Shown here: piece by piece, positions 1 to 64,000 of the stretch
How positions within the stretch are numbered: the first letter of the stretch is position 1
Layout: the number at the start of each line of letters is the position of its first letter
The notes under the pieces: model-generated
Databases searched by the model: none
Told to the model about the DNA's origin: nothing
Seen by the model: the letters and a program-made list of their open reading frames with translations, nothing else
DNA from: Oikopleura dioica
Lineage: Eukaryota > Animalia > Chordata
DNA: 64,000 nucleotides
Reading direction: 5' to 3'
NCBI GenBank assembly: GCA_907165135.1
Contig: OU015568.1
Span: 1,364,001 to 1,428,000 of the forward strand
Translations under genes and position numbers: made by a program

Positions 1-1
1 C

Positions 2-822
2 GAAGTCAACAAATGGATGGCAAAAGGCAACTCCCTCATTGACGCGGCGAAAAAGATGGCCTTGCTCATGGCAGAAATGTCAAGATTAGTCCAAGAAGGT
101 GGGGATAAACGTGAGCTGATCAGATGCGCCCATGAAATTGTCAAATATGGACAGCTTGTGGCCAAATTATCAAGAGAAATTTCTGCCAAGGTAGGAGGAA
201 CAAGATCAGAAAGGGTCTACGGTTGTTATAGTGCACGGATAAGAGGATCAAGAACAACATGACTGGATCATCTCAAAACATCGAAACGATCGCAACGCAA
301 TTCAGAATTCTCTCCACCGTCAAAGCCACCATGCTCAGTAAGTCCTCTTTCGATTGAAAAATGCATCTTTCAGTAACTAACATTCCATTACTTACTAACC
401 ATTTCTAGCAACTGAGCCAGAAGTGCCAGTTTTAGCAGTGGCGCCTATTGGCGAGCCAGATGACGGTAGATATTCCCATGATTCTAATATTTTTACAAAG
501 TCACTCTTTTATGATTTCACCGCTCTTTTTGACCATCAATCGGTCTTTCAAAGCTCTAAAATGACCCTCTGAGGGTTGTTCTTTGAAAATAAATAAAATT
601 TTAGACGCCAAAGACGTTTCCGACGATGAAGCCGCCCAAGCTCACGAAATGCTTGTCCACAACGCTCAGAACTTGATGAAATACGTCAAGGAAGTCGTCC
701 GAGAAGCCAACGCTGCCAACATCAAAATTCGAGCAGACACCGGTCTCACGATCAAGTGGATTCCCAAAGACCAACAAGTCAAGCAGAGAAAGCGCAAGAC
801 GCGAAAATCTCAGCCAAACTAA
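2..822 (+). CDS. VCL: Vinculin, 3' part (tail domain); gene truncated by window start
   Basis: Spliced exons 2-190, 232-337 and 607-822 give [27 protein letters not shown]...CTDKRIK...[13 protein letters not shown]...[20 protein letters not shown]...[14 protein letters not shown]. This matches the vinculin tail from recall. GT-AG introns. Confidence 0.93.
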
Positions 823-2153
823 AAGAAAATCTTTTGAAACCGACGAGAAATGCATCATTCGAGCCAAGCATGGCCAGAGAAGCCGTAAAACGGCAGTATT
901 TTATTGAAAATTCAACAACTTCACAACTTTGCCTTACTACCAAAAATACGTCTATGAAATTTTTTATTCTCAACCCGACAACTTCAATTCAAAAAACTCC
1001 CCCAAAAAACCAACTTATTTCGATTATATTCCGAGCCTATACCTTATCAATTTTTGTTATTTTTTTCCTGCACCGCTTCCTGAAAAATAATTTACTTCAC
1101 AGCATGACCTCAACACAAAACTTATCATTTACAGTATGATTCTTATCTTTTGTTTAACTCCCTTTTTAAGTTACTGCTTCTGTCTCCTTTTCAAATTCTA
1201 AGTTAAAAAACGAGTTCAAATTATTCTGAAAAAAAAACATCGCCAAATTCTACAAAATAAAAATAAACTTCTAATAAAAGCTTCAATTTGAGAAAATAAA
1301 AATCTTAAAATGAGATTTTTCATTTGGAGTCGATATGCAATGAAAAAACAGTTTTTGAGTTTTTAAAATCAAAAAAGTCGCATTTGCCTTGTGAGGGTAA
1401 CTGAAAAAGTAGTCTTTTCTAGAGCAAATTTAGCAAAAATAAGCAAATTCTCCGCAGATCTGTTTTCAAACAAGCGCAAAAAGGCACTTTTTCTCTAGAG
1501 CTTGAATTGTTATCACGGCAAAATCCTCGTTTTTCAGTCAGTTCATTGCCTTTGCATGAGCAAGTCACAGTCCGGCGCCGTTTTACATCAGATAATTTCA
1601 AATTTCAATACTGTCGACCTAATTTTGTTTTGTTTTGTTTGAAATTTCAGACGATGATGAAATCGAGAGCTCAAAAAGAGTTGCCATCGTTCAACTTCAT
1701 CCTCCAAGGAAGAAAAGATCGCGAACAAGGAAATCATTCCTGAGCTAATCGACTTTCTGTAAAAAGAACACGACACAATATTTCAATCCCACATTTCGAT
1801 TTTTATGAAACTAAAAAAACAAAACTTGGTTTCATAAACTCCTGTGTTTCCTTGTTGTTTGACAAAGCTTATTAAGATAATTACGAGTTTCAATTTTAAC
1901 GATCCAGTGACGCAGGGATAGTTTCAGAGCTAAAAAAATAAAGTCGCAAAGTAAAGAAATCAGGCAGCATGAATTTAAGTTTTTGAAGAGATAAAGTAAA
2001 AGAAAATATGACGAGTGTTGTAACATCATTTTTCCAAGCAATGGGGTTTTCATCAAGAACGAGTATATGCGAACTTGATAATCCTGCCGTTGCTCAATAT
2101 TATGGAACAAACCGAAAACTTATGCACGACAGGTAAACCCGTCAACATTCCTA

Positions 2154-3337
2154 AAACGTTCATAGACTCCAAGGTGCTATTTTTGCTCCTGCTGGCCATG
2201 CATGAGCGATGTTCTGTTTCTCCTCGATCAATCAGCTCTCGTTGATCCAGTTGCTTGTGGATCTCCCTTGACTGAATTCGGCTTTCCAACAGACAGTAAG
2301 AACGACGAATTTTTCAACGAATAAATTGAAATAGACAATAAAAAATGGTACGAAGGATCAAAAGCGCAGATCGACTTTGCTCTGGCAACGATTCGTCAGA
2401 TGGATCCAGCTCGAATCAAGTCTCAATCTGTTAAAATTGCCTTTGCGTTTTACGGCGATGATTCTTCGTACAAAACTGTTGTCGATTTCGACGACTGGGG
2501 AATGTAAACTTTATCGTTATTCATCCCATTTTATGTTCTCTAGAAACATCGACGATCTGCAGTGCAAGCTGTACGGACATGAAGCCTACCCATGTGGCGA
2601 TAACATGGATGAAATCGAATTTCTACGAAAGCCTCTGTGTGGAACTGGAGGGTTAAAAGAAGCAATCATTCAGTCTGCTAGCTATGAGCACCAAAGTGTA
2701 AGATCTTTGACCTAAGTCAGGATCAAAAATCTCAGAATTAATTCCTATCATATTCTAGTGGAGAAAATGGGATCCTTATCATCCAGATGTCAAAATCCGA
2801 ACCCCGATTGCGAAAATCCTCGCTCTCACCGCCGGAGACGTCTTTGTAGGAAAATCGTTTGAGAATGAAGCGGAACTGCTCAATTTCATGCGCCCGATTC
2901 ATGACCCGATTAATGACGGCTTCGACTTTGTGTTTCCAGTTGGAATGGCGACGGGCGAACGGTTCGGGGAGATTGAGTTTGAGCGGACGAAGGAGGAGGA
3001 TAATCAGTTTTGGCGGGGGATGAATATTATTGGATGTCTGAATCCAGAAGCTTGTGATTATACTCTGATGGCTTCTCCGTCTGGTGAAAATGGTAAGAAA
3101 GGGTTAGATCCGAAGGTTTTTTAAAAGAGCCATTCTTCAGAAAACGGCGTGGATCCATTTCAATTCTTGACAAAACTAATGGACGATGCATTTTGGGACA
3201 AATACTTCTGCTATTACCGCCACTGGAATTTCTTCTGCGATATTCAACCCTTCGAACGAACCCAATTTGACATCGCGCGATCTGTTAGAAATAAGCGATC
3301 AACTAAAAGGATCGGATTTGAAATCATTTTTGTCTAA
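2154..3337 (+). CDS. VWA-domain-like protein (5' end unresolved)
   Basis: Joined exons give SDVLFLLDQSALV (VWA beta-1), VKIAFAFYGDDSSYKTVVDF, AKILALTAGD and FVFPVGM, in the order expected for a VWA fold. Stop at 3335-3337. Confidence 0.6.
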
Positions 3338-4067
3338 AAGGGGGCTTTTAAAACTTTTTTTCAGACCATTACTTGCTCTTTTTGACGTCAATTTTGACGT
3401 TTTTTTTTGACATTAATTTTCAATTGCTAATTTCTCGCAATATACAGTTTACTCAGCGAGTCGTGCGAATTCTAAGATGGCACCAGCGATCTAGTAGAGT
3501 AATTGTCAATTACTCTAAATATTACTCTAAATTACTAATTGACATTGTTTTGAATCGAAGAAAAGGAATGGATACAAGCCAAATAGCTGTTGCGGTCACA
3601 TACCGTACAATGATCAACATGAAAGCTGCTGTTCTCCGGGTCATGTTCAGGAACGGTTCATTTTCTTACAATTGCTGTAGATTTAATGCGTGCTTTTGAA
3701 TTTGCTATTTAGAGAAAATTTAGCTATCTTTTTGGACGATTTTGAACCAGGAAAGCTTTTGGGAGAATGCTCGAATACAGTTAGATCTGGCGACGATGCT
3801 TTGTAAATTTCACTGCTTTTGTCTGAATAAATGCATAAACTCAACTATCGTTCTAAAGTTTCAATTGTCCGATTTATCCAAACTCAAGTGGCGGGTTGTT
3901 GGCAATATTTCGGGAGATATCTTTGATTGGAGATTAATGAATTCAAATGAAGGTCTATCGAGGCGCTCATATAAAGAAAACGAGAACGGGCAACATAATA
4001 TATTTTCAGAAAAAAACGCTTGAGAATTTAAGAAAATCAAACTTTTTACTTGTTCAAAATAGTCAAC

Positions 4068-4352
4068 ATGAAAATCTTTCAATTTTTTCTCCTTGGTTTT
4101 TCCAGCGCCGGGCGATTGACGATCGAAGAGGAGCTGAATTTGGCTAAAGCGGTTGTTGGTAAGCTGTTGCTGGTCTCGGTGAGTCTTTACAGGATTCTAG
4201 AGGCGGAACGATTCTTGACAAATATGGGTCGAACATTTTACGGGACGACGATGCCCGACTACGGAAAATACGAAAAATACGCCGAAGAATTGAGTGAAAA
4301 GATGAAAAGTAACAAACAGCTCAATGAAATGATCGAATTGTACCTAAAGTAG
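4068..4352 (+). CDS. Small putative secreted protein, unknown function
   Basis: ORF MKIFQFFLLGFSSAGRL... has a signal-peptide-like start; AATAAA at about 4368. No family recognised. Confidence 0.4.
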   Translation: MKIFQFFLLGFSSAGRLTIEEELNLAKAVVGKLLLVSVSLYRILEAERFLTNMGRTFYGTTMPDYGKYEKYAEELSEKMKSNKQLNEMIELYLK

Positions 4353-4497
4353 TTCAAAAATCATTTGAATAAAACTCATCCCAAAGCATAAACTGTGCAT
4401 GTTCCAATATCAAATGATATTGCCGAGCTCGTCAATTTATCATAAACATTCGTTTTTCATCTCACGAATATAATATTGCTCTTGGTGCAATATTTAA

Positions 4498-5250
4498 GGG
4501 ACCCCGCCGACCGAGCTCCGCGCGCGCCTTCCGCTCTTTTTCACTCTCACTCTTTAGCTGGTTTAAATTTTTCGGTTATCGTAATTTTTTGTACACTAAC
4601 TAATCTTTTCATGTTCTTTCATCTACATTTCTTAAAATTTTCATAGCTTATCGCTACGCTGCGTTAGAGCGAAAACATTGGCGCTCGATTTCAAGTGTAC
4701 ATAAGTCCTCGAAATATTCGGATTGACACTTCGAGACTGCCCTCATTGAAAAGCCCGTGCCTTCTTGCATAAGGCCTACTTATTGAGATTTCCTGGAAGC
4801 GTTTACTTATCTGATTATCGTGGGATTAATGCGGGTTACCTGGAGCGCTCGGCGTGAAACACGGCCATTTTACACTGTTGGCGCGGGATTCCCGCTGCGC
4901 TGGTCAGAAGAACCTGTATAAACCGCTCGATTACGAGAGCTGCATAAATTTTAATTAAATCTCAATAAGTAAGCTTTATGAAAGAAGGCTCGAGCTTTTC
5001 AGTGAGGGCAGTCTCGAAGTGTCAGTCCGAATATTTCGAGTACTTATGTACACTTGAAAGAGAGCGCCGACGTTTTCGCCCTTACTCAGCGTAACGATAA
5101 GCTATGAAAATTTTAAGAAATGTATATGAAAGAGCATAAAAAGTTTAGTTAGTATACAAAAAAATACGATAATCGAAAAAATTAAACCAGCTGAAGAGTG
5201 AGAGTGAAAAAGGGCGAGAAGCGCGCGCGGAGCTCGGTCGGCGGGGTCCC
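4498..5250. mobile_element. Non-autonomous DNA transposon (MITE), TTAA TSD, ~290-bp TIRs, Kolobok-like GGG...CCC ends
   Basis: TTAA|GGGACCCCGCCGACCGAGCTCCGCGCGCG ... CGCGCGCGGAGCTCGGTCGGCGGGGTCCC|TTAA. The arms match imperfectly over about 290 bp. Confidence 0.92.
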
Positions 5251-6847
5251 TTAAATCAATCATATCATGAGAAAAGCAAGTGCAAGAATAATTGATTTTG
5301 TCAATTATTTTGATGCAACAGACTGAATACCGTCTTCAATACGGCGAATGGAATCGAATAAGTTCATTTCTATTACAAAGATATTAATTATTATCAATTT
5401 ATTGACCAGGAGAGACACATTCAAAGGAGACCTTTTATTCTGTGACGTCCATTTTCTCTTTTTTCACTCATAAAAAGACTCTTATAGAAGTTTGATCAGT
5501 AAGATCGCCCAGAATATTCGAAAAACTATCGATCAAGGTACCAATTTTCGATTCTACAGGGAATAGAAAATGATCAAATTGGGGAAATATACATTTCAGA
5601 GAATCATCTTCACGAAGATGACAAACACGGAGAAATGCGAGTTTCATATGACCGGGATAACGGTCGAATGAAATTTTATATTGCCTGAGTAAACGACCAA
5701 ATAAAGCATTTATTATTTCTGTCTCTTTCTAGAGCTTAGTGTTTATCCTTTCTTTTCCACTTGACTTAAGACAAAATACGATTACAGTATGTTGAGAACA
5801 GTATCGAAAATGATCGGCAAAGGACAACAGTACATTCCACAGAGATTTCTCCCAATTCCTCGTAAGTACTGTCAAAGCTTTATCACAGTCATCGTCAGGC
5901 ATTTAGTGCATGAACTCTTGAGCTTAGCAGCTTCTGCTTTTAGAAATATAAGTTCTTGGTTATCAAACAATCGAATTTCCTTCCCAACCGCATCCGAGAG
6001 AGAACAGAGCATAAAAAATAAATTTCAAAACAGAGATGCGCATCATTGAACAGCTGTTTATCCAACAAAACCTCGAAAAAAGTTTGCCAACCGCAAGAGG
6101 CAGCAATTTTTCACCTTATAAAAACTCCCCTTCATCCCTTTTCTTCAAATAACAACTTGCAAATCCCACAAAAAAGTACCTTTTTCAAAAGCCCTCGAGG
6201 AAAGCTCGCAAAGCTTGAGTAAATACAGGTATTTGAAAAGAGCAAACGAACTTTGTTGTTTGAAAAGCAGCGATTGTAAATTTTGGAGGACAAGGGTCGA
6301 GCAAATACAGTAAAACCCGCGCTTTTTCGGACAGTACAGAGAGAGGATGTTGACCCCCTTAACATAGTTTCAGCTTTCGACTAGATTTTCTGTAGAATCC
6401 AAAAGAAAACGTCGAATAAATCGTTTTGAGAAAAAAAAAACCAAAAACCAGTTTTGACTAGTTTCATCAATCCTTTCCCACCTCCACCACCAAACCACCA
6501 AATCCATCACCTCTAAAATCCTCAAATTTTGCCCCGAAGAGATTCCGCCCCTCGAAAGGTGGCTCGTTCTTCGTGCACGAGGAGCGTGTAGGCGGCTGAG
6601 CGTGAGCATTGATTGGCCAGAATACATTTAGAGGATTTTCGCAGAAGCAGAATTGAGGAATTGCGAGAACTGGAGTCCATCTTTTCCACTTATTTTATTT
6701 GCCTGAACAAAGTCCCCCTCAAAATAGAGAATCCATGACCCCATTCTTCTAACCTTTAACCCTTCCAGTAAAAATTTAACCAGCTGCTGGTTTAAAACCA
6801 TTCGAACGCGGCAAATCTTGTTGGCCAAAGCCCCCTAAAAATGGCTT

Positions 6848-6853
6848 TTTCAG
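6848..6853 (+). promoter_or_regulatory. TTTCAG acceptor upstream of MAT ATG (candidate SL trans-splice site)
   Basis: TTTTTCAG lies 8 nt before the ATG at 6862. Trans-splicing is inferred from the organism assignment; a cis 5' UTR intron is not excluded. Confidence 0.45.
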
Positions 6854-6861
6854 ATTCGACA

Positions 6862-8513
6862 ATGAGTGAGAACAGCTTCCTCTTCACTTCAGAATCCGTC
6901 GGTGAAGTAAGTACAGAAATACCCAGTAAAATACATGTAGAGATAAAAAGAGAAGAAATAGCGGAAATGGAGTTTTATTACCCTCTCATTGCGTAATAAA
7001 AATGAGCACGTGAGTCTGAAAACGACTCTATTCTCTGTTCAAGTCCAGTTTTTACGGTCCACATCCGTTATATTCGGCTTTCTCGCTGCCCTTTAAATTT
7101 CGGAATAGTCTTAGAATAAAATTCTCACTCTTGTACTTGAAATCGTTCTAATTCTTACATGCGTTTTTCAGGGACACCCAGACAAGATCTGCGACCAGAT
7201 CTCAGACGCCATCCTCGATGCCCACCTCGAACAGGATCCCCGTGCCAAGGTCGCTTGCGAGACTTTCGCCAAGACTGGTTACATCATGGTCGGTGGTGAG
7301 ATCAACTCCAACGCCAATGTCAACTACCAAAAAGTCATCCGCGAGACCATCAAGGTATTAAAAATCTCCCTCTTGTCCTTCTTAAAATTTTCTTCAGCGA
7401 ATTGGCTACGATTCCGATGAAAAGGGATTGAACTACTTCACCTGCGCTGTCCAGAACGGCCTGGAGCAACAGTCGCCCGATATTGCCCAGGGAGTCCACG
7501 AGAACCGATCCGATGAAGACGTCGGAGCCGGTGATCAAGGACTGATGTTCGGATACGCCACCGACGAAACTGAAGAGAAGATGCCTCTCACTCTCATGCT
7601 CGCCCACAAGCTCAACATCCGAGTAAGTCTTGTTTCTCTTTCCTTAGTCCCTGTTGTTCTCAACCAGTTTCTTACCCCCTTCTTCAGATGGCCGAACTCC
7701 GAAGATCTGGTGAAGAGAAATGGATTCGACCAGACTCAAAGACCCAGGTCACCATTGAGCACAAGATCATCGGAGGAGCTGTCGTCCCCATCCGAGTCCA
7801 CACAATCGTCATCTCCGTCCAGCACGCCGACTACATCACCAATGAAGAGATGCGAGCCATCCTCAAAGAAAAGGTAACCACTTCCTCCCTCTCTTCTTTC
7901 CTAACCATCTCTAGGTTGTAAACCAAGTCGTCCCCGCCAAGATGCTCGACGAGAACACAATCTACCACATCCAGCCCTCCGGCCGCTTCGTCATCGGTGG
8001 CCCACAGTCCGACGCTGGTCTCACCGGCCGTAAGATCATTGTTGACACTTACGGCGGCTGGGGAGCCCACGGTGGTGGCGCCTTCTCCGGCAAGGACTAC
8101 ACCAAGGTCGACAGATCTGCTGCCTACGCCGCCAGATGGGTTGCCAAATCCCTCGTCAGCGCTGGTCTCTGCCGACGAGTCCTCGTTCAGGTCTCCTACG
8201 CCATCGGTGTTTCACATCCTCTTTCTCTTCATGTTGAAACCTACGGCTCCGGACGAATCCCAGGTAATTTATCACAGCAATTTCAGCTTCTAACTCGCCT
8301 TTTTCAGATTCCCTGATCAAGTCGGTCATCGAAGATAACTTCGACCTCCGACCCGGCCGCATCGTCAAAGACCTCCAGCTGGACAAGCCTATCTACTCCA
8401 AGACCGCCAGCTTCGGTCACTTCGGCCGCAAGGGATTCACCTGGGAAGAGCCCAAGACCCTCGACTTCAACGATAACGTCAAGGCTGCCTTGGCCGCCGC
8501 CCCCGGCAACTAA
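6862..8513 (+). CDS. MAT: S-adenosylmethionine synthetase (methionine adenosyltransferase)
   Basis: [10 protein letters not shown]|[28 protein letters not shown] and [23 protein letters not shown] signatures; multiple GT-AG introns; stop 8511-8513. Confidence 0.98.
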
Positions 8514-11184
8514 ATCAAAGCAAGTACCAACTGTCAGCATCCTGATTGCAGCCGTTTTTCAAAAACTGTCCAAAAATGAAATCAGTGCAGCCGTGCTCCG
8601 CCCAATTTTTTCCCAGGAGGCGTTTTAGAGCTCTGCCTGTTTTTCGAACTCATCTTTTCCAACTTTCTATTCACTATTTTTAATTCAAATTTTGAATTTT
8701 TTCAAATCGATTGCAGTTCTTTCGGCCACAGCCCGGGTTCGTCGAGCGTCTTTATTTTAGACCAGCCACAGCTCATTTATTCTGGCTCAGCCCGGGCTAC
8801 GGTGCGGTTCTCTTCACACATGTCTATATCCTATTTACACCTGTGTTGGTGACCCTCAAGGTCGCTCCCTTTCTGGGGTCATCAACATTAGCTGTAAAGC
8901 TCGGTGTTAGAGTGTCTGAAGGGAGCCCCCGTGTTTCAAATTTCACACAAACCCGCGTTTTTCCCATTTACACTACGTTTACTTCTGTTTTCAAAAACAT
9001 CTGTTTATCTGCTCCTCTCATTTATCTCCTCTTTCATTTCGGCCTGACCTTATAGTCGTGCGTTCTATACCAGTGAGTGGCACTTCGCACATATTCCCGA
9101 AGGGAGGGTGCCATTCTCTCAATAAGGTCCCAAATTATTCTGTTTACTGCAAAATCGAAATACAAAATCAATTATCGACCACTCTAATTTCAAATTTGAA
9201 GCCTCTCTGTCTTCAACTTACGTCTTTTCAATGTTTTCATACATCTTTTACCGCAGGCTAGAATTTTAACGCAAACAATGGCAAGTTTGATCATGACAGT
9301 CATTTCCAATCGTAAAATTTTTACGGTAAAAACGTCTTGTACGGCAGTTACACTCTATGACTCGTAGACTATGACAGAGGCAGGGATTGTGATGTCACTT
9401 AGAGAGGCAATAAAATCAGGTGACGATTTGAAAAATTGAAACATCGGTGAGCATGTTTCTCATTAATCTTATCATGAAAAAGATGAGACAGATTGTCCAT
9501 CTCTTAAACTCATGCGTAGCTACGTTGACAGCTGCGAATCGTAACTTACGATTCGTAAGAAATGACGTTCAAGATCACCTCAACGAGTAAATCACTTCCG
9601 AAAAGACATAAAATTGGCAACTAAAAAACGTGCAAACGATGACGACGATGATTGACTCAAGCGCCGACGTGGCAGGATACTTGATCCTCGAATCCAGGAC
9701 TCATGAATGCGCGGAGGGCTTGAAAAACCATGACGTATAAAATGGTAAGTAGGGACCCTAACTTTAAGTTCACTGAACCAAAAGTTCAGGTTTGACTGCC
9801 TAGTTCAGTCACAAGTTCCTAGTTCAGACAAAGGCGCGAAACGGAACAATATTGGTTCTATATTTGATGTTATCGACATAAAGCATAAATACAGTAGTCA
9901 AAGGGTCTTTGAATAACAAAAAGCTTCCGTTTCATTCAAAAATATTATGTAATAGACGATGTCAAAAAAGTATTCTTTACGACTTCAACTCGTCTTGGGT
10001 TATTGTTGTCTCCGCCCTAGCGGAAAATTTCCGTGGCCTGCTGGGTAGCTATGTCATTCCTTCGCACATAATGAAAAGGGAAAATCGAGTTGTTATAAAC
10101 TCCCTCCCGTTCTTTAAATTACACAGATTTACTGAATACTTAAAACGCTAATAAGCCGATTTCTCCAAGAAAATGCAAGAGTACGACATCTACTGCTACA
10201 GAGAAATGAGCGAGGATGAGATGGACTTCGAACTCATGAGTTGTGAACTCGATGATTTGGAATTAAAATAACTATGGGCCATAGTCTATCGTCGGTCTGA
10301 CATGATAGACGAAAAGTTTATCGCTTCTTTTACCATTCTGCTTGCACACTTCCCACCTTTTCCAACTGTAAATATCTGACTGAAAGAATAAATATCTTGA
10401 AAATCAATTTAATTGTGGCTTTAGATATTGAGAGGCCTAATAAAAATTCAAACATTCACGCGCTCATGAAATTGATCATTTCTAGATGAGAATCTTAGTT
10501 AAATTTAACGATTTATCAAAATGCTAATTAAAGCATCATATTCAATTGATCACCATTCAGAATGGTCCATTCTAGTTTAAAAATTTGATGCGGTCTTTCA
10601 TGGCTAGTGGCGGTCAATGAAGAGGAAGTAAAAATGGTTGGGCTTCAAATCTCACCATAAAGATTCATTCAAAATCTTCATGAGAGGAAACATAAGAATT
10701 ATTTTCGGGCCAACTGACCACATCAAGTACTAATTTTTCAGAAATAATAGCCAAGTTTATCTTGAGCCGATAAAAACGAAACAACAATAAATGCTTTTGA
10801 ACTTTATTTGGAAACAGACATTCGTTCGAATCGCTTGATTTTCTCCGCTAGAGCTGCCATGTCGGGCTCTACTCTTGATTTTCGACGGATTTCTTGATGT
10901 TCAGTTTTTGGAGTTTCAAAAGTTTCGAAAGTTGCATATGTTGAGTTCTTCGAAACTCGGGAGTAGAGAGGTCGAATGTGAACACTTGATCTTCTTGGAC
11001 GGTATTCTCCGGCGATTGAGAGGTCTAAAATGCGATGTTTTCGGAATAAAATGCTCTTTGACGCTCTTATTTATAATGAAAAGAAATCTCTAAAGGACTA
11101 AAACCTGCAAAACTCTTCTGAATTGGATCCCATCGACTCATCTTCACGATATCTGAAGCCATTTTTCCGCTCTCGCCTTTCTCC

Positions 11185-11716
11185 GGGTACCCTCCCAATC
11201 CCTGGGCAAAATCGAAAATCCAGGGATTCGGAGGGTCAAATCCAAAATGTTCTAGAAATAGCTTTTAGCTGTTTTAAATCAGATTCATTGATTAGTTTTC
11301 TCTAAAAATTTGTTAGGGTTGAAAGCAAAACAACTTTAGCGTACTTGTTAAATGCTCTAATGTAATATTTGTGACTCACAAATTGTGAGCGTATACTATT
11401 GATTAACTTGAAATGATTTTTAAGCCTTAAAATCTTCATTTATATCGTCTGATAATTATTTTGAAAAAATGTGGGTTGGAAAATTACTTTTTGCCTTCAT
11501 TCAATTTTCCTCTTTTTAGGGTTAGTGTTTAATCAAATATGACATACAAGCTATCTTATAATATGCGTAAATTTTTGATATATTTTGAAAAATGATAAAT
11601 GAAAGGTGTTTTTTGATCATTTGTAGGGGTTTTCTAGAACATCACCCTCCGAATCCCTGGATTTTTGCCAAAAACCCAGGGATTCGGAGGGTGCCCAGGG
11701 ATTCGGAGGGTCACCC
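11185..11716. mobile_element. hAT-like MITE, copy 1 (~530 bp, 8-bp TSD CTTTCTCC)
   Basis: Ends GGGTACCCTCCCAATCCCTGGG / CCCAGGGATTCGGAGGGTCACCC, with repeated subterminal CCAGGGATTCGGAGGGT. A second copy lies at 36527-37047. Boundaries are +/-1 bp. Confidence 0.88.
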
Positions 11717-12054
11717 CCTTTCTCCCCGGCCGCAATTTCAAATAATCGAAGGCCACTTACAAAAATTACAAAGAAAAATCGCGCACAGAAGCGTTTCTAT
11801 TATTTTTGACCTCGTGCTCGATAATCATTTTGGAGCTTCTTTATTTGAGCAACACTCGATAGTCGTCCGGAATAATGACAATCAGCGGAAATCATTGTAA
11901 ATAGCAACACCATTCAAGCCAGTCAAAATTAACCAAAGATAAGCCATTAATCTGTCAATGGATTTACAATGCTTTCCAGCGAATGTACACTGTAGAAGTA
12001 GATCGAACGACTCCTCTGCTTTCGTCTAGCTTTGACTTTATTTACAAATAAGTT

Positions 12055-12267
12055 TCAGAGAGAGAATTGACTTTTAAACTCTTCATCAATCGGGTAATCT
12101 TCTCCGTACTCATCCGGGCCGTACTCATAGTCGAGCATTTTGAAGAAAGCGGGATCCTCCTCTTCGAGATATTCAAAAAACTTCTCCATGTCGCCCAGCT
12201 GGCCAAATGTACTGGGCTGAGCCGAGATCGCGAAAATAGCGAAGCCGAAAAATGTGAAAATATTCAT
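12055..12267 (-). CDS. 70-aa secreted acidic, Tyr-rich peptide precursor (single exon)
   Basis: MNIFTFFGFAIFAISA signal-peptide-like start, then an acidic body; AATAAA about 12 nt after the stop. Confidence 0.6.
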   Translation of the reverse strand: MNIFTFFGFAIFAISAQPSTFGQLGDMEKFFEYLEEEDPAFFKMLDYEYGPDEYGEDYPIDEEFKSQFSL

Positions 12268-13670
12268 TTTTCCTTTTTCTTGTTTTCAACTCTTGAAGAT
12301 GTGGATTACAGAAGAGTACGCGAGCTGATATAGGATGCCAACGACGGGCGTTAATTATTCAAGGGAATATTTATCTAATTCATGGCTGCGAAAATAATCC
12401 GAAATTACTGTCTGTTATCATAGGCTTCTAAAGAAGCGCGGGAACGCAATCAAACGACTACAGTATTTTCATTCAAAACAGGGCTAATTTGAGGAGACAG
12501 AAGAGCAAATGTTTTCATGCCTCGACGTTTCCTCATCCTTTTTTGCAACCTTAACTGTTTATTTATGGTTCAAGACGGATTCTAAAGGGTTGACAAAAAA
12601 ATGATTCGCGTTTGACATACGACTCTTTACCCAGGTATCCTTGATAGGTATCATATCTGAAAGATATGTCAATGTATTGTCGATATTCAAGGCCTCGAAA
12701 GTACCACAAGCTTTGAAATAATATGGAGAAATCTTCACTGTAGAATCTACAGTTCATTTTATAAGTACTAAGTTAGTACTACGAACATACATAAAGTATG
12801 CACTAAGTTGACACTACGAAATTAACGAAATCAACGAAATAACAGGTTGATCAATACCTGCCTAGATCATGCCAGGTGACTTCAATAACTGCTAAGTAAG
12901 TCAGTTCATTTTGCCCTGCTTGAATATACAGTTAAATATAAACTGTAAGATGCGCTTATTAGGAGGCTTACTAAGTAAGCCTTACTTACTGGTGGTAAGA
13001 GGGCCCACTTTGATAATTTCAAAAAAATTCTTTCAGGCTTGAAAATCCTGAAAAAACTGCGAGTGTAGGTTTATAGAGCTCGCTGAGACGAGTCGATTGC
13101 TACCTCTTGCTCCTAAAAACTCAAAGATTTTCGGCCTCTGCGAGCGATAAGAAGGTCTCTTATCAAAAATTTTGATTCCACCGCCGTTTTTGTTTTAGAA
13201 TAGCAGGAATCACGTGTGACCCCGGAAAATGATCCTAATGATCGGTTCTATTGACAGGCGAAATTTCAGACCTTCATCATTTGTCCCGCCGAGTTTATCA
13301 GCAAAAAACCGTTTGCGGAAAAATGGGACTGAAAATGGGCCGAAAATTAGGAACAAATCGACAGTAATCCTATAATAATTAAAAATTGAAGGAAACATAG
13401 GGTCTCTTCAATTTCCAGCTGTTATTTTTTTCGTTAGATTTGTTTATTAATATCGTGCTCGATAGATTGACTGATCGCTCCGATAGAAAGTTGAAGAATA
13501 TATAGTAGATTGGCAGATAAAGGGATGAAGAAAAAGGGAGAACGGCGGATAATAAATTAATCAAAAGACAAGAAGGAACTGAAAGCTTGGAAATAAATAA
13601 ATATATCACGGAGGGGAAAGTATTGTTCTTTTTTCAGGAGGTAGCGTTTAGGGAAGCGTTTGAGACGTAA

Positions 13671-16600
13671 TTATATTGCAAGGAATTTTCGCTGGTCGAC
13701 AGGAATCGCGTATTTTTCGTAGACTTCCAGAAGATTGGAGTTGAGGATTTCAAAGACAGAAGATTCAGCCTAATAATAAATTTGATCCCAGGTCAAAATT
13801 AATGCTGTTTTCAAATAACAACAACAAACCTTGATCGTCGGCTGCAGGCAGTGAAGCACCAAGCATCGAAAAATCTGATTATGCGCAGCAAAAAGTTGAA
13901 ACAGCTCATCAAATTTAGAAGACTCAATCATCAATGCTACAGCTATCGAACTGCGGCCGTTCTAAAAACCAAAATTAACAATGGGTTCCACTCAAAACGA
14001 AAAGTCCAAGCCCCAAGTTCAAACCAACCTTCAACGCTTCAGATATCCACTTTGCTTCAACTTTTGCGGCTGTTTCTTTCAGCTCCTCCTCGTCGTTGTT
14101 GTTTTCGATGGTTGACAAAATCTGTCGCGCCAAGATGAAGTGCCCAGCGTCCAGCAGTTGCCCAATTGCTTCTTTGACACACCTCGAAATCATCAAAAGC
14201 TCAACACCATCTAAGATCTTCCCGGCGCCAATTAGACTAGCTGACATCATTTTTATGTGGCTTTTCACAAGTTCGGCGTTTCCTTCCTCTGAACATAAAA
14301 GCGTGACGAGCCCGCGAAGGCCGTTTTCTTCAAAATTCGGCTTGTCGACGGAAGTTGAGAGGAGCTTTTCTATCGCCTGGTCGCGCTTATTGAAGATGGA
14401 GAGGAGCTGCGTAAGGCGACGAAGGTGTTGTGGCTCGCCAGGAGTTTGGCATGAAAGCCGGGCAAGTCTTACGAATAGGGTTTATTTTGGTCGACATAAT
14501 TACAAAAACAACTAACCTGGATTCAATATTGAGTTTGATCCTTTCTCTTCCATTGACTGTTCCTCCAGCGAGCCAGCTATCCGAATCAAGATTGCCCTCC
14601 ATCACCGCTCTCAAATGAAGAACGAATTCAAAGTCTCGCTGGCTTCCCGTCTTGCCAATGCTCCTTACAAGTTCATCAAGATCAAAATCACCCTCCTTAC
14701 TCGCTGCCAAGCAGCCTTGAATCACTTTAAGATCGAAGAGCTCATCGGCGTTTTCTTTGGCGATTTGAGAGCGAGGGTGATACATCATCTTGTCGAAGCG
14801 GAGGTTTTCGTTGACGATTCGGATTGATCCATCGAGACATTCTAGTGCGATTTGATCGCCTGAAACCCACTGGGCAGATTTGGCCTCGAGAGTTTTGAAC
14901 TTAGCGCGAGAGACTTCAGAAAGCTCCTAAGAATAAGGGTATCAAGATGTTAACTTAAGGGTAATCCTATACATCGGCGCGGCGCTGCTCGCTCGATCCG
15001 CACTCCGCCAGAACCTATTTTTCACTAGCCCATAAAATCCCAACGGAGTGAGAGTTTTTCAAAATTCAAAAAGATTTAAGATGCTTAAACTCTCTACTAT
15101 TCCTCTAGCAAAAATGAAAAAAATCGGCAACGAGGAACCATCTGAAAACCGCCGGTTTCCTTCAAAAGACATTTCCCGCCCAATTTCTCATTCAAATTTC
15201 ACAAAAATCAGATGGTCTTGTAGAGAATCGTCTGTTCTACAATTCTTGTTTCTTAGATTTTCTTTTTACGCTCACAAAAATTCTCTATGATAGTTTGAAG
15301 AGAGTGCTATTATTTTCTGCGCGAGCGCGCCGTGAGAAATAGGAAGCAAAGAGGCGCGAGGAAGAATAGCGCTCTTTTCAAATGACCATATAAAATTATT
15401 GAGAGCACAAAAACAAAATCTAAGAAACAGGAATTGTAGAGCAGACGATTCTCTACAAGACCATCTGATTTTTGTGAAATTTGAATGAGAAATTGGGCGG
15501 GAAATGTCTTTTGAAGGAAACCGGCGGTTTTCAGATGGTTCCTCGTTGCCGATTTTTTTCATTTTTGCTAGAGGAATAGTAGAGAGTTTAAGCATCTTAA
15601 ATCTTTTTGAATTTTGAAAAACTCTCACTCCGTTGGGATTTTATGGGCTAGTGAAAAATAGGTTCTGGGGGAGAGCGAATCGAGCGAGCAGCGCCGCGCC
15701 GATGTATAGGATTACCCTTAAGAGGAAATGATAACCTGAATGTCCCAGACAGAGATTTCCTTCTCGCCTTGAATAATCGCTAGTGTATTTCCTCTTCCAG
15801 GAGCGAAGCTTATCCCTTTTGGTTTTCGCAATTCGAGGGGTTTCGTCGCTCTCGTTTTGCTCTTTGTATCGATGCAACAAACAAAGCCATCATTGTACGC
15901 TAAGAGCATCAAATTACTCTTCCAGGCAGCAGCAGAAACAGTGCCGATCTCTGCTTTTAGTCGATTTTCTTTGTCCTCGCGGAGCTTTGTATCGAGAACA
16001 TTGAGAATTCTGATGCGGTTTTCAAGGTCGAAAAACATAATTCTCTCTTCTGGCCCTTCTTTTGACAACCAGCAGGGCGCTTGGTACATGTACGGCGAGT
16101 TGAAGCTCGGAAAACGTCGGAGAAGCTTCCCTGTTCGACAGTAGAACTCTGGTGGCTGGTAGACTTTTGCCTCGCCGAGGAAATCAGAGTTGAAGAAGAT
16201 GAGTAAGTGGCGGGAGGAAGGCGAGGGAAGGATTTTTTCAATCGCAGACTCGTTATTCTTTCGCCGAAGAACCCGTGTGCGACCTGAAGATACAGTAAGA
16301 AAACAGTCTTATCAATAGAAATGTTTTTCATAAGTGAACCGCTATTTCGATATTTACTTCAAGCGACTTGGCATCAAAAGAAGTACCTATTATTTCGATT
16401 TGCATAGAAAGTTTGTATTCGAAGAAACCGGACTGAAGAAATGGGGCAGTTTTGTATAAAATTTCAAACGACGATTTTCGAGGATTGATACAAAATTTGA
16501 CCACGCCCGTGATAGTCAGTGCTTGATCCCTTCTTGTATCATTTTTCAGGCGGCCTTGCATCAGATAATGCGATCAATGTCAATATCCGGCGACGGAAAA

Positions 16601-18616
16601 GTGCGCGGAGAAGACAAGTTCTAAGGAGTTGCGGTCATCTTATTAAGATTCATCTCAAGTTAAGGAGCTAAGGCTTAAGGACTACCGCTGGACATCTGTT
16701 CGACCGTACTTGGTCATCTTTCAACTTGAAAACCGAAACTAAAGAGCTTTCTTACCGGAGAAAATATTCAGCAGAGTAACGACATTGTTAACTGTAGTTT
16801 CCGCAGCTCCACTCGTCGAAGCCCAGGAGATCACGTGTTCTGCGTCTATCCAACACATTCCTTTAATCTGCGTCGAGTGGACCGAGAGCTCTCGCTCGCA
16901 TTTGCCAGAATAGAGGTCGATTATTTGAACGTTTCCGTTTTTCATCCCCCTAGCAGCACGTGGTCGCCAGTTCAAAAAGTTCTTCGTCGAAACGGGCGGA
17001 CCAAGAGAGATTATTGTATCTCTTGGAGCGATGGAATGACCGTTTTGCCCAGCAAGACGGAGAGTCAAGTTTCTCTGCTCGACTTTGCCGAGCTCCATAT
17101 CAGTAGCGGTTATCTCTGTAGGACCCAGAAGACGGCCGAGGAAATCTCCATTCGATTGGTTGCTCTCCTTCAAGACAAAGAACTTGCCATCGTTTTCGCG
17201 CTCTTGGCAGACTTCTAGCTTGAATTTGAGGACCCGCGAATCAGTCAGAAGCAAGCTTATATTCGTCTCCGATCTCGGATCGACGATCAATCCTCTGCAT
17301 TTGCACCAGCCGGTCATGCGCAAACCATCAGACTGGCAAGCGTTCTGGAGCTTAAGCCCTTTGTCGATGTTCTTTTCCGAGATCTGAAAAGCCCTGACGG
17401 AGATGGAAGCATTTTCATGAGCAGCGTACAGAGCTGGTCGGTACTTAGCCGCGTAAATAGAAATTATCGGCGACGTCGACTTGTCCATCTCGACGAGAGA
17501 GAAAATATCGAGCGTTGCCATGTCAAAAATGACGATCGCTCGACGAAACGCAAGATATGCCATGGTTGGCATTGACGGCATAAGTCCGAAGCCGACACTT
17601 TGCGAGAAGTCGGCCAGATCGGATGATTGGGGAAGATGGTCACGGGAAAAGACAAACTTTCGCTGGGGATAATCGAGGTACAGTCGACGAGGACTTTTCG
17701 CCGGTTCTTTCTCGATAGAAAAGTCGATGATCTTCAAAATCGCCTTGTCGGTTTGGACAAAGAGCTTGCTTTGCTCTTGGAGATCAACGACGAGGCGAAG
17801 GATGTTCTCGTCTCTTCCAAGATCGAGCTTCGAGTTCCAGACAAAAGCGCCAGTTGTTGAGTTGATCAAGAAGATCTGAGAGCTCGTCGCGGCAACGAAG
17901 AACTGCGACGTGTTTTGCGTTGATGCAAAGTCTGTGAGCCATTGAAGGGATGCAACGGTCGCTGGGAGAGAGGCTTTGGAGACGATCTTGTTCGCTAGAA
18001 CGTCCCAGACGAGGATGTCACCATTGTTGTACGAGGCTAAAAGTCGCGAGCGTTGGCAACCTTTATTCAGGGCTCCACTTAGGAGTTAACGCTGGAACGC
18101 ATATCGACCCATTTTTGGGTAAGGCGCTGAAATATGCCTTCAGAAATCATCATTTTCTAGTTTTTAAACAACAGATGAGAGATTTTATATGTATCTATCC
18201 TTGTAGTTTATTGTCTAAAGATCTTGTTTATGATAAAATTTGGGTTGATGTAAGCAAGAAAACGGGTCTACGGCCTCTCACCCAAAAATGGGTCGATATG
18301 CGTTCCGGGAAAAAAACCATTTCATGCGTTCCGGCGTTAAGATTTCTACAATATTTTTCTAAATAAAAATGAGGATTTGAATGGAAATAAAGATCGTCCC
18401 TGGCCCTGGTTCAAATTTTAAGATATCGATTTTCCGTCCTGAATTCGAATTGAGAGAGATGACTGATTGTCCTGTCACTTGTTCTCGAATATCAATGAGG
18501 TCGTTAGCAGAAATCGCTACAAGGCCGGACCAAGAAGCATCCACTCCAAGTGTGTCGATGCCGAAGCTGGCGCCCGCCTGCTGCCGGGGACGGATTCTGT
18601 CTTCTAGGGCAGTCAT
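13671..18616 (-). CDS. WDR11: WD repeat-containing protein 11
   Basis: DASWSGLVAI, RLLASYNNGDILVWDV, AYLAFRRAIVIFDM, ALYAAHENASISVR and C-terminal ASLIGAGKILDGVELLMI are collinear with WDR11 from recall. Multi-exon; two introns carry MITEs. Confidence 0.88.
14959..15717. mobile_element. Near-perfectly palindromic MITE, TTAA TSD, in a WDR11 intron
   Basis: TTAA|GGGTAATCCTATACATCGGCGCGG ... CCGCGCCGATGTATAGGATTACCC|TTAA. The arms are almost identical over more than 300 bp, which explains the mirror-image ORFs 15048-15290(+) and 15272-15628(-). Confidence 0.95.
18090..18336. mobile_element. piggyBac-like MITE, TTAA TSD, in WDR11 intron 1
   Basis: TTAA|CGCTGGAACGCAT ... ATGCGTTCCGGCG|TTAA, plus a 26-bp subterminal inverted repeat GGAACGCATATCGACCCATTTTTGGG. 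Confidence 0.85.
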
Positions 18617-19235
18617 TTTCGATGATTTTACATTCTAAAGTTGAGGATTTTCAAGAAAGGGGAGTTCGAAGGCAATTTTATTTGAAGTAAGAAGAGTTAG
18701 AGAAGCTGGAAGCGTGAGCAGTTAGTTTGTCAGTTGTTTGAAATAAGGAAATGTACAGTTCGGGGAGTATTTTGTTGGAATTGAGGATAAGGATGCAGAA
18801 TAACGACATGTTTTTTCGTTGGATACTTTCTGGCGATGGATTCGTTTGAATATGAAGCGTTTGTTTTGATTTTACAAGGGCCCCATATCCGGGTATTTCA
18901 GCTTGACGTTGTCTTAAAAGAAACGGTTAGATAACCACTTAAATTTTCGCTATTTTCCAATTAAAGCTAGGAAAAAAATTTAAAATGAGATCAATTGACT
19001 CGTAAAATCGATAACGCTATCGTTTGACGTGTATTTTAACGAATTAGACGGATTAAACGAGCCCAGAATAGGTATCTAGGAAGATTCCTCGTTAAAGGAA
19101 GCGCTGGAAAATTTTTACACGATCCTTTCATAATCATGAATTTCAATCAGTCTAAGGCTGGATAAAACCAGTCTCGAAACAACCAAAATACAATATAAAA
19201 GAAAGACTGTCAGAGACACTGCCATTTGGAAAAAT

Positions 19236-20894
19236 ATGATTCTAGTCAAAGGAAAAGTCGTTGAATGCGTCGGCGACGAAATGATGGCAATTATTTGGGA
19301 GAAGATAAAGTACAAACTCATCCTGCCATATGTCGACTTTGGCAAGAACCTGGAGGTCTTTGACTTGACCTTAGAGAACAGAGTGATTTATGGGGATGAG
19401 ATTGTTCTCGATGCTGCAAAGGTGACCGCATCAATACTGTAACTATCAAGAAAATAAATGTTCAAGGCGATCAAAGAAGCAGGAGTTGGCATCAAATGTG
19501 CGACGATAACTCCCGATGAGAAAAAATGCGAAGAAATCGGCAAAGTGCTCCGCTCTCCGAATCATATTATTAGAGAATATCTCGGTGGCATCATTTTACG
19601 CGAGCCAGTGATCTGCGAAAATATTCCTAAAATCATCAAGAGTTGGGTCAACCCGATTTATATTGCAAGACATGCATATGCTGGAAATAAGGTACAAAGC
19701 CAAATGAGGAGTATTTCGATAGAATCAAAATATAATATATGATATATTATATATCCTTTAAAATTCGAGTTATCTTCATATTCAGGATGTTCATGAAATG
19801 TGCATCGAGGGAAAAGGTCAACTGAAGCTGAGTTTCGTGGATGAAATCAGCGGAGTTCAAACCGAAAAGGTAATCAAAGCCAGTTAATCTCGGCATTATA
19901 TAAACACTCGTCATTTCCGCTAAAAAGGACGAAATATACGTTCATCTCTAAGTCGCCCTAATCGCCTTAAGATCATCGCCGAAGAAACGAAAGATGGCGT
20001 TATTGGCGCGACTTTCATCGAAGAGTATGCGATCCGAGCATTTGCTCGGGGATCGATGGAGTTTGCTGTTGAAAAATGTCTTCCTCTCTTTCTATCGACG
20101 AAATCGACGATTTTGAAAAATTACGATGGGCTCTATCAGGTCTCATACGCGAAAAACAACGTCTTATAATACTCATTTTAGAGAGTATTCCAAGAAGTCT
20201 ATGAAAACGAGTTCAAAAGTCGATTCGAAGAACGCGGTATTTTCTACAACTTCATTTTGATCGATGCGATGGTTGCCAAAGCCATGAAGTCAAAAGGAGG
20301 ATTTGTCTGGGCGATGAAAAATTACGATGGGGATGTACAATCAGACTTCGTATCCCAAGGTTTGTAAAGATCTGGCAATCTAAACTTGAAACTCTTCAAG
20401 GATTTGGTTCGCTCGGACTAACATCATCATACTTGATGACAGACGACAAGAAGGTCATCCAGACTGAAGCTTGCCACGGAACTGTGAAAAATCATTTCAA
20501 AAAGTATCTCCGCGGAGAGCCAACGTCAACTAACCCTATCGGTAAAACTCTCTTTTTTTCACCATCAATTCCAACCTTCAATTCAAGCTTCAATCTTCGC
20601 CTGGACGAAAGCGCTGGCTCATCGAGGTCAACTCGACAAAAACGAAGAACTCGTTAAATTTACTGAAATTGTCGAAAAAGGTTGATGATCAAAATTGACC
20701 ACTGAAAGACTAAAACTTAAGTTTGTATTGCTACAATCGAATCTGGCTGCATGACGAAAGATCTCGCCGCCGCGCTGAAAAACAACGAATTCGAGTCCAT
20801 GACCGAGAACGACTACTTGACTACTTTCGAATTTCTCGACAAGATCGCGCAAAATTTGCGTTCCTGTATGATCCTTCCCAAAATGAACATTTAG
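19236..20894 (+). CDS. IDH1/2-like: Divergent isocitrate dehydrogenase, NADP-type (IDH1/2 family) paralog
   Basis: [67 protein letters not shown] and [11 protein letters not shown] are collinear with IDH1 across 7 exons. Confidence 0.93.
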
Positions 20895-23686
20895 ATCCAT
20901 CTCTCTTTACAATAAATATAATTTCCCCTACCTTTGTTGTGTTTAACCGGATCATCCTTGTAGAGCACCGGGTCGGCCCGAAATTCAACAGCTTTCAGCG
21001 GCATCTTGCCAAACTCTTTCACAAAGAAGTTGATGCACTCTGATCGCTCGACCATATGTCCCGGGTCGACGGAAATGGAGACTTGCTGAGAGCACTCGGT
21101 GCACTTGAATTTCTTCCTCGGTGAGACTTTTAGAGGAGCTTTCGCGGTTTGATTAGCGATCACGAAATTCATCAGAATATCTTCGCAGTTCATGTGCTCA
21201 TCTACCCAGTTGACGATTTTAGCTAAAGCAGGATTTAGACGAGGTTAAATAGCGAGATCAAGCAAGAAGCCCTTTGATCAATTTTATTGCTATAGTCTAT
21301 AGCCTATAGAAAAAGCTCACCTGGTGTTTGATGATAGTACGCATGCGAAAAGTACTTGTGATAGAACGCAGCTCCAGTCAAAATCATACTGTTAGCATTT
21401 GTCCATTCACTTTCGTATTTCCAATTTTGCTTGTCTTCTTCCCACAGATGCAGTCTATTCGGATACCCGACCAGTCTGTCTGGATATTCTCGCCAGACCT
21501 GGTAGCTGAGAGGAAAATAAAGATGAGCTCTAGCGCGTTCTTTTCTTACCCAAATTGAATCTCATCCGCCGTCAACATTACAATATCGTCATCGATTGAG
21601 AGAACGCAGCTGGTTTCGATCTCGTCGTAAGGATAAAATCGATTCGAGAGGACGTTCTTCTTCGTCTGAATCACTCGAATCGGAATAGAAATTTGAGGAA
21701 AGGTAGAGGCAAGAGGCGGTGCCTTCGATTGATTGTTCCAGATCACGAGTACTTTTTTCAGCCCCGGTGCCTTGGCGACGGACTCGATGACCCGGTACAG
21801 TGATTCGACTCGATCGTAGGCCAAGATCACTGCCGTAAAGCCTTCGTCTGGCGCTAGAATAGATATCGTTAGGTATTATCATCACTTTGGGACGATTTCT
21901 TAAGGGGCGGGTCGACGAGAATCGGAATTTTTAAACCAATTTTCCCGAAAAACCCGATTCTGTAAACATATTTTGACTTATCAGGTGAGAACAGAAGGGT
22001 ATTTAGAAGACAGCGGCAACGAGTTTCACGAGTTTTTGCAGGAATTTCGTGCACTTCATTACCAAATGTGGCATAAAAAAAATAGCGAAAAAATCGCTAA
22101 ATTGCCAAAATTGCGATTTGGGGTCCACTTTGAGACACGATTACGCCCATTTTTTCTGGACAAAATTTTTTCTAGTTTTCGCCGCTGTATTTTTCAAACC
22201 CTTTTCTACTCACCTGACCAATCAGAATTTTTCATTCAAAGCTAGTTTTCCCGGAATTTTGGTTTAAAAAATCCCGATTCTCGTCGACCTCCCCCTTAAG
22301 TCGTAGAATGTGCTCCTAGTATGACTTCCTAGTAGGAAGTTCCTACCTATTCTGTTAAGAAACAGCGGCGACTGAACTCCTCTTATCGGTCCATTCCAAA
22401 AGTCAACACCGTGGACCTTATGCGGAAAGAGTCGATCATGGAGATGCCCCAGAAACCCTTCGAAAACAGCGCCCATGGAAGAAAAGAACTTGTCAAAAGT
22501 CCAGATGCCGCGTTCTCGAGCTCGAATGAGGTCTTCCTTTGGAAACTTTTGAATGAAATCGGCGATTTTATGCATGTCAGAAGGTCGGAAAGTGGTCGAG
22601 AATTCATTCCAGTCAATTTTTTCTACGAAAAGCTCTTGTTGAATCGTCGAAAAAAAATCGAAAAGTACCTTGAAATGGAAGCTGTAACGAGTATTTTCCA
22701 ACGATAATCGGGTAGCAGCCGGTTCCAAGAGCAGCGGCAAGCATTTTGTTCTGGAAACCAAATTTTGCCGAGTAAGAAACAAGACAGAATTTCGCCTTCT
22801 TCATCGAAAGAGGAATTTCAAAAGATTCACCGGTTATTGAGCAGTATGAGTCGGCAGATCCGCATTTGTTCAGTTTCAGCTGGCTGAGACCAGAAATTGA
22901 TCTGAGGCCGGTTTCAATCGAGGCTAGATTAATCGTCATCAGAAGTTGCTAAAAGAAGAACTCACATTCGAAGGGACCGAGAGAAATCAGATCATATGTT
23001 CGCTCTTCTTCGAAAAAATCTTCAGACAAATCCACGATCGGACGAAGGAAATGTGAATAGAAAGAGATCGGAATGTCGAATCCATGTCGAACCGTAAAAT
23101 CGGTCAATGTCGAGGTCGCCACGAGCGCCTCTCCGGTCTCCAGCTCGAAGTCTTTGACACTGTGACTCGAGAAGATCACCCAGTTTTTCCCGCCATTCCA
23201 GTAGGGCAAGTTCTTCAGAACAGCAGATGCTTTTTGAATGTTTTCGACGCGAGAAAGGGAGAGAAAATCGATTGGCGGAAGTCGTACACAAGCAGTTTCA
23301 GCGTTGTTAGTGTAATACTCGGATTCGGCCACCCATTTGTAAAGCGAGTAGAATTCGCGCGAAATATCCGGCGTTACCTTCTTCTTTCCGCCATCGTGAA
23401 AGTGTTGAAGAGGAGGAGCATAAACAGTCAGCTTTGTACAGTTGAAGATATCCCAGCAGTTCGACCAACGACAGTCGGAATCGAACGGATCCGTGTCGAC
23501 CAGATTTTCAACCTTTAGAAGAGGGAGAGAACTCAGCCGATCAAGTCGAAGGTTTTGGTAGTTGGTCTTCGGAGGAGCAGTTGCCCAGAGATAGATGGAG
23601 ACCAATACGAAGGAGTAGAAAAAGGTCGACTTCCATCGCTGGAAGAACTCGGCCAGGGAGCTGGACTCCTTCTTTTCTTTGTGCAT
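20891..23686 (-). CDS. EXT2: Exostosin-2 (heparan sulfate copolymerase)
   Basis: N-terminal TM anchor; [61 protein letters not shown] and [10 protein letters not shown] match EXT2 from recall. Confidence 0.95.
21904..22295. mobile_element. MITE, TTAA TSD, ~45-bp TIRs, in an EXT2 intron
   Basis: TTAA|GGGGCGGGTCGACGAGAATCGGAATTTTTAAACC ... GGTTTAAAAAATCCCGATTCTCGTCGACCTCCCCC|TTAA. Confidence 0.88.
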
Positions 23687-24296
23687 TTTTCACCGTTTCT
23701 GTCGACTTACGATTTCATGTCTAGAGTAAGATACAGATAAGCTTCAATTTTGAAGAACTTGGATAAACTCTCACAGAACAGCACAGTACAGCGAGGAAGC
23801 CGCTCGCGTATTTTTAGTCTCTTATACAGATTTATCAAGAGCTGATAATTCTCGCTTATTATAATCACGTTGTCTTGATATAAAATCTACCGATAGCTAA
23901 CCTGCCAAATAAAACCTGCAAGAAATGAGTACAAAAGACAAAATCTATGAAAAAACTCTTGTTCAGCTTTTTTCATAATTGTTTTACGATTTTTTTGATG
24001 GATGGTCGAGCATTGACAAGTTTTATTCACGTTTTAGGGTCTCTCGCTTGCCCAAAAAAGGAGCTCGCTCGAGATAATAAATAGGGGGATCCGGATCGCA
24101 AAGGGTTAACTTCGAAGTTGCCCCGTTACGGGCAGTACAGGAGAGAAGGAGAGATGACAAGTAGTTGTAGTTTAAACACAAGTAATAAAAATTAACGTAC
24201 AATTTGAGACAGAATTATGCCTAAATTATAGTAGTTTTAATTAGTTACTGGAATGCATCCTTTTTGATACAGTTCCTCGTTCTCTTCCTGGAGAAT

Positions 24297-25450
24297 TTAA
24301 GAAGTTCGCATGTCAATGTAGGCCTTCTTGACGACATCGAAACCAGAAAGAACACCAGCTCCAGCAATACCTGGGGAAGAGAGGGATTAGCGGGTTAAAA
24401 GAAGGGATAGAGCTTACCTCGGAGGATGTTAGCGCCAGCACCCTTCATGAGGGACATGAAGCCTTCGTTCTTGATGACCTGCATACCGCAGTCAAGGGAG
24501 GATTTGTAGTGGACACCAGTTCCAGAGGTCATCATCATTCGACGTCGGACGGTATCGATGGGGTAGGAGGCGAGGCCAGAGACGACGGTGACGGCTAAGG
24601 GTTAAATGTTAACCTAGGAAGGGATGACTGTTGGCTTACCCCATCCGAGGAGGAAGGAGACGATGAAGGAGGCATCAGGTCCGAGGAAGATGGGCTTGAT
24701 GGTATCGTAAAGACCGAAGTAGAGACCTAGATTAGAAGGGATGAGGAAAAGTGGAGGAATGGATGAGCGTTACCTCGGTAGATGAAGATACCGACGCAGG
24801 AGATGGCGAAACCTCGGTAGAGACCGGCAATACCGTCGGAGGCGATGGTCTTCTTGTAGACATCGATGAGACCGTTGTACTGTCGCTTACCGTCCTTGCC
24901 TGAAGATGAAAGATTAACAAAGCGCCTTCGGAGTGAAGAGAGGGGGCGAACAAAAGGCTATAGCATATGCTTACCCTTGGCGTCGTTGGCGAGTCGGGTT
25001 CGGGCGTAGTCGAGGGAGTAGACGACGGTGAGGGACATGGAACCAGCGAAACCACCGGAGGCGATGTTGGTGGCGAACTTGACGGCGTTGCTGGCGTCCT
25101 TGGAGGTGGCGAAGAGAGCCTTGATCTGTCCCTTGAAGGCGAAGTTGAGGGCCTGGGTGGGGAAGTATCTGAGAAGACCGTTAGTCTGAGTCTGAAGGAA
25201 TCCGAGCTTACCGGAGGACGTTGGCAAGGTTTCCTCGCCAGAAGGATCCGACACCTTCAGAAGCCATGGTTCGTCGGGTGCAGTCGACAATACCGGTGTA
25301 TCGTCGGTCAAGGACGCCCTGCTTGATCATCTCATCCTGGTTCTGGACGAGGAGCTTGACTCGCTCGATGGGGGCGGCGGCGGTCTTGGAGACACCAGCG
25401 GCAACGCCAGAGAGCATGAACTCTTCGAAGAAGTTAAGCTTCTTGGCCAT
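24297..25450 (-). CDS. ANT: Mitochondrial ADP/ATP carrier
   Basis: [54 protein letters not shown] and [15 protein letters not shown]. Strong C-ending codon bias. A non-coding upstream exon has its donor at about 25796. Confidence 0.98.
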
Positions 25451-26671
25451 GGCTAAAGCGGTTTCAATCTGAAAAAAGAACGAACGGTTAGAAAAAGCTT
25501 GAAAAAAATAATTTCGGAAAGAAAAAAGGAAAAAAAAGAGAAAAAGAAAGCCGCTTGCGGCTTCCAACTCAAATGATAAGGTCATATTCTGTTTGGTCCT
25601 CTTTTAGCTCAATTTGAGCTGTTCAAAGAAGAATAGAAATAATTTTGACTCGAAAGCCGCAAGCGGCTTTTTCGCCTTGGTAAGAACCTTTCAAATCATT
25701 TGAGCCGTAAAAGTGCCATTTCTCGAGTCGTTAAAAGGTCGATTTCTATTGATAAAGTTCGTTTCTCTAAGTTTTGAAAAATATTAAGTTAGCTTACCCC
25801 TGATCAACGCTCGACAAGAACTGAAGCTCAAAGGGGTAGGCCATGTTTTTATTTCTCAAAATAGGTGCAAAGAAGGAGGCACAGATTACTATCTCTCGCT
25901 CAGTAATACAGTAAGAAAAACACTTCTGTCTAAAAGTAGGACGCTTTGCAAAACGCGTAGGCGTTAATTTCTGCCTTATTTGGGCACGCATTATTATGTA
26001 ACTTGGTCAACACGCCGGGGCGACCCAAACCGGCTACAGCTCAAGGAATTTGAATTCTGATTGGTTACATAACTAGAAAATATAAAAAGGTTAAAATTCG
26101 ACCTCTCTAAATGTTCTCTCAAGGCGAATGAGGGGAAAGTGGTTTGGAACGAATTTTTTGGTGAGGAAAGAGCGCCAAATCTGAAGATGAAATGATAAAA
26201 ATGAAATTTCTAACTGAAAATGCTCTTTTTTGGATTTTTATTAAATTTTCAAATCTGTCAAGTTTAATCATCCGTTGACTCAAAAATAACACTTTTACGT
26301 CTCTGGTCATAATCTCTTGTAAAAATCTGAAGATTCTCTGACGGTTACTTGGGCGCTGCACTATTTGTGAAGAAATTGGAGCTTTAGCCAATCAGCGCTT
26401 CAAGCCGCCGCATTCTGACGAACCGGGACGTGGCAACGGACGCTCAGACTGCTCCACTCGCAAAATTCGCGCGTTATGTAACTTCCATCCTTTTCGCTGG
26501 AACGGGGTCTTTCAGGGACGAGTTACAGTTTTCTTATATAAATACCAATCAGGGCTTTGAGATAAATGTGACTTTTGAAGAAACTTGAAAATCTCCAAAA
26601 TGAAACTAGCGAATTTCTCAAGAATGTCCCTAGTTTGGCGTATTTTTCGCTCAAGGGGATCTCTGTTTTAA

Positions 26672-26950
26672 CCCTACGCCGCCAAATGTGCCATATATGG
26701 CACAAGGGCTTTCCAAAACCCATTTTTCTCTCCGTCATCATTTCGGGTTCTTCCATTTTTACTCATTTTCGGGCAATAGTCTGGGCTTGGGTTTGGGTTC
26801 ATTTTTGAGCTCGGGTTCTGGTTCGTGTTCGGATCTTGGTTAAGGTTCGGGTTCGGCGATTATATGGGGCCTAGGACGACGGAAAAGATGATGTGCCATA
26901 TATGGCACATTTGGCGGCGGGGGGTGAAATTTTAGTTTGGCGGCGTAAGG
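26672..26950. mobile_element. piggyBac-like MITE, TTAA TSD, nested in an older inverted repeat
   Basis: TTAA|CCCTACGCCGCCAAA ... TTTGGCGGCGTAAGG|TTAA, with an 18-bp palindrome TGTGCCATATATGGCACA near each end. Confidence 0.88.
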
Positions 26951-27250
26951 TTAACGGATTTTGAGGTCCCGGACTTTGTTAGTCTAAAATCCGTTAAAAA
27001 AGAGATTCCCTTGGGGGACTATCAAAATTTGTCGATTTTAATGGGTACCCTATTTTACGCATTATTCTGATTATTCATCATATTCTCAGTCTCTTTCTAT
27101 CTTCATTCATTTTCATGACCCTAAGAGTAATTCTAGGAAATGTTTCTAGAAAAAAAAACTCAAATTTCCTTGCGTTCTCTCAAGCAGAAAAAAGCTGCCA
27201 CACCCAAAAACACTCAGACTCTTTTTGGCTCTTCAATTTCAACAATAAAA

Positions 27251-27990
27251 ATGTCGAAAAAAGAGATTCGCAAGTTGGTCAAGCAGTTGTTGTCAAAAAG
27301 CTCGGATTTGCCTCTTCAAGGTGAATTTCTTGTTTCGTCGGTTCAAAATAGGGAAGAATGGAAAGTCGCGAATGTGGTGGCCATGTATTTGCCGCTCAAA
27401 GATGAGCCAAATATTGATGAGCTCATTCTCCAAGGACAAAGATTTTGGGCTCAACTTTCCTTTTCAAGTTTTGGTTTGAAAACTTTTTGCGCATAATACA
27501 ATTTGCCCTAGTCTAGGGCCCCTAGAATTCATTGAGCTTCGCATTAAATATGAGATTTCTCAAAACAGGACTCCAAGTAATCGTAATTATTTCCTGAATC
27601 TTGACTTAGAACTGGAAAAACAATATGTGTGCCAAAATACTATCCGACCGGTGAAATGCATTTCGTTAAGCTCCAAACTCCCCTACAAAGCTTGCCAAAA
27701 GACAAGTATGGCATCAGAACTGAGCCAAACGATGAAACTATCGACGAATTCGAGTTGATGATCGTCCCCGGCAGAGCTTTCACTTCCTGTGGAAAGCGCT
27801 GTGGAAGAGGAGGAGGTTTGGAGTTCAATGAATTTCATAGAAAAAGTTGCGTTTAGGTTATTACGATCGATTTATGGAGAAGAATGCATGTCCGAAAATC
27901 GCTCTGGCTTTCGCGGAGCAGATCTTTGATGATATTCCAACAGAAGAGCATGATCAGAAGGTCGATTTAGTTGTGTTCAAGCCCAAATAA
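27251..27990 (+). CDS. MTHFS: 5-formyltetrahydrofolate cyclo-ligase
   Basis: MSKKEIRK, AMYLPLKDEP, GKTICVPKY, LMIVPGRAFTSCGKRCGRGGG|YYDRF and IPTEEHDQKVDLV. Confidence 0.93.
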
Positions 27991-28129
27991 ATTTCTAATA
28001 AAAGCTTCAATCAAGTATTTATGAAGATTTGGGTATCTTCCAAGCAATCTAGTGCATAGAGGTGATGCATTTATTGACTCTGTTAGATGTTAGAAATGTG
28101 GAACCAGCATATAGCAGGGAGTTCTTTAG

Positions 28130-29160
28130 TTAGTTGTAGATTTTCTTGACATCATCGTTTGGTCTTTCGCCGAGAATGATGTACCTAAAATAAGGGAGTC
28201 TTAACCTAATTTGGCTAATTCGCAGCTTACATTTCTTCGCGGATATCTTCAGTTTCAGTCCAAGTTCCTTTCATATCACAGGGTTTTTGACCCTCGTCAT
28301 TCGTGCACTAGAATTACAGTTATTGAATTTCAGTGCTTTCTGTTCAGCTGTGAGTGTAGATTCTACACTGTAGAATTTTACCTTTGGATGAATTCCAGCA
28401 GCGATTAAAAGTCTGGCAGTGGGTCTTGGATCCCAGCAGGGGATATCCTCCTGTTATCAGTATTGCTCAAATTGCTCCCATTTTAATTGATAGCACTGCT
28501 AATTGAGCATCACGTGCCTGGAGAAGCATATGAAGGAGACTATTGCCTGGTCCTGATAGCACTTTTGTATCAGCGCCAGCGGAAATCCAACTTTTGTGTT
28601 GAAAATCTCACGTTTTTTTCTTGAGAATTTTTATTGTATTATTTAGTTTTGAGAAAGTTCTTTCGGTTTTATTCGGAGATTTCAATACCTTTGAAAGCGG
28701 ATACGCAGGCAGCAGGATCCTTTCGAGTTAAAATCGCCTCCTGAATGGGAGTGAAACCTTATCCGCGATTCGGAACCCCTTTTTTCAAAAGTTTTGGCAC
28801 GTTAAGGATTTCCTGAGGGAAATCCCCTGACACTGACCGATCCAATTTTAACTGGACAGAAAACGTGTGAAATGGAATACAGACAAGATTCAACAGAGGA
28901 ACTCGTCTGCCCGGCATTTTTCGAAAAGTTCGTTCGCGATTCCTGAATGGCATTTTGTATTGATCTCGCCGCCGAATTTCTTAAGGGTATCCAACGTAGC
29001 TCGGACGAGAGGAGCTGGTGATTCCCGAGCAACTCGGCCAAAGACCGTGTATCCGGCGGGGTCGAATTCATTGGCGGTAACCATGGGTTTTCCACGCCGC
29101 GTTTTCTTGAGAATTTCTTCGACCAAATTGGCTTTGCCTTGGCCGGCGCATTCCATCAGC
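28130..29160 (-). CDS. Ankyrin-repeat protein (5' end unresolved)
   Basis: Exon fragments PLQQLMECAGQGKANLVEEIL, NEFDPAGYTVF, SAGADTKVLSGPGNSLLHMLL and TARLLIAAGIHPK|CTNDEGQKPCD resemble ankyrin repeats. Confidence 0.55.
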
Positions 29161-30642
29161 TGTTGGAGAGGGGTTCCTTAAATTTCGCTCGGAAATTAAA
29201 GGAGAAAGATGGTAAATTCTTCTTGTTGGGAGGATTCTGTACCTGTGAGAACCATTTTCTGCGAAGGTGTTTTCTCTTTTTTACACTTGAGGACTGGGCG
29301 AGAACCTCAATCAGGGGCCAGCTTATCGCCCATGCAATGATTTTGGGAGGTACTCATGTATTCAGTCTTCTGGCGTCTTTCAAGGCCATTCATCCCTTTC
29401 ACGTGACCTCGCTTTTCGCACCTTTTCAAGCCGATTTTGAACCGAATAGGCAGTACCTTTTTAGTCTTTCATAAGAAGCTTAAATTTCTCAAAGTCGTTG
29501 AAAGCGCCGATTATACTTTTGAACTGTGTCATTAGAAATTCGAGACAAAGTTCAGAAAATCCGGCTAAAAGACCTTTTAGGAATTATAATGACGTGTCGT
29601 TGAAAGAAAGGGTCACTGAACCTAGGCTTAATTTGAGGACTTGAGCCCTCGCTCGCTTTAAAATTAGAACATTCAGCTAAAACAGATGGCAGGGTGAGAT
29701 CAATTCTAGAGCTTGTTGAAAGCGTGGCGGATAAACCGAAGTATTCGGTGGGTAAACTTTTAGGCCTCTATTACTCGGCTATATGATCACGGACAAGCCC
29801 AGCTTCAAGATCAATTTGATAATCTTAGAATGCTTTTCAGTTTAAGCCTTCTCTCTCTGTAGGTTTTCTTTTCACCTGTGAACTTCACGGTTGAAAGAAT
29901 CGCTATTAACAAAACTACTGCACTGAAAAACTGCGACAACGGAACAATGAAACAAATTGCAACATGAAAATAATCCAACTAGCGTCAACTTCAAAGCCCT
30001 TTTTGTTATTCGAAGCATTAGTAACCCTTCCCCTTCCGTTTCGTCAAGATAAACACTTACTTGTTCTGATCGTCTTTTGCGCTTATCAAAGATTTGTGTT
30101 TTAGAAAGCGGAGTCGACATTCTAAGTCTAATCCTCTCGGAAGTTCCCCTCTTCTCGCACACGTTCGCTCGACTTGACCTCAATAATCCGCCGAGAAAAC
30201 TCAACAACGAGTTCAAACCTGAAAATGCGCGAAATGCTTTCCTAAAACGTGTCTAGGTCCTTTGAGATGCACTTTTGTCTACGAACTTTGAAAACGGGAT
30301 GCCACTTGTTTTCTTAGAGTCGGATTAAATCTAAGCTAGCCACGAGATAGATTGCGCCCTGCACTCATTATCTAAGTCTTGTCCTTTCTATACTATTTGT
30401 CCGGATTTTCCGGGGATAGGATGATTTGTCCGTTTTAGTTTATAATCTTCCCTTTCTACCCAATTTGGCAATTAGATCTTTTCCGCCTTACTTAATTATC
30501 ACGCTGCGGGATATGTTGCCACGCTTCCTGTGGGAGTTTAACGAAGCAAAATCAGGTCAAAATGTTCAATATTTGTCAGGGTTTCTCGTATATAAGCAGA
30601 ACAGTTCCATCGTTAACCATTTCAGAATTTCTTTTTATAAAT

Positions 30643-31665
30643 ATGGGCAATGAAAACAGTACTGCTGACAAATGCTGGCACAGCCTTACATTGAATCAGA
30701 GATATAAGTGGTACAACACGAAAGAATGGCCGATAGAGATTCAAGACCCTATCCTTACACCTGAACTTAGGGAAAATCTTGATGCTATTATTGATAAATT
30801 AAAAGCCAGAAACGATTTCAGCATCATATTTTTCAACAGCTTAAATTGGATTCAGTTGTGCGGGGATACTTACGGGTCCAAAGTCGATGGAGTGAAGAAG
30901 AAGACATCCAAAGACGAATCAAAGAAGTCATACAACTACGGCGATGCTGATATCTGTCATCAAAGAGGAGTCGTTCTTAATTTTGATATGTTGCCTCATG
31001 AGTGCCCCTATGCGATTACTTATTTCATATTGACGAATGAAATGATCTCTAGTTTACTTCTCAAAGAAGAAAGTAACGCACGTAAACTAGGGCCAGTTGA
31101 GGATTGGACTAAGCTCCTTTTTCATCATTCTAATTCTGTTGTTAATCGTTCAAGTATTATGCCAGAGGAGAAATTCGATGAAAAATTTGACTTCTCTAGC
31201 GGACGAAATAAGTATTATCGCAAAAATTTGCTTCATTCTTATTTCAAGTTTTTGCGAAACACGAAAACGCATTTCTTCGAGCATACAAGAATAAACAAAT
31301 TTCAAGAACTATTATTTCGTGGTATAACTACGACAAAAGACATTCAAGCGAGAATTTGCGCACTTCCAAAGCTTGAAATGTTCTTGCTTATAGCTCAAAG
31401 CTATATTTTTAAACGAGATGACATTCATCTCTTCGTCAATTTCAAGCCAGAGGCTTACAAAAGAGTCAATGTTGTTAATTTTGTAAGCGTCATCTTAATT
31501 TTGCTTGATTATTTCTATGAGATAAAACCATCCAAACAACTTAAAGAAGCCTTGAAAAAAATATTCATCGTCGTATATGGTACTTTGGATATTGAAAACC
31601 CGTGCATGGTTCCAACCAGGGCGAAAGATGCCAACATCGCGTCGTCTGAAATTAATTCAATTTAA
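30643..31665 (+). CDS. Intronless 340-aa protein with a putative KEN/RNase L-like ribonuclease motif
   Basis: Longest uninterrupted complete CDS in the window. TTTCAG at 30620-30625, then an MGNENS start; internal DWTKLL...YYRKNLLHSYFKFLRNTKTHFFE. The functional call is inference. Confidence 0.7.
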   Translation: MGNENSTADKCWHSLTLNQRYKWYNTKEWPIEIQDPILTPELRENLDAIIDKLKARNDFSIIFFNSLNWIQLCGDTYGSKVDGVKKKTSKDESKKSYNYGDADICHQRGVVLNFDMLPHECPYAITYFILTNEMISSLLLKEESNARKLGPVEDWTKLLFHHSNSVVNRSSIMPEEKFDEKFDFSSGRNKYYRKNLLHSYFKFLRNTKTHFFEHTRINKFQELLFRGITTTKDIQARICALPKLEMFLLIAQSYIFKRDDIHLFVNFKPEAYKRVNVVNFVSVILILLDYFYEIKPSKQLKEALKKIFIVVYGTLDIENPCMVPTRAKDANIASSEINSI

Positions 31666-32035
31666 TTTCAGATATGAAAATTTAAATTGTTGATTATAAT
31701 TGTACATTTCGTAAAAATATATTTCAATTCGCGTTAAAATTTTATATATATTTTTTTTGTTTTTCTTTCTTAGATTCAATTATTTTGTTAAACGTGTATA
31801 AATTAGAGCTTTGATAATTTTTTGTCCGTTTTTTTTTATCAGACGACTCCTCTGATTCGAACTCAACTTCACAAATGGTGGCGCTGTTAACTCTTCGGAT
31901 CAACCTCGGTGAGTCGCAAGCGCACTCTAGAGATTATCGGACTTTGTATAAAATCAGCTTCAAGTCATCAGTTGCTCATTCAATTCAACACAGTTTTTAG
32001 TTTTTGTCCCTTCCAAAAACTCAGATCGCAGAAAA

Positions 32036-32949
32036 ATGAAGCTCTTCAGCGTTTTCGTCATCGCCGCAGTTTCCGCCCAAGGATTCGACGCCAAAGTTGC
32101 CAAGTAAGTTCCATGAGAGATATATTTTCAAAGAAAAGTGTTGAAAAAATGAGTCCTGAAAACTAATTTCACAATTTTAGCCTCGCCAGAAATGTGGATT
32201 TGAGCGAGTCCGATGAAGACCGACAAGCCCGATTCAAGCAGGAATGCAAATCGACCATTGGCAACAAGCAAGACACTCCCAAGTTCAAGGAGAAGCTCAA
32301 TGCTTGCATGGACAAGAAGAACGCCAAGCACGCCAAGCGAGTTGCGAAGGCCGAAGCTGCTGCCGATAGAGCTGAGATGAAACAGAAAGTCAAGGCTAAG
32401 AAGGCCGAGAAGGTTCCAATCAAGGTAACATAGATTTTTTTCAACCCCCTTTTTTATCTCCATTTTTTTTAGGAAGAGCGAGCTTTCTGCAAGAACGCCT
32501 GCAAACAAATCGCCAACCAGATCACAAAGGCCAACTGTCTTTCTTGGTGGAAATACTCTACCAGGTAACAAGAATTATCTTCTTCGCTGATTTTAACCGC
32601 ACATTTCAGAGTCCAGATCCAGGAGATTTTGGACGAAATTATGGAGATCCGAGACCCTGCCCAGCGAAACTCTGTCGAACACTGCTACACCAAGTCTGGC
32701 TTGAGCGGATCTGAGAGCACTTGCAAGGTAAGACCTTTCTTTCAAACACCAGACGACCCCTTCTTCAATCGTTTGCTTCATTCTGACAACCATTTTCAGG
32801 ACTTCGCCATCGGCTACTGCGACGGTTTGAACCTTGCCAAGCCCTCCCCGATCCTTCGAGACTGCAAATCCTTCTGCATCAACGAGTGCATGGAAGCAGG
32901 CGAGACTTGCTCCTGGACCGAGGATGATTTCGACGGCGAGCAAAAGTAA
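32036..32949 (+). CDS. Secreted Cys-patterned lineage-specific protein (oikosin-like candidate)
   Basis: MKLFSVFVIAAVSA signal, five exons with GT-AG introns, C-ending codon bias and C-x3-C motifs. Confidence 0.75.
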
Positions 32950-33366
32950 ATTTGATAAAAGTTTCTTTGCACCAATAGTTAATTTTACTCTGTAATCTGC
33001 TTTTAACATTCTTACTAATTCTGCTTCTCTATCTTTCCCTATTTCTAAATCTCTCAGAATCGTGACTGAAATAACCGACTGTACTCAATGATTCTTTTCT
33101 ACGAAACTCTTTTCGGAAGAAAAGAACAGTCAAGGTCACAAGAAACCCTCCTTCCCCCTCTCTTCTTTGAATTCACGCAAATTGCAACCACACTGTATAT
33201 TTCTCTCTGAACGAGAGCAGAAAATTGAATATGAAAAATGTACTTTCTATTTTCTCCTGTCCGAGAATCTGCCTGTGATGATAGTGACATGACAATTTTC
33301 TGATCTCAAGTAAATAAACAAAAATCGCAAAAAAAAGTCAAGTTTATAAATTTTTATTGAGACGGA

Positions 33367-34483
33367 TCAGTACAAAGTATGAAAACAGTTGTATAAATAA
33401 AGGCTTTCAACTAACTTGATCTGGGAGAATCCCAAGAGTAAGGCAGCATTTCGACCATCCCAACGAGTAGTACTCCAATTGATCGCTGAATTTTGGCGAC
33501 GATGGCGGATTGGAACCTGGTTTTCGATCAATGCAACTAGAATTTTTGATACTTTCATAATGTAAAAGCAAAGCTTACAGATCAGCACATCCCTGCTGCT
33601 CGTTTGGGCTGCAATTTGTCGAGCACCAGTTAGGATGAATTATTGTTGATAGATTGTTGCAGCTCTTGTTTTCCTTTCTTCTGTCGTCTAGCAAGTATCT
33701 TTCCCAAAAGTCTGTGTTCTTTCCAGCGATGCTGACAGCAAATGCTCCTTGTTTATTTTCCCCGCAATCGTCGTTTTCCCAGCCGTAGTCTTCCACTGGG
33801 TAATTTCCATCGCCACCGCAGTAGGAGAACCAAATTCCGGGGCCATCAACGGACTCGCCGTTGAGTTCGGAGAATCGGGCCGTCGCAGCGCTGTAGTAAG
33901 CCCAGTATGCATCAGGGATGCAATTAAGATCTGCATTGATTGGTGGACTAAAAAGAGTATGGACTCTGGAAAATGTGATGAGACTTACGCATGGAAGGTA
34001 TTTTCAGTATCACTAAATCGGCTGTCAGAAGGATGAGTTACCGCCCACATGAATTCTACCCAGTCCGGTGCTGGTCGACCTCTTTAATTTCGATGATTTG
34101 AATTTTCTATGGAGAAAGCTCCTACCTTACCTGTCCGTATGTTTCACGACAAAAACCGATGCAGTTTTCCCCTTGTCATCCGCATATTCTCCGCGAAAAC
34201 ACGAGTTTTCTCCTTGATTGCATCGAAAATACGATTTTCCTTGACTATTGCTGTAGGAAATAATCAAGAAATTTGAATTGTCTGTCCAACCAGCATTTTG
34301 AAGTGATTCCTGAAAATTTCAAACCGGTTTCTCTTAGGGAAAACTCACTTTGATGCCCCATGTGATTTCCCATTTCGTCGCCCCATATTTTATCATAAAC
34401 TCTGCCACATTCGCCACATCAGTTTTCCAATCTGTCGCTGAAACCTGTAAAAATTTAAAAGCCCAAAAAATTAAACTATTCAT
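33367..34483 (-). CDS. Putative secreted protein, unknown family
   Basis: MNSLIFWAFKFLQVSA start. Exons join in frame (…WGIK|ESLQNAGW…KHTDR…YCGGDGNYP…VALIENQVP…TLY*). Confidence 0.55.
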
Positions 34484-34741
34484 ACTGCACGTCACTGTAC
34501 TTTCATGAGAAATGCATTGAGAGGAATTTAAATAAAGCAGCTGCTGGGGTCTCAGACAATTATGAGTTGTTATAGATTGAAGAATCTCCTTTTTTCTTGA
34601 GCATTTATCTTTATTCAGATGCAAATGAGTCTGGATTTAAGTAAAGTTTAAGTTATTCACGAAAGTCAAAAACTTTGAATACAGAAATTTTGATGATCTT
34701 TGACACGGGTCCATATAACTCTCTGACGACTTCTTCTCCCA

Positions 34742-34813
34742 TCCGTGTTAGTATAGTGGTGAGTATTCCCGCCTGTCACGCGGGCGACCGGGGTTCGATT
34801 CCCCGACACGGAG
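34742..34813 (+). tRNA. trnD-GTC: tRNA-Asp (GTC)
   Basis: Acceptor stem TCCGTGT/ACACGGA, anticodon arm CCCGC-CTGTCAC-GCGGG, T-loop GGTTCGATTCC, no encoded CCA, and a T-run at 34816-34821 (Pol III terminator). Confidence 0.97.
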
Positions 34814-35317
34814 AGTTTTTGATCATTTAATAATTATTATTTCTTGAATAACTTTTCGTCAATTGCCCGAATTCGATTTCGTTCATGCTCTTGATCGTGC
34901 AGTACCAAAACCCACTCCGGATTCGTGACATTCAAAAAGAAAAAAAAACCGGCGACTCACCTGTCGAGCTGTCAGAAAAGAAGAACTGTTCGTGAAGAAC
35001 GAAAGCGGTACTCACACAAACGTTATTTTTCTTTCCAAAATATCGCTTGCAATGGTTATCGAAGAAAATAATAAGAAGATAAGAAATTTATTTTTTCAAG
35101 AAAAGATACGGGTATAATTATTGTAAACCAACAATAAATAAAACTTGATTAAAATTAGTGCCTTGACTGTGACTGCATTGGTGTCTTGAGACGAAAAAGA
35201 AAAAAAATATTTTTGTTGCCCGATTATGTTTTGACGACTCGAAGCATTCGCACCCAAGAATATGATTTACAAAAATCAGGCAACAAAAAGACATGGAAGA
35301 AAAAGGTGACTGCAAAG

Positions 35318-36199
35318 ATGAGCTTGGCGAAGCATGGAAACGCTACAGATCGCCAGCTTTACAGTTATCTGTCGCTTGGTTCTATTTTCTGGATTACTGT
35401 TATGCTCATAGGTACTGTTCATGAGCTTATATGAAAATTTATAATAGCAAATTTTTATTCCTTGGAAAAATCCCGCGGTAAAACAACTTTTTTGACCACG
35501 ACATGCCATCGAGAATACAAGAAATGCGTTCAAATGGCGACAATGGACCACTGCGGGCATCTGATGAGAGAATGCTTTGAAACTCGAAAATTTGTCTTTC
35601 CTGAACATGCTGCTCAAGTTGTGCCGAGAGAAAATGAACCCCGTATTTTCTCCGAAGAAGAAAACGATGTTAACCTTCTGCGTTGTCAGAAGAAACAGTT
35701 TTACGATCAGAAAATCTGCCGCCATCTTTGTTCGAATTCGCTCGTTTTGAAATCAACAAGGAGGAACCCGATTTCGCTGTGTGAGTCAATCTGCTTCGAG
35801 CTCACAAGATCCTCAGATGCCGCTGGAGAAGTTTGCCCATCCCAAAAGTACTGTTTGAATGGGTGTCCTTGCCCATTTTACGACTGTGAAAAATTTGAAT
35901 CGCGACAGAGGCTGATTCCCGTTTTCGATCTGCAGAAGAGCTCGACAGACGAGCAGATGTCGAATGAAATGATGATGACGTTGAATGACAACAAATATCA
36001 GAACAATTTCAGAATAACCATTCAATCAGATCAAGATCTCCAAATTCTGAAGAAGCGTTGGGCGAATAGGAATATCGCACCACAGAAACTTCCAATTATA
36101 TTTTCGGATGTTGACGGCAATTGTAAACAACCAGATATTCCTGAATCTTTTTATGCTTATGAACGTTTTATGAAAAAACATTTCTCTCGAATTTTTTAG
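35318..36199 (+). CDS. Cys-rich protein of the appendicularian CPC/kelch-associated family (3' continuation uncertain)
   Basis: Hydrophobic anchor in exon 1 (35318-35410), then C-x-C repeats ending CPSQKYCLNGCPCPFYDC. The same motif type occurs in the gene at 57303-58947. Confidence 0.6.
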
Positions 36200-36526
36200 G
36201 GTATCAAGTTGATACAATCAACATAAAATCGCTCTATGAAACCTTCATATGACGATTTTAGGTCAATTACTTAAGGGTATCCCCGATATTATCATATCAG
36301 TAAAACATAAAAGTCAGCTGGTGCAACTTTTTTAAAAGGCGTGCATTATTTGGTCGATGCTCTTGGAAACTTGCTTACATTGACGGAAACTGGAACTAGG
36401 CCGGTCTTCATAAGGAATGGACTCAAGCAAATGTAGGCAAACTCAATTTAATGATATCTTTACTCGACTTGAAGCGGTTTCTTCGTATTCCACTTTGGAT
36501 CGTCTATCGGAACACACGAAATATTC

Positions 36527-37047
36527 CGGGTACCCTCCCAATCCCTGGGCAAAATCGAAAACCCAGGGATTCGGAGGGTCAAATCCGAAATGTTCTAGAA
36601 ATGTCTTTTAGCTGTTTTACAGCAGATTCATTAATTAGTTTTCTCTAATAATTGGTTAGTGTTAAAAGAAAAACAACTTTAGCAAACGCATTATATTTTT
36701 ATATTAGTATATATTTATAAGCATCCACTATTGGTTAAATTAAAATAATTTTTAAGCCTTAAATCTTCATTTATATCGTCTGATAGTAATTTCGAAAAAA
36801 ATGTCTGTTGGAAAATTACTTTCTGCTTTCATTCAATTTTCTTCTTTTAAGGGTTGGCGTTTAATCAAATATGACATACAAGTTATCTTCTAAAGTGCTT
36901 AAGTTTTTAGTATATTTTGAAAAATGATAAATAAAAGATTTTTTTGATCTTTTGTAGGGGTTTTCTAGAACATCACCCTCCGAATCCCTGGACTTTTCCC
37001 AAAAACCCAGGGATTCGGAGGGTGCCCAGGGATTCGGAGGGTCACCC
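36527..37047. mobile_element. hAT-like MITE, copy 2 (8-bp TSD AAATATTC)
   Basis: Same family and orientation as 11185-11716; AAATATTC on both flanks. Boundaries are +/-1 bp. Confidence 0.88.
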
Positions 37048-37178
37048 AAATATTCATTCGCGGGGAAAATAAAGATATCCAAGTTTTTCCAGTTGTCGTC
37101 ATCTGGAAACGGTCAAAAGACAGGATTTTAGAAGGATATGATTATTTTATTAAAGATTGTTAAATTGACCATTTAAAG

Positions 37179-40100
37179 CCGTCCAACTGGCAGAGAAGAA
37201 AAATGCTTCTATTACGCGCCAGATTATAACTTAAACCGCTTCGAAGAAGCTCAGGGCTACATCGCAAGCAACCACTTCAACGCGAAACTCTCCTCAATCA
37301 GCAATAATGGGATATTTCAATTGATGAGTATAAGAATGGGCGATCATTACATCAAACTGTCAACGACTTACAAATTGAACAGAATCAGAAAAGAGGAAGA
37401 GTTTGAGAAAGGATGGAAGAAAAATGAAATCAGATTGCCAGCTGAATTAAGGGATTTGAATCCTGTACATGTTGTTCCATTGAAAAAGGTTGAAAACATC
37501 ATTTTTCTTGCTGCTAAAATAGCACAGGATTCTTGTCAGATATTTTTTTTCTCAACCGAGAATAGATCGATTTGGAGCGACTTCTATTGATTGTTGTGAC
37601 GAGAAGTGTCTATTTGTCAAACACACTTTATTCTGTGCTATTGGAGAACGACGGTAAATTTCTGACATTGGGGCGCGAATGGATCGATTCTCTTATTAAA
37701 TATGAACGTAAGCGACGCTGCTTTTCGAGGTTGTTTTCTCAAGACGATCCCAATTACACAGATCAAAGAGGATACAACAACGACGAATGCGAGTATTTCG
37801 GACACGGATTTATAAATGACGAAAAACTTTTTTTCCAAAATAATGTTTTTGATGTCATTTTTGAAATCCGATTCAACTTCGGAGAGGGTTAAAATAGCTT
37901 GATTATTAAATAAGGGGCCCCTTAAAAACCCTTGAGCAGCGACAATCGAGCTTGAATTTGTCCAACGAAGATCGAACGAGAAAATGCACGTGACCAGCAA
38001 TCCTTTATTCGCGTTTCACGATGACGTGTTCCCTTCCTTTGCTAAAAATGTTATATCCCAGCCGCTATTTCCTCACCCGGGAACCCTTTTCGAAAATCAC
38101 AAAGTAATAATTCCCGATGTTATTTTCTTCGCGCTAAAAGAGCTGCAACATATTTCGACGTTCGAAATGAAGTTGAATGGACATGACAGTTTTCAATTCA
38201 AAATAAAATTCCGGGACGATGATCAGAAATTTAAAGAAACCAAGTTTCTTGGAGGCAATTTCTTCGACGGGAAAAGTTTCTTTTTGTTTGGAGTTTATGG
38301 AAATGGCTCAGTCTGGATGAATTCGGATTTTTTCGAGGAGAAAGTTGTTTTGAAGACAAATGCTAAAAACTTACGAAAAGTACTATTCAATTTAACGCCA
38401 GCACAATCAATGGAGTCTTTTCTTGAAATTCATGAGGAAAAGTTAATTAACCCTTCATTACAGAAATTTAAGGTGAGGTGTCTGGAACCGACAAAAATAT
38501 TTCGACAAATTTTGCGTGGAAATTTTCAACCAATCAGAAGCCCGGCTCACTGACCAATAAGCAGCCGAGCAGCCGCCCACGCAAAATTTGTCGAATTTTT
38601 TTGTCGGTTCCTGACGCCTCCCCAAATTTAAAGGGGCAAAAAAATTATTAATTTATGAAAGTATTCCGAAATTAAACACGAAAGTAAATCAGTTATCAAA
38701 ATAACGGGCCTTGAAACTGTCGAAAACAGAAAAATCCGTGTCTTTAAATTAGACGATCGCACAGTAGTGCATTCTTTTTATTACACTTCTGAAGACAAAA
38801 AGAAAGACAGCCCGGCATTATTAGTGATGGGCGAAAGCTTGATGGAGGCGTTTTCGATGACCTTAGATGGGACTCGTCAGGGATCGTTGAATAGATCTGT
38901 TTCAATCGGAGCACCTACAGACGACTATGTCTTATTCGCTCCTCATGCTCTTCTCAAAAATGAACTGTATATTTTCGGCGGAGATTCGGATAACCATAAA
39001 GTGAGAAAACTCGTAATTCCTTGAAATAACTGAATTCAGATTGCTAAATTGATACACTGCGAATGGAGAGAAATATCAAAACGATTAATTAACGGGATGG
39101 GGTTTTTGTCTGCTGCGCTTCCAATAGAAGATGGCGGAAAAGCGTTAATTTGCTTTGACATCCACTATCCTCACTGGAAATGCGAGGTTTATGATTCTGA
39201 ATCGACAGAGTTAACATCAACCTTCGAAACAAAATATTCACATCGAGGTGGAAAACTCGGTCTCTACAGGGGAAAACCAATGACTGTAGGAAGTTCCCAG
39301 GGGGATGGAAGGAACAGAAGTGAGATTCTCGATTCTTCTGGCTGGTCCAAGTCAACCGATTTTCCACACAAGTATTTAAGGCTAGGCTGGTCGATTTGGC
39401 CCAAAGCAGAGCTCATAAACTCTGGACTTATGAATGCTAGAATAGCCAGTAATGGCTTAAAATAAAGATCTATCCTAGATCTTCTGAATTACAGAAGGTT
39501 TTTTTGTTCTGCCAAGATTTCTGCCGAATTCCGGAGTTTTTGAGCCTTGAATATTGGCTATTTTCGCGATTTTGGCCGAGATGCCAACTTTTAAGCCTCC
39601 GGAAGTGAGTTTTTTCTTGGCAGAACAAAAAAAAAACCTTCTGTAATCCAGAAGATCTAGGATAGATCTTTATTTTTAGCCATTACTGGTTTTTTAGCGT
39701 TCATAAGTCCAGAGTTTATGAGCTCTGCTTTGGGCCAAATCGACCACCCTAGTCTTAAATAAATCAATAATGTGTTATAAATTTCATCCCTTTTTAGCGT
39801 TGCTTATCATATTTTGATGGAGCTTCCAACAGGCAATCTTTTGCTGGCAGGAGGATACGGGGTTGATGAATTCGATAAACATACTCATCATTCGAAAATT
39901 TGGATTTTTGAAGAGTATGCTTGGCGAGAAATCGGCAGTCTTAAAAACGTAATATGACTAGGGGGTGAACGGTGAAAAAATTGAATTTTTTATCATCCTC
40001 TAATAGAGATGAATAACACATCGATGGAAAGCCCTTGATCCACTGATCATTTTGACACATGACTTGAGGTCATCAAAGGTCACGTGGGGTCAGCTGAGGT

Positions 40101-42162
40101 CAAAATCTGATTTTTCCTTAACTCGACGTAACTAGGGTTTCTATGCATGATTTTGATTGCTGATTATCACTGATCATGTAAATTTTTCCTGAATTTTAAT
40201 CACGTGACATCTTGGAGGACCTCGGAGGACCTAGATGATGGAAGAATTTAAGCAAATTAAATGAAGAATAATCTTTTCCAGGGACTCCTTCGGCATGGTT
40301 ATTAACCGAAACGTAAGCATTGATAAATCTAATAATTTGATCACGTGGACCCTCGGAGGACCCCGGAGGACCTCATCTGATGGAAGAATTTATTGAAGAA
40401 AGAAGAGAAATCTATATAAAAAATTGATATTTCAAAAACCATAATTAAAAATCGGGAACGACAAACTGAAGTTTATTGAAAAATGGGTGTGGGCGGGGTT
40501 TGGGAAGAAATGAGACTGATCATCTCTATCTTTTCTTCAAATCCCAGCCGTAATCAAGCCCATTTCAATTTAAAAGCCAGGGACGGGGCTGAGACGGCCC
40601 GAAGGGCCGTCAAGCCCATTTCAATTTAAAAGCCAGGGACGGGGCTGAGACGGCCCGAAGGGCCGTCAAGCCCATTTCAATTTAAAAGCCAGGGACGGGG
40701 CTGAGACGGCCCGAAGGGCCGTCAAGCCCATTTCAATTTAAAAGCCAGGGACGGGGCTGAGACGGCCCGAAGGGCCGTCAAGCCCATTTCAATTTAAAAG
40801 CCAGGGACGGGGCTGAGACGGCCCGAAGGGCCGTCAAGCCCATTTCAATTTAAAAGCCAGGACGGGGCTGAGACGGCCCGAAGGGCCGTCAAGCCCATTT
40901 CAATTTAAAAGCCAGGACGGGGCTGAGACGGCCCGAAGGGCCGTCAAGCCCATTTCAATTTAAAAGCCAGGGACGGGGCTGAGACGGCCCGAAGGGCCGT
41001 CAAGCCCATTTCAATTTAAAAGCCAGGGACGGGGCTGAGACGGCCCGAAGGGCCGTCAAGCCCATTTCAATTTAAAAGCCAGGGACGGGGCTGAGACGGC
41101 CCGAAGGGCCGTCAAGCCCATTTCAATTTAAAAGCCAGGGACGGGGCTGAGACGGCCCGAAGGGCCGTCAAGCCCATTTCAATTTAAAAGCCAGGGACGG
41201 GGCTGAGACGGCCCGAAGGGCCGTCAAGCCCATTTCAATTTAAAAGCCAGGGACGGGGCTGAGACGGCCCGAAGGGCCGTCAAGCCCATTTCAATTTAAA
41301 AGCCAGGGACGGGGCTGAGACGGCCCGAAGGGCCGTCAAGCCCATTTCAATTTAAAAGCCAGGGACGGGGCTGAGAGGGCCCGAAGGGCCGTCAAGCCCA
41401 TTTCACGGGGCTGACTGAATTTAATAAGCGGAAGTTCTCAGTCGTCCAGGAATTGATTCCAAGCAAAAAAGTCCTCCGGAGGACTAATTATGACTCAAAC
41501 TCAGTCACATGATCAAGTTAACGCAATGTTTCGAGGAAAATCGGAATGAAAAAAAAGTGTCATTGCCGGGATTCGAACACCCCTAGAGGGCCAACTCATA
41601 GAGTTTGGACAAATAATTAGCTCTAGAATTTTTTGCACACAAGTGCACAAAGTGATTTTATAAGTTTCTGAAAGCATTTTTTCTGTAGATTAAGATTATC
41701 TTTGATTAAGGCTTGAGGAAGGTTGAGATCAAAAGTTATCGTGAAAAAACTGTTATCTTCATGAGAAAATTGGCGTTTATGATGGAAAACAGCGTTTTTT
41801 TAATTAACAATTATTGAATTAAATGTTTTTTATGATGTGTTTTATCTATATACATCGATTCAAATTAGTTTTCTAAACTTTTAATTTTGCCCATTCACTG
41901 CCATTTCACTGTTCACCCCCTAAATATGACAAATATTTTTTTTGAGAATATTTTTTTGATTTAGGCTGACACGGACGGATCGGCAATAATGATCGAGTAT
42001 TCAATTTTCATCGTGTCTGGAGACAGAAGTCCTCATGAAATTGAGCGACTCGATTTCGAAGGAGATTTATTAATTCATACAGAAGTCGTCGGAGAGTATC
42101 CAGATAAAAATTGGATTCCAGTTCTTTATGAAGTTCCTGTTGATTACTGTATACGTCCATAG
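37179..42162 (+). CDS. Multi-exon protein with a C-terminal kelch-like beta-propeller (5' end uncertain)
   Basis: Exons join in frame through introns 37528-37565, 37888-37936 and 38473-38661 and two MITE-bearing introns. Blades NELYIFGGD, KLGLYRGKPMTVGS and GNLLLAGGY; ends PVLYEVPVDYCIRP*. Confidence 0.7.
38472..38623. mobile_element. 152-bp MITE with 8-bp TSD AAATTTAA
   Basis: GGTGAGGTGTCTGGAACCGACAAAAA...TTCGACAAATTTTGCGTGG is inverted at the other end. AAATTTAA at 38464-38471 and 38624-38631. Confidence 0.82.
39380..39754. mobile_element. MITE, TTAA TSD, ~145-bp TIRs, intronic
   Basis: TTAA|GGCTAGGCTGGTCGATTTGGCCCAAAGCAGAGC ... GCTCTGCTTTGGGCCAAATCGACCACCCTAGTC|TTAA. Confidence 0.9.
39959..41922. 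mobile_element. 1,964-bp non-autonomous hAT-like element, intronic
   Basis: 19-bp TIRs TAGGGGGTGAAC(G/A)GTGAAA (1 mismatch); perfect 8-bp TSD AATATGAC at 39951-39958 and 41923-41930; no transposase ORF. Confidence 0.93.
40555..41405. repeat. 56-bp tandem minisatellite, 15 full units plus a partial unit
   Basis: Unit CAAGCCCATTTCAATTTAAAAGCCAGGGACGGGGCTGAGACGGCCCGAAGGGCCGT. Two adjacent units are 55 bp, the last unit has one substitution, and there are no spacers. Confidence 0.98.
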
Positions 42163-42556
42163 GGAACACCACTCTTTTAGATTTATTGACAATAAAATCA
42201 GCAAGACTCCAAATTGTCTCTTCTTCTTTTTTTTCAAGAGCAACAATACTCCTCATTCTTCCGGCGGCGCGGCGCGGATGAGCCTACAAATCTTTATTTA
42301 TCTAAAGCCGCTTCATTTCGCTTCATTTTTTTATGATCCTCAAGTTATGCCAAGAGGATTTTTAATTGAGTTGTACATTCACGAGCTCTCAAGCGCGCAC
42401 TCCGCATCAACTTTTAGTCATCTACTCATAACGATCATAAAAAAGAGAGATTCTCAACCGTTTTCGCCTTTTTGAAAGATACGAAAAGCAGGCCCTAATA
42501 AAAAAGGAACCCTAAAAGAGAAAGCGCCGCAAAACCAGAAACAAAGAGAAAAAACG

Positions 42557-43424
42557 ATGTCACGATACGGGGTCATTTGGGACTCCTACAGACTGTTTCT
42601 GAAAGTTGTCTTTTGTACAGTCTTTTTCAGTCTTGGAGCAACTTTGAGTTCGCTTTTTTGGGTCTTTCAAGAGGCCGAAATAGTGGGGACGAAAATAAAA
42701 GAAACAGAAGACCATGTCAGGTATTTTTCTTTTCCTCTCTTTTTTTTAATTTCATCAATTTTTTCAGGCCTACAGTGGAATTTGAAATCGGCCTTGTTGT
42801 TTTGGCTGGATTCGCTTTTGTAATTTCTATTTTCGGAGTTATTTTCGGGTGCAAGCAGTCGACAAAAATGACAACGCTCTATGCCTGGTTTTCGATAGTT
42901 GCATCTCTCTTCTGTTTTGTTGGACTCGCATATTGCAGTAAGTGACTCTCTCGCGATTTATTCTGACGAGTTCTAGTTTATATCGGTGCTCAAAGTGTGA
43001 TCTTTTACGAAACGAAGCAATTTCTACTGCATAGAGATCTGATTCCTTGGATCCCGGCGACTTTTTGCTTCTTCTTGTCGGCTTTTCTTTTCATCATTCT
43101 CGCGTAAGTTTCGAAAAAATGATGTAAGAGCCGTAAGAGATAATTTCTAGTGTCATTTCGTTCAAACAATACAAGCTGGAAAAAGATCTTCTCAAGTACT
43201 ACGGACCGACGACCTTCGATGGCACCATCAATGACAACTTTACTGATAATCAACCAATTTCAACGGACAAAATTTACGAATCATTAGGTAAAAACACAAA
43301 AACAATTAGCAAAGAATTTTCGTTTTTAGATAAAAGAGGCTTCGATTTACGCTCAGTTGAAAGTTTCGAGCCTCGCGAAGTCGTCGACGATTTTGAGTAC
43401 CGAACGAAACCTCGCGCCATGTAA
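42557..43424 (+). CDS. Small four-TM (tetraspanin-like topology) membrane protein
   Basis: Five exons give four hydrophobic segments (e.g. IGLVVLAGFAFVISIFGVIFG; LYAWFSIVASLFCFVGLAY). No CCG motif was seen. Confidence 0.6.
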
Positions 43425-43555
43425 AAAATTAACCTGCGTGCAATATAATTTTAAAAAATAAAGTCGCGAATAATTTTTAAATTATTTTTATTTTTCAGTT
43501 TGAGTTTTTTTTAAAAGAGGAAAAGAAAAAGACTGAACTTGGATTTTTGCAAAAG

Positions 43556-44020
43556 TTATTCATCAATTTTGTTGATTTTCATTCTTCTGCTTGGAATTGG
43601 GCTGTCGGGGTAAACTTCTTCCCAGAAAACGACGGAATCGTCGGAGATTTTTCTGTTGAGAGTTCGAAATACTGGAACGGGCTTTGGCTTTCGACCTGGG
43701 TGAAGCAATTTGGAGATTTTTGACTTGATCGATTTGAAACCCTTGAAGGTTTTCACCATCGTAGTCTTTTGCTTTCTTTCCGGGCAAGAACCAGGACAGG
43801 GTGGAGTCGTGAAATCGGTTTTGTTTCTGATCGGTGTGTTCATCACGGAATGACGTCTGACGCGATTTTCGGACACTTCCACGGCGAAGACTTCGTCGAG
43901 ATTCTTTTCAGAAATGGACTTGCGGATTTTTGTCGCAGACCATCGAAGACGAGAAGATTGCGACTTGGATCGTCGCTTGATTCCGCGGCTTTGGACGTCG
44001 ATGGAAGAGATTTTCGTCAT
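43556..44020 (-). CDS. Basic low-complexity 154-aa ORF, unknown function
   Basis: Uninterrupted ORF followed by an AT-rich 3' region; no family recognised. Confidence 0.5.
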   Translation of the reverse strand: MTKISSIDVQSRGIKRRSKSQSSRLRWSATKIRKSISEKNLDEVFAVEVSENRVRRHSVMNTPIRNKTDFTTPPCPGSCPERKQKTTMVKTFKGFKSIKSKISKLLHPGRKPKPVPVFRTLNRKISDDSVVFWEEVYPDSPIPSRRMKINKIDE

Positions 44021-44119
44021 ATTTCAAGTTATTCGGCTTGTTGATTGTGAGTTTGAGAAAGTTTGAATGTTGAGTTGTCGATTTTCTGACTGGTTTTTAT
44101 GCATGAAGTAAAGTGCGCC

Positions 44120-44280
44120 ACCACCTGAATAAGGTGCACCTCAAGCCAGAATTACGGGTAATTAAGGTGCACATATTGCCATCTGCTGATAATCAAATTT
44201 GATAAGGAGGTGCAACTTGCACCTAGCGCCAGCTGATCAGGTTCGTGCAGGTCCTTAATTAGCTGATTGAGCAGGTGAAT
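44120..44280. promoter_or_regulatory. Dense E-box/AGGTG/GATA cluster (candidate enhancer)
   Basis: CACCTG, AGGTGCACCT, AGGTGCAC, CATCTG, GATAA x2, AGGTGCAACTTGCACCT, CAGCTG and CAGGTG within 160 bp between two divergent genes. Confidence 0.5.
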
Positions 44281-44970
44281 CAATTATCCGGAGTCAAAAA
44301 GTTATTTTTTCACTTTTATCAAGAAAACGAACTGTTTAAAAAAACACCATAAGAACCTCGTTTTTCTTGAGAATTTTTGTTTTTGCGGAAATAATAATTT
44401 GAGATAGTATAGCTGATATTACCTGTATGTGCATCCCAATGCTCATAAAGATCAATGATCTTATTTATTTATCATTATCATTATTTTGAAAATAAAAACT
44501 TGAATAAACAATTCCTAGCACTAGTTTACGTATTTTAATGATGATGTTAATCCCAATTAAATTATCACCCGGCAAATAAATTTCGATAATCTTATCACGC
44601 TCTCAATTGGCGTGAATCAAATCTTTCCTCCCATCACTCTTAAAATTGAAAAAGTAAAATTGCGTTAATTGATTTATTTCGCGCAAAAACTCATCCCCCG
44701 CGAAACTTACATAATCCCCAAACAACTCAACTTGTCACGATCTTGCACATTTTTTCTTATCTCAGAGAAAGAATCGCTGAAGCCCGTTCCGGCCCGTTTC
44801 AGAACATTCCTGGGCGTAGTGTTGCCCCCGGCGCATTTTGCATTCAGATTCCTTTTTTCAGCACTTTTTTATTTTTCAAGAGATAGACAAAAGAACGTCT
44901 GTTTGAAGAAGAGTTCGAAATTACAAGCTGTTTTACTGAAATTTGAAGAAAGAAAAGGGCAACAGAGAAA

Positions 44971-47742
44971 ATGGATGAGGAAAATATCGCTACGCTAGAG
45001 CGGAAAAGGTACTTTTGATCAACCTAAATCACCTTAACAAAGATACTTTTTCTAACAAAATGTTCAAGGCGCAATGTCGTCCCGTTGAAGGATTTTATCG
45101 ACGAGGCCCGTGGCGTGCTCGATATTCAGCATTACCTCAACGAAGCATCGATCCAGACCTCTCTTTCTGCTTCATCCCTCGAAGACGCCGCTCTCGCTCT
45201 CGTTCCAGAAAATGTTGATGATCTTTCGCCAGAAGATTTATTGAAAGATGTTCTTTTCTCGCCAAATGGCCAGGTTGCTTCTTGCCAAGTTGTCTCCCAG
45301 ACAGTTTCCAGACCGACGATTGTTATTGGAAGGCTCGCGAGTCCGATAGATGCAGAGCTAAGGCTTGTTATTTTGATCATAAATCCTCTGAAGGAAAAGT
45401 TCTGAACATATTTGAAAATCAAATTTTCTTAAAACCATATTTCTTTTTTTGTTCAGAAAATATGCTGATTTCAAACAGGAAAAAATTGACTTGAAATCTC
45501 AAAGCTTTAGCGTACCCATTATCTTTCCACTTCAGAACTTATAATAGCTAAAAATGACAAAATCCAACTACGAAATCGGCCGATCCCTCGTCTCATTCGC
45601 CTACCAAACCGATCTTGCCAACAACCTTCCTTCGGAGAAAAACTCAATGTCGAAAATGGTCGACGATTTCGTTGCAAAAGTCAAAGCAGAAGAACCCACA
45701 GAGTTTGAGCTGCCAGATATTCCTGGAGTAGAACCAGTGCCGCTTTATCATTTGGGAAGGGGACTTTGGGGAGATATTAAAAGGAGAGCAAGGTGGTATC
45801 TGAGCGATTATGTCGACGGAGTGAATAATGTGAAGAGTGTTTCCAAGTCGATTTCAGCCACTGGTAGGCTTTTCTTTCAAATCTTCTAGTTTCTTTCAAA
45901 TCTTTGATTTAGTTTTTCTGTTTTTTGCCTGCCTCCTGCCTTCCATAGCGTTTGGAAGTTTGAACGCAGGAGCAACTCGCGGCGCAATTACTGTTCAAAA
46001 AACTATCATGGCTCAGGCATTTGGAGGCCTCTTTTTTGCCTTGTTTTCTGGTCAACCCATTGTGATTCTTCTGACGACCGCTCCGTTGGCACTGTATATT
46101 TCAATCATTCAGGATTTGGCCGATAGGTAACTTTCCAATTACGAATATTGGATGCTGTTTATAGCTCTTTTTTCCAGGTACGATTACGATTTCTTGTCGT
46201 TTTACGGCGCAGTTGGGATTATGAACGTGGTCTTCATTTTGATTTATGTGATGATAAATCTCTCCAAATTGATGAAGTACTCAACCAGGAGTATCGAAGA
46301 AGTCTTTGGGCTGTTCATCACGTGCGCCTTTTGCAAAGACGCTTTGAAGCATATTTCCGAGTTCTTCGATGAATATTATTACTCACCAATGTAAGTATGT
46401 TTAGCACCGCAAGTAATAATTTTGACCCTCTCGCTGAAAAAAATGATCAAATATGATTAGGATCAACATAACAGGCCAGTCTGGACCACAAAACGATCCG
46501 AATACAGTACCAACTTCTTGCGTACTCAGTACAAATGGAAGTATTCCAGATTCATGCCCTCAGATAATCGAGTCATATGACTTGGTCGCTTCTAGAGATA
46601 AGGCTCTTCTGGCCCTTATTTTAGCCATCGCAACTGCTTGGTTTGGTCTTCAGGAAAGGGTTGAACTTCATAAAAGATCCTCTCTGATTTCCCAGCAAAT
46701 TTCGACCCCTCTCAAGATAACAAGCTTCCGCAAGAGCCCTTATCTGCTCGGCTGGATGCGGGAACTTATCGCCGACTACGCCCTAGCCCTCTCCGTCATT
46801 GTTTTCTCCCTCATTGGATCAATCGGGTTCAAGGAAATTAAATTGGAGAGCTTTGGATATGGAGATTTAAAGCTTGAGTTTACCAGTGGAATCGCTGATT
46901 TGCCTGGAAGCGCGTGGGGCTGGGCCACACTCCTCGGTTTTTGCTTGTCGTTGCTTTTCTTCATGGACCAGGTTGGTGATTTTTTCTTGAGTCGTTTTTT
47001 AGCTTCTATTCAGAATATTTCCGCCGCTTTGGTAAATACTCCAGCAAACAAGCTAAAAAAAGGCGCCGCTTACCACTTGGACCTCCTCGTTGTTGCCCTT
47101 ATCAACATTCCCTTATCGCTTTTTGGGCTTCCCTGGATTCACGGTGCCCTTCCACACTCACCTCTTCACGCAAGAGCCCTTGCAGATATCACGGAAAAAG
47201 TTGAAGAAGGTCATGTGACAGAAACTGTCGATTTTGTCAGAGAATCAAGGTAAAAACTAACGAGTTCTTCACTGAAAGCCTTATCAACGATTCTAGAATT
47301 TCTGGAATTCTGGCTCACATTCTCATTGGTTTCTCCCTCTTTGCCATTCCGACTCCTTTAACCTCCATTCCCAAACCAGTGTTAGACGGTCTGTTTCTCT
47401 TCCTTGGTCTTTCCGGTCTCGCCGGAAGTCAACTTTGGGAAAGAATGCTTCTGATCGTTACAGAACAATCAGCCTATCCGCCAAATCATTATATCCGAAG
47501 AGTTCCACAAAAGAGCATTCATTTGTTCACGCTTTGTCAGTTCATTTTGCTGGTCATTTTGGGTAAGAACTTCTGTGGTTTCAAAAATAATCATCAATTC
47601 AGGCGTGATTGGATTCTACCCCTACCCTTATTTGAAAATGATCTTTCCAATTATCATCTTGCTGCTTATGCCCGCTCGACATTTCGTCATCCCCAAAATC
47701 GTCCCAGAAAAATATCTCCAAGCAATGGATGGTGCTCATTGA
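44971..47742 (+). CDS. SLC4A11: SLC4A11-like anion/H+(OH-) transporter
   Basis: [91 protein letters not shown] and [11 protein letters not shown]. Confidence 0.93.
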
Positions 47743-48615
47743 AATCATCATCCCAGCATGCTAAAAAAACTAACTCCCGTTCTACCTGTTCCCTTTTCCG
47801 TGACTAACTTTACCTGTAACACTTACTAGGCTTTTTCAATTCTAGCTTTTATTTCATTCTGATTTGAAGATTTAACAGTCAGCTGAGAATCAGCTGAAGG
47901 TGCATTTTACAATAAATAAAAAAAAGAAAAATCAATTTTTTAAGGCCATTTTTAATAAGTTACGAAATTTCGATTAAAAACTCTGGTGAAAGAATTACGA
48001 AGAATATTATTCTTTTGAAAGAAAATTTTGAAAAAAATAAAAATATGATGCAGGAACCGCAGAGAAATCGTAGAAATCCGATCAACGAATGATTATGAAA
48101 ACACCTTACTTAGAAGTTCATTTCGACGTCTCGGATGACGCTTATTTCACAGCTTGGCTGGTAATGAAGATGGCTTTTGTTGGATTAAATACTTAAATTA
48201 GAATGGAGTGCTTGAGTTATCATGATAAGAATAGTTTTAGATTCGATCTTTTCGCGAGTTTTTCGAGGTAGCGCGCATTTGCGAATGTCCATTTTGATCT
48301 TTTCTGACGCCCAAGAATATGAAAGAATTTCTTGTTTTTGTATTCCGAAAAAAAGCGAAGAGGAATGCCCACCAATAGTTATGGTTGAAATTCGTTACGT
48401 AGAGAAAATTTATATGCGTTCTCCCGTAAACTTCAACGATGTTGCGTTGTTTTCACAAGAAAACGAATCATACCACCAATTCAATATCAAAATGGCGGTT
48501 AGTTCTAAGGAGCGCCACCTCCCGGTTAGTATTCGAAAAGACATTATAAAAACGTTCCACAGCATGGATCCTCATCAATTATCAGAATATCTGAGAACAT
48601 AGGAAACATCAAGTT

Positions 48616-49562
48616 ATGAAGGTGAGTGTAGGTAATGATTCGATTTTTTAAAGAGAAAAATTTAGCTTTTCACTACAATTGCCGCCTCTGCCCTTGCCAA
48701 CCACTACGACTCCGGCATTTGTCACGACTGCCCCGACACCTACGACGGTGAATGTGGTGGACTGATAACAGACTTTAATACAATCGTCTCTCCCGGATAC
48801 GAGCGAGGGGAATACTACGATCTCCTCTCCTGCGAATGGGAAATTGATCTTGGTGATATCGAGGGTTTCAACATCGTTCCACTCTTTTTTGATGTTGAGC
48901 AGGATACTTATTGCTCATATGACGAGTTAATTGTCATCGATGGTAATGGAGATGAGAAAATCTTTTGCGGAACCAACTCTTGGCGAAGACGAAAATCCGC
49001 TGGAAAGGACAAAAAGGCACCTCCTAGAGTGACCTCGTCGTATACTATCAAAAATGACGGATTCGAGACGCTCTTTGTCGAAGGGGGCAAGGCAGTGATT
49101 AGATTCACGACTGATAAAGATATTCGAGAAGCTGGATTCCACTTCGAACTGCGAAAATTCGAACCAACTCGGCTCCAGATCATCGAAGCTCATGCTCAGG
49201 TAAATTTATTAAGATAACCAACTTTTCATCAGCATCATTATTAGCGAATTTTTGACGCCCTCGCCGACACCGGATACGGCCCCCGGTACCAAGGTCGAAT
49301 GGAAAAGATTTTCGCCAAATTGACCACCGCTTCTGCCTCAGGAGAAGATTGCCACGAAGAAAACGGCTTCGGTTCTGAAGCTGATGGTGTTCTTGTCTTT
49401 GACGATAGCGACATGTGCAAGCTCAACGGACAAGTCAATGCTGCTATCAACAGCTTCGCCCGGAGAAATGCTTGCGATGGGCGAGGTAAGGTCTACAGAC
49501 AAATCATTCGAGCTGCCAGAAAAGTCAGAAACTTTATGAATGAAAAACATAACTGCGAGTAA
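48616..49562 (+). CDS. Secreted CUB-domain protein with a Cys-containing helical C-terminal domain
   Basis: Signal peptide, then ECGGLI...IVSPGY...CEWEI...CSYDELIV...FCG...IRFTTDKDIREAGF (CUB consensus); 3 exons. Confidence 0.85.
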
Positions 49563-49794
49563 ATTATGAGTCTGGGCCATTTCTTTATGACTAAATAAAA
49601 AGGTTTCAATAATAGTTTGATTCCAAATGGAAAGAAACTGAATTTCTAAAACCAAGCACTGGGAAATCTGCAGATGTCTATTTGAAATAGACTATTTCTT
49701 CAATCCAGAATTTTACATAATGTTACGAAAGCTGGACGAAATGGGTGCTATATAACATCAACCGCTCAATTTAAATCATAAATTAAAAGTAAAA

Positions 49795-50418
49795 ATGAGA
49801 ACTCTTGCTTTTCTTCTTGCATTTACAAATGCTCAGCTGATCACGTGGGGTGGAAAATGCCCCGAAATTCCACTGATAAAAGATCTCGATGCTAACGCGT
49901 ATTCTGGCGCCTGGTTCGAGCAAGCTAGAGTTCCGGACAAAAACCAAGGCGATGACAAGTGCGTGAGCCCGATCTACGCCGTCAAGGACGATCGAAACAT
50001 CTTGGTCAACAACACCCACGTAATTGCTTACACCGATGGCGATCACCACGGCCAAGAGCTCCAGTGCCTCTCTGGCAATGCTTTCGTCCTTGATCCTGAT
50101 TTTCCCAACAAGCTTTTGGTCACATTCGATTTCGGTCGACAAAGTTTCAACTACAGAAACGAACGAGCAAATTACTGGATCATGGAGACGAATTACGACG
50201 AATACGCGATCGTAATGAGCTGCCAGAACTTGGGCGAGTTCATCGTCGAGTACGGCTGGGTCATGGCGAGGTTTGATTTTTCAAATTTTTGTAATGTTTC
50301 TGATCGCCGATTTCTAGAGACCAAAATTTACGAACAAACAATCCAGCTCGATACGCTGAAATTTACGAAAACTCTCGAAGCTACTCGAAAGTCTGGGATC
50401 GAGATGAAATCTTTTTGA
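49795..50418 (+). CDS. Lipocalin (apolipoprotein D-like)
   Basis: Signal peptide, GKCPE, YSGAWFEQAR (GxW motif), YWIMETNYDEYAIVMSC and GWVMAR. Probable 48-nt intron near 50271-50318. Confidence 0.9.
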   Translation: MRTLAFLLAFTNAQLITWGGKCPEIPLIKDLDANAYSGAWFEQARVPDKNQGDDKCVSPIYAVKDDRNILVNNTHVIAYTDGDHHGQELQCLSGNAFVLDPDFPNKLLVTFDFGRQSFNYRNERANYWIMETNYDEYAIVMSCQNLGEFIVEYGWVMARFDFSNFCNVSDRRFLETKIYEQTIQLDTLKFTKTLEATRKSGIEMKSF

Positions 50419-50584
50419 CCCCTCAAACTGGCTGCGAATATGACCGTGTTACTGTCTATCCTGAATAAATTAAAAATCCGCGGAACGATTCGCAGCTTCG
50501 AGAAAATGTCTCTAGAAACGGCTCAATATTGTTTTCCGCGCAGCACTTTTCTTCAGACACAAAAAAAGAGAAAAAAAAAAGAGG

Positions 50585-52503
50585 ATGACGGAGGGATTCT
50601 TGAATCTCCCAGAGCATACCGGGCGAAAATCGGGAATGCAGGATTTCACGAACAAGCTGAAAGTCATCAAAAAGTCACTGATAAAGACAAAGACGACTGA
50701 TTTCACCAAAGAAAATGAAACCACAGAAGAGTAAGTGAAAATTCTGTCTATTTCTGTCTCATCAGAATATTAAAAGACTTGATATGGAAAACTGGTCAAT
50801 GAAATCACTGGACGAAACGCAGAAACTCTGCTGCTCGGATAGATACGACGAAAAACTTGCGAAATATGTGAAAAATTTGACAGAGTCGAATGGTAAATAA
50901 ACATGTTTTTGCTTCATCTAGAATCTTTTAAAGCTTTTGCCGCGATTATCAACATAGTAATCGCTGTCAATATTTTATTCATGTTCTTGCAAGTGACATG
51001 GAAGAAGGACGTGATAAACATGACGTTCAAAGTTAAGGAAGGAGCTTTTAAAGAGACTCGATTCAATGATAATATTTATTCAGTGATAATACAGTAGTCT
51101 ATTTGAGAGAAAAGCAGTTTGAATAAAGCCCCCAAAAGCCAGAAAAAGCGACTCTCGGCACAACTGAGTCGATCCTAATTGATTGGTTCGACTCCGACAT
51201 CTTCGACTTTATTAAATGGCTGGAAGAAATCGACACGATAGTTTTCCTGACAGCTTATCTCGTCGAATTCCTGCTGAAATTCTACGCCGAGCTTTTCAGA
51301 TATTTCATTTCTCCTTCAAACTTCGTCGATTTCTTCATTTTGCTCGTTTCCTTCATTCAAATTGCCTACTCGCCAGAAGATGAATCCACGATGGGAAGCG
51401 ATTTGGGACAGTTTAGATGTATGTCCTCAATCTAAAATTGCTTCTTCTACCATCTTTTTAGTTCTGAAGATTCTCCGTGCTCTGCGAGCTTTAAGGACCC
51501 TGAAGACGCTGTGGATGTTTGGCGGTGCTCAAGTCATCATTGTTTCGATTTTCAAGTCGATGGGACGAACCTTTAAAAACATCGGCGTCATTCTGTTACT
51601 TGCAATTTGGATCTTCGGAAAGTGATTGAGACTCTGCCCCTTATTTTAGACTAAGAACACTCTCAATTACCAAAAAAGCCATTTTGATGTACAGTACGAT
51701 TTTCATCAGTACATCTCACAAAGAACCCCTCTATGATGAGTGGGGATGCTTTACTGCCTGCTTCGCCAATCTGTTCATCATGACTACTGCTGATGGTTGG
51801 TACGGCCTTGCTGATCGGGCTGAAAAATCGTCCTCCTCAGTTGCCAAAAGCCCTGGCACTCAAACAGTCATCGTCCGGTAAGTATCTGCTTCCTCTTTGT
51901 TTTTTTTTTCTTTTCTTTAGTTTCGTTGTTGGCATGGCTTTGATGTTGTCGCATTTCATCATTTTCAACTTGTTCATTGCCATCAACATCGCCCAGGTAT
52001 GAGAAAGAAGGGTGCAGGAAGAGGTAAAAATATTTTAAGGTCGATGAAGCGAATAAGGAATACATGGAATCAGTGAATTTGGAGAGGGAAGAACAGCTGG
52101 AGACCAAGAAGACTAAAATCATGCAACGGTAAGAGATCTTCATTGACGATTTCTACTTTTCAAAAAAAAAAAATTTCCGCATTATCATTATTTGAAATTT
52201 TAGGCAATATGATGACGTCAAAAAACTCCGCGATCAGCAAGACGCAAAAGGGTGCTCCTTCGACGAGTTGATCGAAAACTTCAAGCAAGGTCTGAAACAC
52301 GACGACTACACAGTGACGGACGGAATCGTCACCGACATCGAATGGATTGAAAATCACCGCCAGATTCTCGATCAACTCGATACTTCAACTTACAAGCTTC
52401 AGCAGCTGATTTTCGAGTATTCGAATATTCTCATCGTCGCGCAAAACGAATCACTCAAAGAAAAGGCCCTCAATGTTTTTAAAAAGAGGATGAAAGCGGC
52501 ATA
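50585..52503 (+). CDS. CATSPER3: CatSper3-like sperm cation channel alpha subunit
   Basis: 6-TM layout; pore NLFIMTTADGW; S6 FIIFNLFIAINI; C-terminus IMQRQYDDV...CSFDELIENFKQGL...TYKLQQLIFE resembles CatSper3. Start codon is inferred. Confidence 0.85.
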
Positions 52504-52537
52504 AACTTGTTTCACTGTTACTTTATTTTTCACTGTA

Positions 52538-54671
52538 TTACTGCTCCACAAATATATTTTTCATATTTTCTTGCAAAAGCTTCGACTCTTCTTTTGTATC
52601 AGAAGTGAAAGGCAGCAAAGTGAGTGTAGCAAGTTGAAATCCGATCATTCCAAGAACTGTAATGGCGATAACAGAGAGGCCAGGGTTGATCCAAGTTTCA
52701 AATTGGTCGATTGGGCCTTTGCTCAGCATTCTTCCAATAAGAATCGGCGCTAGAATAAATCCTATGAAGAATCCTTTTGAATAAACTTACCGATGATTCC
52801 AGCAATTTGCGAAATCGAGTTCGAAAAGGCATAAATCTGCGCCGCATATTTGCCACCCATTTCATTCGCGATCGGCTTGCAAGCGCATGTCAAAATTGCC
52901 GAGCATAGAAAACAGCAAATCATGATCGAAATAAAGATAAAGTTTTCCCAGCAAGGATAGAAGGTGATTCCGACCATGAACAAGACGGTCAAAATGCTTG
53001 AAACTGAGAAGAAGATCTTTCGGACGGTCGGCGTTGGAAGGTATCTTCGCATTGTGTCGGTAAGTAGACTCATGAGCATCATAAGAACCATTGTTATTGT
53101 AGCTTTTCAGAGTTATTAGATGCAATAAAGAGTGAAAAATTAGGTCATCGCTTCAAAGGACCTGATTTATAAAGTGGGTTTTAAAACGCTCGTAAGATTT
53201 TTATCTATTCAGTGACCAGAAAGGTCAACCCTGATTGTCGCATAAAAGAAGAAAAAATCCGACTGGAAGTCAGTTTTACTTTTTAAAATGTTTTCCTAGT
53301 CAGCACTGGGTAAAGGAAATACAAGATCAATTGACATCAATGCGACGTTGTAAAGTCGATCCTGTTCATAGTATTTTCTGAAATCATGAAAAATAAAACT
53401 CTTTCTTGAATTCCAAAGACCTTCGTTATTTTGCCAATCGAAACCCCAAGAAACAACTGATAATATCTCTGAGGAAAAATAGTGTAGAAAGCAAGATTGA
53501 AGCACGCACAGAACCAAGCTTAATAAATTAGTATTTTTTTCATTTCTTTTTTGTACCTAAGCAAAAGAGCCAAATATCTTTGTTTAGGATAATCTTCATC
53601 CATGGAGCAAAAGGCTTGTCTTTTTGAACCTCTCGATCGTTGACGAGATTGAATAGCTCTTCCTTGTCGATTTGATTCGAGAATCTCCAAGGGCGGATGG
53701 AATTGAGCATGTGCGGCGTGTCTTCTGGCTTGTCCGATGCTTTGAAGAAAAAGATGAAGAAGATCGGGATGTAGGACAAGGCTCCGTAATGAAATCTTAA
53801 AATATTGAGCTTTTTGATAAAATATTTTGTTACATTTTCTCCCAGCCAGCGCCAGATTCTAGAAGCGCCCCGCCGAAAATTCCGCTTATTATTAGGCCAA
53901 TTCCTCCGCCAAGCTGGATAAAGCCATTAAAAACTGTTATTTGGTCAAGTATTGGTCATGGTTATTATTATCATCTTTCTAAAGCGACCTGTCCTGTGAG
54001 CTCTTTTCGCAAGCTCCAGTAAAACAAGCTGCCAGACAGAATCGAAGTACAAGCACTTTGTATGACTCCACATAAAATCCTCATAACTTCCATCGGCATA
54101 CAAACTTGCTTTGCTGTTACAGTATTTCATAACTCAAGAATTTTTGAGTTTCAGCCGTTCCTACTGCTCCAGTAGCATCAAATCTTATCGTTACGGCTGG
54201 AAAAAAAACAGTTGTGAGAATATTTCCGACCATGGCGAAATTAATGAAATTATAGAAGCCAATTTTTTGGCCGACGATTGCCATTGGCACGATTGATGGA
54301 ACGTAGCCGATGTAAAAAGCTGAATTTATCAGCCCAACAGTTTTTTCGGACCAATTGAATTTTCGGTACCCAGTATTTTCTTCCAGCACTATATCATTTT
54401 TTCTTGAAGAAACTTTTGATAGGTTCAATTTGACACATTTTATAACTCTTTTTTCTCTCATATTTTTCGACCCTTTCCCTTCAACCTCGATTTTCTGCCA
54501 TTCTAGATTTTTCTCCACCTTGCATGTTCTATTTTCCGACCAGCCTCCCCCGTCTGCTTTGTCATGTCTCTCCACCATCCCCAAAATCGCCATATTCGTA
54601 ATGCTCCTCGACGAATACAAGCAAATCTGCACTAGAATCATCATAAACGCATGCTTCAGAGATGTTCTCAT
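52538..54671 (-). CDS. SLC17 (sialin-like) MFS transporter
   Basis: RSITNMAILGM, FNWSEKTVGLINSAFYIGY, APWMKIIL and GKYAAQIYAFSNSISQIAGII. Confidence 0.82.
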
Positions 54672-54983
54672 CTCTTTTTTTGAATTCTTTCTTTTCAGAA
54701 TTTCGCAAAAAAGAATTTCGGAGAGTCCTTTTTTAGTTTGATTTGGGAACTATAATGAGGTCTTTTCATTTTTAGGGTATCAAATAAACTCCAACAGGGA
54801 GCCTGATATTTGTAAAGCATACAAAAGCTCGAGATTTATTGGTTTTTCTAATTTTTCAGTTTGAAAATGCACGAAAAGGGAGGAGAATCTGGTCACCAGA
54901 TTAAAGCTTCAAGGCCAACTAATTCAAAGAAATTATAACAGGTTTTCTCAACGAACTTTATTCAATAGAATTATGATGATTCT

Positions 54984-56320
54984 TCAGATATCATCTTCTA
55001 GTTGTGAATCTAAAATCAACAGAATATTTTTTTCAGTTTCTGATTCTTCTTCGACGATTTCATCAAATCTCGACGCCTGGTTTAGGTTTGAAATCTGGAC
55101 TTTCAGGGTTTTCCTTATCGAGCCGCCAATCTTAACTTTATTCGAGAGAATCCTTTTCATTGAATTTTACCTTGCTTTTTGATAACTTCCAAGTTTTAAA
55201 AGTCCTTTTTAGATCCTCCTCAGTGATTCGGAAAGCCGCACATTTTTGAATAGAAATTTGAGCTAAATAGAGAATCATAGCGAAAAATTGCCATGGCTCG
55301 TTGATGCAAGAAAATTCTTCTTTGTTTTCTTCCACTTCTTTATTGCATCGATCCCAAAAGCTGTTGATGATTCTCACTTGTTTTTCGTCCAAAGAATCTG
55401 TTTTTTGGTAAATCACTTCGCTGAGAATCTCCAGAATTCTCTGTAAAAAGTGATTTTCTTCGAGCGTCATGATTTCTTCTATTTCATGTTCTTCGAAGTG
55501 CTCTAGAAACGTCCAAAGCGCTTTTTGCCCATTTTCATCGAGAAATACATCGTTGGACTCGAAGAGATTGAGGGCGTTTGAAAGAGCTTCTTCGTTTTTG
55601 CATTTGCAGATGATTTCATTGGCAGTGGTTTTGAACGTCGAAATCAAGGCAGAGGACTCAACGGAGGTCGGAAAGCGCTTAAAAATTATTGAGAGTGCTC
55701 GCATTGTCTGGGCTTTTTTTTGGTTCTAGAAGTCTATTTTTATCTAAGGTTAAGATTTAATGGAATTAAGGACGTCTTCTTCTCGTTTTTATTGAACTTG
55801 AAAGTCAAAAATGTAAAAGAACCCTTCCTAGAATAAAAACATCAGTTTCTCCTTCACAAAAACTAGCCAAATTCTGCAACACTATATCCAGTTCATCAAT
55901 TGCGTCCAAGTGCTGCAGCATATTCGCCATAATTCCAATCAGCAGTTCCAGAAGACGATTTCTCTCCGAATCATCGAAGTCATCTCTTTTGTCGAAAATG
56001 TGCTGGACAATCTCAAAAAGACCATTTTCGTGGTAGACAGTGGCAACAGAAGGAGTTTGAATAGAGTCCCAAATTTCGCAGAGAGTCGTTTCAGATCGAC
56101 CCTCGTTGAGATCCACAAAATCTTTCAGGGAGACGATGTAGCGCAGAATTTCGACTTTTGTGAACGCTTTTTTGTGATCTTCATTTTATCAAATTCATTA
56201 AATATTCTTAAATGACGGACCATCTCCTGAACCCTCAAGATATTCAATTTGTTCCTCCTCTTGTTCTTCATTTTCGTGGTTATCCCACTCTGGCGAGTTT
56301 CGCGCTGGAAGACCGTTCAT
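54984..56320 (-). CDS. SAAL1: SAAL1-like ARM-repeat protein
   Basis: MNGLPARNSP..., AFTKVEILRYIVSL, TLCEIWDSIQ and RLLELLIGIMANM resemble SAAL1 from recall. Confidence 0.7.
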
Positions 56321-57302
56321 TTCCGCGCTATCTTCTTTCGGGCACATCTCTCAAAATTGACGTTCAAAAAGGACGAAAATCGGGAAAATCAGAAAAGGAA
56401 AGATCGTAGGTGGTTTCCAACCAATCGGCCATCCGTAAAACTCGAAGTCGGCAAAAGACGATTTACTGACAATTTTCAACGAAAAAACTCATTATTTCTT
56501 CAAAAAATCATCATTACGGCGTCAAATCGTGGGCAAATTTCATATGGCCATGAATTCTATTTAACCCTACCCATAACTCCGGCACCAACTTAGCCAAAAA
56601 CTGACTTCATCCTTTGACCTGTCTGTTTTTCGTACCAAAAACAATAGGAAAAACCGACCATGATAGTGGATAGAGACCCTAGTCTAGGATTCCTAGACCA
56701 AGGCAATTATTCATTCGATTCATTTCTTGAATGCTTATTTTGATCTTCACCAGACTGAAACTAATGAAATAAATCGATATCTCTCCTCAATTGAGCCACG
56801 CTCCGGATCAATAGAACCTCAAGAGAAAAAAACTCAAACAAGATGGAAAATAAGGACGATCTCATTTTCAAAACTTACAAACCAAAGTTGACAAATTTTG
56901 CTTGGTGGATAGAATTTGCCAAAATTTGTGCTTTCTGCGTCACCATCATTTCAAGTGAGAATATTTTTTTTGATATTAAAAGTAGATTTTTTTTAGTTTT
57001 TCTTTACTGGCACTTCAAAAAAGAAAGTGCTCCGAAAGGACAACTGGAGAAGGAGGACAAAACCAATTATGAAAATGATAAACGTAAGTTTAAAATACCA
57101 AAATTTTTTGAAAAAATTCTTCTTTTCAGGATCAAGCTTTCTCTCGCCGTACAAAAATCGATCCCTTTCTGATGACACAACAAGTTTTTTATTTGAAAGC
57201 CTGTCTCTTAATAAATCCAAATGAAAAAAGTGATCTAGCTCTGAAATGATTACAGCAAATATTGAAAGAATAAAAGGAAAGGAAATGGATAGATAGCAGC
57301 TT

Positions 57303-58947
57303 TTAGACGCAGAAATCGGCTGTTGTTTCGAAAATAACTGGATAAAAGCTTCGAAAGTCGTGTCCGCCTATGACTTCCGTATCGACTATAATGTCGTTAA
57401 CAATGTTAATTCGTTCGATCGGGTAGACGCCATTCGCTGAATTGTAACCAATAACGAGGTAGATAAAGTCTCCAATTTTCAATGCTGAGCCAAAGGAAAC
57501 AAACTAAAACAAAGATAAAACAAGAGCTTGCGAATGAATCTTTAAGCGACCTTTTTCAGAGATCCGATGAGTCGCCAATATCGGTCGTTCTGGGTCTTGG
57601 TGTCCAGAAGCCAAATTTCCAAGCTATATGTAAAAATCGTTTCATCAAGTCCACCAAGCATGAGCATTGCTCCGCTCTCTAATCCAATAAGAGTGTGGCG
57701 GTAAGTATTTCTAAAATATTTCCATAAATTCAGAGCAATGTAATGTTAAACCTTGGATGATCTGGTAAGTTTTGCCATCCAGAAAAAGAGTAAGTCTCGA
57801 CTTTTTGGAACCCGCTAGGTTCATAGCTTCCGACGGTGGTTGGCTGCCCACGGTAGTAGCCAAGACTGCCAGACCAATGCGTGAATCGAGTGGAGTGCGT
57901 TGTTACTGAGCTGGATGTATCAAAAATCTCACAGTTTCTCCAATTCGTTGCCGAGAAGCAGACCATTGCTAAGAAAAACAAAAAAAAATGGACAATTAAA
58001 AATTGATACCTTTCTGCCCATTTTCGATTTGAATAGCAGAGCCGTCATCACTAGTAAATCCGTTTATCAATCGAATTGATAGTTCATTGAACGAACAGTC
58101 TTGCAGTTTCATGATCTGTAGAATTTGTAAGTCTCTCTTTTTATTTGGAATAATTTACCCTATGTTTATCCCTCACGCCTCCAAAAAGGTACAGTTCTCC
58201 CTGAACGAAAGCGTAAGGGCAGTACCCTGCATAGTTGTTGAAATTAGGGGTAATCGTCGCCGAGTTTTTCGTCATTCCATTTCCGGAGAAGATGTACGAA
58301 TCCGCCAAGTACTCAAATCCAAGAACAAAAATATTCATATTCCTCTAAAAATGATTATCAATTATAGTTTATCAACAGATATAATATTTGATATTTACCG
58401 GATCATTCGGATCGATTGTTGTCGTTATTGCTGTTGTTGTTATAATTGTTGCTTCTGCAGTTGTTTGCGGTTCATCACCGCATAGTTCATGCTTGCAACC
58501 AGAGCATCCGTCTGAACAGTAAACTCCGCAGGGGCATGATGATGAACTTTCTAGATTAGTTCAGAAGAGTTTTAAAAGCCCATTCCGACCTGTGAACTCA
58601 ATGAGACATTCATTTTCGCACAGAGAATTGTCACAATTCGCTCTGCATTGAAGATAATCAAATCGGCATAAAGAGTAGCACTCATCGTACAGGTCTTGGT
58701 CTCTTTATACAAGATTTCAGTGATGATAAAAGTAAGGATCACATATTTTAATTCGAAAATGCACTTACGGGCAAGTTTCATTTCCAGCAAAAGAGAGATA
58801 ACTGTCAGAAGAAGAACCAATTTTCTCATTAGGACTTTCTTGATCATCTGTATTTGATTGGCGTTTTTGAGGTCGAGGTCGAGCTTCGCCGCTTACATTA
58901 GCTCCAAAATATGCATGAAAAAGCAAAATAAATAGAAGAATTATCAT
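57303..58947 (-). CDS. Secreted Cys-rich + Thr-linker + kelch-like beta-propeller protein
   Basis: Signal MIILLFILLFHAYFG; CPCGVYCSDGCSGCKHELC; Thr-rich linker; GELYLFGG and SLGYYRGQPTTVGS; ends YPVIFETTADFCV*. Paralog of 37179-42162. Confidence 0.82.
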
Positions 58948-59129
58948 TTTTCTCGATAAGTAAGGATAAACGGTCGCATTCAATCCGTTAGTTCTGTGCA
59001 AATTGAAGCGCTTGATATTTAAACATGAATAAAATTACATTTTCCAGCGACAACGGACACTGTCGATTCTATCATGAACTCAAAGGACATTAACAGTTTC
59101 AATCAGAAAGAACTTCTCTCTATCGTTTA

Positions 59130-60699
59130 TTTCGTATTGATAATTGAATAGCTATCAAAAAAGGTTTCAGTGAGCACAAGAAGCATTGCCTTCATTATGA
59201 AGCCTCATAAATTTTAAGTTGTAAACTCCTTCTCCAGCTCAGTATTCCTCCAAAAGGGGCTGAGTTCAAATTTAATAAACTCACTCGCTCTTGAACAGAT
59301 TTCATGCTCGATTAGATGTCTCAGAACATCATCGTGCTCAACAAACTCTGTACAGTTATAGTTTTTCTCCATAATTCTCTCGACAAGATTTTCCTTCAGC
59401 AGATTTTCCCCAAAGATTTTCTCAAGCTCAGTCTCCTCAATTTTATCTGGATTTTTGACAAAGAAAGGCCTTTTCTTGAGAATTTCTTCATAAGAGCTAT
59501 CAAAAATATTCTTTAAGAGTAAATTTTATACTGAAATAATAAGCTCGAGCCTGAGAATTTCTGAAGGTCAGTCGTTTCGAACTTTTTTCTCCACTCTATA
59601 CAGGTGAATTCTTGCCTTTGATGCTCAATTAGACTCTTTGAAACTTCCTTCTTCAGGTAGTTAGGCAATTGAGTAGAGTTAATTGTCTTGTTCAACAACT
59701 GATAATCATCCCATAGATCTTTTCTGAAATAAAATTACTTAAATTGTAGGTAGTTGAAATTAAGATGCCTCAATTGTATAATTAGAATTATGCCGGCATT
59801 TCTTGACCAATTTTGAGTTTTTGCTACTGTTTGTTTTCCCTTTAAACTACCTTTCACTTCGAATCATTCTCAGAAACTCCACATTTTCAAAAGGATAAGC
59901 CAGAAGAACACATTTCGCCTCAGTCTTGAAGTCGACCTTCACCCTCTCTCCGTTGCTCGCCAAATAATTTTTCCTCTTTTCAATGGGCAATGCGTTCTCT
60001 ATCCAGCACTCTCCGTCTTTCCTTATCTTCGGAAACGGATTCGCCTCCAGATCAAAGTCAATAAGTCGCAAAAACTTGTCCCATAAATCCTGCCTCGTTG
60101 AGCGGCAGTTGAAATTTTGGTGCATGATGAAGAATGAATCAAATTTTCCGCCACAGGTTTTTTTCAAAAGTCGCCAGTCGAGAAACTTGAGGCCACTTTG
60201 ATTCTTGAGGAGGTAAGGGTCCAAGAGGATGTCTAAAGGCATGGACAGACGCTTGGATGATTGGCCGAGGACGATTTTCTTGAGAATAGGTGGAAGAGAA
60301 AGAGTTCTACGTTGATTTCAAAACTCGGACAAAAAATCGACTTATAATTTGGCCAAAATTGACTGAAATTTTCACTAAAATTTTGAGTAAAATTTGACAG
60401 AAATCGCCTTTGAAATCATTCCTATTCAATTGTTTCGCGAAGAAAATCGCCTCTCTCATCCCTAGAATTTGATTCTCATTATCAATATCAAACAGTGGCA
60501 CTAGAATCTTTTCATCTTCTCCAGCTTCTCTTTGCGGAAATTGTTCAGGGTTGGAAAAGCAGCAATTTGGACAAGGATTTCTCAGCTGGTTCTCTTCCTT
60601 GATTTCAAACGAAAATCTCTTATAAACTGCGACTGAATTTGAATATAATAAAAGTGAAACAATGATAAGAAGAATTTTCGTCGATGTTTTCTCAAGCAT
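59130..60699 (-). CDS. O-fucosyltransferase-family (POFUT-like) type II membrane protein; 3' end unresolved
   Basis: N-terminal TM, then NENQILGMREAIFFAKQLNR|TLSLP, matching the NQ...A..LNRTLVLP motif of the POFUT family. Confidence 0.62.
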
Positions 60700-62071
60700 G
60701 ATATCCGCTTTTTTTGTCTTTGCGACTCATACTAGTGCAGCTCGTTAAAAATTACGGCATAATCAAGATTGATTTCAGAAAACGTCACCTTGCACTTTTC
60801 TTTATTAACAGAGGAAGCGTTAAAATATTTATGAATCTCTAGTTTTCAGAAAAGATGTAAGGTCAACTTTTTGAATAAAAACATGGTATAAGAACGCTTT
60901 TAAGGTTTCTTATGTATTCTTTGATAACTTACACATGTAGTTTAATTATTTATTCTATATGAAACAAGGTGATTTGACAAGTAATATGGTCAAAAGCTGC
61001 ATATAAGCTTCGAAAATTGATATAAAGCGAGTAAAAACGAGCAAAAGAACACGGAAAAAATGTTAATTTTTCAGATTTTCCTGGTTTTTAACTTCGTTTC
61101 CGCGGGTTATTTTTCCTCCAGGAATAGGCATCAGAATGCAAAGTCAAAGGCGAACATGCGACGACTTCTTTTGACGAGAAAAATATCTGGTAAAAACAAA
61201 ATAATAGGATAAATAACTAAATACTTTTTTAGATCGAAAACTGCGCATTACTGTATCACGTGGTGCCGGAGAAAGGATAGTGCCTGTCCAAAAATTGAGA
61301 GGGATGATATTGAACTTTCCTTGAAAAGAATAATATAGAACAGAAAAATCCCCATTCTCACTGATTTTCTCGTTAAAAAGTCGACCCACTATAATATAAG
61401 AGAAAGTGACCGCTATGATTGTTAACCGTATTCGTTCTGTTGCATAATTCGTTGCAGCAAGAAGCAAAGTCACATTCGGTGTACGTAAGCAAATGAGTTT
61501 TCGAGAGACAGCTCGTCAGAATTCTTGCATTTTTAGGTCATCGAATTCAGAGTACAAAAATGCACGCATGACATCACACTCAACGAATGGTTTATTTAAT
61601 CAAAAGGCAAAGGCGTCAAAAAACAAGAATAATCGGCGTGAAAAAGAAATCCATATCTCGTGTCGTTTTCTGTGTTCTCAGAGCGAAAATGTGGAATTCT
61701 GAGGAGACGTGTTCAAGCTGCCCCGATCCGTATTCATTCCGCTTTTTTTCAACCGCCGCCGTGAAATTCAATTCAATCGTTCACAAAACCATTCTTTTAT
61801 TACGACTTTTTTCCGAACGAGAATAAAGTTGAGCAAGCAATTTCTCCAACTTGTCTGGTTTTCCCTTATTGACCCCTTTTATACTGTTATTTCTGGCGAT
61901 TTCTGGCCTCTAGAAATACGCCTGTAGGCATATATTTCATTACGCTTTATTCATGTAAGGTTCTCGACCCTTTTGGGTTCGTTTTTGTACCAGACACATG
62001 TTGAACAGGAAATAGTCTCACTCCTCAAATTAACAAGCCATCATCAAATTTGAAACATCATAAAAGAGATA

Positions 62072-64000
62072 ATGATCGATAGAGAAACTGTCGACTTGAG
62101 TATACCTTTACCGAAGTTATCGACTGAAGACTATCTTGTTTTTACGGGTCTCCTAGCGATCTCGGTAAGATGGTATTCGGAAGTATTTTGCTAATGATAA
62201 TTTAAGGCATTTATAGGACTCTTTTACGCGTTCATAGACTCGAGGAAAAATGAAAATGAGTCGACTAACAAGTTCGATTCTGATGAAGATGCCTATCTCG
62301 TCGGCAATCGCTCTGTAAGTCCCTAACGCGACTTTACTTCTTGGTAGACAGGAAGTGAATGGCAAGACTAAGTTCATTATTCTATCTAGATGTCATCGTT
62401 TCCTGTGGCTTTATCCTTGACAGCTTCGTTTATGTCTTCAATCACCGTTATATCCACACCTGCCGAGATCTATTTCTATGGAACCATGTTTCTCTGGTTC
62501 TGTGTTTCGTATCTTCTCGTCGCTTTTCTTACCTCTCGAATCTACATGCCGTTCTTTTACCGCCAAGGATTCACAAGCACCTACCAGTATATCGAGAAAC
62601 GATTCGACAGGCAATTCAAGCTGATTCTTTGCGCTGTCTACACTTTTAACTCTGTCGTTTATGCTGGAATCGGTGAGTTACTCGATTTCATTTCCTCTTA
62701 TTGTTTTTTCCTTTAGTTGTTTATGCTCCTGCCTTCGCCATCGAAAAGGTCTGCAATGTTCCAAAGAATCAAGCGATCGCTATTATGGGAGTCGTTTGCT
62801 GCATCTATACTTCTCTGGGCGGCATCAAGGCTGTCATATGGACGGATGTTGTCCAGTATATTTCCATGTACGCCGGTTTCCTCGCGCTTATTTGGAAAGG
62901 CTGCAAAGACATGGGTGTTGATTTCATCTACAATACAGCTCTTGACAATGATCGACTTGTATTCGATGATTTTTCGATGGATCCGCGAGTGCGACATTCT
63001 GTTTTCTCGACCGTCTTTGGCGGCACTTTTGGCCTCTGGCTCGGTAATCATCAAGTTTTCTGCTAGAAACGTCAGATTTTTAGGCTTGTATGGGACGAAT
63101 CAATCGAATGTCCAAAGATACATCTGCTGCAAATCCGAGAAAACAGCAAGAAAGGCAATTTGGATGAACTCTTTTGCACTTATTGCTATAAATATTACTG
63201 CTGCTTTGACAGGATTGATAATGTTTGCTTATTATGTTGGCTGTGATCCACTATCAGGTAAATTTTTAGACATGAATAAGGAAAAAGAGTCGTTTAGCCG
63301 GTGTAATCGATAAAAAAGACCAGCTGGTGCCCTACATGGTGATGCAAAAGCTGTCAGAGTACAAGGGGCTTCCTGGCCTCTTCTTAGCTTCAGCCACTTC
63401 CGGTACACTCTCGACTGTCTCCAGCGGAATAAATGGCTTGTGCGCTGTTCTCATCGATGAACTGAAATCGAGCTTTGGTGTTGTTCGCAAAAATAGCTAT
63501 CTTTGGTCAAGAGTCATCGTCTTCATCGCTGGCGTCTTTGTCATTCTCGCCGCCTATGGCGCCGATGCTCTTGGCAACACTGTTCTTCAGGCGTCAATGA
63601 GTGTTAATGGAATCGTTGCAGGACCAACCTTGGGGTTGTTTTCTTTGGGAATGTTCTGCCCGTGGGTTTCCAAGACTCCCGCGAAAATTGGCTATTTTAC
63701 GGGACTCGGGCTTGCGATTGCTTTTTATGTGATGAGCAATCCTACTGATGAGTTTACGAAGCCATTAGAAGGTAGCAAAATTTTTTTGTTCGAATAGAAT
63801 GATCGTTATTTTTAGTGAATACGATGCAGTGTTTCAATCAATCCTCACTACCTGAATCTTCTCCTGCGTCTTACTTATCCGAAGACCAAAGTTCTTTCCA
63901 AATTTCTTACGTTTTTCTGTCGACAACAGGTCTTTTCGCCACTATTATTGCTGCTTTGATGAGTTCCTTCCTTTTCCCAATTCCTCCACAAGATCAAAGA
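62072..64000 (+). CDS. SLC5 sodium:solute symporter (SMCT/SMVT/NIS-like); truncated by window end
   Basis: DYLVF, YLVGNRSMSSFPVALSLTASFMS, YQYIEKRF, GGIKAVIWTDVVQ, GTNQSNVQRY, GLPGLFLA and SGTLSTVSSGING. Confidence 0.95.

What the first reader, a model, noticed from the sequence alone, without database searches (positions are those of the whole stretch)
19236..20894. IDH paralog naturally substituted at catalytic and neomorphic positions (G97H, N101E, Y139K, R314N)
Aligned to human IDH1 from recall, the gene keeps T77, S94, N96, R100, R109, R132, K212, D252, K260, D275, D279 and H315. However, SPNGTIRN becomes [26 protein letters not shown] becomes [18 protein letters not shown] across the 19692-19785 intron, gap-free, which puts Lys at catalytic Tyr139. 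The NADP 2'-phosphate motif TVTRH becomes TVKNH. It is established that Y139 is catalytic, that IDH1 G97D and Y139D substitutions produce 2-hydroxyglutarate, and that R314 determines NADP specificity. The ORF is intact over 7 exons. Inference: this is a retained enzyme with altered chemistry (2-oxoglutarate reductase/2-HG producer, other substrate or altered cofactor) or a regulatory pseudoenzyme. It sits among SAM, folate and mitochondrial-carrier genes, though that may be chance.
Basis: partly seen in the sequence, partly recalled or inferred. Interest (0 to 1): 0.82.

Follow-up and report, generated by a model that had tools for sequence, protein, structure and literature searches.

The report
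Conserved IDH1-like enzyme lacking catalytic tyrosine
A small marine chordate carries an intact, selectively maintained and transcribed copy of the metabolic enzyme isocitrate dehydrogenase 1. Its catalytic tyrosine, the floor of its substrate pocket and part of its cofactor site have all been replaced, so it probably does different chemistry from the textbook enzyme.

Summary
The + strand at 19236-20894 encodes an intact 415-aa eukaryote-type NADP-IDH. It has eight GT-AG exons, not seven. Its closest solved relative is cytosolic IDH1.

Alignments to human IDH1 structures and a type-II IDH profile confirm G97H, N101E, Y139K and R314N. T77, S94, N96, R100, R109, R132, K212, D252, K260, D275, D279 and H315 are all kept. 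Further changes are R82K, T98I, G136A, D137G, Q138N/K, R140D, N213S, D253A, Q257K, C269M, A308C and T313K/R.

The Lys139 codon is the last codon of exon 2, so no alternative splice can restore Tyr.

I recovered two more deeply diverged lineages of the same gene from marine metagenomes. They are 78-84% identical in protein, and dS is saturated against the window lineage. They share all exon junctions and all these substitutions. Codon-model omega is 0.095, so this is not a pseudogene. RNA reads identical to one of those lineages show transcription.

No similar sequence turned up outside this group.

Best reading: a working dehydrogenase or reductase derived from IDH1, with altered chemistry and loosened NADP specificity. 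Its activity cannot be decided computationally.

Whether the same genome also keeps a canonical IDH1 could not be tested.

The parts
19236..19421 (+). Exon 1 (aa 1-62). Start codon at 19236. No mitochondrial presequence.
   Evidence: The start [10 protein letters not shown] is conserved in L005 and L006.
19467..19691 (+). Exon 2 (aa 63-137). Holds T77, S94, N96, H97 (19563-19565), I98, R100, E101 (19575-19577), R109, R132 and K139 (19689-19691, the last codon of the exon).
19692..19785 (+). Intron 2 (94 nt, GT-AG, contains stops). Its length and sequence are not conserved between lineages (61 and 83 nt elsewhere).
19786..19869 (+). Exon 3 (aa 138-165). Clasp-domain strands. The most diverged exon. 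Begins with D at human position R140.
   Evidence: No PDB hit on its own.
19972..20139 (+). Exon 4 (aa 166-221). Holds K212, S213 and T214.
20182..20359 (+). Exon 5 (aa 222-280 plus one base). Holds D252 (20263-20265), A253 (20266-20268), K257 (20278-20280), K260, M269, D275 and D279.
20401..20541 (+). Exon 6. Holds C308, H309-V312, K313 (20487-20489), N314 (20490-20492), H315 and N328.
20588..20680 (+). Exon 7 (SIFAWT...EK).
20722..20894 (+). Exon 8, with stop TAG at 20892-20894. IDH1-type C-terminal segment. Ends in -MNI, so no PTS1-like tripeptide.
   Evidence: IDH1 37.7-41.4 bits against IDH2 24.8. RNA reads of the lineage-C orthologue map here.
20911..20916 (+). AATAAA, 17 nt after the stop codon. 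A likely poly(A) signal.
   Evidence: Read directly. Not tested.

Best explanation
SHOWN. This is a real gene of 8 exons and 415 aa. It descends from the cytosolic IDH1 branch of type-II NADP-isocitrate dehydrogenases. At least three deeply diverged lineages keep it under strong purifying selection, apparently within the Oikopleura dioica species complex, and at least one lineage transcribes it.

The active site has been rebuilt in three places, and the rebuild is fixed in all three lineages:
(1) The catalytic-tyrosine loop GDQYR is now AGN(K)KD, so the Tyr of the Tyr/Lys acid-base pair is a Lys.
(2) The helix that floors the substrate pocket reads SPNHIIRE instead of SPNGTIRN. That puts a His on the Gly97 'bed' and a Glu beside Arg100.
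(3) The 2'-phosphate site has lost the Arg314-Asp253' pair (R314N, D253A) and gained Lys/Arg313 and Lys257.

Everything that binds the metal and the malate-like core of the substrate is intact: R100, R109, R132, D252, D275, D279, K212, T214, S94, N96 and T77. So is the dinucleotide core: K72, T75, H309-V312, H315, K260 and N328.

INFERRED. The protein still binds a metal-dicarboxylate substrate and NAD(P)(H) and is catalytically active. It no longer runs the standard Tyr-assisted oxidative decarboxylation of isocitrate at normal efficiency.

Most likely it is a 2-oxoacid/2-hydroxyacid oxidoreductase working on 2-oxoglutarate, isocitrate or a close analogue, with relaxed NADP-versus-NAD preference. 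The substrate and the direction of the reaction are not determined.
For: - Intact model with GT-AG introns.
- Full-length match to a type-II IDH profile at 479 bits, with the catalytic loop aligned gap-free.
- Residue mapping to human IDH1 structures.
- Orthologues L001/L002/L006 and L005 have identical exon structure and 78-84% protein identity. All unusual residues are conserved, and 138 and 313 vary only conservatively.
- Omega is 0.095 under GY94+F3X4, with lnL -3147.4 against -3347.2 at omega=1. For the unsaturated pair B-C, omega is 0.13 (bootstrap 0.09-0.19).
- RNA reads carry the exact lineage-C sequence.
- Literature. Tyr139, Lys212' and Arg132 contact the isocitrate beta-carboxylate, and Arg314 and Lys260 hold the 2'-phosphate (PMC10302481). 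Gly97, Asn96 and Ser94 form the pocket floor, and Asn101 and Arg100 contact ligand oxygens (PMC9449373). G97D and Y139D make 2-HG (PMC5849696). R314C abolishes isocitrate oxidation through loss of NADP affinity (PMC4962051). Arg314 pairs with Asp253', and the NAD-specific Ostreococcus type-II IDH has Ala and Lys at 253 and 257 (PMC4813160). Those are the same two residues found here.
Against: - No activity data exist.
- No structure model could be made, because the spliced protein has no reference the tools would accept.
- Lys has a pKa close to that of Tyr and might simply replace it as general acid, leaving an ordinary if slow IDH.
- The new residues (His97, Lys139) are not the ones known to give neomorphic activity.
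- R132, whose loss drives most 2-HG production, is intact.
- K260, H315 and T327 remain NADP-type.
- Oikopleura proteins evolve fast in general, so some of the divergence is lineage background.
- Splice junctions rest on comparative evidence only. No junction-spanning read was obtained.
Confidence: 0.48

Rival explanations
1. It is simply the animal's cytosolic isocitrate dehydrogenase. On this view it is a fast-evolving IDH1 orthologue in which Lys139 has taken over the general-acid role of Tyr139 and Lys/Arg313 the phosphate contact of Arg314. It would still make 2-oxoglutarate and NADPH from isocitrate.
For: - All isocitrate, metal and most NADP contacts are kept.
- It is closest to cytosolic IDH1, especially in exon 8.
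- No canonical IDH1 of this organism was found. The two canonical candidates that turned up belong to other organisms.
- A basic residue appears next to the lost Arg314 in all three lineages.
- Strong purifying selection fits a housekeeping role.
Against: - Tyr139 and Gly97 are essentially invariant in the 268 other type-II IDHs examined.
- From memory, and unverified here because the paper is not held, mutagenesis of the equivalent Tyr140 in pig IDH2 cut activity severely.
- R314C alone abolishes the forward reaction (PMC4962051).
- Ten of 34 near-invariant columns around the site are changed together. That looks like a re-fit of the pocket rather than drift.
Confidence: 0.27
2. It is a non-catalytic or half-catalytic partner. 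It would dimerise with itself or with a canonical IDH and donate intact K212', T214' and D252' to the partner's site, while its own remodelled site binds a regulator. This would resemble the beta and gamma subunits of NAD-IDH3.
For: - The residues supplied in trans (K212, T214, D252) are all kept, while the cis residues Tyr139 and Gly97 are changed.
- The gene is under constraint without the canonical dyad.
- IDH active sites are shared between subunits (PMC10302481).
Against: - The clasp-domain exon that makes the dimer contact is the most diverged part, which argues against a conserved heterodimer with a canonical enzyme.
- All ligand-binding arginines and aspartates of its own site are retained.
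- No canonical partner was demonstrated.
Confidence: 0.18
3. It is a decaying or neutrally evolving duplicate, that is, a pseudogene.
For: Loss of the catalytic Tyr, and of residues whose mutation inactivates human IDH1.
Against: - The 415-codon frame is intact in three lineages whose synonymous sites are saturated.
- Omega is 0.095.
- Splice sites are conserved.
- Transcripts are present.
Confidence: 0.02

Closest known systems
Human/vertebrate cytosolic NADP-isocitrate dehydrogenase IDH1 (PDB 1T09/1T0L)
   Same: Same fold and length with no presequence. All eight exons except the short exon 3 hit IDH1 chains. All metal and isocitrate-carboxylate ligands, the catalytic Lys212 and the dinucleotide core are shared. 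The C-terminal segment is IDH1-type.
   Different: Tyr139 is Lys. The changed motifs are GDQYR -> AGNKD, SPNGTIRN -> SPNHIIRE and TVTRH -> TVK(R)NH. D253A, Q257K and R82K are also changed. There is no PTS1 tripeptide, a 2-aa deletion before S94 and a 1-aa deletion in the clasp.
Tumour-derived neomorphic IDH1 mutants G97D/N and Y139D (2-hydroxyglutarate producers)
   Same: The same two positions are altered (PMC5849696).
   Different: These are germline changes, fixed and selected over long evolutionary time. Both positions are changed at once, together with about 14 other site changes. The residues are His and Lys, not Asp or Asn. 2-HG production is untested.
NAD-specific type-II homodimeric IDH of Ostreococcus tauri (OtIDH) and relatives
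   Same: Ala at 253 and Lys at 257, and loss of Arg314 (PMC4813160).
   Different: OtIDH has Asp/Met at 314/315 and Gln at 260. Here these positions are Asn/His and Lys. OtIDH keeps the catalytic Tyr.
Regulatory beta/gamma subunits of mitochondrial NAD-IDH3
   Same: The same idea: an IDH-family subunit kept under selection without full catalytic competence.
   Different: A different subfamily (type I heteromers). No evidence here for a heteromer.

Membership tests
Type-II (eukaryote-type) homodimeric NADP-IDH, IDH1 branch | Full-length sequence homology to the family | tested here: met
   hmmsearch scores 479 bits over residues 2-408 against a profile of 109 type-II IDHs. PDB phmmer hits are to IDH1/IDH2 only. 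Pfam Iso_dh matches single exons.
Type-II (eukaryote-type) homodimeric NADP-IDH, IDH1 branch | Isocitrate/metal ligands T77, S94, R100, R109, R132, D252', D275, D279 | tested here: met
   All are kept in the three lineages.
Type-II (eukaryote-type) homodimeric NADP-IDH, IDH1 branch | Catalytic Lys212'/Tyr139 acid-base pair | tested here: not met
   Lys212 is kept. Tyr139 is Lys in all three lineages. This cannot be a splice artefact.
Type-II (eukaryote-type) homodimeric NADP-IDH, IDH1 branch | 2'-phosphate determinants Arg314 and His315, with Gln257' and Lys260' | tested here: not met
   R314N and Q257K are changed. H315 and K260 are kept.
Type-II (eukaryote-type) homodimeric NADP-IDH, IDH1 branch | Isocitrate + NADP+ -> 2-oxoglutarate + CO2 + NADPH activity | not testable with these tools
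   Needs recombinant enzyme.
Neomorphic (2-HG-producing) IDH | Substitution at a position known to confer 2-OG reductase activity (R132, R100, G97, Y139) | tested here: inconclusive
   G97 and Y139 are substituted, but to His and Lys rather than the characterised Asp/Asn. R132 and R100 are intact (PMC5849696).
Neomorphic (2-HG-producing) IDH | NADPH-dependent reduction of 2-oxoglutarate to D-2-hydroxyglutarate | not testable with these tools
   Needs an assay with chiral LC-MS.
NAD-specific type-II IDH (OtIDH type) | Asp and Met/Ile at positions 314/315 | tested here: not met
   Asn and His here.
NAD-specific type-II IDH (OtIDH type) | Ala253', Lys257', Gln260' second-subunit residues | tested here: inconclusive
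   Ala253 and Lys257 are present. Lys260 is retained (PMC4813160).
Processed or unprocessed pseudogene | Frame disruption or omega near 1 | tested here: not met
   Intact in three lineages. Omega is 0.095.

The most novel reading that the evidence does not exclude
A chordate lineage has fixed, by natural selection, a 'neomorphic-type' IDH1. It would be a dedicated NAD(P)H-dependent 2-oxoglutarate reductase or D-2-hydroxyglutarate dehydrogenase built on the IDH1 scaffold. Lys139, His97 and Glu101 would replace the decarboxylation machinery, and a re-fitted 2'-phosphate site would change cofactor use. That would make D-2-HG, or a related hydroxyacid, a regulated physiological metabolite rather than an oncometabolite.
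Probability: 0.2. Interest if true: 0.85.

Novelty: new variant of a known kind. Interest (0 to 1): 0.62.

Why it matters
The Tyr/Lys pair and Gly97 are treated as fixed features of IDH1/2. Changes at these positions are known almost only as tumour mutations, which either cripple the enzyme or turn it into a 2-hydroxyglutarate producer.

This gene is a natural experiment. The same positions changed together with a compensating set of neighbours, and selection then held them fixed across lineages whose synonymous sites are saturated.

It gives enzymologists a ready-made, evolution-optimised solution to study:
- whether Lys can serve as the general acid;
- what a His on the pocket floor selects for;
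- how the Arg314/Asp253' pair can be traded for Lys313/Lys257.

It also makes one question directly testable: do animals ever use an IDH-derived 2-oxoacid reductase physiologically? If instead it proves to be the animal's only cytosolic IDH, that would show the 'invariant' Tyr is replaceable.

Tried and rejected
(1) RNA evidence for the 19691/19786 junction. The only read-laying run used runs from a different lineage, and under 90% of letters were alike. A few reads mapped to conserved parts of exons 6 and 8. None crossed a junction. They could be assigned to lineage C exactly, which shows transcription but not splicing.

(2) Getting the full-length spliced protein into the tools. It has no reference and I did not type it. 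As a result there was no structure prediction, no exact look-up of annotated records and no atlas search. These steps were left out.

(3) A word search with a mixed alignment of bacterial IDH rows plus window and L001 exons (A3). It returned only bacterial IDHs, so that search was wasted. Alignments A1 and A2 were discarded because the fragments were misplaced. The third word search was not spent.

(4) Looking for a canonical IDH in the same organism. P0003/L003 is a canonical intron-bearing IDH but sits in 55% GC DNA, against about 40% here. L007 is bacterial, with neighbouring methyltransferase and phosphatidylserine genes. P0004 has no DNA available. None is from this animal, so 'paralog' remains unproven.

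(5) The big representative search gave mostly chimeric or frameshifted fragments. It was useful for column statistics but not for a named tree, so no IDH1/IDH2 tree was built. Summed PDB bit scores were used instead: IDH1 about 310, IDH2 about 275.

(6) Biopython's pairwise ML dN/dS for A-C gave an unstable value of 0.77. It was rejected in favour of LWL85, NG86 and the joint GY94 fit.

(7) The primary paper on Tyr140 mutants of pig IDH2 and the paper on non-decarboxylating IDH are not held. Statements about them are from memory and are marked as such.

(8) Metabolic-cluster idea. SAM synthetase lies about 12 kb upstream and a mitochondrial carrier about 4 kb downstream. The immediate neighbours are unrelated. 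I judged this to be chance.

Full report
WHAT IS THERE

Reading 19000-21200 and assembling GT-AG junctions gives a + strand gene of eight exons: 19236-19421, 19467-19691, 19786-19869, 19972-20139, 20182-20359, 20401-20541, 20588-20680 and 20722-20894. The introns are 45, 94, 102, 42, 41, 46 and 41 nt. Each is interrupted by stops or out of frame. The product is 415 aa with a TAG stop at 20892-20894, and AATAAA follows 17 nt later.

The exon count is eight, not seven.

I did not verify that independently. The 40% GC content, the ~45-nt introns and the marine-metagenome relatives are consistent with it.

FAMILY AND RESIDUE MAPPING

The spliced protein has no reference, so each exon was searched by reference.
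- Exons 1, 2, 4, 5, 6 and 8 hit only IDH1/IDH2-type chains in the PDB.
- The 28-aa exon 3 hits nothing on its own.
- Pfam Iso_dh matches exons 4-6.

With native human numbering (1t09_A), our residue n equals human n for 63-85, n+2 for 86-137, and n+3 from 173 onward. Locally, the whole protein aligns to a profile of 109 type-II IDHs at 479 bits. In that alignment [13 protein letters not shown] lies gap-free on rhafgdqyratdf at the top posterior probability.

- T77, S94, N96, R100, R109, R132, K212, D252, K260, D275, D279 and H315 are kept.
- G97H, N101E, Y139K and R314N are real.

Further changes at otherwise fixed positions are R82K, T98I, G136A, D137G, Q138N, R140D, N213S, D253A, Q257K, C269M, A308C and T313K.

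In 148 nearest cluster representatives and 120 bacterial type-II IDHs these positions are essentially invariant. Examples among the representatives: G97 146/148, T98 145/148, N101 145/148 and R82 148/148. Y139 is 97 Y plus 25 V, and the V residues look like intron read-through of genomic ORF fragments. All these positions are 120/120 in the bacterial set. Ten of the 34 columns in the exon-2 region that are at least 95% conserved are changed.

Summed PDB bit scores favour cytosolic IDH1 (about 310) over mitochondrial IDH2 (about 275). The largest gap is in the C-terminal exon, 37.7-41.4 against 24.8 bits. There is no presequence and no PTS1-like C-terminus.

THE SPLICE QUESTION

The Lys codon (AAG, 19689-19691) is the last codon of exon 2 and is contiguous with HAYAGN.

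I enumerated every in-frame, stop-free GT-AG combination around intron 2 in the window and in two orthologous loci. No combination places a Tyr there. Every combination that keeps R132-H-A-Y also keeps AG(N/K)K. Y139K therefore does not depend on the junction.

ORTHOLOGUES AND SELECTION

A word search with exon 2 and a metagenome scan recovered these contigs:
- A Tara Oceans contig nearly identical to the window (L004).
- Lineage B: L001, L002 and L006.
- Lineage C: L005, which carries the complete gene.

All three lineages encode 415 aa with the same eight exons and junction phases. Their introns differ in length and sequence.

| Pair | Protein identity | Coding nucleotide identity |
|---|---|---|
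| A-B | 77.6% | 74% |
| A-C | 78.3% | 75% |
| B-C | 84.1% | 85% |

dS is saturated for the pairs that include the window lineage.

Every unusual residue is identical in the three lineages, with two conservative exceptions: position 138 is N/N/K and position 313 is K/R/R.

A joint GY94+F3X4 fit gives omega = 0.095, with lnL -3147.4. With omega fixed at 1 (and kappa fixed at 2) lnL is -3347.2. For the unsaturated pair B-C, NG86 omega is 0.13 with a bootstrap interval of 0.09-0.19.

This excludes a pseudogene.

The downstream convergent exostosin-like gene is syntenic in L001.

EXPRESSION

The four RNA runs offered under the same species label proved to be from a different lineage. Only a handful of reads mapped, at under 95% identity.

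Their unmatched 30-nt extension, an 8-nt one, and the three variant letters at 20816, 20822 and 20828 are all exactly the L005 sequence. So the lineage-C orthologue is present in oligo-dT RNA libraries. The single-cell run also laid a few reads, on exon 6, and the one variant it shows there (T>C at 20471) is the letter L005 carries. No read crossed a junction, so the splice model rests on comparative evidence.

DISTRIBUTION

An exhaustive phmmer of exon 2 against 1.84 billion cluster representatives found only its own cluster above 60% identity. Closer relatives are hidden inside that 50% cluster.

No literature on such an IDH was found, in Oikopleura or as a natural neomorphic-type paralogue.

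WHAT THE CHANGES MEAN

Established knowledge, cited:
- Tyr139, Lys212' and Arg132 contact the beta-carboxylate of isocitrate. Lys212' is the likely base. Arg314 and Lys260 hold the 2'-phosphate (PMC10302481).
- Gly97, Asn96 and Ser94 form the flat floor of the substrate pocket. Arg100 and Asn101 bind ligand oxygens (PMC9449373).
- IDH1 G97D and Y139D produce 2-HG (PMC5849696).
- R314C abolishes isocitrate oxidation through loss of NADP+ affinity and makes no 2-HG (PMC4962051).
[quoted passage not shown] The NAD-specific Ostreococcus type-II IDH has Asp/Met at 314/315 and Ala/Lys/Gln at 253/257/260 (PMC4813160).

Set against this, the protein shows three coordinated re-fits:
- the Tyr loop (GDQYR to AGNKD);
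- the pocket floor (G97H, T98I, N101E);
- the 2'-phosphate site, where the Arg314-Asp253' pair is lost together and Lys/Arg313 and Lys257 are gained.

Ala253 and Lys257 are exactly the residues of the NAD-specific enzyme. H315, K260 and T327 stay NADP-type.

The metal site, all three substrate arginines, Lys212 and the dinucleotide core are untouched.

My inference is a ligand-binding, probably catalytic protein whose chemistry, cofactor preference or both differ from canonical IDH1. Candidates are a 2-oxoacid/2-hydroxyacid oxidoreductase, including the 2-oxoglutarate/2-HG couple, or an isocitrate dehydrogenase that uses Lys as its acid.

The clasp-domain exon is the most diverged part. That weakly argues against an obligate heterodimer with a canonical IDH.

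WHAT REMAINS OPEN

- Whether the same genome also has a canonical IDH1. The tools cannot search the rest of the genome. The canonical IDH fragments that surfaced belong to a 55%-GC eukaryote (L003) and a bacterium (L007).
- The actual activity.
- Direct junction evidence.
- No 3-D model was made, because the spliced sequence cannot be passed by reference.

VERDICT

The pseudogene and mis-splice explanations are excluded. The specific '2-HG producer' reading is possible but unproven.

This is a new variant of a known enzyme family, of real interest to IDH enzymology and directly testable with recombinant protein.

Noticed in passing
window 20891-23686 (- strand): A convergent exostosin-like glycosyltransferase gene (Pfam GT47 at 22949-23686, GT64 at 20891-21193). 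Its last reading frame ends within a base or two of the IDH stop codon, so the 3' ends of the two genes overlap or abut. The gene is syntenic downstream of the orthologue in L001.
   Followed up: partly
L005 1179-1220: In lineage C, intron 5 is 42 nt long, in frame and free of stops. Retaining it would insert 14 residues between exons 5 and 6. In the window the corresponding intron is 41 nt and cannot be read through.
   Followed up: no
P0005 (504 aa): An unrelated IDH gene model with an internal tandem duplication of residues ~150-290. It reads WKRPYGINRN in place of WKSPNGTIRN (S94R, N96Y, T98I). This is another naturally degenerate type-II IDH, or a mis-assembled gene model. Its origin is unknown.
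   Followed up: no
window 7428-7877 (+), 25208-25585 (-), 16739-17869 (-): A SAM-synthetase central-domain exon, a mitochondrial-carrier exon and a 376-aa single-exon WD40 ORF. They lie 12 kb, 4 kb and 1.4 kb from the IDH gene and show no evident link to it.
   Followed up: partly
/ L005: The RNA runs filed under the same species label as the window differ from it by more than 10% in coding sequence but match metagenome lineage C exactly. The label therefore covers deeply diverged cryptic lineages, and read mapping across them fails at default stringency.
   Followed up: partly

Follow-up and report, generated by a model that had tools for sequence, protein, structure and literature searches.

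Within a 64-kb window of the Oikopleura dioica genome (the whole stretch of DNA analyzed, to which all coordinates refer), an unusually long uninterrupted ORF raises the question of whether it is a gene and, if so, what kind of protein it encodes. A sequence-only reading had proposed a membrane-anchored, kinase-free KEN ribonuclease of an undescribed type. KEN, the RNase domain that IRE1 and RNase L have in common, is a circularly permuted domain of the HEPN type; both enzymes are textbook RNases switched on by dimerization of their kinase domains. The reading favored here, with a probability of roughly 0.6, is that the ORF is a real single-exon gene for a very divergent stand-alone KEN RNase domain and that it belongs to a subfamily (family A) within the known Oikopleura expansion of such genes.

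The ORF and its locus

The ORF extends from ATG to TAA at positions 30643–31665 of the forward strand, encodes 340 residues plus the stop, and begins with MGNENS. At 389 codons, the stop-free frame around it ranks second in length within the window, and base composition predicts about 0.002 frames of this length per whole 64.3-Mb genome on both strands. A TATA-box-like octamer, TATATAAG (30589–30596, +), was read from the sequence 54 nt upstream of the ATG and is inferred to be the core promoter. About 30 nt past it and 17 nt before the ATG lies TTTCAG (30620–30625, +), which may be an initiator or a splice acceptor, either in cis or in trans (SL). The 1,023-bp ORF, its MGNENS start, and the preceding TTTCAG are thus present as the sequence-only reading had described them. 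Its further claim of an intron-free gene holds for the DNA, in which the 340-codon frame is uninterrupted; “single exon” refers here to that frame and not to transcripts. The locus is single copy in the genome, except for a 200-bp upstream repeat.

Neither the 340-aa protein nor a 367-aa version of it is present in the public protein collection, so the ORF is unannotated, and the collection contains no representative more than 50% identical to it. This absence would suit a silent or decaying ORF, either a duplicate that died recently or a relic that is not expressed yet happens to be open still. Three oligo-dT runs and one single-cell RNA run bearing the same species label also gave almost no reads across 28500–34000. 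However, the neighboring genes were near-empty as well and the aligned reads were only 90–95% alike, and the lineage sequenced in these runs is evidently a divergent one; these reads are therefore uninformative on the expression of the ORF. A frame of 389 stop-free codons in DNA of 36% GC is unexpected without selection, the other five frames over 30643–31665 contain 11–34 stops, and relatives sharing 25–37% identity keep open frames of similar length, all of which makes a dead ORF very improbable. Judged by its reading frame and the chance expectation, the CDS is a real, intact, single-copy gene of O. dioica OKI2018_I69 (Okinawa lineage).

Relatives and origin of the gene

Among 1.84 billion representatives, a single relative is full-length: P0001, from a marine metagenome (E = 1.6e-7 library-wide and 1e-13 pairwise), which aligns to residues 30–307 of the 340-aa protein with 25% identity; a fragment, P0002, matches at E = 4e-7. 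A genome-wide search with the family profile also recovered a paralog on chromosome C5, L010, with an ORF of 376 aa (E = 1.3e-3). Family A comprises the 340-aa protein gene, this paralog, and two marine-metagenome relatives. A word-index homolog search was blank for the 340-aa query alone and returned only P0001 with a three-sequence alignment, an ESM Atlas feature search with the whole protein and with residues 140–320 gave no usable match, and two scans of metagenome contigs contained no relative of the protein.

The genome has at least seven places matching the Pfam KEN family PF06479 (Ribonuc_2-5A), several of which are kinase-less. The canonical IRE1 KEN of Oikopleura, L002, scores 101.5 bits against PF06479 and lies elsewhere in the genome. 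Solo KEN genes such as L005 and its tandem neighbor L006 (P0003, CAG5088187.1, OKI2018_I69.PAR.g11769) constitute family B. Family A most likely belongs to the kinase-less KEN expansion of Oikopleura, and of its branches found here it is the most divergent.

The gene had earlier been proposed to have arisen by retroposition or transfer, and neither origin found support. No poly(A) tract follows the ORF and no convincing target-site duplication was found; the one direct repeat that flanks it, a T-rich 19-mer (30425–30443 and 31821–31839, 89% alike), is probably due to chance. Transposon cargo was discarded because the ORF lacks flanking terminal inverted repeats and, but for the upstream repeat, the locus occurs only once. 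A scan of viral contigs gave no relative and the PADLOC and NCBIfam searches were blank; with no viral or prokaryotic relative found, transfer from either source is unsupported. Since L005 and L006/P0003, the solo KEN genes examined, are single-exon too, this structure is a trait of the family.

The KEN-like region

The 340-aa product is most likely a soluble, two-part protein, predicted to consist of an N-terminal extension and a very divergent KEN domain without a kinase, pseudokinase, ankyrin, or lumenal sensor. The extension (residues 1 to ~120; 30643–31002, +) is specific to the family according to the alignments and has no Pfam match. It contains an MxxNxS start, a conserved FFxSLxWIQL block, and a Lys-rich linker that is probably disordered. 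The KEN-like region, of the HEPN superfamily, occupies residues ~125–310 (31015–31572, +) and was delineated by hhalign, HMMER with shuffled controls, and colinear alignment; its approximate boundaries derive from alignment with the solo KEN genes. Pfam gave no Pkinase or Ank match for the 340-aa protein even at E ≤ 10, and the VAIK, HRD, and DFG motifs are absent, in agreement with the earlier statement that the protein has neither kinase motifs nor ankyrins. Neighboring ORFs of at least 75 aa within ~4 kb of the ORF likewise have no kinase match.

The N-terminus MGNENST fits a permissive PROSITE-type N-myristoylation pattern, and the membrane anchor proposed earlier is a putative one. Gly2 is missing in L010 (MESNSS) and in P0001, which means that the family as a whole is not characterized by myristoylation; P0008 starts with MGK, in which Lys3 is disfavored.

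The case for KEN homology is built at the level of profiles. The 340-aa protein has no PF06479 match at any E ≤ 10 (gathering cut-off, 23.3 bits) and no PDB sequence, NCBIfam, or PADLOC match, and its paralog L010 has no PF06479 match. P0001, by contrast with the protein itself, matches PF06479 with 20.9 bits and E = 4.2e-4, under the cut-off, and the match falls exactly on the segment homologous to the RNxxxH region of the 340-aa protein. Scored with the family-A profile, L005 and L006, two solo KEN genes with Pfam support, reach 18.4 and 14.0 bits, which none of 1000 shuffles attained in either case; the scores of L008 and L003 are reached by one and two of 1000 shuffles, respectively. Reciprocally, when profiles are made from KEN-like sequences other than family A, the 340-aa protein scores 8.5–9.3 bits (1/1000 and 2/2000 shuffles) and P0001 11.6–12.1 bits (0/1000 and 0/2000). 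Calibrated by shuffling, the HMMER scores of the 340-aa protein, P0001, L005, and L006 thus correspond to p ≤ 0.001, whichever of the two sides supplies the profile. The scores of L010 against the KEN profiles are not significant, being reached by 63/1000 and 1784/2000 shuffles. A profile–profile comparison of family A with KEN-like sequences by hhalign gave P values of 2.9e-4 and 3.6e-4 over 63–78 columns with a probability of only 37–40%; a column-shuffled null reached at most 24.3 against the real score of 36.6, and none of 44 controls came near. Against the PDB, a three-sequence family profile touched IRE1 only, at the KEN core and with a weak E of 1.7, and this match was lost with a four-sequence profile. 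A genome-wide six-frame search with the family-B profile, in which scoring was limited to six candidates, did not recover the locus of the 340-aa protein. All significant scores rest on ~30–80 residues around one motif, and the tests, which share Oikopleura KEN-like sequences, are only partly independent.

Outside these residues, families A and B stay colinear in an alignment (A7) whose correspondence runs past the motif, with MxxNxS at the N-terminal end and the helices at the C-terminal end. In an earlier MAFFT alignment (A1), FFNSLNWIQL was paired with HPIFWNS at the kinase/KEN junction of IRE1; this pairing was rejected as spurious. In the richer A7, it is ISSLLLKEES that pairs with a family-B helix, LLSDE.

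The segment EDWTKLL...NKYYRKNLLHSYFKFLRNTKTHFFEH, which the sequence-only reading had likened to the KEN core, is found in the 340-aa protein together with the R-N-x-x-x-H spacing claimed for it and includes D154 and W155, Y191/Y192, and R205-N206-T-K-T-H210. Asp154-Trp155 (31102–31107, +) corresponds in the alignment to the DW in the KEN domain of IRE1, and the KEN-profile match of P0001 begins at its own DW. Tyr192 (31216–31218, +) lies 13 residues before Arg205, where IRE1 KEN has its catalytic Tyr (Y892 in the human and Y1043 in the yeast enzyme). The R-N-x3-H motif (HEPN Rx4-6H), Arg205-Asn206-Thr-Lys-Thr-His210 (31255–31272, +), follows; the R205, N206, and H210 columns are invariant in alignments with 7 and 11 KEN-like sequences. 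Leu241-Pro242 (31363–31368, +) matches the F-P of KEN at Arg +37/38, as in L005/L006, and its P242 column is invariant.

An alternative is that the protein is a lineage-restricted orphan unrelated to KEN/HEPN, in which the Y...RNxxxH...LP pattern arose by convergence or chance in a helical sequence rich in K, L, I, and N. Its lack of any curated-family match and the low hhalign probabilities are in line with this, and 2.8% of shuffles that preserve the protein's composition contain RNxxxH, so this motif by itself is not beyond chance. With a Tyr 12–13 residues before R-N-x3-H, the composite occurs in 0.24% of shuffles, and the full composite Y-x12-RNxxxH-x30-[FL]P in 23 of 200,000 (0.012%). 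Predicted structures would also suit an orphan: AlphaFold gave an unreliable model from the single sequence (pLDDT 33) and an all-alpha but likewise unreliable one from a 12-sequence family A+B alignment (pLDDT 41.8, pTM 0.34); a Foldseek search of this low-confidence model against the PDB returned nothing at E ≤ 0.001 and no KEN or HEPN structure, and the Atlas search was similarly unproductive. A homodimer prediction for residues 140–320, which scored 0.00 with the partner fold itself uncertain, weighs on neither side. However, the Pfam KEN match of P0001, the reciprocal HMMER scores against shuffles, the hhalign null, and the IRE1-only PDB matches, partly independent as they are, agree on the same segment and the same register, and the family-B alignment is colinear well past the motif. 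An unrelated origin is therefore considered unlikely. Collectively, these results make a KEN/HEPN origin most likely for the C-terminal half of the protein, in which the Tyr, Arg, Asn, and His of the catalytic site are kept. The KEN assignment proposed earlier is in this sense supported by profiles and catalytic positions, although the 340-aa protein itself has no Pfam match.

A KEN-derived region may nevertheless have lost its activity, and the protein could be a pseudo-enzyme or regulator acting as an RNA-binding module or as a heterodimer with IRE1 or other solo KEN proteins. The divergence that hides the protein from Pfam and the loss of the gating kinase are compatible with such a role, as is the Phe that P0001 has at the position of Tyr192, where L010 has Tyr. 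In addition, HEPN domains lacking the motif are non-catalytic RNA binders according to the 2013 HEPN survey (PMC3710099). Against this, the 340-aa protein has each of Y192, R205, N206, and H210, and the earlier expectation that RNxxxH should recur in homologs agrees with RNKHQH in P0001 and RNFREH in L010. Indeed, the Arg, Asn, and His are invariant across family A and all aligned KEN-like sequences, the pattern expected of a maintained active site, and an inactive derivative is accordingly unlikely.

Proposed mechanism and comparison with known systems

If the protein is a stand-alone KEN RNase as favored here, analogy with other KEN/HEPN enzymes suggests that it would dimerize, uniting two R-N-x3-H motifs. 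Single-stranded RNA would then be cleaved without metal, leaving a 2′,3′-cyclic phosphate; His210 would serve as the general acid/base, while Tyr192, Arg205, and Asn206 would position and stabilize the scissile phosphate. Since the kinase scaffold that gates dimerization is missing, control would need another source, which might be expression, the N-terminal extension, localization (possibly N-myristoylation, in this paralog only), or a partner. To our knowledge, Oikopleura is a chordate without an interferon/OAS system. The more specific proposal that family A is an active self-dimerizing KEN RNase, in which the N-terminal extension replaces the kinase switch, N-myristoylation places this paralog at the membrane, and the enzyme serves as an RNase L-like antiviral or anti-transposon effector, is speculative and appears improbable as a whole. 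As to function in general, if the view that the 2013 survey takes of such HEPN expansions is adopted, the gene would most likely serve in conflicts with mobile elements or viruses, or in RNA decay induced by stress; that survey suggests a role in antiviral defense for lineage-specific KEN expansions (PMC3710099).

In 2013, Anantharaman et al. (PMC3710099) reported solo KEN genes in O. dioica together with the lineage-specific expansion of these genes, and the description of this RNase type as undescribed is thus superseded. The gene is of a kind already known, and what is new is an unannotated, unusually divergent apparent member. Family A extends the known expansion to a subfamily missed by both Pfam and public annotation, with relatives in marine plankton metagenomes, and domain scans therefore understate both the size and the age of the expansion. 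The kinase-less KEN copies of Oikopleura pose the problem of what controls such an enzyme when the kinase switch is absent. We know of no Oikopleura kinase-less KEN protein that has been tested at the bench. If true, an active, kinase-free family A would illustrate the regulation of a KEN nuclease that has no kinase scaffold. Taken as a single finding, the gene is an incremental advance.

Among known systems, the closest are the other solo KEN genes of Oikopleura, which are also small, single-exon, and kinase-free genes of the same genome. L005/L006 and the 340-aa protein share Y-x11/12-R-N-x3-H, [FL]-P at Arg +37/38 followed by an acidic ‘CD..D(E/I)’ block, the MxxNxS start, and colinear C-terminal helices. 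However, their identity is only 15–19%, and family B lies at or near the Pfam KEN cut-off (18.9–24.3 bits), whereas the 340-aa protein has no match. The latter is also 60–70 residues longer, differs in its N-terminal extension (FFxSLxWIQL and the Lys-rich linker), carries an extra insert of ~30 residues between DW and Tyr, and is unannotated.

With the KEN of IRE1 (ERN1; PF06479; 2rio, 3fbv, and 4pl3), the protein shares the Tyr, Arg, Asn, and His and the F/L-P helix at equal spacing; its region is predicted to be all-alpha, and IRE1 chains are the sole PDB sequences touched by the family profiles. Yet it lacks the lumenal sensor, the transmembrane segment, and the kinase for back-to-back dimerization, and it lies beyond the Pfam model. 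RNase L resembles it as a KEN-type RNase with R-N-x3-H and an antiviral use, but the 340-aa protein has no ankyrin repeats or pseudokinase, and hence no 2-5A sensing module, and the likeness does not imply orthology. HEPN families other than KEN gave no signal for the protein in Pfam (E ≤ 10), PADLOC, or NCBIfam. The metal-independent HEPN Rx4-6H endoRNases include Las1, Cas13, Csm6, and the HepT toxins. With this superfamily the protein has in common the Rx4-6H motif, the polar residue after Arg, and an expected dimeric, composite active site.

An intact reading frame at 30643–31665

The forward strand carries an uninterrupted ORF at 30643–31665, as the sequence-only reading had stated, which encodes 340 residues (the query protein) with the N-terminus MGNENS. 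TTTCAG is present at 30620–30625 (+), 17 nt 5′ of the ATG, and a TATATAAG octamer can be read at 30589–30596 (+). The protein segment quoted in that reading was also found, and it includes D154-W155, Y191-Y192, and R205-N206-T-K-T-H210. The stop-free frame spans 389 codons and is the second longest in the window; about 0.002 frames of this length are expected from base composition in the 64.3-Mb genome (both strands), and the remaining five frames across the same stretch contain 11–34 stops each. As proposed, the product is free of kinase and ankyrin sequences: it contains no VAIK, HRD, or DFG, and even at E ≤ 10 Pfam yields neither a kinase nor an ankyrin model. The RNxxxH motif alone, however, occurs in 2.8% of composition-preserving shuffles of the query protein, and is thus a lead, not evidence.

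Except for a 200-bp upstream repeat, the locus occurs once in the genome, whether compared as DNA or as protein. The repeat (30092–30291) is 74% identical to G000:C1:2645129–2645338 (minus) and resembles a short dispersed element. Among ORFs of at least 75 aa within ~4 kb on each side, there was no significant Pfam match, nor was there any sign that the query ORF is the cargo of a mobile element. The probable next gene begins near 31876 on the same strand, ~210 nt past the query stop. Three oligo-dT runs and one single-cell run with the same species label were searched for RNA reads. Over 5.5 kb, each run gave 2–15 reads; the ORF received none and the neighboring genes hardly any, and the reads were only 90–95% alike. 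The sole part of 28500–34000 with reads is 33100–33467, where fixed differences occur (T>C at 33108, G>T at 33265, and G>A at 33280). Evidently, the runs stem from a divergent O. dioica lineage, and any expression test based on this assembly is correspondingly limited.

Relatives of the query protein

Searched directly, the query matched nothing in Pfam or the PDB at E ≤ 10 and no family of NCBIfam or PADLOC, and neither a word-index homolog search nor the ESM Atlas gave any usable match. When 1.84 billion representatives were compared exhaustively by phmmer, just two proteins matched: P0001, which has 362 residues and is encoded on a Tara Oceans metagenome scaffold of 1,469 bp (E = 1.6e-7), and P0002 (a 92-aa fragment from a JGI metagenome; E = 4e-7). 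P0001 aligns with query residues 30–307 at 25% identity (pairwise E = 1e-13) and is therefore a full-length homolog. A collection of 15 billion sequences contains neither the 340-aa protein, nor its 367-aa upstream-ATG version, nor any sequence with >50% identity, indicating that the gene is not in public annotation.

In the host genome, a family-profile search identified one paralog, a 376-aa single-exon ORF on the minus strand at C5:12028163–12029290 (L010:1411–2538; genome-wide E = 1.3e-3). In this L010 ORF, YNGQNFLAYFELMRNFREH, FLPSAYSF, and EHDIHQF align without a shift to their query counterparts; the ORF is likewise missing from the public protein set. It lies tail-to-tail with an ABC-transporter-like frame (GHNGAGKTTT motif) on the opposite strand, with 5 nt between the two frames. 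The query, P0001, the L010 ORF, and P0002 are hereafter called family A.

The Tara scaffold of P0001 (L009) has a GC content of 37%. Upstream of its called ORF, L009 197–376 comprises 52 nt that open with an ATG and close at a GT, followed by 128 nt that close with TTTTTCAG, in a phase compatible with the P0001 ORF. This in-phase layout suggests a eukaryotic gene with one 5′ intron, probably from another appendicularian. In the deposited record, the gene is called from a TTG, a 5′ boundary that is probably incorrect.

Probable relationship to the KEN domain

A six-frame search of the host genome with PF06479 (Ribonuc_2-5A), the Pfam model of KEN, revealed seven places, and the query is not among these. 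The canonical IRE1 (L002) scored 101.5 bits. A second kinase-plus-KEN gene (L003, G000:C2:7601309–7601605, minus), located ~340 kb from L002 on the same contig, shows a Pkinase C-lobe (27.7 bits) followed by KEN (37.9–39.7 bits). Among the five weaker places are two kinase-less ORFs in tandem, L005 and L006, each with a single exon; with L008 and the proteins P0003–P0008 they belong to a solo KEN set (family B). P0003, the product of the L006 ORF, has the accession CAG5088187.1 (Oidioi.mRNA.OKI2018_I69.PAR.g11769). A further KEN-like frame, L014:799–1857 (minus; G000:C1:16503063–16503371 region), matches the family-B profile with an E-value of 7.3e-8; it contains LMIFLRNSHVHF ... SFPCLL and a C-terminal extension of ~250 residues ending in the hydrophobic stretch SLIFFLLFSFFDIIFAVVSLPF. 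Its RN..H lies at the very start of the frame, which points to a probable upstream exon.

P0001 by itself matches PF06479 with an E-value of 4.2e-4 (20.9 bits versus a cut-off of 23.3), and this match falls on the segment aligned with query FKFLRNTKTH. With the family-A profile (alignment A4, all four members), L005 reached 18.4 bits and L006 reached 14.0 bits, scores attained by 0 of 1000 shuffles; the corresponding counts were 1/1000 for L008, 2/1000 for L003, and 9/1000 for IRE1. In the reverse direction, KEN-like profiles built without family A gave 8.5 and 9.3 bits for the query (1/1000 and 2/2000 shuffles) and 12.1 and 11.6 bits for P0001 (0/1000 and 0/2000), always on Y..RNxxxH. Comparison by hhalign yielded P values of 3.3e-4, 2.9e-4, and 3.6e-4 (probability 37–40%, 63–78 columns), the best of 44 column-shuffled controls scoring 24.3 versus 36.6 for the real alignment. 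A three-sequence family profile searched against 177,635 PDB sequences retrieved only two at E ≤ 10, both of them IRE1 chains at the KEN core, with E-values (1.7 and 3.4) not significant in themselves; both were lost with a four-sequence profile. The sets of Oikopleura KEN-like sequences behind these tests overlap in part.

In multiple alignments, R205, N206, H210, and P242 occupy invariant or nearly invariant columns across all KEN-like sequences. Tyr192 lies 13 residues before Arg205, where IRE1 has its catalytic tyrosine. L241-P242 is at +37/38 from the Arg, and the F-P of L005 and L006 is at exactly the same spacing. The composite pattern (Y-x12-RNxxxH-x30-[FL]P) arose in 23 of 200,000 shuffles. 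Outside the motif, alignment A7 shows the query to be colinear with family B in the MxxNxS start, the ISSLLLKEES/LLSDE helix, and the C-terminal helices.

Against these results, the paralog L010 gave no significant score with the KEN profiles, and the query locus was missed when the family-B profile was run genome-wide, although scoring there was limited to six candidates. All KEN signal is confined to 30–80 residues, and P0001 has Phe in place of Tyr192. AlphaFold gave a pLDDT of 33 for the single query sequence and, when supplied with an MSA of 12 rows from the two stand-alone families, an all-alpha model with a pLDDT of 41.8 and a pTM of 0.34; canonical IRE1 rows were left out of this MSA to limit circularity. 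Foldseek found nothing in the PDB at E ≤ 0.001 with the latter model. The proposed KEN/RNase L-like nature is supported at the level of profiles and of catalytic-type residues in register, although the query itself has no Pfam match. Individually modest, these comparisons together make KEN descent considerably likelier than chance.

Origin, N-terminus, and comparison with known solo KEN proteins

Retroposition or transfer had been suggested as a possible origin. However, no poly(A) tract, convincing target-site duplication, or terminal inverted repeats were found at the query, and no relative from viruses, bacteria, or archaea turned up in the phmmer search, a scan of viral contigs, NCBIfam, or PADLOC. 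L005 and L006/P0003, both solo KEN genes, have a single exon too; thus, the single exon is a trait of the expansion, not a mark of recent retroposition or transfer of the query gene. The ORF is bracketed by a T-rich direct repeat of 19 nt (30425–30443 and 31821–31839, 89% alike, spacing 1,396 nt). As no poly(A) tract adjoins it, this repeat is probably a chance occurrence, not a target-site duplication.

L010 begins with MESNSS, and family B with MKKNAS or MKRNKS; aligned with MGNENS of the query, these N-termini argue for the ATG at 30643 as the real translation start. An M-x-x-N-x-S start is common to both stand-alone KEN families (query, L010 ORF, and P0003–P0007). MGNENST matches a permissive N-myristoylation pattern, as had been suggested, but Gly2 is not conserved in the relatives; membrane anchoring is accordingly narrowed to a possible property of the query paralog only.

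The ORF is intact, its family is maintained, and its catalytic-type residues stand in the KEN register, and the protein is likely to be both kinase-free and KEN-like. As a whole, the data are best explained, with a probability of roughly 0.6, by a kinase-less, KEN-derived RNase-type protein of a solo-KEN expansion. By analogy with KEN/HEPN enzymes, it would be an endoRNase that works as a dimer and without metal through a composite R-N-x3-H site, and cleavage would leave 2′,3′-cyclic phosphate ends. Control might be exerted not by a kinase but by expression, the N-terminal extension, localization, or a partner, and the protein may serve in conflicts with viruses or mobile elements, or in the decay of RNA under stress.

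Such a protein had been thought possibly undescribed, yet "solo RNase L in Oikopleura" was already listed by Anantharaman, Makarova, Burroughs, Koonin, and Aravind (Biol Direct 2013, PMC3710099), the only paper in the library searched to name both Oikopleura and the KEN domain. The kind is therefore already known; the query adds to it an unannotated and more divergent KEN-like subfamily, new here, that has its own N-terminal extension.
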